Below are positions 1 through 32,000 of a stretch of 32,000 nucleotides of DNA, piece after piece (within the stretch, counting starts at the first letter, position 1; each line of letters begins with the position of its first letter). A program made the translations under genes and the position numbers. This DNA comes from Dubosiella newyorkensis. Lineage in GTDB: Bacteria > Bacillota_I > Bacilli_A > Erysipelotrichales > Erysipelotrichaceae. The stretch covers positions 1 through 32,000 of the forward strand of contig NZ_MPKA01000113.1 of NCBI RefSeq assembly GCF_001945605.1, in the 5' to 3' direction. The notes under the pieces were generated by a model. That model saw nothing but the letters and a program-made list of their open reading frames with translations, did not search any database and was not told the origin of the DNA.

Positions 1-128
1 GACCAGGACCTGGACGTGAAGCGGCTGTACGGGCGCTGCAGGTAGCGGGCTTGAACATCACGATGATCAATGATGTCACACCGATCCCTCACAATGGATG
101 CCGTCCACCAAAAAGACCTCGCGGATAG
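1..128 (+). CDS. rpsK: 30S ribosomal protein S11, 3' end (5'-truncated by window edge)
   Basis: Reading from nt 3 gives [41 protein letters not shown], with the stop TAG at 126-128. This is the conserved S11 C-terminus. It lies directly upstream of rpoA, as in Bacillus-type operons. Confidence 0.9.
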
Positions 129-141
129 TTAGGAGGCTGAC

Positions 142-1092
142 ATGCAGGAATTTAAAAGAGCGACTTTTCATAAAGAATCCACAGAAGAATCGGATGTTCA
201 AGGAACTTTCGTTTTTGAACCCCTTGAACGCGGGTTTGGAACGACGATCGGGAATGCCGTTTGCCGTGTATTGATGATGAATTTGCCTGGATCTGGCGTT
301 GTCGGATTTACGATCGAAGGAGCGGATCCAAATGCGACGACAGTTGCGGGAATCTTAGAAGATGTGACAGGGATCTTGTTGAATGTCAAAGCGTTGAAGC
401 TCACTTCGGATAGTGATCAGCTTGAAACGCTCACCATCAGCAAAGAGGGGCCAGCGATCGTAACGGCCGCGGATCTGATCTGTCCAGAAGAAGTCGATAT
501 CACAGATCCAGATCAGCCGATCTGTACTCTGGAAAAAGGAGCTTCCTTGAATATGAATTTATATGTAGCCAATGGGATCGGCTTTAAGAGCGCTTCAGAG
601 AATCGAGAGGCGTATTCGCTTCCTGAAGAAGCGATTGCGATCGATACGACCTTCACTCCGATCCGTTCGGCTGAATATTTGTCAGAACCAGCTCTTGTAG
701 GACAAGATATCAAATATGATAAGGTCCATCTTTATGTAACGACAGATGGAACGATAACTCCTGTTCAGGCGATTTCGGAAGCTTCTTCGATCTTGGTCGA
801 TAATCTGGACGAGATCGTGCCGTTTGCTGGCTTGGATCTTGAAGAAAGCTTTACAGTACAGCAAGCGCAAGTGGAAGATGGTCAAAAACCGAATACGATG
901 ATGATCGAAGATTTGGATCTTTCTGTCCGTTCGTATAATTGCTTAAAAAGAGCGGGCATCCAAACTGTGGATGAATTGACACAAAAAACCGAAGATGAAA
1001 TGATGCATGTAAAAAATCTTGGAAAGAAATCTTTGAAGGAAGTCAAAGAAAAAATGTATCAGCTTGGTTTATTCTTTAAATCGTACGAATAA
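142..1092 (+). CDS. rpoA: DNA-directed RNA polymerase alpha subunit
   Basis: 316 aa. The N-terminal domain carries FVFEPLERGFGTTIGNA. The C-terminal domain carries IEDLDLSVRSYNCLKRAGIQTVDELTQKTEDEMMHVKNLGKKSLKEV. An SD (TAGGAGG) sits 6-7 nt upstream. Confidence 0.95.
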   Translation: MQEFKRATFHKESTEESDVQGTFVFEPLERGFGTTIGNAVCRVLMMNLPGSGVVGFTIEGADPNATTVAGILEDVTGILLNVKALKLTSDSDQLETLTISKEGPAIVTAADLICPEEVDITDPDQPICTLEKGASLNMNLYVANGIGFKSASENREAYSLPEEAIAIDTTFTPIRSAEYLSEPALVGQDIKYDKVHLYVTTDGTITPVQAISEASSILVDNLDEIVPFAGLDLEESFTVQQAQVEDGQKPNTMMIEDLDLSVRSYNCLKRAGIQTVDELTQKTEDEMMHVKNLGKKSLKEVKEKMYQLGLFFKSYE

Positions 1093-1096
1093 TGAG

Positions 1097-1123
1097 CAAA
1101 AAGTCGGACTTCCGACTTTTTTT
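1097..1123 (+). terminator. Intrinsic terminator after rpoA
   Basis: AAAAGTCGGActtCCGACTTTTTTT: a GC-containing hairpin followed by a T-run, immediately after the rpoA stop. Confidence 0.7.
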
Positions 1124-1140
1124 AGATTGGAGGGGTCGAA

Positions 1141-2886
1141 TTGCTGTTGAGTGCGCAAAATGTATCGAAAACGATCAATGACAAAGTTCTGTTTCAAAAG
1201 ATCCAATTCTCGATCAAAGAAAAAGATAAGATCGCGATCGTGGGGGTGAATGGCTGCGGAAAGTCGACATTGTTGAAAAGCATCGCTTCATTGGATGAGA
1301 GTGTTGGCGATTTTATTGTTCCATCGAACATTCGGATTCATTATTTACCTCAGACACCTACTTTTAGTCAAGAAACCGCTTTAGAAGAAATGCAGTTTGA
1401 AAATCAAAAAAACGCTGTACCGCTCGATGAATACGCTTTGAAAAGCATTCTTTCAAAGCTAGGATTGCAAGACTATGATCTGGCAATCTCATCGATGTCT
1501 GGCGGGCAAAGAAAGCGTTTGGCTTTGGCTATGGCATTAGTCAGTCCGTGCGATCTATTGCTTCTAGACGAGCCAACCAACCATTTGGATGAACAGACGA
1601 TTGGGTGGCTGGAAAACCAGTTGATCAAAATGAATTGCGCGGTTGTCATGGTGAGTCACGATCGCTATTTTCTCGATCGCATCTGTAATACGATTTTTGA
1701 ATTGGATCATGGATCTTTGTATGTGATCGAGGGGAACTATCAAGCCTATCTAGAAGCGAAACAGACACGTCAGATGATTGAGGCAAAACAAAACGCGGCG
1801 TTGAACAATCTGTATCGAAAAGATCTTGAATGGGTGCGGGCTGGTGTGCAGGCGCGGAGCACGAAATCAAAGTCTAGGCTCGATCGCTTCGAAGAGCTGA
1901 GAAAAAAGCGTAAAAAAGAGCAGGAAGCGAGGCTGCAGCTGGAGAGCGCTTCGACACGACTAGGCAAGAAAACGATCGAATGGGAAGATCTGGCTTTTCA
2001 TTATTCTGGACAAAAAGATCTTTTTTCGCATTTTAGTTATCGTCTTCTTTCGAACGATCGAATAGGGATCGTTGGACTGAATGGATGCGGGAAAAGCACA
2101 TTGTTGAAGATCTTTGATCATGAACTTGCTCCCACTAGCGGAACGATCGAGTGGGGAGAGACAGTCCGGATCGGATTTTTTCGACAAGGGGATCAAGAAG
2201 TGGATCTGAATATGCGAGTGATCGACTATTTAGAAGAAACGGCGAAAGTCGTTTCTCTTGGTAAAGATACGATCACGGCTTCGCAAATGCTAGAACGGTT
2301 TTTGTTTCCTAAAGAGATGCATTATGTTCCGATTTCTCGTCTTTCTGGCGGAGAGAGAAGGCGTCTTTATTTGCTTCGGGTACTCATGCAGGCGCCTAAT
2401 GTCTTATTGTTGGATGAACCGACAAATGATCTAGATCTTGTCACTTTGGAGATCTTAGAAGATTATTTGGATACTTTTCCTGGAATCGTGATCGCGGTCT
2501 CGCACGATCGATACTTTTTGGATCGAATCGCTGAACATACTTTTCTTTTTGAAAAAGGCGCGATCTTGGATCTTGTGGGTGGGTATTCCGAAGCTTTGAT
2601 CCGCATGAAGGAGCGCCCTAAGAAAGAAAAAGAAACGAAGCCAGTTTATAAAAAGGAGAGAAAAGCTCGATTGACGTATATGGAAAAGAAGGAATTGTCT
2701 GTTTTGCCAGAACTTCTTGACTCATTGGAAAAGGAGATCGAGAGCTTGAATGCGCAAATGAGCGAGCCGAACTTGTCTTATGAGATTCTTTCTTCTTTGA
2801 CGGCGCAACGAGATGAAAAGGAAGCTTTGCTCGAGGAGAAGAGCGAGCGGTGGATGGTTTTGGAAGAAAAGAGAGAAAATGAATAA
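1141..2886 (+). CDS. ABC-F family ATPase (Uup/YfmR-like, two ABC domains, no TM domain)
   Basis: 581 aa with a TTG start preceded by GGAGGGG. There are two Walker A motifs (GVNGCGKST, GLNGCGKST), two signatures (SGGQRKR, SGGERRR) and two Walker B motifs (LLLLDEPTNHLD, VLLLDEPTNDLD). A short basic inter-domain linker and a C-terminal coiled-coil tail are present. Confidence 0.9.
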   Translation: MLLSAQNVSKTINDKVLFQKIQFSIKEKDKIAIVGVNGCGKSTLLKSIASLDESVGDFIVPSNIRIHYLPQTPTFSQETALEEMQFENQKNAVPLDEYALKSILSKLGLQDYDLAISSMSGGQRKRLALAMALVSPCDLLLLDEPTNHLDEQTIGWLENQLIKMNCAVVMVSHDRYFLDRICNTIFELDHGSLYVIEGNYQAYLEAKQTRQMIEAKQNAALNNLYRKDLEWVRAGVQARSTKSKSRLDRFEELRKKRKKEQEARLQLESASTRLGKKTIEWEDLAFHYSGQKDLFSHFSYRLLSNDRIGIVGLNGCGKSTLLKIFDHELAPTSGTIEWGETVRIGFFRQGDQEVDLNMRVIDYLEETAKVVSLGKDTITASQMLERFLFPKEMHYVPISRLSGGERRRLYLLRVLMQAPNVLLLDEPTNDLDLVTLEILEDYLDTFPGIVIAVSHDRYFLDRIAEHTFLFEKGAILDLVGGYSEALIRMKERPKKEKETKPVYKKERKARLTYMEKKELSVLPELLDSLEKEIESLNAQMSEPNLSYEILSSLTAQRDEKEALLEEKSERWMVLEEKRENE

Positions 2887-2977
2887 ACATCAAGAAAATG
2901 AAAAAAAGACGAATTGGGTAGCTTTGATCTTAGCGATCGTGATCATAGTCGCCATGATCATCGTTTATATAATATAA
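2879..2977 (+). CDS. Possible 32-aa single-TM micro-protein (MNKHQENEKKTNWVALILAIVIIVAMIIVYII)
   Basis: The ATG at 2879 overlaps the ABC-F stop (AATGAATAA). The product has a polar N-terminus followed by a ~19-residue hydrophobic helix. The stop lies directly before the terminator hairpin. It is below the ORF-track length cutoff, and there is no homology evidence. Confidence 0.35.
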   Translation: MNKHQENEKKTNWVALILAIVIIVAMIIVYII

Positions 2978-3004
2978 AAAGAGTATCGAAAGATACTCTT
3001 TTTA
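2976..3004. terminator. Bidirectional intrinsic terminator between convergent genes
   Basis: AAAAAGAGTATCgaaaGATACTCTTTTT: a perfect 8-bp stem flanked by an A-run and a T-run. It lies between the plus-strand ABC-F/micro-ORF and the minus-strand PHP phosphatase stop at 3009. Confidence 0.7.
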
Positions 3005-3008
3005 AACA

Positions 3009-3791
3009 TTATAATAGTAATAGGTCGAAGTCTTTAGCGACGTGTTTTGGATAATGGGCATCGCTGGCTGTGATGATCTCTACGCCTTCGTCAAGGAGGA
3101 TCTGGCGGAAAGCTGGATCTAAACCAACATCGTGATGGTGATAGCGATAATGCGCCCCCGTGTTATCTTCCATTTTGACGCGATGCTCCTTAGCGAGCCT
3201 AGCAAGCTGTTTATAGGTTTCTGTAAGATCGTATCCAGCAGGATAATTATACATTTTGATCACGTCAGGATGCCCGATCTGAGTAAAAAGATCGGATTGG
3301 ATCGCTTTTGCGATCCGGTCGTAATAGCGTTTATAGATCGATGAGACATCTTCCTTTTCCCAGAGGAGGTCTTTGGAAAAGGCGTCCATGTCATAGAGGA
3401 GGCCATCGATCGAATGAACGCTTCCGACAAGAAAGTCATAAGGATATTGAGAAAGGATCTCTTTTAGAAAAGATTCGTTTTCTGGAGAATAACACACTTC
3501 TAAACCAAATTGAACATCGATCGGAAAAGACTCGTTTTTCATTTCTTCAATGAGCTTATGATAGTCTTTGATCGAATTGACTTGTTTCTTTTCAAACCAT
3601 TCTTTTTGTCTTGGATCCGCCTCATAGACACCTTTATACATATCGTGGAATTCATAAAATCGATGTGTATGGTCTAAAATCTGCAGATGCTCGATTCCTT
3701 GTTCTTGGGCGGCTTTGACAAATTCCCAAACATATTCTTTGCTCAAAGGGCCATTTTCTAAGTGGACATGGCCATCGGTTTTATTTTTCAT
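3009..3791 (-). CDS. PHP-domain phosphoesterase, histidinol-phosphatase (HisJ/HisK) family
   Basis: 260 aa. It has the N-terminal DGHVH metal motif, then LDHTHRF, GSVHS and ASDAH motifs typical of the PHP / COG1387 fold. Its ATG lies inside the last codons of serA (tATGAAAAATAA), an 11-nt overlap. Confidence 0.8.
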   Translation of the reverse strand: MKNKTDGHVHLENGPLSKEYVWEFVKAAQEQGIEHLQILDHTHRFYEFHDMYKGVYEADPRQKEWFEKKQVNSIKDYHKLIEEMKNESFPIDVQFGLEVCYSPENESFLKEILSQYPYDFLVGSVHSIDGLLYDMDAFSKDLLWEKEDVSSIYKRYYDRIAKAIQSDLFTQIGHPDVIKMYNYPAGYDLTETYKQLARLAKEHRVKMEDNTGAHYRYHHHDVGLDPAFRQILLDEGVEIITASDAHYPKHVAKDFDLLLL

Positions 3792-4944
3792 AGACTTCTA
3801 CTCGAACGACGCCACGGATCTCCTTGATTTCGTTGATCGATTTTTCGCTTGGCTTTTGGTCGAGATCCAAGATCGTATAGGCGATCTCTTTTTTTGATTT
3901 ATTGAGCAAATTCTCGATATTGGCGTCTTCGCTGGCAAGCTTATCTGTAATTTGCGAAATCATTTTTGGTTTGTTTTCATGGATGACGCAGATCCGATAA
4001 TTTCCTGTGAATGGCGCGAAGGCGTTTGGCATATTGACGGAGTTGATAATATTTCCCGTTGTTAAATATTCCATGACCTCATCAGCCGCTTTGATCGCGC
4101 AATTTTCTTCCGATTCGTCTGTGCTCGCTCCTAAATGCGGAATCGGGATCACGTGAGGATGATCCGCAAGAAGAGGGGAAGGGAAATCGGTCACATATAC
4201 GGCGACTTTTCCGCTATTCAAGGCTTCAAGCATATCTTCGTCGTTGACTAGACCGCCACGGGCGAAGTTGAGGATCTTGACACCATCTTTCATGAGCGCG
4301 ATCGTCTCTTTGTTGATCGTATTTTTCGTGGAATCCATCAAAGGCAGATGCAAAGAAATATAGTCCGCGTTGGCGAACAGTTCTTTTTCATCTTTGACGT
4401 GATTGACCCATCGAGACATGCTCCATGCGTTGTCAACGGAAATATAGGGGTCGTATCCTTCTACTTGCATACCAAAGCGGAGAGCGAGGTTGGCGACTTG
4501 GATCCCGATCGCGCCTAAACCGATCACGCCTAATGTCTTTCCTGTGATCTCATTTCCAGCGTATTTTTTCTTTTGTTTCTCAACATCTTTGCTAAGGTTT
4601 TCATTGCCGCTTTGGCTTTTCGCCCATTCGATTCCGTGATAAATGTCACGGCTTGCAAGAAGAAGACCAGCAAATACGAGTTCTTTTACAGCGTTGGAAT
4701 TCGCACCTGGCGTATTGAAGACGACGATCCCTTTTTGTGTACATGTTTCCAAGTCGATATTGTTGACACCAGCGCCCGCGCGAGCGATCGCTTTTAAGTT
4801 ATCTGCATAATCGAGATCATGGAGATTGGCAGAGCGGACGATGATCGCGTCTTCCTCTTGCAGATCATCGCCTACAAGAAAGCGATCGTTGAATCGATCT
4901 AATCCTTTTTGAGCAATATTGTTGTAGAGCTTGATTTTATACAT
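3781..4944 (-). CDS. serA: D-3-phosphoglycerate dehydrogenase with C-terminal ACT domain
   Basis: 2-hydroxyacid dehydrogenase motifs are present: GVIGLGAIGIQVA NAD-binding, ARGGLVNDE, HLGAST. The C-terminal ~75 aa are ACT-like. I start it at MYKIKLYNN (ATG 4944), which has an AAAGGAA SD and overlaps the serC stop by 8 nt. The track's 4974 start adds 10 unsupported residues. Confidence 0.9.
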   Translation of the reverse strand: MYKIKLYNNIAQKGLDRFNDRFLVGDDLQEEDAIIVRSANLHDLDYADNLKAIARAGAGVNNIDLETCTQKGIVVFNTPGANSNAVKELVFAGLLLASRDIYHGIEWAKSQSGNENLSKDVEKQKKKYAGNEITGKTLGVIGLGAIGIQVANLALRFGMQVEGYDPYISVDNAWSMSRWVNHVKDEKELFANADYISLHLPLMDSTKNTINKETIALMKDGVKILNFARGGLVNDEDMLEALNSGKVAVYVTDFPSPLLADHPHVIPIPHLGASTDESEENCAIKAADEVMEYLTTGNIINSVNMPNAFAPFTGNYRICVIHENKPKMISQITDKLASEDANIENLLNKSKKEIAYTILDLDQKPSEKSINEIKEIRGVVRVEVYEK

Positions 4945-6031
4945 TAGCAGTTCCTTTCGCGTTTTCCGCTTCAAATTTTTTCATGAATTCAATGAGCGTT
5001 TCTATACCTTCGAGTGGCATCGCGTTGTAAATGCTTGCACGCATTCCACCCACTGTACGGTGTCCTTTGATGTTGACGAAACCAGCTTCTTTGGCTTCTT
5101 TGACAAATTTGGCGTCGAGTTCTTTATCGCCAGTCACAAATGGAACGTTCATATATGAACGATCTTCCTTATTGACTGGATTAGAATATAAAGAAGAAGA
5201 GTCAATATAGTCATAGAGCAGATTCGCCTTTTGATGGTTGATCTTTTGCATGTTTTCAAGGCCGCCGATCACATCTTCGAGCCACTCGAATACGAGGCCG
5301 CAAATGTAGATACCATATGTTGGCGGGGTATTGTACATCGAATTGTTGTCGGCATATGTTTTATAATTGAGCATGCTTGGAAGCGTATCGCTGTCTTTGA
5401 GCAGATCTTTTTTGATGATAACGAGAGTGACTCCTGCTGGACCGATGTTTTTTTGGGCGCCGGCAAAGATCAAGTCGTATTTTGTCACGTCTGTTGGTTC
5501 GCTTAAAATACAGCTAGAAAGATCGGCCATGAGCATCTTTCCTTCGTGAGGAGGAAGCTCTTTATATTTTGTTCCATAGATCGTGTTGTTTTCGCAAATA
5601 TATACATAGTCGCTATCTTCGCTCAGATCGGATTGTTTGATTTTGGGGATATAGGTAAAGTTATCTTCCGCGCTGGACGCGACGACGTTCGTTTTTCCTA
5701 ATTTTTTATGTTCAGCGATCGCTTTTTTTGTCCATTGTCCAGTATTGATGATGTCGGCTCCGTTTTTTAAGAAGTTCATCGGGATCATGCTGAACTGCAT
5801 TGATCCGCCTCCTTGCAAGAAGAGGATCTCGTAATCTTCCGGAATATTCATCAATCGACGAAGTCGTGCTTTTGCGGTATTTAAAATATCTTCAAATTCA
5901 CTGGATCGGTGGGACATCTCCATTACGCTCATTCCGCTCTGGTGTGCGTCCAGCATTTCTTCGCTGGCTTTATTGAGTACCCATTCTGGCAAACATGCTG
6001 GGCCTGCACTAAAGTTGTAAACTCGTGTCAT
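4937..6031 (-). CDS. serC: Phosphoserine aminotransferase
   Basis: YNFSAGPACLP near the N-terminus, followed by a class-V aminotransferase body (FAGAQKNIGPAGVTLVII contains the PLP lysine context). I prefer the ATG at 6031 (AAGGTG-N7-ATG) over the GTG at 6040. Confidence 0.92.
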   Translation of the reverse strand: MTRVYNFSAGPACLPEWVLNKASEEMLDAHQSGMSVMEMSHRSSEFEDILNTAKARLRRLMNIPEDYEILFLQGGGSMQFSMIPMNFLKNGADIINTGQWTKKAIAEHKKLGKTNVVASSAEDNFTYIPKIKQSDLSEDSDYVYICENNTIYGTKYKELPPHEGKMLMADLSSCILSEPTDVTKYDLIFAGAQKNIGPAGVTLVIIKKDLLKDSDTLPSMLNYKTYADNNSMYNTPPTYGIYICGLVFEWLEDVIGGLENMQKINHQKANLLYDYIDSSSLYSNPVNKEDRSYMNVPFVTGDKELDAKFVKEAKEAGFVNIKGHRTVGGMRASIYNAMPLEGIETLIEFMKKFEAENAKGTANV

Positions 6032-6081
6032 TTTTTTCACCTTGGTGAATAGAATCCACCTTTCCTTTCATAATAGTTTTC

Positions 6082-6109
6082 ATTATACGATTCTTTAAAG
6101 AGAATGCAA
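6082..6109 (-). promoter_or_regulatory. Candidate sigma-A promoter of the serC-serA-PHP operon
   Basis: On the minus strand: TTGCAT (6109-6104), a 16-nt spacer, then TATAAT (6087-6082), about 50 nt upstream of the serC ATG. Confidence 0.5.
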
Positions 6110-6326
6110 GTCCAAAATGTATGGGAAAAAGAAGCAAATGTGCTTAATATTTAAACAATTTTATGATTTTTGTGGGATTTAAAGGCTTCTATAGGGGTTT
6201 TTCACGCATTTTGTTCAATACTATTTACATTTACTGTTTCATTTATTTTCAACATAAGCATCTGATTTGCTTTTGGTTTGGGTTGTGTCTACTATTAGAT
6301 TAACAAAGATAAAGGAGAAAAATACC

Positions 6327-6596
6327 ATGTCAGATTTTTTTAAAAAAGCCGAAGAAGAAATGAAAGAACATTGGGATGACTTGAAAGAAGACGTCGCAAA
6401 AGAGGCGGACAAAATCAAAGCAGATATCGATAAAAAAGAAGCTGAACACAAAGCCAAAGAGGCAGCAGAAAAAGCCAAAGAAGCAGCTAAATCAACGGCT
6501 GAAGCTGCAAAAAGCGCAGCGAAAGACGCAACGAATACTGTAAAAGAAAAAGTAAACGATGCGAAAGACGCAGTAGCCGACAAAGTAAGCAAGTAA
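6327..6596 (+). CDS. Small Lys/Ala/Glu-rich helical protein (YtxH/LEA-like general-stress type)
   Basis: 89 aa starting MSDFFKKAEEEMKEHWDDLKEDVAKEADKIKADIDKKEAEHKAKEAAEKAKEAAK. A strong SD (AAAGGAGAAAAATACC-ATG) precedes it and a terminator follows. The track start at 6267 has no RBS. Confidence 0.55.
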   Translation: MSDFFKKAEEEMKEHWDDLKEDVAKEADKIKADIDKKEAEHKAKEAAEKAKEAAKSTAEAAKSAAKDATNTVKEKVNDAKDAVADKVSK

Positions 6597-6603
6597 TCGA
6601 AGC

Positions 6604-6632
6604 AGACGTCGCAAGGCGTCTTTTCTTTTTTT
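6604..6632 (+). terminator. Intrinsic terminator
   Basis: AGACGtcgcaaggCGTCT followed by TTTTCTTTTTTTC. Confidence 0.6.
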
Positions 6633-6672
6633 CTTTTTCCATGATAATATAAATAGAAAGCGGAGGAGAAAA

Positions 6673-7128
6673 ATGGGCAATCAAAAAACAGTGGCATTGA
6701 ATAAAAAGGCGCGTCATGACTATGAATTGTTCGATACATTCGAAGCCGGACTTGAATTGAAGGGAACAGAGATCAAAAGCATTCGGCATGGAAAAGTGCA
6801 GCTGAAAGATAGTTATATCTCGATCCGGGATGGACAAGCCTATATCAAAGAGATGCATATTTCTCCCTATGAATTTGGGAATCGCTTCAATCATGAACAG
6901 ACGCGGGATCGAAGGCTTTTGCTTCATAAAAACGAAATTTTAAAACTGGAGCAGGCGACAAAGATCAAAGGCTATACGATCGTTCCTGTTCGGATCTATT
7001 TGAGTCATGGTCTCGCTAAATTGGAGATCGCGCTCGCGAAAGGTAAAAATCTGCATGATAAGCGTCAATCCGAAAAAGAGAAGGATGCGAAACGCGAAAT
7101 CGAAAAAGCGATGAAGTTTAAGTATTGA
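6673..7128 (+). CDS. smpB: SsrA-binding protein
   Basis: 151 aa. NKKARHDYELFDTFEAGLELKGTEIKSIR and RDRRLLLHKNEILKL are hallmark SmpB motifs. An SD (GGAGGAG) is present and the tmRNA gene lies immediately downstream. Confidence 0.95.
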   Translation: MGNQKTVALNKKARHDYELFDTFEAGLELKGTEIKSIRHGKVQLKDSYISIRDGQAYIKEMHISPYEFGNRFNHEQTRDRRLLLHKNEILKLEQATKIKGYTIVPVRIYLSHGLAKLEIALAKGKNLHDKRQSEKEKDAKREIEKAMKFKY

Positions 7129-7172
7129 CATCGATATTTAATTGGTTTATATTAATCGAACCAATTGATACT

Positions 7173-7557
7173 GGGGATGTTTTTGGCATTCGATAGGTAA
7201 TCGTTTGGGATAGACTACAGCCGTGAAGGAACACGTAAAAACCATTAAAATTTAAACGCTAAAACTAAATTTGCTAACTTGTTTGGTGCTAACCGCCCAG
7301 CAATGGCATTTGCTGCCTAATTAGACTACGTTTGTCTTGCAGCCCGAATTTGTGAGTTCGCTTTCTTATAACAAATTTGAGAATGGCAAAGAAGATCGGA
7401 ACAAGAGTGGATCGGTTCCCTGTTCTTAAACACGTTGATCAAACCCATAAAGTATATTGTCCATCATAGCTTTATGGTTTCTTAGATGGAATAAGCTGTA
7501 AACGTTTATTCGTGGGACGTTATCTAGACAGGAGTTCGAGTCTCCTCATCTCCACCA
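7173..7557 (+). ncRNA. ssrA: tmRNA (transfer-messenger RNA)
   Basis: The 5' end GGGGATGTTTTTGGCATTCGATAGG pairs with the 3' end, which is tRNA-Ala-like: GGACAGGAGTTCGAGTCTCCTCATCTCCACCA. The internal tag reading frame at 7258-7320 gives AKTKFANLFGANRPAMAFAA followed by TAA. The gene is adjacent to smpB. Confidence 0.93.
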
Positions 7558-7566
7558 TAGAAGATC

Positions 7567-7593
7567 CAGCCCTTATGTAAAGGGCTTTTTTTA
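7567..7593 (+). terminator. Intrinsic terminator after ssrA
   Basis: AGCCCTTatgtaaAGGGCTTTTTTTT. Confidence 0.7.
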
Positions 7594-7621
7594 TTGCGGT
7601 GTAATTTTGATCCAACGAAGA

Positions 7622-8515
7622 TCATTTATGAAAGATCCGCCATTTTCGGATCACGATGATCTGCACAAAAGTTAAAAGAATACAGAAAACGATACAGGCA
7701 GTATATCCCCAAGGTTGTTTAAGAAGATGCATATTGATGAAGTTCATGCCCAACCATCCTGTGATAAAGGTGAGTGGAGTAAAAATAGAGGTAACGATCG
7801 TCAACAGATTGACTAGATCATTTTGCCGTTCAGAAAGTTTAGCTTGCTTCATATCTAAAACTTGGGTAAGCGATTCTTTTTGCGCATGGGTAATAGAAGC
7901 TAAATGATTCACTCGCTGAATATAGAGTGAAAGAAGCGTTTGCGCTGTCTCGTCTTCACTTTGGATCACTACCTGCTCGATCGTTTGGGCCATATTGGCA
8001 AGCTGCTCATAATAAATAAAGAGCGCGTTGAGCTCATTGCGCATATATAAAAAATCTTGACTCGTATTTGAGATTTTATCGCTCTCCATCTTCGAAGCAA
8101 AATCAGCAAGTGTTTTTTCATATCCTTGCAGAATATATAAGTCTTCGCGAACGAGATACTCCATAAAGTCGAGCAAAAAAAACAAGAGGCGTTTTTATTT
8201 CGTCGTCATAAATATCTTGCATATGGCGGACTTTTTTCGAACTTTAGATCCTTCGTCAATAAAATATAGCTTATTGTTCGTTAAGCAAAAAGCGAACTTA
8301 TTGTGGGAGATCTGCAGATTCTTTTTAGAAGGAATCACGAAAGTACCATAGAGGAGGCCTCTGAAATTGGCGGCTTTACAAAATTCAGGGTTGCTGATGA
8401 CTTTGTAAATATGTTGAACGTGATAGATGGAAGGCTCCTTATTTTTAAATTCTTCAAGCCCTAATATTTCGACTTGTCCTGCATCGGAATCAATCATTTT
8501 ATTTTCATTTTCCAT
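7622..8515 (-). pseudogene. corA: CorA-family Mg2+/Co2+ transporter interrupted by an in-frame TAA
   Basis: The N-terminal part (ATG 8515, SD AAGGAG; MENENKMIDSDAGQVEILGLEEF...) and the C-terminal part (ending ...ITGWLGMNFINM... with the GMN motif and two TM helices) are in the same reading frame. A single TAA at 8197-8195 separates them (...IFMTTK*KRLLFFLLDFMEYLV). The combined length of ~297 codons fits CorA. Confidence 0.7.
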
Positions 8516-8762
8516 AAAACGCAATCTCCTTCTTTTTGTTCTTATTCTTATTATACTTGATTCGAACAAGATAGGACTCGAAGGATGCTATGATTGAAGA
8601 TCTGATGAGTTTTTTTTGTTTATAAACGTTGAGCAATGTGGGCAATCCAAGACTATAGATGGAATGAAATTGATACTTATAAGCATAATAACAGCATAAA
8701 TTAAAAAAGTAGAGTATAATTTGAATTAATGATTTAATTAATCATGTTTTGTTAAAGGAGGA

Positions 8763-10016
8763 ATGCAGTTGAATCTACATAAAAAAGCTTGGAAAATCGC
8801 ATTGGCCTATGTTGGGATCATTGTTGGAGCTGGACTATCATCTGGACAAGATCTCATGCAATACTTCGTGAGTTTTGGCTACAAAGGAATCATCGGTGTC
8901 TTGGGGCTCGCGGCTCTTAATATGATATTTGGCAAAATTATTCTGGGAACTGGCTGCTATTATCATGCCGATAGTCACGATGAAGTGCTAGCCCAAATCG
9001 CACATCCACTCACAAAAAAAATTTTAGACATAACCCTTGTCCTCTCAGGTTTTGTGATCGGGTTTGTTATGATCGCAGGAGCGGGTTCAAATCTACAACA
9101 ACAATTCAACCTTCCTTTCTGGATGGGCGGATTGATCTGCTCATTATTGATCATTTTGGTAAGTTTTTTTGATTTCAAGAAGATCATGAATGTACTTGGA
9201 ATATTCACTCCGATCTTGATCGTGATGATCTTAGGAATTTTCATCTATACATTTTGGGGGAAAACGTACGATTTTAATGAAATGAATGCGATCGCTCAAA
9301 CACTCCCTTCTTCATTACCAAATATTTGGATTTCTGTTCTTAACTATTTTTCTTTATGCGCCATAACAGCTGTTTCGATGGCGTTTATTCTTGGAAGTTC
9401 ATTGGTTCGGATCAAAGTCGCCAAAGAAGGCGGCCTGATCGGAGGCTTTTTGATTGGTCTGATCATTACTTTAGCGACGCTTGTTTTATTCGCGAAAGTC
9501 AATGTCGTCAAAGACGCTCAAATTCCGATGCTCGTCTTAGTGCAACAAATCTCTCCTGTTTTTGCGACCATTTATGCGTTCGTCATTTTCGCTTTGATCT
9601 TCAACACAGCCTTCTCTCTTTTTTATTCGCTCGCTTCACGACTCGCGAAAGGGAATCAAAAGAAAATGCGTCTCTATTTGATCGGATTGGTCATGATCGG
9701 ATACGCTCTAAGCTTCGTCGGTTTCAAACAGCTTATTTCTGGCTTCTATCCTATTTTGGGATATTTAGGAATGGTGTTGCTCGTTGTGTTGCTGAGAAGC
9801 TGGATCGTAAGCCGAAAAGATCGTCAACAAGAACAAAAAGTGCGGCAAAAGCTCGTTAAACTCGCTCAAATAAAACTACATCCAAATAAATATTTTGGAA
9901 AGAAAGAACAAATCGAATATAAACGCTTGGAAAATTTATCAGTCGCTAAAGATGAAAATATAGTTGAAGATATTGAGCAAACTTTGATTCAAGAAGGAGC
10001 GATTCCGAATAGTTGA
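8763..10016 (+). CDS. YkvI-family polytopic membrane protein (putative transporter) with charged C-terminal tail
   Basis: 417 aa. The N-terminal motif AYVGIIVGAGLSSGQDLMQYF resembles YkvI-type proteins. There are ~11 hydrophobic segments and a ~70-aa Lys/Glu/Gln-rich C-terminal extension. An SD (AAAGGAGGA) is present. Confidence 0.7.
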   Translation: MQLNLHKKAWKIALAYVGIIVGAGLSSGQDLMQYFVSFGYKGIIGVLGLAALNMIFGKIILGTGCYYHADSHDEVLAQIAHPLTKKILDITLVLSGFVIGFVMIAGAGSNLQQQFNLPFWMGGLICSLLIILVSFFDFKKIMNVLGIFTPILIVMILGIFIYTFWGKTYDFNEMNAIAQTLPSSLPNIWISVLNYFSLCAITAVSMAFILGSSLVRIKVAKEGGLIGGFLIGLIITLATLVLFAKVNVVKDAQIPMLVLVQQISPVFATIYAFVIFALIFNTAFSLFYSLASRLAKGNQKKMRLYLIGLVMIGYALSFVGFKQLISGFYPILGYLGMVLLVVLLRSWIVSRKDRQQEQKVRQKLVKLAQIKLHPNKYFGKKEQIEYKRLENLSVAKDENIVEDIEQTLIQEGAIPNS

Positions 10017-10473
10017 TCGAAAATCCCACATATAAGACCACTTTGACCACTTGCTTGAAAGAAGGAAAAGAGCGAGTTATTATGAAGGTGCCAAAAGAAA
10101 AGGTTAAAACATAGAAAGAAATCTACAAAGGATCGAAGAAAAAAAGAAAACTTCCTCGACACAAAAGTCGTAAAAATGAACGAGAAGCTCTAGTAAACAA
10201 TGATCAACAGATCATAAAAGCAAGTCTATCGGCTGTAAAGAAAGCGATAGGCTGAAGAAAAAAAGAATGCTAGGCAAGGAAGAAGAAGCCGCGGACAATT
10301 CAAAGTGGAAAAGGCGAAATCGATACCAAGTAGAAGACGATCTATGCAGGATCGAATGAAACGTCTAAAAAAGGACTCGGGTATCGAGGGAAAACAATAA
10401 AAAGAAAATAAGAAATGACGGAAAATCATTCATCCAATAACAAAGAAAAGAGCTCTTTGGAGCTCTTTTTTTT
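10014..10473 (+). repeat. Direct repeat copy A: ~460-nt purine-rich non-coding unit ending in an intrinsic terminator
   Basis: About 95% identical to 10606-11066. Stops occur in all plus-strand frames. Short hairpins lie at 10156-69, 10200-13, 10225-49, 10338-54 and 10376-88. The terminator is AAAAGAGCTCtttgGAGCTCTTTTTTTT at 10446-10473. Confidence 0.9.
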
Positions 10474-10605
10474 ATGCTTAAAAGGCATTGAATCATGAAA
10501 AACTAAGCATTTTACAAATTGTCTGTCCTTTATTTTAATGAGGACGTTAGGAGGAAATGATGTATTGGGCTCGATTGAAAAACGGTGTATGAAAAAAGTT
10601 CCAAG

Positions 10606-11066
10606 TGATCTAAAAATCCCACATATAAGACCACTTTGACCACTTGCTTGAAAGAAGGAAAAGAGCGAGTTATTATGAAGGAGCCAAAAGAAAAGGTTAA
10701 AACATAGAAAGAAATCTACAAAAGGTCGAAGAAAAAAGAAAACTTCCTCGACACAAAAGTCGTAAAAATGAACGAGAAGCTCTAGTAAACAATGATCAAC
10801 AGATCATAAAAGCAAGTCTATCGGCTGTAAAGAAAGCGATGGGCTGAAGAAAAAAAGAATGCTGGGCAAGGAAGAAGAAGCCACGGACAATTCAAAGTGG
10901 AAAAGACGAAATCGATCCCAAGTAGAAAACGATCTATGTAGGATCGAATGAAACGTCAAAAAATAGAACTCGAGTATCGAGGGAAAAACAATAAAAGAAA
11001 ATAAAAAATGACGGAAAATCATTCATCCAATAACAAAGAAAAGAGCTCTTCATAGCTCTTTTTTCT
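10606..11066 (+). repeat. Direct repeat copy B of the same unit, with its own terminator
   Basis: It aligns end-to-end with copy A at an offset of ~592 nt. The copies differ by roughly a dozen substitutions, mostly A/G transitions, and by several 1-nt indels in A-runs. The terminator is AGAGCTcttcatAGCTCTTTTTTC, ending ~11066. Confidence 0.9.
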
Positions 11067-11105
11067 TTGTTTTTCAGCGGTTTTCTGAAAATATTGAAAA
11101 GGAGC

Positions 11106-11134
11106 TTGACTTTGTTTCTTCCGACTTTTATTAT
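11106..11134 (+). promoter_or_regulatory. Sigma-A promoter of the leu operon leader
   Basis: TTGACT (11106-11111), a 17-nt spacer, then TATTAT (11129-11134). Confidence 0.6.
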
Positions 11135-11140
11135 GTTTTT

Positions 11141-11420
11141 ACACGAATTGAATTGAGTATGAATATTCAAAGACGTTGAAGAGGAAATTGAAAGATAGAT
11201 CTCCTTTGTAGAGAGTTGCTGGCAGGTGAAAAGCAACAAGGCCGTATCGTTCATCTCGCCTCGGAGTTGGTGAAGTGAAAAAAGTAATTTCACACGGAAG
11301 CCTACCGTTAAAAGGGAAGCAGTTGTTGGACTGTAAAGAGGTCACACATTGTGGCAATGAGAGTGGTACCGCGGGTTAACTCGTCTCTCAAGGTTTGCCT
11401 TGAAGACGAGTTTTTATTTT
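11141..11420 (+). promoter_or_regulatory. T-box riboswitch leader (leucine-specific) with terminator/antiterminator
   Basis: Stem I elements are AGAGAG (11210-15) and GGTGAAAA (11225-32). The T-box sequence AATGAGAGTGGTACCGCGGG lies at 11356-11375. The terminator is CTCGTCTCTCAAGGtttgCCTTGAAGACGAG followed by TTTTT, at 11379-11420. Candidate CUC (Leu) specifier codons lie at 11255-57 and 11260-62. Confidence 0.85.
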
Positions 11421-11453
11421 GTCTTTAAGGAAGAAATAAGGAGGAATAAGAAG

Positions 11454-13121
11454 ATGATGGATGCAAGCAAATACGCTCCAGGTTATTACCCACCCAAAGA
11501 AAACGAATACCGCTGGGTGAAAAAAGATCACGTTGAACAAGCCCCAATATGGTGCTCGGTCGATCTGCGCGACGGAAACCAAGCTCTTGTCGTTCCGATG
11601 GATCTTGAAGAAAAGCTCGAGTTTTATAAAATGCTCGTCGCGATCGGATTCAAAGAGATCGAAGTCGGGTTTCCTGCCGCCTCTGAAACAGAATATGAAT
11701 TTTTAAGGACTCTCATCGACAACGATATGATCCCCGAAGATGTCACGATCCAAGTCTTGACGCAATGCCGCGATCATATCATCCGAAAAACATTTGAAGC
11801 GGTAAAGGGAGCGCCCCGCGCCATCATCCATTTTTATAACTCGACATCCGTCGCCCAACGCGAACAAGTCTTTAAAAAATCAAAAGAAGAAATCAAGCAA
11901 ATCGCGATCGAAGGCGCCAAACTCGTTAAAAAACTTTCCCAAGAATATGAAGGCAACTTCCTATTCGAATATTCTCCAGAAAGTTTTACGGGAACCGAAC
12001 CTGATTACGCGTTAGAAGTATGCAATGCGGTGCTCGATGTCATGCAGCCAACACCAGACAAACCAATGATCATCAATTTGCCTGTTACGGTCGAAATGTC
12101 AATGCCGCATATCTATGCCAACCAAATCGAATATTGTTCAGACCGATTGAACTATCGCGACAGCGTGATCTTGTCCACCCACCCTCATAACGATCGAGGA
12201 ACGGGAGTTGCCGACACGGAACTTGCTTTATTGGCAGGCGCTCAGCGCGTCGAATGCTGCTTGTTTGGAAATGGAGAAAGAACCGGAAACGTGGATGCGA
12301 TCACTCTAGCGATGAATATGTATACGCATGGCGTCGATCCAAAGCTCGACTTTTCCAATATGCCAGAAATCGTAGAAATCTATGAACGAGTTTGTCGGAT
12401 GCCTGTCTCTGATCGCCAGCCTTATGCGGGAAATCTTGTTTTCGCCGCATTCTCTGGCTCTCATCAAGACGCGATCGCCAAAGGCATGCATTATCGAGAA
12501 GACAAGGAACTGCATCAATGGAGCGTGCCTTATATTCCATTAGATCCTCACGATATTTCTCGGACCTACGACGCGGATGTGATCCGCATCAACTCTCAAT
12601 CTGGAAAAGGAGGCATCGGATACATCTTAGAGACAGCGTATGGATATACATTGCCGGCCAAGATGCGCGAGCATTTTGGATACACGGTAAAAAGCGTCTC
12701 TGATCATGCTCATAAAGAACTCGCGCCAGAAGAAGTGCTCGAAATCTTTGAAAAAACATACCTAAACAAAGATATTCCTGTCTATGTTCGAGAAGCCCAT
12801 TTCCAGCAAGGACCACTTACGAGCGCACATGTGACCGCATTGATCGGCGGAAAGAAGATGGAACTCACCGCTCGCGGGAACGGACGCTTAGATGCAGTAT
12901 GCAATGCTTTGAAAGAAGGCCTTGGCATCGAGTTCCGTTTACAAACGTATCAAGAACACGCTCTTGAGCAAGGCTCGCATTCTCGAGCAGCCGGTTATGT
13001 TGGTATCGAATGGGAAGATAGGACATTCACATGGGGCGCTGGAACCGACACCGACATTATACGGGCAAGTATCAAAGCGCTCGTGTCCGCCATCAACAAT
13101 GGATTGAAAGAAGAGGAATAA
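11454..13121 (+). CDS. leuA: 2-isopropylmalate synthase (long, type-2 form)
   Basis: [23 protein letters not shown] and a C-terminal LeuA dimerisation/regulatory domain are present. I start it at ATGATG 11454 (SD AAGGAGGA). The track's TTG at 11400 would run through the T-box terminator. Confidence 0.93.
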
Positions 13122-13125
13122 GATC

Positions 13126-14388
13126 ATGCCAATGACAATGTCACAAAAAATACTCGCTGACCATGCCGGACTCGAATCTGTGAAGCCTGGCCAATTGATC
13201 GAAGTCGAACTCGATGCCGTTTTAGGAAACGACATCACTACACCTGTCGCTATCAAAGAATTTGAAAAAGCCGGCTTTGATTCTGTATTCGATCAAGAAA
13301 AAATCAATATCGTCCTTGACCACTTTGTTCCGAACAAAGACATTAAGGCCGCCCAACAATCGGCTACTTGTCGCAAATTCGCCAACACCTACAACATCAA
13401 AAACTTCTTTGACGTAGGAAAAATGGGAATCGAACACGCGCTTTTACCAGAACAAGGCATTGTGACAGCAGGCGATTGTATTATTGGCGCCGACTCTCAC
13501 ACTTGTACGTATGGAGCTTTAGGGGCTTTTTCGACGGGCGTAGGATCGACGGATATGGCTGCAGGCATGGCGACAGGAAAAGCTTGGTTCAAAGTGCCTT
13601 CAGCCATCAAAGTCGAACTGAGCGGAACTCTTCCTGATCGCGTCTCAGGAAAAGATGTGATCCTCGATTTGATCGGAAAGATCGGTGTCGATGGAGCGCT
13701 CTATCAATCTTTAGAATTCATGGGCGAAGGAGTGAAGAGCTTAACGATGGACGATCGCCTATGCATCTGCAATATGGCTATCGAAGCGGGCGCGAAAAAT
13801 GGGATCTTCCCAGTCGATCAAGTGACGTTCGATTATTTAGAAGGCCGAAGCCAAAGGGCGTGGAAGATCTATGAAGCGGATGAAGACGCTTCTTATACGC
13901 AAACGATCCATATCGATCTTTCAACACTCGAGCCTACGGTCGCTTATCCGCATCTTCCAGAGAATACACATCTAGCCAAAGAAGGAAAAGATATTCGGAT
14001 CGATCAAGTCGTGATCGGCTCTTGCACCAACGGTCGCTTGGAAGATATGGAAGCCGCCTATAAGATCTTGAAAGGAAAACAGATCAAAGAAGGGGTTCGT
14101 GCCATCATCATTCCGGCTACGATGGAAATTTATAAAGAATGCATCAAACGTGGATATACCGAAGCGTTTATCGATGCGGGATGTGTCGTATCAACACCGA
14201 CTTGCGGACCGTGTCTTGGCGGATATATGGGGATCTTAGCCGAAAAAGAGCGATGCATCTCCACCACGAATCGCAACTTTGTCGGCCGAATGGGGCATAC
14301 AAGCTCCGAAGTGTATTTGGCAAGTCCTTATACAGCAGCCGCTTCCGCGCTGACAGGCTATATTTGCGATCCAAGAGAGGTAGATTAA
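13126..14388 (+). CDS. leuC: 3-isopropylmalate dehydratase large subunit (short ~420-aa type)
   Basis: Aconitase-family motifs: [46 protein letters not shown]. Confidence 0.93.
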
Positions 14389-14389
14389 G

Positions 14390-14881
14390 ATGGAAAATGT
14401 ACAAGGAAAAGTATTTAAATTTAAAGACAACGTCGATACGGATGTGATCATTCCCGCTCGATATTTGAATACGGCTGATCCGGAAGAACTCGCCCTCCAT
14501 TGTATGGAAGATATCGATCCCAACTTTGTAAAAAAAGTGAAAAAGAACGATTTGATCGTGGCGGGATGGAATTTTGGATGCGGGTCCTCTCGTGAACACG
14601 CCCCATTAGCCATCAAAGAAGCAGGTGTTGGCTGCGTGATCGCCAAAAGCTTCGCGCGTATTTTCTATCGAAACTCGATCAATATCGGCATGCCCATCCT
14701 TGAATGTAAAGAAGCGGTCGATGGGATCGAAGAAGGCGACGAAGTGCATGTCGATTTTAAAACGGGCGTCATTCATGATTTGAGCAATGGAAAGTCGTGG
14801 CAAGCTGAACCATTCCCTGAATTCATTCAAAAGATCATCGACGCTGGTGGTCTGATGCTTTCGATACGGGAGGGAAATTGA
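14390..14881 (+). CDS. leuD: 3-isopropylmalate dehydratase small subunit
   Basis: 163 aa. [14 protein letters not shown] and [12 protein letters not shown] swivel-domain motifs are present. It starts 1 nt after the leuC stop. Confidence 0.93.
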
Positions 14882-15960
14882 TGCATAAAAAAATTGGTGT
14901 GATCTGGGGAGACTGCGCTTCGAAAGAAATCGTCGCTCAAGCGCTCTCTGTTTTAGAAGCGATCGAAAAAAAATACGGACACGAGTTTGAATATACAAAG
15001 ATCTTGATGGGTGGAGAAGCGATCGATGAAATGGGCGAGCCGCTTCCGCAAAGTCAGCTCAATCTCTGCCTTGAACAAGATTCTGTCTTGCTTGGCGCGA
15101 TCGGAGGACCTAAATGGGAAGGGCTTCCTGGACATCTTCGACCCGAAAAAGGTCTTCTTAAATTAAGAGAAGGAATGGGGTTGTACGCCAACAATCGGCC
15201 AGCCAAGATCTGGCCACAGCTTTCGGAAGCATCCCCTTTGAAAAAAGAAATCGTCGATCAAGGAATCGACTTTATCATCGTAAGAGAACTCATTGGAGGC
15301 GCTTATTTTGGCAAACACGAGCTGTATGAAATCGATGGCGAAAAGATCGCGATGGATACGATGCCCTATTCAGAGCACGAGATCGAAAGAATCGGAAAGA
15401 TCGCTTTTGAAACCGCGCAAAAAAGGAATAAGAAGTTATGCATGGTCGACAAACACAATGTTTTGGAGACTTCGCGTTTATGGGCATCCGTCTTTGATCG
15501 ACTCAAAGAACAATATCCGGACGTCGAGTATTCCACAATGTTCGTAGACAACGCTGCCATGCAGATCTGTAAAAATCCAAGTCAATTCGACGTGATCGTG
15601 ACCGAAAACCTATTTGGCGATATTTTGAGCGATGAAGCCAGTGAAATCACTGGCAGCATTGGCATGATCCCAAGCTCTTCTTTAGGAGAGACTTCAAATG
15701 GATTGTATGAACCGATCCACGGATCCGCTCCAGATATTGCAGGAAAAGATGTGATCAATCCGATCGCTTGCATCTTATCGGCTGCGATGATGCTTCGTTA
15801 TTCGTTCGATATGTCAAAAGAAGCGGACGATATCGAGCAAGCTGTCGACAGCGTGCTTACAAAAGGCTATCGTACAGCCGATATGATGTCCGAAGGCATG
15901 AAGCAAGTGGGAACCAAAGAAATGGGTGCTTTAATCAGAAAAGAAATCGAATCTTGTTAA
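14881..15960 (+). CDS. leuB: 3-isopropylmalate dehydrogenase
   Basis: LLGAIGGPKWE, VRELIGGAYFG, VDKHNVLETSRLW, NLFGDILSDEAS and HGSAPDIAGK motifs are present. The ATG at 14881 overlaps the leuD TGA (TGATG). Confidence 0.9.
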   Translation: MHKKIGVIWGDCASKEIVAQALSVLEAIEKKYGHEFEYTKILMGGEAIDEMGEPLPQSQLNLCLEQDSVLLGAIGGPKWEGLPGHLRPEKGLLKLREGMGLYANNRPAKIWPQLSEASPLKKEIVDQGIDFIIVRELIGGAYFGKHELYEIDGEKIAMDTMPYSEHEIERIGKIAFETAQKRNKKLCMVDKHNVLETSRLWASVFDRLKEQYPDVEYSTMFVDNAAMQICKNPSQFDVIVTENLFGDILSDEASEITGSIGMIPSSSLGETSNGLYEPIHGSAPDIAGKDVINPIACILSAAMMLRYSFDMSKEADDIEQAVDSVLTKGYRTADMMSEGMKQVGTKEMGALIRKEIESC

Positions 15961-16010
15961 AAATGGCGACAAAGATATGGATTTGCCGCTTTTCGCGTTA
16001 CAATAGAACT

Positions 16011-16826
16011 ATGAAAAAACCATTCGTGCTCAATCGCTTGCTCCACATCAGCAACGAGAGTCATCAAAAAGATACAAATTATTCGATTGCCAAAACGCTG
16101 TGTGATCATTTTTATGAGCTTCCTTCTATGACAATCCAAGAAACAGCGGATCTTTGTTATGTTTCATGCGCTTCGATTTCCCGCTTTGTCCGCTATTTAG
16201 GATATTCTGGCTTTTCGGAATTTAAAGAATCTTGCGCCAAATCGATTGGGATCGAAGCGGATTATTCCAATGAAGTTAAGAAAGCCCAAAAAGAAGACTT
16301 GCTTCCGATCTATACCCGCTTTACAGAGCAAATCCTTTCCAATATCCAAATCGCGTTTTCTGAATTAGATATTGAGCAAATGGATCGGATTTGCGGATGG
16401 ATGCAGAAAGCGGATAAGATTGCGACGCTAGGCCTTGAATTCTCAAGTTTAGTTGGTGAACATATTCAATCCCGCTTAATGCGGATGCACAAGAACGTAC
16501 AGACGAGTCTTGATTTTCAAGAACAAAAAGAAATCGTCCAAAATTTGACCAATAATTCGCTTATCTTTATTCTTTCCATGGAGGCGGGCTATTTGTATCA
16601 CAATCCTGAAATCATCGATTGGATTCAAGCAAAAGGATGTAAAGTTGTTATTATCACGATCAATCCATACAATAAACAGATGCAGTTTGCCGATGAGATC
16701 CTCGTGTGTGGTAAGCAAAACTACAACACCGAAGGGAGGATTTCCTTGCTTTATATGGTTGAACTGCTCTTGATGCACTATTCTATTTCTTATTTTCAAA
16801 ATCTGAAAATGAACCGACCTTCTTGA
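16011..16826 (+). CDS. RpiR/MurR-family transcriptional regulator (HTH_6 + SIS domain)
   Basis: The N-terminal HTH is MTIQETADLCYVSCASISRFVRYLGYSGFSEFK, followed by a SIS-like C-terminal half. The track ORF from 15768 overlaps leuB and is not credible. No SD precedes the ATG at 16011 (see the leaderless finding). Confidence 0.8.
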   Translation: MKKPFVLNRLLHISNESHQKDTNYSIAKTLCDHFYELPSMTIQETADLCYVSCASISRFVRYLGYSGFSEFKESCAKSIGIEADYSNEVKKAQKEDLLPIYTRFTEQILSNIQIAFSELDIEQMDRICGWMQKADKIATLGLEFSSLVGEHIQSRLMRMHKNVQTSLDFQEQKEIVQNLTNNSLIFILSMEAGYLYHNPEIIDWIQAKGCKVVIITINPYNKQMQFADEILVCGKQNYNTEGRISLLYMVELLLMHYSISYFQNLKMNRPS

Positions 16827-16887
16827 TAAGGCGGTTTTTTTCTTCTTTTCTTACAATTAAAACAACAAAAGAAAAGGAGAATTTCAA

Positions 16888-18168
16888 ATGAATGCACTTA
16901 TGAACTGGATGGAACAACACCTTGTTCCGATCGCGAATCGGTTTGCTCAAAATCCGATCTTAAAAACAATGTCAGAGGGCGCCATGTCTTTATTGGCTGT
17001 GATCATGGTCGGATCGATCTTTTCAATCTTGAATGGAATCCCATGGGAACCGTATACGAATTTTTTGAACAGCACCCATCTTAATGAATTCTTTGCTTTT
17101 ATTCCTGCTATCACAACAGAACTGCTTGGACTCTATATGGCTTTTTCCGTAGGAAGAGCTGGCGCCAAGAACTTTGGTCAGCCAGAAAGCGCCTTTATGT
17201 GCGGGATCTTATCGATGGCATGTTATTTGGTGCTCGTTCCTATCGATTCCGTTGAAGGAGTTTCAAGCATCCAAACAAAATACTTAGGAACGCAAGGCAT
17301 CTTCGTAGCCTTGATCGGAGGGATCCTAAGCTCTTCGATCGTCACTTGGATCATTCAAAAAAAGATCGTGATCAAAATGCCTTCTGGAGTACCGCCAATG
17401 GTGGGAGAAAACTTTGCGGCATTGATTCCTGGATTTGTCATCATAACGTTATTTGCGCTGATCAAATGGATCTTCTTGCTGACTCCCTATGGAAATCCGA
17501 TCGACTGTATTTATTCGATCATTCAAACACCGTTACAAGCTTTGACAAGCTCGCTGCCAGCTTTCTTGTTGCTGATCTTGATTGCTCAGATCCTTTGGTT
17601 CTTCGGTGTTCATGGTTCATATTCTGTGTTGCCGATTCTGTTTCCTTTGTGGATCGGATATGCTGGAGAAAACACAGCCAATGCAGCTGCTGGACTTCCA
17701 ATCGAACATATCTTGAATGCGGGCATGTGGGATCTGGCTTGTCTAGGAGGAGCGGGAGCTACGATTGGACTAGTGATTTGGCTCTGTTTCTTTTCGAAAT
17801 CTGCACAATATAAAGATTTTGGACGTTTGACATTTCCTTGCGGAGTCTTTGGAGTCAATGAACCCGTGATCTTTGGGTTGCCGATCATGCTCAATCCGAT
17901 CATGTTCATTCCTTTTGTGATTACGCCTGTCGTGATCGTTTCTTTGGCTTACTTCTTGATTTCGATTGGTCTAATCACACCGCCAGTTGGTTTGATTGGA
18001 GCTGGCTCGATTCCGCCATTCTTGCATGGCTTGGCGAATGGATCTTTGAGCTTTGCGATCTATGAATTGATTGCGATCGGAATTTCGATGATCATCTACT
18101 ATCCATTCTTTAAATTGATTGATAAACAAGCACTTCTTAAAGAAGAACAAGGAGAAAAGAATGAATAA
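16888..18168 (+). CDS. PTS system EIIC component, lactose/cellobiose (Lac) family
   Basis: 426 aa, polytopic. The N-terminus MNWMEQHLVPIANRFAQNPILKTMSEG and the motif GVNEPVIFGLPIMLNP are typical of CelB/LicC-type EIIC. An SD (AAAAGGAGA) is present. Confidence 0.9.
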   Translation: MNALMNWMEQHLVPIANRFAQNPILKTMSEGAMSLLAVIMVGSIFSILNGIPWEPYTNFLNSTHLNEFFAFIPAITTELLGLYMAFSVGRAGAKNFGQPESAFMCGILSMACYLVLVPIDSVEGVSSIQTKYLGTQGIFVALIGGILSSSIVTWIIQKKIVIKMPSGVPPMVGENFAALIPGFVIITLFALIKWIFLLTPYGNPIDCIYSIIQTPLQALTSSLPAFLLLILIAQILWFFGVHGSYSVLPILFPLWIGYAGENTANAAAGLPIEHILNAGMWDLACLGGAGATIGLVIWLCFFSKSAQYKDFGRLTFPCGVFGVNEPVIFGLPIMLNPIMFIPFVITPVVIVSLAYFLISIGLITPPVGLIGAGSIPPFLHGLANGSLSFAIYELIAIGISMIIYYPFFKLIDKQALLKEEQGEKNE

Positions 18169-19525
18169 GAATCAATTTTTGTGGGGCGCGTCCACATCCG
18201 CTTTCCAAGCGGAAGGCGCGTATTTAGAAGATGGAAAAGGACTAGGGACAGTGGATGTCCGCGTTGTCCCAGAAGGAATCGCGGATACGAAAATCGCTTC
18301 CGATCATTATCATCATTTTGAAGAAGATCTTTTGGCCATGAAAGAATTAGGCCTTAACGTGTATCGATTCTCCTTCTCATGGAGCCGGATCATGCCAGAT
18401 GGTCATACAGTGAACGAAAAAGGACTTGCGTTTTATGATAAGATCATCGATCGCTGTTTAGAATATGGGATCGAACCACTACCTACCTTATATCATTTTG
18501 AAATGCCACAAGCACTTGTCGACAAGGAAGGAGGATGGCTTTCAAAATCGACGATCGAAGCCTATGCCTCCTATGCGAAAACATGTTTTGAACAATTTAA
18601 AGGAAAAGTAAAGACATGGGTGACGATCAACGAACAACTGATTGCCTCAGCAGCTTCCGATCTGCATGGCATCCATGCCCAAAGCGAAGAAGAATCGATG
18701 AAGAACATGTACCAAATTTCTTTCAATATGTCCATCGCTGAAAAGAAAGCGATGCAGATCCTGAAACAGATCGATCCAGAATCTAAAATCGGACCCGTTT
18801 GTTCGATCCAGATCGTATATCCGAACTCATGCGATCCTAAAGATATATGCGCTAGCTATGACGCGGAAGAAATGATGATGTATTCTCTATTGGATATGTC
18901 GGTCTTTGGCCACTATCCGAAACGATATACCTCGTATTTGAAGGCGCGCGGATGGCTTCCTTCCGTTTCGAAAGAAGAAGAAAACCTGCTCAAATCGATT
19001 CGCCCTGATTTCATCGGAATCAATTATTATTTTCCGCTGACCGTCAAAGCTCCAGGAAAAGATCACGACTTCTCAAAACTTCCTCCATTCTGGCGGTCCA
19101 CGCTCTTTGAAGTAACCGACAATCCATATTTAGAAAAAAGCGAATGGATGCCTAATGGAATGGATCCGATGGGATTGTATCTAGGAATCCGAAAACTATA
19201 CGATCGTTATCGTTTGCCGCTCATTATCACAGAAAATGGAATGGCTTATTCTGACCGGCTCGAAGATGGCAAGATCCACGATTCGTATCGGATCGATTAC
19301 CTGGACGCCCACATTCAAAAAATAAAACAAGCAGTCGAGGAAGGCTATCCAGTTTTTGGGTATTGTCCATGGTCGCTCATCGATCTAGTCAGTTCTCATC
19401 AAGGATTTGGAAAACGGTATGGCTTGATCTACGTCGATCGGACGGATACGGATGAAAAAGAATGCGCCCGAATCCCTAAAGATAGTTATTATTGGTATCG
19501 AGAAAGAATAAAGAAAGGACTTTAA
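18161..19525 (+). CDS. GH1 6-phospho-beta-glucosidase
   Basis: FLWGASTSAFQAEGA, acid/base TINEQ and nucleophile ITENGMAY are present. CPWSLIDLVSSHQGFGKRYGLIYVD resembles the BglA/AscB phospho-type tail. The start at 18161 (SD AAGGAGAA) overlaps the EIIC stop. Confidence 0.9.
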   Translation: MNKNQFLWGASTSAFQAEGAYLEDGKGLGTVDVRVVPEGIADTKIASDHYHHFEEDLLAMKELGLNVYRFSFSWSRIMPDGHTVNEKGLAFYDKIIDRCLEYGIEPLPTLYHFEMPQALVDKEGGWLSKSTIEAYASYAKTCFEQFKGKVKTWVTINEQLIASAASDLHGIHAQSEEESMKNMYQISFNMSIAEKKAMQILKQIDPESKIGPVCSIQIVYPNSCDPKDICASYDAEEMMMYSLLDMSVFGHYPKRYTSYLKARGWLPSVSKEEENLLKSIRPDFIGINYYFPLTVKAPGKDHDFSKLPPFWRSTLFEVTDNPYLEKSEWMPNGMDPMGLYLGIRKLYDRYRLPLIITENGMAYSDRLEDGKIHDSYRIDYLDAHIQKIKQAVEEGYPVFGYCPWSLIDLVSSHQGFGKRYGLIYVDRTDTDEKECARIPKDSYYWYRERIKKGL

Positions 19526-19526
19526 T

Positions 19527-20792
19527 ATGATTGATCTTCATGAATATCCGATCACGGAATTTCCTGACGACTTTTTGATGGGCGTGGCAAGTGCTGGTCA
19601 GCAAATCGAAGGGAACAATTGTTCGTGGCACGATGATCCAAAATATTATGGGACTCAGAATTATACAGGTGTTCCTTGGGTTCCTGCAGGAAAAGCGATG
19701 GATTCCTATCATCGTTACGAAGAAGACATTGCTTTGGCAAAAGAAATGCATTTAGACGCGTTTCGATTAAGCGTTGAATGGAGCCGGATCGAACAAGAGC
19801 CTGGTGTTTTTTCTGAAAAAGAGATCATGCACTATGTTCATCTTTTAAAACGATTGAAAGAAGAAGGAATGAAGACGATCGTGACACTGCATCATGTGTC
19901 GCATCCAGTATGGTTTCATGATTTGGGCGCCTTTAACAAGATGGAAAACTTGACTTACTTTTTACGGTATGTGGAAACGATCGTTCCTAGGATCATGGAA
20001 TACACCGATTATTTTCTCGTTCTCAATGAGCTGAATATTCCTTTCGAATATTCGATCGAGGAAAGGATCAATATGCTTCAATTTCATGCTTATGCGTATC
20101 GCTTGATCAAGAAGTTTACGGATATCCCGACTTCGAGCACGATCTCGTATTCGTTCAAAGAACCATTCCGCGGACGATTTGATCGAGCGGATTCGGTGCT
20201 GGCAGAGTATGTAGATTGGATCGAAAACGAGTTTTTCTTTCATGCGGTTCGTACCGGAGAGATCATAATGCCCTATCACGATGTGATTTATTGTCCAGAA
20301 TTGAAAGATTCTATGGATTTTTGGGCGGTAAATACCTATATCCGTCAATTGATCGATTCTAGAAAAGCGTTTCCGATCGGCAGTGTATATAACGCGACGC
20401 ATTTCAAAGCGATGGATACTCCGATCTATACAGAAGAGATCGAGCCGGAAATCATGCTCAAGATGTTGATGCGATTGAATGATAAACCTGTCTTCATCAC
20501 GGAAAATGGGATCTCATGTAAATCGGATAAAAGACGGATGGAATATATCGCTTCCATGCTGGTGGCGATCAAACAAGGAATGGATCTAGGTGCGAATGTG
20601 ATCGGCTATTTGCATTGGTCCTTGCTCGATAATTGGGAATGGGGAAGTTATGCGCCAATCTTCGGACTCGCTTATTGTGACGAAAATTTGGATCGGCATC
20701 TAAAGAAGAGCGGAGCTTTTTATGGAGCGATCGCTAAAAATAAAAAAATCACTTCAGAAATCATTCATAAGTTTTATGACGCAAAAGAATGA
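19527..20792 (+). CDS. Second, shorter GH1-family beta-glucosidase-like protein
   Basis: 421 aa. FLMGVASAGQQIEGN, LNELN (acid/base Glu context), ITENGIS (nucleophile) and HWSLLDNWEWGSY (non-phospho-type tail) are present. It starts 1 nt after the upstream stop. Confidence 0.8.
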   Translation: MIDLHEYPITEFPDDFLMGVASAGQQIEGNNCSWHDDPKYYGTQNYTGVPWVPAGKAMDSYHRYEEDIALAKEMHLDAFRLSVEWSRIEQEPGVFSEKEIMHYVHLLKRLKEEGMKTIVTLHHVSHPVWFHDLGAFNKMENLTYFLRYVETIVPRIMEYTDYFLVLNELNIPFEYSIEERINMLQFHAYAYRLIKKFTDIPTSSTISYSFKEPFRGRFDRADSVLAEYVDWIENEFFFHAVRTGEIIMPYHDVIYCPELKDSMDFWAVNTYIRQLIDSRKAFPIGSVYNATHFKAMDTPIYTEEIEPEIMLKMLMRLNDKPVFITENGISCKSDKRRMEYIASMLVAIKQGMDLGANVIGYLHWSLLDNWEWGSYAPIFGLAYCDENLDRHLKKSGAFYGAIAKNKKITSEIIHKFYDAKE

Positions 20793-20837
20793 ATCATCAT
20801 CATGGCTTGAAATCCACAATAATGTTATAGTCATATC

Positions 20838-21560
20838 ATGACAAATAAAGCAAAGAAAAGAAAGGCCGCGACAGTGTTCGCGATTCCAATGGCATGTTTA
20901 TTCGCTTCAAGCATACCTATCGCGGCCGAAGAACCAAACTATGACTTCTCTTATGAGATGTATGGTCCAGTGACCGTGATGATCGACGCAGGCCATGGAG
21001 GAATCGACAGTGGAGCGATCGGCGCCAATGGTGTATATGAAAAAGATCTCAGCCTTCAATACGCCCAGACGATCGGAGCGATGATCCAAAGCTTAGATCC
21101 ATCGATTTCGGTTCTGTATACGCGCTATGATGATCAAGTGCCTTGGGTCGATGAACAAAACACGCTCGATTTTGAGGTCGATGATTTGAATGGAAGGACC
21201 AATGCGATCATGACGATGGCTCCTACATACGTTTTAAGCGTTCATTTCAACGCGGCTGATGATCCATCCGCTTCTGGTTTTTGCGGTTTTGTGAAAGGAG
21301 AAGACGCGAGTTCGCAAGCCGTCTATTCAAAAGTAAGCCAATATTTTCAGGAAATGGGTTATTCCTACGATCGAGGCTTGATGACAACGATGGACTATCC
21401 GCTACAGATCGTGGATATGAACATGTCATCCTCGATGCTTCTAGAACTTGGTTTTTTAACCAATTATTTTGAAGTTTCTCAATTGAGCGATCCATCGATG
21501 ATGAACGCCCTTTGCATGCAGATTGCGCGCGCTTATGTCGATACGATCCATGGTGTGTAA
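20838..21560 (+). CDS. Secreted N-acetylmuramoyl-L-alanine amidase (Amidase_3)
   Basis: It has a signal-like N-terminus (KKRKAATVFAIPMACLFASSIPIAA). The Amidase_3 core is VMIDAGHGGIDSGA, EKDLSL, and DLNGRTN...LSVHFNA. Confidence 0.85.
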   Translation: MTNKAKKRKAATVFAIPMACLFASSIPIAAEEPNYDFSYEMYGPVTVMIDAGHGGIDSGAIGANGVYEKDLSLQYAQTIGAMIQSLDPSISVLYTRYDDQVPWVDEQNTLDFEVDDLNGRTNAIMTMAPTYVLSVHFNAADDPSASGFCGFVKGEDASSQAVYSKVSQYFQEMGYSYDRGLMTTMDYPLQIVDMNMSSSMLLELGFLTNYFEVSQLSDPSMMNALCMQIARAYVDTIHGV

Positions 21561-21969
21561 TCATAAGAAATAGAACTTCGATACAATCGAATGATGCTTG
21601 TTCCTATCTAAGAACTTCTCGTTGCGCCAAATCCGAGGTTTCGTATAAGCAAAGCGCATGACGAGACGATCTTGATCTATACGCCATATAATTCGGAGTT
21701 GAAGTTGTAGCTCGACTCTAGCTTGTATGAAGGGATCGCGATCGATCTAGAAAACCGATATGTATCGACTCTCGAACTGAAAGCCAAAGAATTTGGCACA
21801 TATATCGAAAAGATATACTTTCATAACGATGTCTTCTATATTTTGAAGCGAAAAAAGTAAAAAAAACAAGAAAATAGATTCACTCACTTTGCAGAGCGTC
21901 AGCCGACGTTCTGCTTTTTTTTCTGTTTTTGTCGTATATAATAGGGGGAAAACAGAAAGAAGGAATACT

Positions 21970-22449
21970 ATGCTCATACGTGCTGCTCAACTTGACGACC
22001 TTGAAGCGATTTTTGAGATCGAATCGCTTGATTTCACTCTAGAAGAGGCCGCCAGCAAAGAAACGTTATCGAAAAGGATCCAAAATTTCTCTTCGCATTT
22101 TCTCGTGCTCGAACAAGAAGGGACGATTTTAGGATATGTGAATGGGGCGTGCTGTTTTCAAAGAAATCTTGAAGACTGGATGTATTCGATGGAACAAGAA
22201 GAAAAAGACGCTAACCATTTTATGGTTTTTGGCTTAGCGATCCATCCCGATTTTCAAAGAAAAGGATATGGCAGTCTTTTGATGAATGAGCTACAGAATC
22301 GTTTGCGTCAAGAATCGGTCGAAGAGATCGTTCTTACATGCAAGGCATCCCGTATTCCTTTTTATCGAGCGCTTGGTTTTCTCGATGAAGGCATATCTTC
22401 TTCTACACACGGAAATGTGATTTGGTATCAAATGCGTAAACATGTATAA
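21970..22449 (+). CDS. GNAT-family N-acetyltransferase
   Basis: 159 aa from MLIRAAQLDDLEAIFEIE. The acetyl-CoA motif region is LAIHPDFQRKGYGSLLM. The SD GAAAGAAGGA is present. The track start at 21889 runs through a terminator-like hairpin. Confidence 0.75.
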   Translation: MLIRAAQLDDLEAIFEIESLDFTLEEAASKETLSKRIQNFSSHFLVLEQEGTILGYVNGACCFQRNLEDWMYSMEQEEKDANHFMVFGLAIHPDFQRKGYGSLLMNELQNRLRQESVEEIVLTCKASRIPFYRALGFLDEGISSSTHGNVIWYQMRKHV

Positions 22450-22481
22450 TAAAAAAATAATTTATAGAAAGAGGAAGATGT

Positions 22482-23006
22482 ATGTATTTAGAAACGGAAC
22501 GTTTGTTCTTGCGGCCATGGAAAAAAGAGGACACGAAGGCGCTCTATGAACTTGCCAAAGATCCAAAGATTGGGCCGGCTGCGGGCTGGGAGCCTCATGA
22601 AAGCGTTGAAGAATCCGAAACGATCATCGAAACGATCTTGAGCGATCCGGAAACGTATGCGGTTTTTTTGAAAGAAGAAAATACTTTGATCGGATGTGTT
22701 GGGTTGATGATCGGCTCTAAAAGCAATCTAGATTTGATGGAAAAAGAAGGTGAGATCGGTTACTGGATCGGGTCTGCGTATTGGAATCATGGATATTGCC
22801 AAGAGGCGGTACTTAGATTGATCGAACACGCTCGGCTTGATTTGAACTTGGAAGAAATATGGTGCACTTATTTTGCGGACAACGAACGTTCGAAAGCGGT
22901 CCAGACAAAGTGTGGCTTTCAATATCACCATACTCTGAAGCGCTATTGGGAAACATTAAAAGAAGACAAGATCGAACATGTCACTAAATTGAAAAGGAGC
23001 GTTTAA
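22482..23006 (+). CDS. GNAT-family N-acetyltransferase (RimJ/RimL-like)
   Basis: 174 aa. TERLFLRPWKKEDTKALYE, EIGYWIGSAYWNHGYCQEA and NERSKAVQTKCGF are typical of Acetyltransf_3. Confidence 0.8.
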   Translation: MYLETERLFLRPWKKEDTKALYELAKDPKIGPAAGWEPHESVEESETIIETILSDPETYAVFLKEENTLIGCVGLMIGSKSNLDLMEKEGEIGYWIGSAYWNHGYCQEAVLRLIEHARLDLNLEEIWCTYFADNERSKAVQTKCGFQYHHTLKRYWETLKEDKIEHVTKLKRSV

Positions 23007-23009
23007 ATC

Positions 23010-24197
23010 ATGTTTGTGCTGAGTCTTGCGATCGTTTTGTTACTGGGAGCATTGGGTGGATGGTGCGCTCAAAAGATTGGACTTCCACGAATTGTCGGCA
23101 TGCTTCTTGTTGGCATCGGGATCGGGCCGGCGTGCTTGAATCTTCTAGATGCTTCGTTTTTGGCTGTTTCGGCCGATATTCGTCAGATCGCTCTTATCAT
23201 CATTCTTTTGAAGGCAGGATTGAATTTAGATTTTAGCGATGTAAAAAAAGTGGGTGTTTCGGCGATGCTGCTCTCTTTTGTGCCGGCAACTTTTGAGATC
23301 ATCGCGTATACGATTTTCGCGCATTTTTTGCTTAAGCTTTCATTTTTTGAAGCGATGTTAATGGGAACGGTACTCGCTGCGGTCTCTCCGGCAGTCGTTG
23401 TTCCTAAAATGGTCAGCTTGATCGAGGAAAAGTATGGAACAAAGCAATGCGTTCCGCAAATGATCATGGCTGGAGCGAGTTGCGATGACATCTTTGTGCT
23501 TGTTTTGTTTGGGATTTGTTTGAGCGTCGTTCAATCAGGAAAGATTGGCTGGACGAGTCTTTTGGATCTTCCACTTTCCATTGGATCTGGAGTTTTGCTC
23601 GGACTTCTTTTTGGGATCTTTTTTCTTTTTGTTCAAAGGAAAGAGAAGACGATGGCTTATTCGCTGCAGATGGTCCTCGCGCTTGCGCTTGGCTTTTTAG
23701 CGATGGGGGTGGAAACGTTGTTGAAACCGGTCATGGCTATGAGCGGTTTGCTGGCCGTGATGAGCATGGCGATGTGGATCCGAAAAAAAGAGGAAAAGAA
23801 AGCGGCTCTTCTGTCCAAGCAGGCGACCTCTTTATGGAGCGCGGCCGAGATCTTGTTGTTTGTGCTTGTAGGAGCGGCGGTGCAAATTGAATATATCGCG
23901 CAGGTGGGTTGGATGAGCGTGGTCGTGATCGTTCTTTCGTTATGTGTTCGATGCGTGGGCGTGTGGATCGCTCTTCTTCCTTCCAAGCTTTCGAAAAAAG
24001 AAAAGCAATTTTGCCTTTTTGCGTACTTGCCAAAAGCGACCGTGCAAGCCGCGATCGGAGCTGTTCCTTTGACGATGGGTCTTGCTTGCGGAAAAAGCGT
24101 ATTGGCCGTTGCTGTGTTGGGGATTTTAATCACGGCGCCGCTTGGCGCGATCGCGATGGAGCTGACATATAAAAAATTATTGATCAAAGAGGAATGA
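23010..24197 (+). CDS. Cation:proton antiporter (Na+/H+ exchanger family)
   Basis: 395 aa with ~11 TM segments. The N-terminus LGALGGWCAQKIGLPRIVGMLLVGIGIGP is characteristic of the CPA1/CPA2 family. Confidence 0.85.
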   Translation: MFVLSLAIVLLLGALGGWCAQKIGLPRIVGMLLVGIGIGPACLNLLDASFLAVSADIRQIALIIILLKAGLNLDFSDVKKVGVSAMLLSFVPATFEIIAYTIFAHFLLKLSFFEAMLMGTVLAAVSPAVVVPKMVSLIEEKYGTKQCVPQMIMAGASCDDIFVLVLFGICLSVVQSGKIGWTSLLDLPLSIGSGVLLGLLFGIFFLFVQRKEKTMAYSLQMVLALALGFLAMGVETLLKPVMAMSGLLAVMSMAMWIRKKEEKKAALLSKQATSLWSAAEILLFVLVGAAVQIEYIAQVGWMSVVVIVLSLCVRCVGVWIALLPSKLSKKEKQFCLFAYLPKATVQAAIGAVPLTMGLACGKSVLAVAVLGILITAPLGAIAMELTYKKLLIKEE

Positions 24198-24232
24198 TTT
24201 TCTTAAATCTTAAGAAATTCCCTCTTTTTTTC
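24188..24232 (+). terminator. Long hairpin terminator overlapping the antiporter stop
   Basis: GAGGAATgaTTTCTTAAatcTTAAGAAATTCCCTC followed by TTTTTTT. An extended -10 (TGaTACAAT, 24234-24242) for the ABC operon follows directly. Confidence 0.6.
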
Positions 24233-24269
24233 TTGATACAATGGTAGAAAAAGAAAAAAGGGATTTAGA

Positions 24270-24995
24270 ATGAACAAAAAAGACAAGATCATACAAGTCC
24301 GCAAATTGTATAAGATCTATGATATGGGAGAGGAAAAAGTCTACGCTCTTCGAAACATTCATTTGAATGTATTTCGGGGCGAGATCTGCTGTATCTTTGG
24401 ACCTTCGGGTTCGGGAAAGAGCACGCTTCTCAATCAATTGGCGGGTTTGGAAAAACCGAGTCGCGGGGGCGTTAAGATTTGCGGCGAGATCATTTCAAAA
24501 ATGGATGAAAATGAATTAGCGGCGTTTCGTCAAAAACATTCGGGTTTTATTTTTCAATCGTACGATTTGTTGCAGCATCTCAACGCGTTAGAAAATGTCG
24601 CGCTTCCTTTAGAGTTCGCGGGAGTGGAGCGTTCCATTCGTCAAAAAAGAGCGAAGGAGATGTTGAAGCGAGTTGGTCTAGCGAAACGGCTCAAGCATTA
24701 TCCTAGGCAAATGTCGGGCGGACAACAGCAAAGAGTGGGGATCGCTAGAGCGTTCGTCAATCGGCCAGAAGTGATTTTCGCCGATGAGCCGACAGGCAAC
24801 CTGGATTCGAAAAGCACGAAAGAAGTGATGGAAATGATGGTCGATTTCGTGCATGAGTACAACCAGACACTGATTCTAGTCACGCATGATCAAGAAATGG
24901 CGGCGTATGCGGATCATATCGTCACCTTATCGGATGGGAGCATCATTAAAGAAGAATGGAAAGAGAAAGAGGAGATTTATGAAGAAAAGTTTTAG
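24270..24995 (+). CDS. ABC transporter ATP-binding protein, MacB/LolD/FtsE-type
   Basis: Walker A GPSGSGKST, Q-loop, signature SGGQQQRVGIARA, Walker B VIFADEPTGNLD and H-loop THD are present. Confidence 0.92.
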   Translation: MNKKDKIIQVRKLYKIYDMGEEKVYALRNIHLNVFRGEICCIFGPSGSGKSTLLNQLAGLEKPSRGGVKICGEIISKMDENELAAFRQKHSGFIFQSYDLLQHLNALENVALPLEFAGVERSIRQKRAKEMLKRVGLAKRLKHYPRQMSGGQQQRVGIARAFVNRPEVIFADEPTGNLDSKSTKEVMEMMVDFVHEYNQTLILVTHDQEMAAYADHIVTLSDGSIIKEEWKEKEEIYEEKF

Positions 24996-26547
24996 ACAGA
25001 TCTGCAGTCAAGTCAGTATTGGCGTGTTCGCTTGTTCGATGATCGTCAATGTTCCTGTATTTGCTGAAGAGGAGGATCCAAAAGAACCAATAAAAGACGT
25101 CGTAAAAATAGAACAAGTTGAGGCAGAGGAAGAATCGGCTTCGCCACAGAAAAGCGCGTTTTCAATCAACAGCTATTCGCTCGTCAATGAAAAGGGCGAG
25201 CCGATCGAAACACTAAAAAAAGGGGATGTGTTCACCTTGATCGTCACGGCCACAGACCCGAATGTGAGCACAGAAAAGGCGCTCGAACAAAAAGAGGTCG
25301 ACAAGATCAATCAAAGCATTCATTCGCTCAACATCGATCGGCTGACAGACGATTTTTCAGGAGGGCAAGATGTGCAAGCGATCCTTCTTAGCCAAAAACA
25401 AGAGCCTTTGAAAGTCAAGATCCTTTTCAAAGATGTGAAGTGGAAAGGAAAAGGGGACGCGTTCCGTTTTCAAATTGGTTACGCGGCGTTGGATATTCAA
25501 TATACAGCGCATACGATCGAGATCAAAGAATGTAGCGAAGAAGTGAAAGAGCCGGAAAATACGGGATCCGATGCTGAGCAACCAAGCGATACGATCGTCG
25601 ATGATAATATGAGTTGGAGCGGTGGATCGAGCGGAGGCGGTTTTGAAGGATCGAGTCAAACGATCAAAACAGCGGCACCGAATTTGATCGTTAAAAAGTA
25701 TTCGTATGGAAAAGATCCGATCTACGCGGGAAAAGAGTTTCAATTGTCGCTGGAGTTTTTCAATACTTCGAAGACGTTGGCTTGTGAAAATATCGTTGTT
25801 TCTTTGGAAACGGGCGATGGGCTGTCGATCGCGAACTCAAGCAATACGTTTTATTTTGAAAGCTTAGGAGCGCAAGCTTCGAAAACGATCAATTTGACGA
25901 TGAAGGCTTTGAGCATTGAAAAAAACATGTCGGCCGTCATCGATGTGAACTTCCGTTATGATTATGTTGCCGATCAGGAGCGTATCAATCAAACGATGGC
26001 GGAGAAGATCTCGATCCCAATTTATTTAAAAGATCGTTTTGAGATCCAGGAGCCGACACTTCCTGAAATGGCGAGTGTAGGAAGCGAATGTGTCGTATCG
26101 TTCAATTATGTCAATAAAGGAAAGTCGACATTGAGCAACGTGGAAGCCAAGGTGGAGGGGGATATTCCTGCGCTTCAAAAAGTGCAGAATGTTGGGAATA
26201 TCGATCCTGGAACGAGTGGTTCGATCGATGTGATCTTAACGCCAGATCAGCCAGGCATTCAAAAGGCGACGATCCTTTTGTCGTATGAAAACGCCAATGA
26301 GGAGCTTGTAGAAAAAAAGTTTCCGATCGAGTTGAACGTAGAGGATATGGCGCCCATGACTCCGGATGATTCGATGGACGCAATTCCAGAGGAAGAAAAA
26401 AGTTCGCCTTGGGGATGGGTCCTCGGACTGATCGCCTTGTTAGGAGCTGGTGCCGTGATCGTTTTCTTGAAGAAGCGTCATAAAAAGAAGCAACAAAAAG
26501 AACATCATGAAGACCTTGATTTTGATGATGAGGATTTGAAAGAATGA
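24979..26547 (+). CDS. Signal-peptide protein with repeated CARDB/COG1361-like beta-sandwich modules and a C-terminal TM anchor
   Basis: 522 aa from MKKSFRQICSQVSIGVFACSMIVNVPVFA (SD GAGGAG). Modules resemble PNLIVKKYSYGKDPIYAGKEFQLSLEFFNTS...LGAQASKTINLTMKA. The C-terminus is WGWVLGLIALLGAGAVIVFL followed by KKRHKKKQQKEHHEDLDFDDEDLKE. The ATG overlaps the ATPase gene, and the stop overlaps the FtsX start (ATGA). Confidence 0.6.
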   Translation: MKKSFRQICSQVSIGVFACSMIVNVPVFAEEEDPKEPIKDVVKIEQVEAEEESASPQKSAFSINSYSLVNEKGEPIETLKKGDVFTLIVTATDPNVSTEKALEQKEVDKINQSIHSLNIDRLTDDFSGGQDVQAILLSQKQEPLKVKILFKDVKWKGKGDAFRFQIGYAALDIQYTAHTIEIKECSEEVKEPENTGSDAEQPSDTIVDDNMSWSGGSSGGGFEGSSQTIKTAAPNLIVKKYSYGKDPIYAGKEFQLSLEFFNTSKTLACENIVVSLETGDGLSIANSSNTFYFESLGAQASKTINLTMKALSIEKNMSAVIDVNFRYDYVADQERINQTMAEKISIPIYLKDRFEIQEPTLPEMASVGSECVVSFNYVNKGKSTLSNVEAKVEGDIPALQKVQNVGNIDPGTSGSIDVILTPDQPGIQKATILLSYENANEELVEKKFPIELNVEDMAPMTPDDSMDAIPEEEKSSPWGWVLGLIALLGAGAVIVFLKKRHKKKQQKEHHEDLDFDDEDLKE

Positions 26548-27914
26548 GTTTTCGCGATCTATGGAGAATGTGTCTCAATAATCTTTGGCGTCGCAAATCA
26601 AGGACGATCTTGACGATCTTGGGGGTGATGATTGGCTGTATGTCGATCGTTGTCATGGTGTCGATCGGGGTGGCTTTGGATGTTTCGCAAAAAAAGATGT
26701 TGGAAGATATGGGGGATCTGCAAATGATCACGATTTATCCAAACTATGATCCGCAATCGAAAATCAAGTTGGATGAGTCGATGCTTAAAAATATTCAGGC
26801 GATCCCTGGTGTCGTGGCGGCGAGTGGAAAATTTGAGATCCAAGACTATCCGATCCAAGTGAGCACGGGATCGAATGGGCGGTATGAAGCGTTGTATGCA
26901 CCGGTTGTCGGGATCGATTTTTCACAGCTTGAGGGGTTTGGCTACGAATTGAAAGAGGGGGCTTTTCCGATCGTTGGCGCGAAAAATCAAGCGTTAGCTG
27001 GCGAGCGGTTCGCCTATAATTTTAAAGATACCGCTAGACCGGAAGGCAGCAATATGATCGATTATTATTCGGCGCTCTTTGATGAAAATGGAAATATGAA
27101 TGAGGAGAATGTTCCCGATCCTTATTTTGATCCTTTGAATGCGAAGATCGATCTTTCGATCCAGGTCAACGAACAGAACAAGATCAAAGATACTTTGAAT
27201 GTGACAGGGGTTCTCAAAGAAAGTCAAATGATCGGCTATGAAACGGGCGAAGGGCTTTTGATCGATTTGAACGAGATCAAAGGTTTGTGGAAAGAAGCAA
27301 ATAGAAAGGCGGGAAAACCTTCTACTTCTTTTGATTATACGGGGGCGTTAGTGAAGGCGGATTCGATCGAAAATGTCAGCGAGATCGAAAAGCAGATCCA
27401 GACTCTTGGTTTGCAGACAAGTTCGATGCAAAGCATTCGTGAATCGATGGAAGAGTCTTCACGGATGATGCAGATGGTTCTTGGCGGCATTGGGGCTATT
27501 TCGCTTCTTGTCGCGGCGATCGGGATCACGAATACGATGATCATGTCGATCAGCGAAAGGACACGAGAAATCGGAATCATGAAAGCGTTAGGCTGCTATA
27601 CGAAGAATATTCGTGAACTCTTTTTAATGGAGGCGGGGATGATCGGATTGATTGGCGGAGGGCTTGGCCTTATTTTGAGTTATATCGTTTCGATGGTGCT
27701 CAATTCATTTTCGAATATGGGTGCGCCTGCTGCTTCCTTTTGGGAGCAGCTGATGATCTGGCTTGGCTTGCAAGGCACGCCGCTTTCTTTGATTCCGTGG
27801 TGGCTTGGCTTGTTTGCTTTGTTGTTCTCGATCTTGATTGGTGTAGTTTCTGGATATTATCCAGCTTCGAAGGCTGTCAAGATTCCTGCGTTGGAAGCGA
27901 TACGGCATGATTAG
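26544..27914 (+). CDS. ABC transporter permease, FtsX/MacB-type with large extracytoplasmic domain
   Basis: 456 aa. The N-terminus is LWRRKSRTILTILGVMIGCMSIV. A ~250-aa extracellular domain follows, then the C-terminal FtsX region with SISERTREIGIMKALG. Confidence 0.88.
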   Translation: MSFRDLWRMCLNNLWRRKSRTILTILGVMIGCMSIVVMVSIGVALDVSQKKMLEDMGDLQMITIYPNYDPQSKIKLDESMLKNIQAIPGVVAASGKFEIQDYPIQVSTGSNGRYEALYAPVVGIDFSQLEGFGYELKEGAFPIVGAKNQALAGERFAYNFKDTARPEGSNMIDYYSALFDENGNMNEENVPDPYFDPLNAKIDLSIQVNEQNKIKDTLNVTGVLKESQMIGYETGEGLLIDLNEIKGLWKEANRKAGKPSTSFDYTGALVKADSIENVSEIEKQIQTLGLQTSSMQSIRESMEESSRMMQMVLGGIGAISLLVAAIGITNTMIMSISERTREIGIMKALGCYTKNIRELFLMEAGMIGLIGGGLGLILSYIVSMVLNSFSNMGAPAASFWEQLMIWLGLQGTPLSLIPWWLGLFALLFSILIGVVSGYYPASKAVKIPALEAIRHD

Positions 27915-27940
27915 TGCCGTACGATGGAATGAATTCAATT

Positions 27941-27980
27941 AAAAAACAGCGGGCGAAAGAGGATCGGCCGCTGTTTTTCA
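27941..27980. terminator. Bidirectional terminator between convergent genes
   Basis: AAAAAACAGCGGgcgaaagaggatcggCCGCTGTTTTT, lying between the FtsX stop and the Nudix-NTase stop. Confidence 0.7.
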
Positions 27981-27982
27981 TA

Positions 27983-29293
27983 TTATTCATTGAGGAGTTT
28001 TTTCATTTGAGTTTTAAGCTGTTCTAAATCTTTGATCGCTTGATTTGGATCTATGAAGAGATGCTGGAACAAGGAGGTTAGATCTTCTACAAAGTGTTCG
28101 GGAACGTTTTCGAGTTTTTGAGTTTCATTCATCATTCGTTTTTCGCCCGGATGGCTCGTTTCGTTGAGAGCGAACAATAAGTCAAAATATGTTTCCGCAA
28201 AGGCAGCGGCTCGATGATTGATTGCGGGCATGTCGTTTCGAAGGAGTGCTTTTTTGAGCTGATCTGCATAATTTGGAAGTCCATCGAACAAGAGAGCTCT
28301 ATGTCTTTGAATGATGTTTTCTTTTAATTGGATAGGATAAGAAATATTATATTTGGTTTGAAGTTTTTTTAGTTTTCCATGCCGGTCAAATAAGATTTTC
28401 GTGTTTTTTAGATTGTTCCACAAACATGTTGTATAGGCGTTTTGCGCTTGATGGTACAGGAGAGTCGTTTCGAGAGCTTTGTCGAAATCTTCGATGTTTC
28501 GGTACAAAATATCGATCGGGATCCCATCGAGGAAGATTCCATCGTCTTCTCGTTCCCAAAATTGATTGTCGTATTCAATGATTTGAAAGAGGCCTTCAAA
28601 CACTTGTTCTCGCTCAGCAAGAGGCAGATCTTGGTTCAAATAAATATAGAGATCATAGTCGGAATGCGCATCGGCTAGATTGGTCGCTCTTGAGCCGCCC
28701 AATCCGATCGCTTCGATTGGATCGCATTCGATCAGTCGTTCGATAAGTTGAATAAATTGTTGGCTTTCGTTCATATTTTTTTCCTTTCCTTCTTTTTTTA
28801 AGATCGTTTTTTCGTTGTACGAGGCGAAAATGAGTCGATCGCCGATATAGTCAAGCCGCATATAAAAGAGTTCTTGATCTTTTTCAAGCTGTTCGAAAAA
28901 TAAATGGTCGCCTTCCCATAAAGGGAGGTTGGCGATTTCTTCTTTGGGGATCCAAACCAATTCGCCTTCGTCGCATTCTTTTTGTTGGCCGCTAATTTCA
29001 TGGCCAGTAAATAAAAACATGAGTTCGCTGAAAAGGGGATCGTTTTCTTTTTTTTGAAAGTTGAAGGTGATGATGGCTCGAAGTTTGGGGTCGTGCCAGT
29101 CATAGCCGGTTTCTTCTTTGCATTCTCTTTGCATGCAAGAGAGGACACTTTCTCCGGTTTCCATTTTTCCGCCGATGCCGATCCATTTTTCATGATTGAT
29201 GTCATTTTTTTTCTTGGTTCTATGGAGCATCAAATATTTGCCGTCTTTTTCGATATATCCTAATGTTGTATTAAGCATGCTTTCAGTATACAT
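27983..29293 (-). CDS. Fusion protein: N-terminal Nudix hydrolase (MutT-like) + C-terminal Pol-beta-type nucleotidyltransferase/DUF4037-like domain
   Basis: The Nudix box is GIGGKMETGESVLSCMQRECKEETG (aa ~40-64). From aa ~174 the NTase motif is GLGGSRATNLADAHSDYDLYIY, followed by a helical C-terminal region. An internal SD-ATG sits at the domain junction (ATG 28774). Confidence 0.8.
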   Translation of the reverse strand: MYTESMLNTTLGYIEKDGKYLMLHRTKKKNDINHEKWIGIGGKMETGESVLSCMQRECKEETGYDWHDPKLRAIITFNFQKKENDPLFSELMFLFTGHEISGQQKECDEGELVWIPKEEIANLPLWEGDHLFFEQLEKDQELFYMRLDYIGDRLIFASYNEKTILKKEGKEKNMNESQQFIQLIERLIECDPIEAIGLGGSRATNLADAHSDYDLYIYLNQDLPLAEREQVFEGLFQIIEYDNQFWEREDDGIFLDGIPIDILYRNIEDFDKALETTLLYHQAQNAYTTCLWNNLKNTKILFDRHGKLKKLQTKYNISYPIQLKENIIQRHRALLFDGLPNYADQLKKALLRNDMPAINHRAAAFAETYFDLLFALNETSHPGEKRMMNETQKLENVPEHFVEDLTSLFQHLFIDPNQAIKDLEQLKTQMKKLLNE

Positions 29294-29563
29294 TGTTTTT
29301 AAAAAGAGCGTTATAGAAATCTTTTCGAAAGCGATGCATGGTTATATTTTATCTTGGTGGATGAAAAACCTGCAAAAGGAGAAGAGACAGAAAACGTTGA
29401 ATAGTTGTAGAAGATCCAGAAATTATTGAAAAAAAACGATTATGAGCCGTATTCTTCATGGACGTTGGTTCTCGAAGGATTTAGATTCGTATTTCAAAAC
29501 GCCAAGTCTATCGTAAAAACAAGAGAAGCCGATTTTAGGCTTCTTTTTGTGTATAATAAAGCT

Positions 29564-30382
29564 ATGGAACTTATAGAAAACTACTTTTTTTCTTACAAAC
29601 CTTATCTTAGTATCTTGCTGATCGTGATCAGTGTCATCGTATGGACGAATTTGAAGAAGATCGTGATCAAGCATGCGAAAAAGAGCGAGAAAGCCAACTT
29701 TTCTTCGACGGCTTGGCAATTGACGTTCAACTTTGTGAAATATATTTTGGGTTTCATTCTTATCATCTTGATCATGCAAATCAATGGGATCAATGTTTCT
29801 TCGATCGCAGCTGGTGTCGGGATCGTGTCGGTCGTGGTCGGATTCGCGCTCCAAGACTTTTTGAACGACTGGGTCATGGGCCTATCGATTGTTTGGGAAG
29901 GTTATTTTTCGGTGGGCGATATCGTCCGGTATAAAGAGTGCGTTGGAGAAGTGATCCAATTCAACTTCAAGATGACAAAGATCAAAGACATGAATGATGG
30001 GAGCGTCTGGGTGATCTCGAATCGGTATCTTTCCGAGATCGTGTTGCTTGGAAATTGGTTCGATGTCGATGTTCCTGCCGCATATGAGGTGGAGCTTTCT
30101 AAGACCCAAAGGGCGATGCATGAAATCCAAGAAAAAATGAACGCTCTTGAAGATGTGAAGAACTGTATGTATTTGGGTGCACAAGCTTTCGAGAGCTCGT
30201 CGATCTCATATCGGTTCAGGATCTTCTGCTCGCCGCTTGCGCGCAATCCTTTGCGAAGGGATTTGTTTCGGATCTTGCAGGAAGTCTATGAAAGAGAAGG
30301 ATTGTCGATCCCATACGATCAATTGGATGTTCATCTGATCAAAGAGAGGGAGGATATATATGAAAAAGGCGATCTTGCTTGA
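29564..30382 (+). CDS. Small-conductance mechanosensitive channel (MscS family)
   Basis: 272 aa from MELIENYFF. Three TM helices are followed by the MscS core GFALQDFLNDWVMGLSIVWEGYFSVGDIVRY...GEVIQFNFKMTKIKDMNDGSVWVISN. The track's TTG at 29426 would read through a terminator-like hairpin at 29523-29550. Confidence 0.85.
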   Translation: MELIENYFFSYKPYLSILLIVISVIVWTNLKKIVIKHAKKSEKANFSSTAWQLTFNFVKYILGFILIILIMQINGINVSSIAAGVGIVSVVVGFALQDFLNDWVMGLSIVWEGYFSVGDIVRYKECVGEVIQFNFKMTKIKDMNDGSVWVISNRYLSEIVLLGNWFDVDVPAAYEVELSKTQRAMHEIQEKMNALEDVKNCMYLGAQAFESSSISYRFRIFCSPLARNPLRRDLFRILQEVYEREGLSIPYDQLDVHLIKEREDIYEKGDLA

Positions 30383-31205
30383 TATTGATGGAACGCTTGT
30401 CAATACGAAGCGTTTGCTGACGCCAAAAACAAAAGAAGCGCTTCTTGCTTGCGAGAGGCAAGGGATGTTGTTGGTGCTCGCTTCGGGAAGACCAACGAGC
30501 GGTTTGCTTCATTTGGCAAAAGAATTAAAAATGAATGAGTATGGTGGGCTTTTGGTTTCGTTTAATGGCGCGATGGTCATAGATGCCAAAACAAAAGAAG
30601 TGTTATTCGAAAAAGTGATCGAGCCTGAAGTGTGCCAAGCGGTTTTGGAGCATTTGAAACAATTTCGCGTGTATCCAATGATCAATCGAGATGAATATAT
30701 GTTTGTCAATCATGTCTATGGATGTGAGGTGGATGTGCATGGAACAAAAAAGAATATTGTTCAATACGAGGCGAAGGGGAATGATTATTTATTGTGCGAG
30801 ATCGAAGATCTAGCTAAGTTTTGTACATTTCCTCTCCATAAGATCTTGTCGGCTGGCGATCCTAATTATTTGCGAGAACACGATGCAGAAATGGAAAAGC
30901 CGTTCAAAGAGCGTTTGAATTGTTCGTTCACAGCGCCATTTTATTTTGAGTTCATGCCAAAAAACGTGAATAAAAAAGAAGCGATCGAATTTGTTCTGGA
31001 TGATTTCCATATTTCTAAAGAGGATATCATCGCTTTTGGCGACGCGCAAAACGATCAAGAAATGATCGAGATGGCAGGGATCGGCATCGCCATGGGAAAC
31101 GCGGATCCTTCCTTAAAAGAAAAAGCTGATTTTGTGACGAAAAGCAACGATGAAGACGGGATCGCGTATGCTTTGAGCGTATTAGGCATCATAGATAGAT
31201 CCTGA
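30360..31205 (+). CDS. Cof-type HAD-IIB family hydrolase (sugar-phosphate phosphatase-like)
   Basis: Motif I LLDIDGTL, SGRP, and C-terminal FGDAQNDQEMIEMAGIGIAMGNA are present. An SD (GGGAGGA) is present. Confidence 0.88.
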   Translation: MKKAILLDIDGTLVNTKRLLTPKTKEALLACERQGMLLVLASGRPTSGLLHLAKELKMNEYGGLLVSFNGAMVIDAKTKEVLFEKVIEPEVCQAVLEHLKQFRVYPMINRDEYMFVNHVYGCEVDVHGTKKNIVQYEAKGNDYLLCEIEDLAKFCTFPLHKILSAGDPNYLREHDAEMEKPFKERLNCSFTAPFYFEFMPKNVNKKEAIEFVLDDFHISKEDIIAFGDAQNDQEMIEMAGIGIAMGNADPSLKEKADFVTKSNDEDGIAYALSVLGIIDRS

Positions 31206-31277
31206 AAGCGTTAGTCTTTGGAAAATGTGTCGTTTTTTCTTGACGTTGACCGAAGAATAGGCGTTTAATAAAAACAA

Positions 31278-31390
31278 CAAAAGGGAGTAATTGACGCTTT
31301 TGCGTGCAACGGATCGTCATCACGTCCATTAGGACTGGTCATTGCTGAAACGATGAGACTTTTGCCAAACTATGGCAGGAGTCTTTTTTG
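31278..31390 (+). promoter_or_regulatory. Candidate metal-sensing riboswitch (yybP-ykoY / Mn2+-like) with terminator expression platform
   Basis: P1 pairs CAAAAG (31278-83) with CTTTTG (31359-64). It encloses GGGAGTA on the 5' side and GAGAC on the 3' side, both resembling conserved yybP-ykoY junction sequences. Internal hairpins are ACGCttttGCGT, GTCCattaGGAC and ATCGT/ACGAT. The terminator AGACTTTTGCC-aaactat-GGCAGGAGTCT followed by TTTTTT (31356-31390) shares the 3' P1 strand. Confidence 0.5.
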
Positions 31391-31414
31391 TAGCCTGCCA
31401 GAAAGGAGCAGGAA

Positions 31415-32000
31415 ATGGAAGTTGTTGGTTTATTGTTTGGATTTATCTGCTTGATCAAAGGGGCGGATTTTTTTGTGGATGGAGCGAGTTCGCTGGCAAA
31501 AAAGCTTGGCGTTCCAGCAGTTCTAGTTGGATTGACGATCGCCGCGATCGGGACGTCGTTGCCCGAAGCGAGTGTTTCGGTCATTTCTGCGCTGCATCAA
31601 AATCCTGAGATCGCGATTTCGAATGTTTTAGGTTCGAATTTATTCAATACGCTTATGGTGATCGGATGTTGCGCGATCATTTATCCGATCCATGTTGGTC
31701 CAGAATTGAAAAAGCGTGATATCCCATTCAATGTGATCGTTTCCGCGATCTTGTTTTTGGTCATTGCCTTTACGCATCGTTTGGATCGATTGGTGGGTAT
31801 TGGTCTTTTGATTGGTCTTGTTGGTTATTTGGTATATCTGTGCACCCATACAAAAATTGAAAAGGAAGCTTCTTCCGAAAAATTACTTCCGACTGGAAAA
31901 ATCGTTTTGTTTATTCTTGGAGGATTGGTCGCGATCATAGCGGGCGGTCAATTGGTCGTCAACAACGCGAGCGCGATCGCGACAGCATTAGGCTGGTCGC
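31415..32000 (+). CDS. Ca2+/Na+ (CaCA, YrbG-type) antiporter, 3'-truncated by window edge
   Basis: MEVVGLLFGFICLIKGADFFVDGASSLAKKLGVPAVLVGLTIAAIGTSLPEASVSV contains the alpha-1 repeat GTSLPE. An SD (GAAAGGAG) is present. The frame stays open to the end of the window, which is why it is absent from the ORF track. Confidence 0.85.
   Translation, partial: MEVVGLLFGFICLIKGADFFVDGASSLAKKLGVPAVLVGLTIAAIGTSLPEASVSVISALHQNPEIAISNVLGSNLFNTLMVIGCCAIIYPIHVGPELKKRDIPFNVIVSAILFLVIAFTHRLDRLVGIGLLIGLVGYLVYLCTHTKIEKEASSEKLLPTGKIVLFILGGLVAIIAGGQLVVNNASAIATALGWS

What the first reader, a model, noticed from the sequence alone, without database searches (positions are those of the whole stretch)
10014..11066. 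Pair of ~460-nt purine-rich non-coding direct repeats, each with its own terminator: candidate novel paralogous structured RNAs
Units 10014-10473 and 10606-11066 align over their full length at ~95% identity and are separated by a unique 132-nt spacer.

They do not look like coding sequence. Stops occur in every plus-strand frame. The copies differ by 1-nt indels in A-runs. The minus-strand ORFs in the track (10226..10429, 10804..11022) lose frame correspondence after ~15 codons.

The plus strand is strongly purine-rich. Long A/G linkers are punctuated by five short GC-containing hairpins: CGACacaaaaGTCG, TGATCaacaGATCA, CTATCG-N13-CGATAG, CGATCtatgcagGATCG and CTCGGgtaTCGAG. Each unit ends in a canonical plus-strand intrinsic terminator.

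All three substitutions that fall inside these hairpins are structure-neutral. One changes A-U to G-U in hairpin 3. One changes G-U to A-U in hairpin 5. One lies in the loop of hairpin 4.

The X-spacer-X layout is not what a simple tandem duplication produces. Both copies also share ~15 nt with the 3' end of the ykvI-like gene.

I do not recognise the unit as any RNA family I know, but recall is no substitute for a covariance-model search. Its position just upstream of the leu T-box promoter suggests either a long 3' UTR-derived RNA of the ykvI-like gene plus an independently transcribed paralog, or a new regulatory or scaffold RNA.
Basis: seen in the sequence. Interest (0 to 1): 0.7.

Follow-up and report, generated by a model that had tools for sequence, protein, structure and literature searches.

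The report
Duplicated non-coding tail of ykvI
A roughly 455-base, purine-rich, non-coding stretch that follows the ykvI gene of the mouse-gut bacterium Dubosiella newyorkensis is present twice in this strain and once in others; it matches no known RNA or protein and shows no evolutionary sign of a conserved RNA structure, so it is at best an untested species-specific small-RNA candidate.

Summary
Two units (10014-10473 and 10606-11066) are about 95% identical and are separated by a unique 132-nt spacer. They are non-coding and purine-rich, and each ends in an intrinsic terminator.

The host is Dubosiella newyorkensis. I found the unit only between ykvI and the leu T-box of this species. It is absent from sister species (LeuA 85-89% identical), from the contigs that carry the closest YkvI relatives, from 80 other leuA loci, and from the phage, plasmid, viral and metagenome collections. 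It has no Rfam, Pfam or PHROG match.

Strains carry one or two copies, and the copies are mosaics of each other. This points to unequal crossing-over and gene conversion.

Across 19 distinct unit sequences there is no compensatory base-pair change. The 3' half of the unit is the most polymorphic stretch of the locus, at 8-12 segregating sites per 100 nt, against about 1 in the T-box.

Three things favour an RNA: invariant promoter-like hexamers, the terminators, and an unusually low folding energy (z -5 to -8 on the plus strand, -3.4 to -5.1 on the minus strand).

Verdict: this is a strain-variable duplication of a lineage-specific non-coding gene tail. It is a possible orphan sRNA of about 385 nt, not a demonstrated structured RNA family. 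Interest is low to moderate.

The parts
8763..10016 (+). ykvI-family membrane protein gene (417 aa). Its stop codon TGA (10014-10016) is the first base triplet of repeat unit 1.
   Evidence: ORF. The cluster members are named 'YkvI family membrane protein [Dubosiella newyorkensis]'.
10014..10473 (+). Repeat unit 1: a non-coding, purine-rich segment that also serves as the 3' flank and terminator region of ykvI.
   Evidence: No Rfam hit. No protein-family hit.
10055..10083 (+). Sigma-70-type promoter-like site inside unit 1 (TTGAAA, 17 nt, TATTAT). It would start a transcript near 10090, giving about 384 nt to the terminator.
   Evidence: 10 of 12 matches. Both hexamers are invariant in all 19 distinct unit sequences. 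Function is not tested.
10130..10250 (+). Conserved core holding hairpins 1-3 (CGAC/GTCG, UGAUC/GAUCA, CUAUCG/CGAUAG) and a CUUCCUC pyrimidine motif. It is the least variable part of the unit.
   Evidence: Alignment A1 columns 121-228 have 2 variable columns. The overlapping sub-window 10150-10270 has folding z=-3.5, with 0 of 200 shuffles as stable.
10251..10440 (+). Variable 3' half of unit 1, holding hairpins 4 and 5. It has the highest density of segregating sites at the locus.
   Evidence: 8.4 segregating sites per 100 nt in unit 1 and 12.1 in unit 2, against 1.0-1.3 in the T-box.
10442..10473 (+). Intrinsic terminator of unit 1 and ykvI: GAGCUC-UUUG-GAGCUC followed by U8, preceded by an A-run that can pair with the U-tract.
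   Evidence: Sequence. Terminal 14-bp helix in the minimum-energy fold. Inverted repeat I9.
10474..10605 (+). Unique 132-nt spacer, present only in two-copy strains. It contains AGGAGG followed by a mini-ORF (10558-10593) whose length varies between strains.
   Evidence: Similarity to the region after unit 2 (leu promoter and T-box start) is weak and not significant.
10606..11066 (+). Repeat unit 2, about 95% identical to unit 1. It carries its own promoter-like site (10648-10676) and terminator (11037-11064).
11106..11134 (+). Promoter-like site of the leu operon leader (TTGACT, 17 nt, TATTAT). Context only.
11167..11391 (+). T-box leader of the leuABCD operon. Context only; not part of the repeat.
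   Evidence: Rfam RF00230, 121.5 bits against a gathering score of 93. It is conserved at 74-85% in sister species that lack the unit.

Best explanation
The unit is a non-coding sequence specific to Dubosiella newyorkensis. It forms the 3' flank of ykvI and ends in the intrinsic terminator that stops ykvI transcription ahead of the leu T-box promoter.

In this strain a segment of about 593 bp (the unit plus a 132-nt junction) is present twice. The species is polymorphic for one or two copies. The copies exchange sequence by gene conversion and unequal crossing-over, which explains the mosaic alleles and the high local polymorphism.

Shown:
- the sequence is non-coding;
- it is restricted to one locus of one species;
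- copy number varies between strains;
- the alleles are mosaics;
- there is no covariation.

Inferred:
- the unit is transcribed at least as a ykvI 3' UTR;
- because each copy also carries invariant promoter-like hexamers, it may additionally give an independent RNA of about 385 nt.

I find no evidence that such an RNA needs a conserved structure or that two copies are required.
For: The repeat and its anatomy are.

Copy number:
- The ykvI-leuA spacing is 846 nt or about 1434-1440 nt, a difference of 593 nt.
- Single-copy alleles join the left flank of unit 1 to a unit-2-type terminator loop, and their internal variants are mosaic.
- Logan k=31 contigs run straight through a single unit in some samples (L006, L007, L129). 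In others they break 43 nt after the ykvI stop codon (L101-L105, L107, L108). This argues that both states are real.
- In strains L002 and L009 the two copies are nearly identical to each other, which indicates gene conversion.

Absence elsewhere:
- contigs carrying the closest YkvI relatives, at 67-71% identity;
- 80 leuA loci;
- sister species with LeuA 85-89% identical, whose T-box is conserved;
- phages and plasmids;
- viral contigs;
- metagenome contigs, where only two D. newyorkensis contigs matched.

Constraint and structure:
- Segregating sites per 100 nt are 1.8-5 in the unit 5' half, 8.4-12.1 in the 3' half, 4.5 in the spacer, 1.0-1.3 in the T-box and 0.6-2.0 in leuA.
- There are 0 compensatory pairs.
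- The hairpin count is at background.
Against: - Folding energy is unusually low. For the full unit z is -4.8 and -5.2. Without the terminator z is -5.1 and -8.4 on the plus strand and -3.4 and -4.5 on the minus strand. It stays at -5.1 and -7.8 with shuffles that preserve local composition, while background windows lie between -3.3 and +1.6. This fits a structured RNA, although the minus strand scores nearly as low and the known T-box and tmRNA score only -1.8 and -1.4 in the same test.
- The promoter-like hexamers and the 120-nt core are invariant in all 19 sequences.
- Every strain seen keeps at least one unit, including a lineage whose ykvI differs from the window's at 45 of 1254 positions (3.6%).
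- The origin of the 132-nt spacer is unexplained.
Confidence: 0.55

Rival explanations
1. The unit is an orphan regulatory small-RNA gene, duplicated in some strains. Each unit would be an independent transcription unit, with the promoter at 10055-10083 or 10648-10676 and its own terminator. The product would be a purine-rich RNA of about 385 nt whose conserved 5' core (three hairpins and a CUUCCUC motif) acts on mRNAs or binds a protein.
For: - Promoter-like hexamers score 10 of 12 and are invariant in all 19 sequences.
- Each unit has an intrinsic terminator.
- Folding z is -5 to -8 and is somewhat stronger on the plus strand.
- The core sub-window has z=-3.5.
- The core is as conserved as the T-box.
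- One-sided changes in predicted stems are mostly wobble-neutral on the plus strand.
Against: - There is no covariation, and none could be expected at 95-99% identity.
- The wobble-neutral pattern is expected for transitions on an A-rich strand, and RNAalifold is biased towards it.
- The 3' half evolves faster than neighbouring coding and non-coding DNA.
- One copy is dispensable.
- No homolog exists outside the species.
- GGA and anti-SD motifs are not enriched.
- A target scan against translation-initiation regions in the window was uninformative.
- No expression data are available.
Confidence: 0.28
2. The unit is the decayed remnant of a small lysine-rich protein gene, starting at ATG 10084 and read in the frame of MKVPKEKVKT*KEIYKGSKKKRKLPRHKSRKNEREALVNNDQQIIKASLSAVKKAIG*. 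It would have been pseudogenised before the duplication.
For: - One plus-strand frame has only five stops in unit 1.
- The same frame is consistently the best-scoring one. Its codon-usage score is about 0, between the off-frame mean of -0.25 and the true-coding mean of +0.22.
- The purine richness resembles that of the genuine Lys/Glu-rich gene at 6327-6596.
Against: - Conceptual translations have no Pfam or PHROG hit.
- phmmer of the longest open stretch against 1.84 billion representatives found only P0140. That entry is the same locus with TAG translated as Gln, and its DNA (L132) has TAG.
- There is no similarity to YkvI C-terminal tails or to anything else in the window by tblastx.
- The stops are shared by all 19 sequences.
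- The codon score is below the 5th percentile of real coding windows.
Confidence: 0.1
3. The unit is a mobile or repetitive element (MITE-like, an IS or prophage remnant, or attachment-site repeats) that has landed twice downstream of ykvI, near the tmRNA gene.
For: - The locus lies about 2.5 kb from tmRNA, which is a common integration site (own knowledge).
- A related lineage carries a large serine recombinase gene next to corA.
- The ykvI-plus-unit block is absent upstream of the leu operon in sister species.
Against: - There are no terminal inverted repeats or target-site duplications; the only inverted repeats are the terminators.
- There is no other copy in the 32-kb window, in about 100 other fetched loci, or in phage, plasmid, viral or metagenome collections.
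- No repeat of the tmRNA 3' end was found.
Confidence: 0.04
4. The duplication, or the single-copy state, is an assembly artefact.
For: - Most sequences are short-read metagenome-assembled genomes.
- One assembly has an N-gap inside unit 2 (L125).
- Many contigs end inside the repeat.
Against: - The two-copy arrangement recurs in independent assemblies made with different assemblers, and the two copies differ consistently, for example in the terminator loop UUGG against UCAU.
- Single-copy contigs occur in k=31 Logan assemblies, which could not traverse a two-copy repeat without branching.
Confidence: 0.03

Closest known systems
Species-specific (orphan) sRNAs and 3'-UTR-derived sRNAs of Firmicutes, including long multi-hairpin regulators such as Staphylococcus aureus RNAIII (own knowledge)
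   Same: - It lies downstream of a gene and ends at that gene's intrinsic terminator.
- It has a possible internal promoter.
- It is several hundred nucleotides long, with several short hairpins.
- Its phylogenetic range is narrow.
   Different: - No transcript has been shown.
- The hairpin loops carry no C-rich or UCCC seed motifs, and no such motif is enriched.
- No embedded peptide gene is conserved between the copies.
- It matches no Rfam model.
Tandemly duplicated sRNA paralogs, such as Listeria LhrC1-5 and streptococcal csRNAs (own knowledge)
   Same: It consists of head-to-tail copies, each with its own promoter-like site and terminator, separated by short spacers.
   Different: - The units are 3-4 times longer.
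- The copies are 95-99% identical.
- Copy number is not fixed in the species, so this is a polymorphic duplication rather than an established paralog family.
Large ornate non-coding RNAs of Firmicutes in Rfam (OLE, ROOL, GOLLD, HEARO, raiA)
   Same: Size class (about 400-600 nt) and low predicted folding energy.
   Different: - No model matches, even at E<=10.
- Those families are defined by extensive covariation across many genera. This element occurs in one species and shows none.
Segmental duplication and copy-number polymorphism maintained by unequal homologous recombination and gene conversion (general mechanism, own knowledge)
   Same: - Alleles with one and two copies differ by exactly one 593-nt period.
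- Single-copy alleles are mosaics.
- The two copies are homogenised in some strains.
   Different: A simple tandem duplication would give 2 x 593 nt of contiguous similarity. Here 132 nt of each period has no recognisable counterpart, so a junction insertion, a replacement, or strong divergence of one segment must be assumed.

Membership tests
Any Rfam 15 RNA family | A covariance-model score at or above the family's gathering threshold | tested here: not met
   In the gathering run only the T-box (11167-11391) and tmRNA (7173-7557) passed. At E<=10 on 9900-11200, the best match within the two units is STnc320, at 31.7 bits against a threshold of 50, and it lies on the terminator hairpin.
All shuffle controls equal the observed values. 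Power is very low because mean column identity is 98%.
   None found. A complete D. newyorkensis genome could not be scanned.
   Plus-strand z is -4.8 to -8.4. However, the minus strand reaches -3.4 to -5.1, and the known T-box and tmRNA score only -1.8 and -1.4 in the same test. The measure is therefore weak evidence.
Independent sRNA gene | Its own promoter, a discrete 5' end and a terminator | tested here: inconclusive
   Consensus-like hexamers (10 of 12) and terminators are present and invariant. Promoter-like sites are generally frequent in this AT-rich stretch, with 11 found against 2.7 expected. No expression data are available.
Rho-independent (intrinsic) terminator | A GC-containing stem-loop followed directly by a U-tract on the transcribed strand | tested here: met
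   Unit 1 has GAGCUC-UUUG-GAGCUC followed by U8. Unit 2 has an 11-pair stem at 11037-11064 followed by a T-rich tail.
Protein-coding gene or recognisable pseudogene | An open frame conserved between copies, or similarity of a translated frame to a known protein | tested here: not met
   There are stops in all frames and frame-shifting indels. Pfam, PHROGs, a word search and a 1.84-billion-protein phmmer search gave no hit other than a mis-translated self match. The codon score is about 0.
Simple tandem duplication | Two adjacent copies similar over the whole period | tested here: not met
   The period is 593 nt but only about 460-490 nt is similar. The spacer has no significant match to the ykvI 3' end or to the sequence after unit 2.
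Miniature or other mobile element | Terminal inverted repeats, target-site duplication, and multiple dispersed copies | tested here: not met
   The only inverted repeats are the terminator hairpins. No dispersed copies were found.
Diversity-generating retroelement template/variable repeat pair | Adenine-specific differences between the repeats and a nearby reverse transcriptase | tested here: not met
   The differences are mostly G/A transitions in both directions plus other types. The genes called in the 21-kb neighbourhood have no reverse-transcriptase domain.
CsrB/RsmZ-type protein-sponge RNA | Many GGA motifs, enriched and presented in hairpin loops | tested here: not met
   GGA occurs 10 times against 10.1 expected in unit 1, and 8 times against 8.6 in unit 2.
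Type I toxin-antitoxin locus | A conserved small hydrophobic peptide ORF with an overlapping antisense RNA | tested here: not met
   The minus-strand ORFs diverge by frameshift after about 10-15 codons between the copies. The 72-aa ORF has no relatives.

The most novel reading that the evidence does not exclude
Each unit is an independently transcribed, purine-rich regulatory RNA of about 385 nt, of a class not yet described and so far confined to Dubosiella newyorkensis. A long-range helix (about 10110-10137 with 10320-10346) would enclose a conserved three-hairpin core. Gene dosage would vary between gut strains through unequal recombination.
Probability: 0.2. Interest if true: 0.5.

Novelty: new member of a known kind. 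Interest (0 to 1): 0.25.

Why it matters
If the unit proves to be an expressed regulatory RNA, it would be one of the first sRNA candidates in Erysipelotrichaceae. This family of mouse-gut commensals has essentially no RNA biology described. It would also be an example of sRNA dosage varying between strains.

As the evidence stands, the main value is cautionary. A striking purine-rich repeat with hairpins and terminators turned out to be a species-restricted, copy-number-polymorphic gene tail. Its hairpins are no more frequent than the genomic background, and its sequence is not detectably constrained over half its length.

The locus also explains why many D. newyorkensis metagenome assemblies break just after ykvI.

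Tried and rejected
1. Known RNA family: rejected by Rfam at the gathering threshold and at E<=10.
2. Pseudogene of a known protein:
   - Pfam and PHROGs gave nothing on three stop-masked frames.
   - A word-index search with the 72-aa minus-strand ORF gave nothing.
   - phmmer of the 46-aa open stretch against 1.84 billion representatives gave only P0140. This looked like an intact ORF in another strain, but its DNA (L132) has TAG at the 'Q' codon, so it is a gene-calling artefact.
   - tblastn of 139 YkvI-family proteins against the units gave nothing.
3. Homologs by synteny: none at the loci of the closest YkvI relatives, at 80 leuA loci or in sister species.
4. Homologs by DNA pattern:
   - An exact 30-mer in species-representative genomes gave 0 hits. 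The D. newyorkensis representative was apparently not reached or lacks the region, so this negative is weak.
   - A hairpin-stem pattern gave only chance matches in metagenome and viral contigs, apart from two D. newyorkensis contigs.
5. Phage or plasmid origin: none. Two Vibrio plasmids matched only a 26-nt terminator-like stretch.
6. Spacer as a diverged copy of the ykvI 3' end or of the leu promoter region: not significant.
7. GATC/ATCG motif enrichment as a binding-site array: rejected, because GATC occurs at 15.8 per kb across the whole window.
8. CsrA-sponge, anti-SD and DGR ideas: rejected.
9. Target prediction against translation-initiation regions in the window: uninformative, with best energy -38.5 against a null of -32 +/- 2.5 and low-complexity pairing.
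10. Island boundary at tmRNA: no direct repeat of the tmRNA 3' end was found.
Full report
**1. The observation**

The repeat is real. The repeat finder returns three in-register blocks with spacing 592-593: 10020-10149/10613-10742 (96%), 10140-10371/10732-10963 (97%) and 10367-10479/10960-11072 (88%). blastn gives 95.4% identity over 454 nt. A global alignment shows that similarity begins at the ykvI stop codon (TGATCGAAAATCCC against TGATCTAAAAATCCC). The copies differ by about 20 substitutions and four single-base indels. Similarity decays within about 10-30 nt after the T-run of each terminator. The 132-nt spacer has no second copy.

The units are 45% A and 21% G, against 29% and 24% for the window. 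Together with a genuine Lys/Glu-rich gene at 6327-6596, they are the most purine-skewed 300-nt windows in the 32 kb. Every plus-strand frame has stops. The minus-strand ORFs 10226-10429 and 10804-11022 share only their first residues.

Each unit contains TTGAAA-17-TATTAT (10055-10083 and 10648-10676) and ends in a terminator. Unit 1 has GAGCUC-UUUG-GAGCUC followed by U8. Unit 2 has a weaker stem followed by U6.

**2. Organism and distribution**

The YkvI protein belongs to a cluster whose named members are all Dubosiella newyorkensis. Looking up contigs that encode this protein and its near-identical alleles gave 30 loci with the same neighbourhood: smpB, tmRNA, a corA-like gene, ykvI, the unit(s), the leu T-box and leuABCD.

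I found the unit nowhere else.
- The closest YkvI relatives (67-71% identity) sit in other contexts and are followed by an ordinary terminator or other genes.
- A profile of the units found nothing in 80 leuA loci of Erysipelotrichaceae and Clostridia.
- It found nothing in sister lineages whose LeuA is 85-89% identical. Their leu T-box is recognisably conserved at 74-85%, but it is preceded by other genes.
- Phage and plasmid collections gave no real match.
- A stem-anchored pattern gave only chance hits in viral contigs.
- Among metagenome contigs, only two D. newyorkensis contigs matched.
- An exact 30-mer had no hit in species-representative genomes.

**3. Not a known RNA, not a recognisable protein**

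Rfam finds only the T-box (11167-11391) and tmRNA (7173-7557) in the window. With relaxed thresholds, the only sub-threshold matches of any strength on the units sit on the terminator hairpins.

Stop-masked translations of the three plus-strand frames hit nothing in Pfam or PHROGs. The 72-aa minus-strand ORF has no relatives. The longest open plus-strand stretch (46 aa, 10115-10252) was searched with phmmer against 1.84 billion representative proteins. It hit a single 57-aa entry, P0140. P0140 reads MKVPKEKVKTQKEIY..., which would be an intact ORF. However, the contig that carries it has TAG at the Q position, and the tool reports that the gene does not translate to the query. It is a gene call made with the wrong code, not an intact allele.

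YkvI-family C-terminal tails do not match the units. A codon-usage log-odds profile puts the best frame of the unit at about 0. True coding windows average +0.22 +/- 0.11, off-frames average -0.25, and the Lys/Glu-rich gene scores 0.2-0.4. An ancient pseudogene cannot be excluded, but nothing supports it.

**4. Copy number is polymorphic and the copies recombine**

The ykvI-leuA spacing is either 846 nt (one unit) or about 1434-1440 nt (two units plus the spacer). The difference is one 593-nt period.

Single-copy alleles have the ykvI-side junction of unit 1 and the terminator loop and downstream junction of unit 2. Their internal variants are mosaics of the two types, and there are at least three distinct single-copy sequences. 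In strains L002 and L009 the two copies are almost identical to each other, whereas in this window they differ at about 5% of positions. This is the signature of gene conversion.

The two states are unlikely to be assembly artefacts.
- k=31 Logan contigs traverse a single unit without branching in some samples (L006, L007, L129).
- In a related lineage, seven independent Logan contigs all stop 43 nt after the ykvI stop codon. That is where a two-copy repeat would make the assembly graph branch.
- Two-copy contigs come from several assemblers.
- One assembly does have an N-gap in unit 2 and a 14-nt deletion in unit 1, so individual contigs should be read with care.

**5. Is there selection on an RNA structure?**

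I aligned 19 distinct unit sequences; mean column identity is 98%. RNAalifold predicts 113 pairs, none with a compensatory change. Five changes are one-sided and wobble-neutral, and two break a pair. Every shuffle control equals the observed value.

Most changes are transitions. On an A- and C-majority basis, A-to-G and C-to-U changes always remain pairable. RNAalifold also avoids pairs that are inconsistent between sequences.

Perfect hairpins of at least 5 bp number 4 per unit. The mean across all 420-nt windows of this sequence is 5.1 (sd 2.4), and 73% of those windows have at least 4. Against shuffles of the unit, p=0.13. The GATC and ATCG cores of the hairpins reflect a window-wide excess, with GATC at 15.8 per kb.

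Polymorphism among two-copy strains, in segregating sites per 100 nt:

| Region | Sites per 100 nt |
|---|---|
| Unit 5' half | 1.8-5.0 |
| Unit 3' half | 8.4-12.1 |
| Unit terminators | 12-19 |
| Spacer | 4.5 |
| ykvI body | 4-6.4 |
| T-box leader | 1.0-1.3 |
| leuA | 0.6-2.0 |

The 3' half therefore behaves as unconstrained sequence inflated by exchange between the copies. Only the first half, meaning the promoter-like region plus the 10130-10250 core, is as conserved as its surroundings.

**6. What does favour an RNA**

Predicted folding energy is clearly lower than for shuffled sequence.
- For whole units, z is -4.8 and -5.2 on the plus strand and -3.6 on the minus strand.
- Without the terminator, z is -5.1 and -8.4 on the plus strand and -3.4 and -4.5 on the minus strand.
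- With shuffles that preserve composition in 30-nt blocks, z is still -5.1 and -7.8 on the plus strand. Eleven background windows range from -3.3 to +1.6.
- The signal comes from the three-hairpin core (z=-3.5) and from long-range pairing, for example columns 90-116 with 300-326 of the alignment.

Three caveats apply.
- The minus strand is nearly as extreme.
- The bona fide T-box and tmRNA score only -1.8 and -1.4 in the same test.
- The long-range helix is broken at one pair in 4 of 19 sequences, without compensation.

The promoter-like hexamers are invariant. Every strain keeps at least one unit.

**7. Best explanation and rivals**

Most likely (0.55): this is a non-coding 3' flank and terminator region of ykvI, specific to D. 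newyorkensis. It is duplicated as a 593-bp segment in some strains and kept in flux by unequal crossing-over and gene conversion. It has no demonstrated function beyond terminating transcription ahead of the leu leader.

| Rival | Confidence |
|---|---|
| Genuine orphan sRNA of about 385 nt per unit | 0.28 |
| Decayed Lys-rich gene | 0.10 |
| Mobile or repetitive element | 0.04 |
| Assembly artefact | 0.03 |

The first two readings overlap. The descriptive part (non-coding, orphan, polymorphic duplication) is well supported. Whether the transcript has a function is open.

The origin of the spacer is not explained. It is not significantly similar to the ykvI 3' end or to the sequence after unit 2 (p of about 0.06-0.17). 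Its AGGAGG-plus-mini-ORF is not conserved in length between strains.

**8. Comparison with what is known, and verdict**

The element resembles orphan or 3'-UTR-derived sRNAs and tandem sRNA paralogs in layout. It fails the tests that define a conserved structured RNA family, because it has neither homologs nor covariation. It is not a member of any Rfam family. It is also not a simple tandem duplication, a MITE, a DGR repeat pair, a CsrB-like sponge or a type I toxin-antitoxin locus (see the membership table).

I rate it a new member of a known kind: a species-specific non-coding repeat and sRNA candidate. Interest is 0.25. The most novel reading still open is a new purine-rich regulatory RNA with strain-variable dosage. 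I give that a probability of about 0.2 and an interest of about 0.5 if true. Expression data would settle it quickly.

Noticed in passing
window 6327-6596 (+): A small gene for an 89-aa Lys/Glu/Ala-rich protein lies just upstream of smpB. It is as purine-rich as the repeat units but has a clean ORF and a clear coding score. Its Pfam similarities are weak and sub-threshold (YtxH and apolipoprotein-like). It served as an internal contrast to the units.
   Followed up: partly
window 7622-8569 (-); L099:230-2766: The corA-like gene next to tmRNA is split into two ORFs (187 aa and 124 aa) in this strain. In a related lineage it is intact (300 aa), and there a large serine recombinase gene (Resolvase/Recombinase/Zn_ribbon_recom) lies beside it. 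This suggests an integrated element between tmRNA and corA in that lineage.
   Followed up: no
whole window: GATC occurs 15.8 times per kb, about four times the expectation from base composition. ATCG and CGAT occur about 11 times per kb. This window-wide bias accounts for the GATC-centred palindromes inside the units.
   Followed up: partly
L132:144-317 (protein P0140): A public protein entry of 57 aa derives from the unit with an in-frame TAG translated as Gln. The underlying DNA has TAG, so the entry is a gene-calling artefact in ENA sample ERZ13641597. It could mislead a homology search into seeing an intact ORF.
   Followed up: yes
window 10550-10593 (+), inside the spacer: A strong Shine-Dalgarno-like AGGAGG is followed by ATGATG and an 11-codon ORF (MMYWARLKNGV). 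In other strains the stop codon is lost and the ORF runs on to 18 codons, so it does not look conserved.
   Followed up: partly
L101-L105, L107, L108 (contig ends); L006, L007, L129: Logan k=31 contigs of one D. newyorkensis lineage all end 43 nt after the ykvI stop codon, which is a repeat-induced break. Others run through a single unit. The repeat is a systematic breakpoint in metagenome assemblies of this species.
   Followed up: yes
window 3001-3420: This 420-nt window had a folding z-score of -5.8 on the plus strand and -3.3 on the minus strand in the background scan. It was the only background window comparable to the units. It lies near the 3' end of the PHP-domain gene.
   Followed up: no
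window 10211-10239 and 10803-10831 (-): Promoter-like sites on the minus strand (TTTACA-17-TATGAT) lie inside the conserved core of each unit, with a weak terminator-like hairpin about 60-80 nt downstream (10752-10725 in unit 2). A short antisense transcript is conceivable but untested.
   Followed up: no
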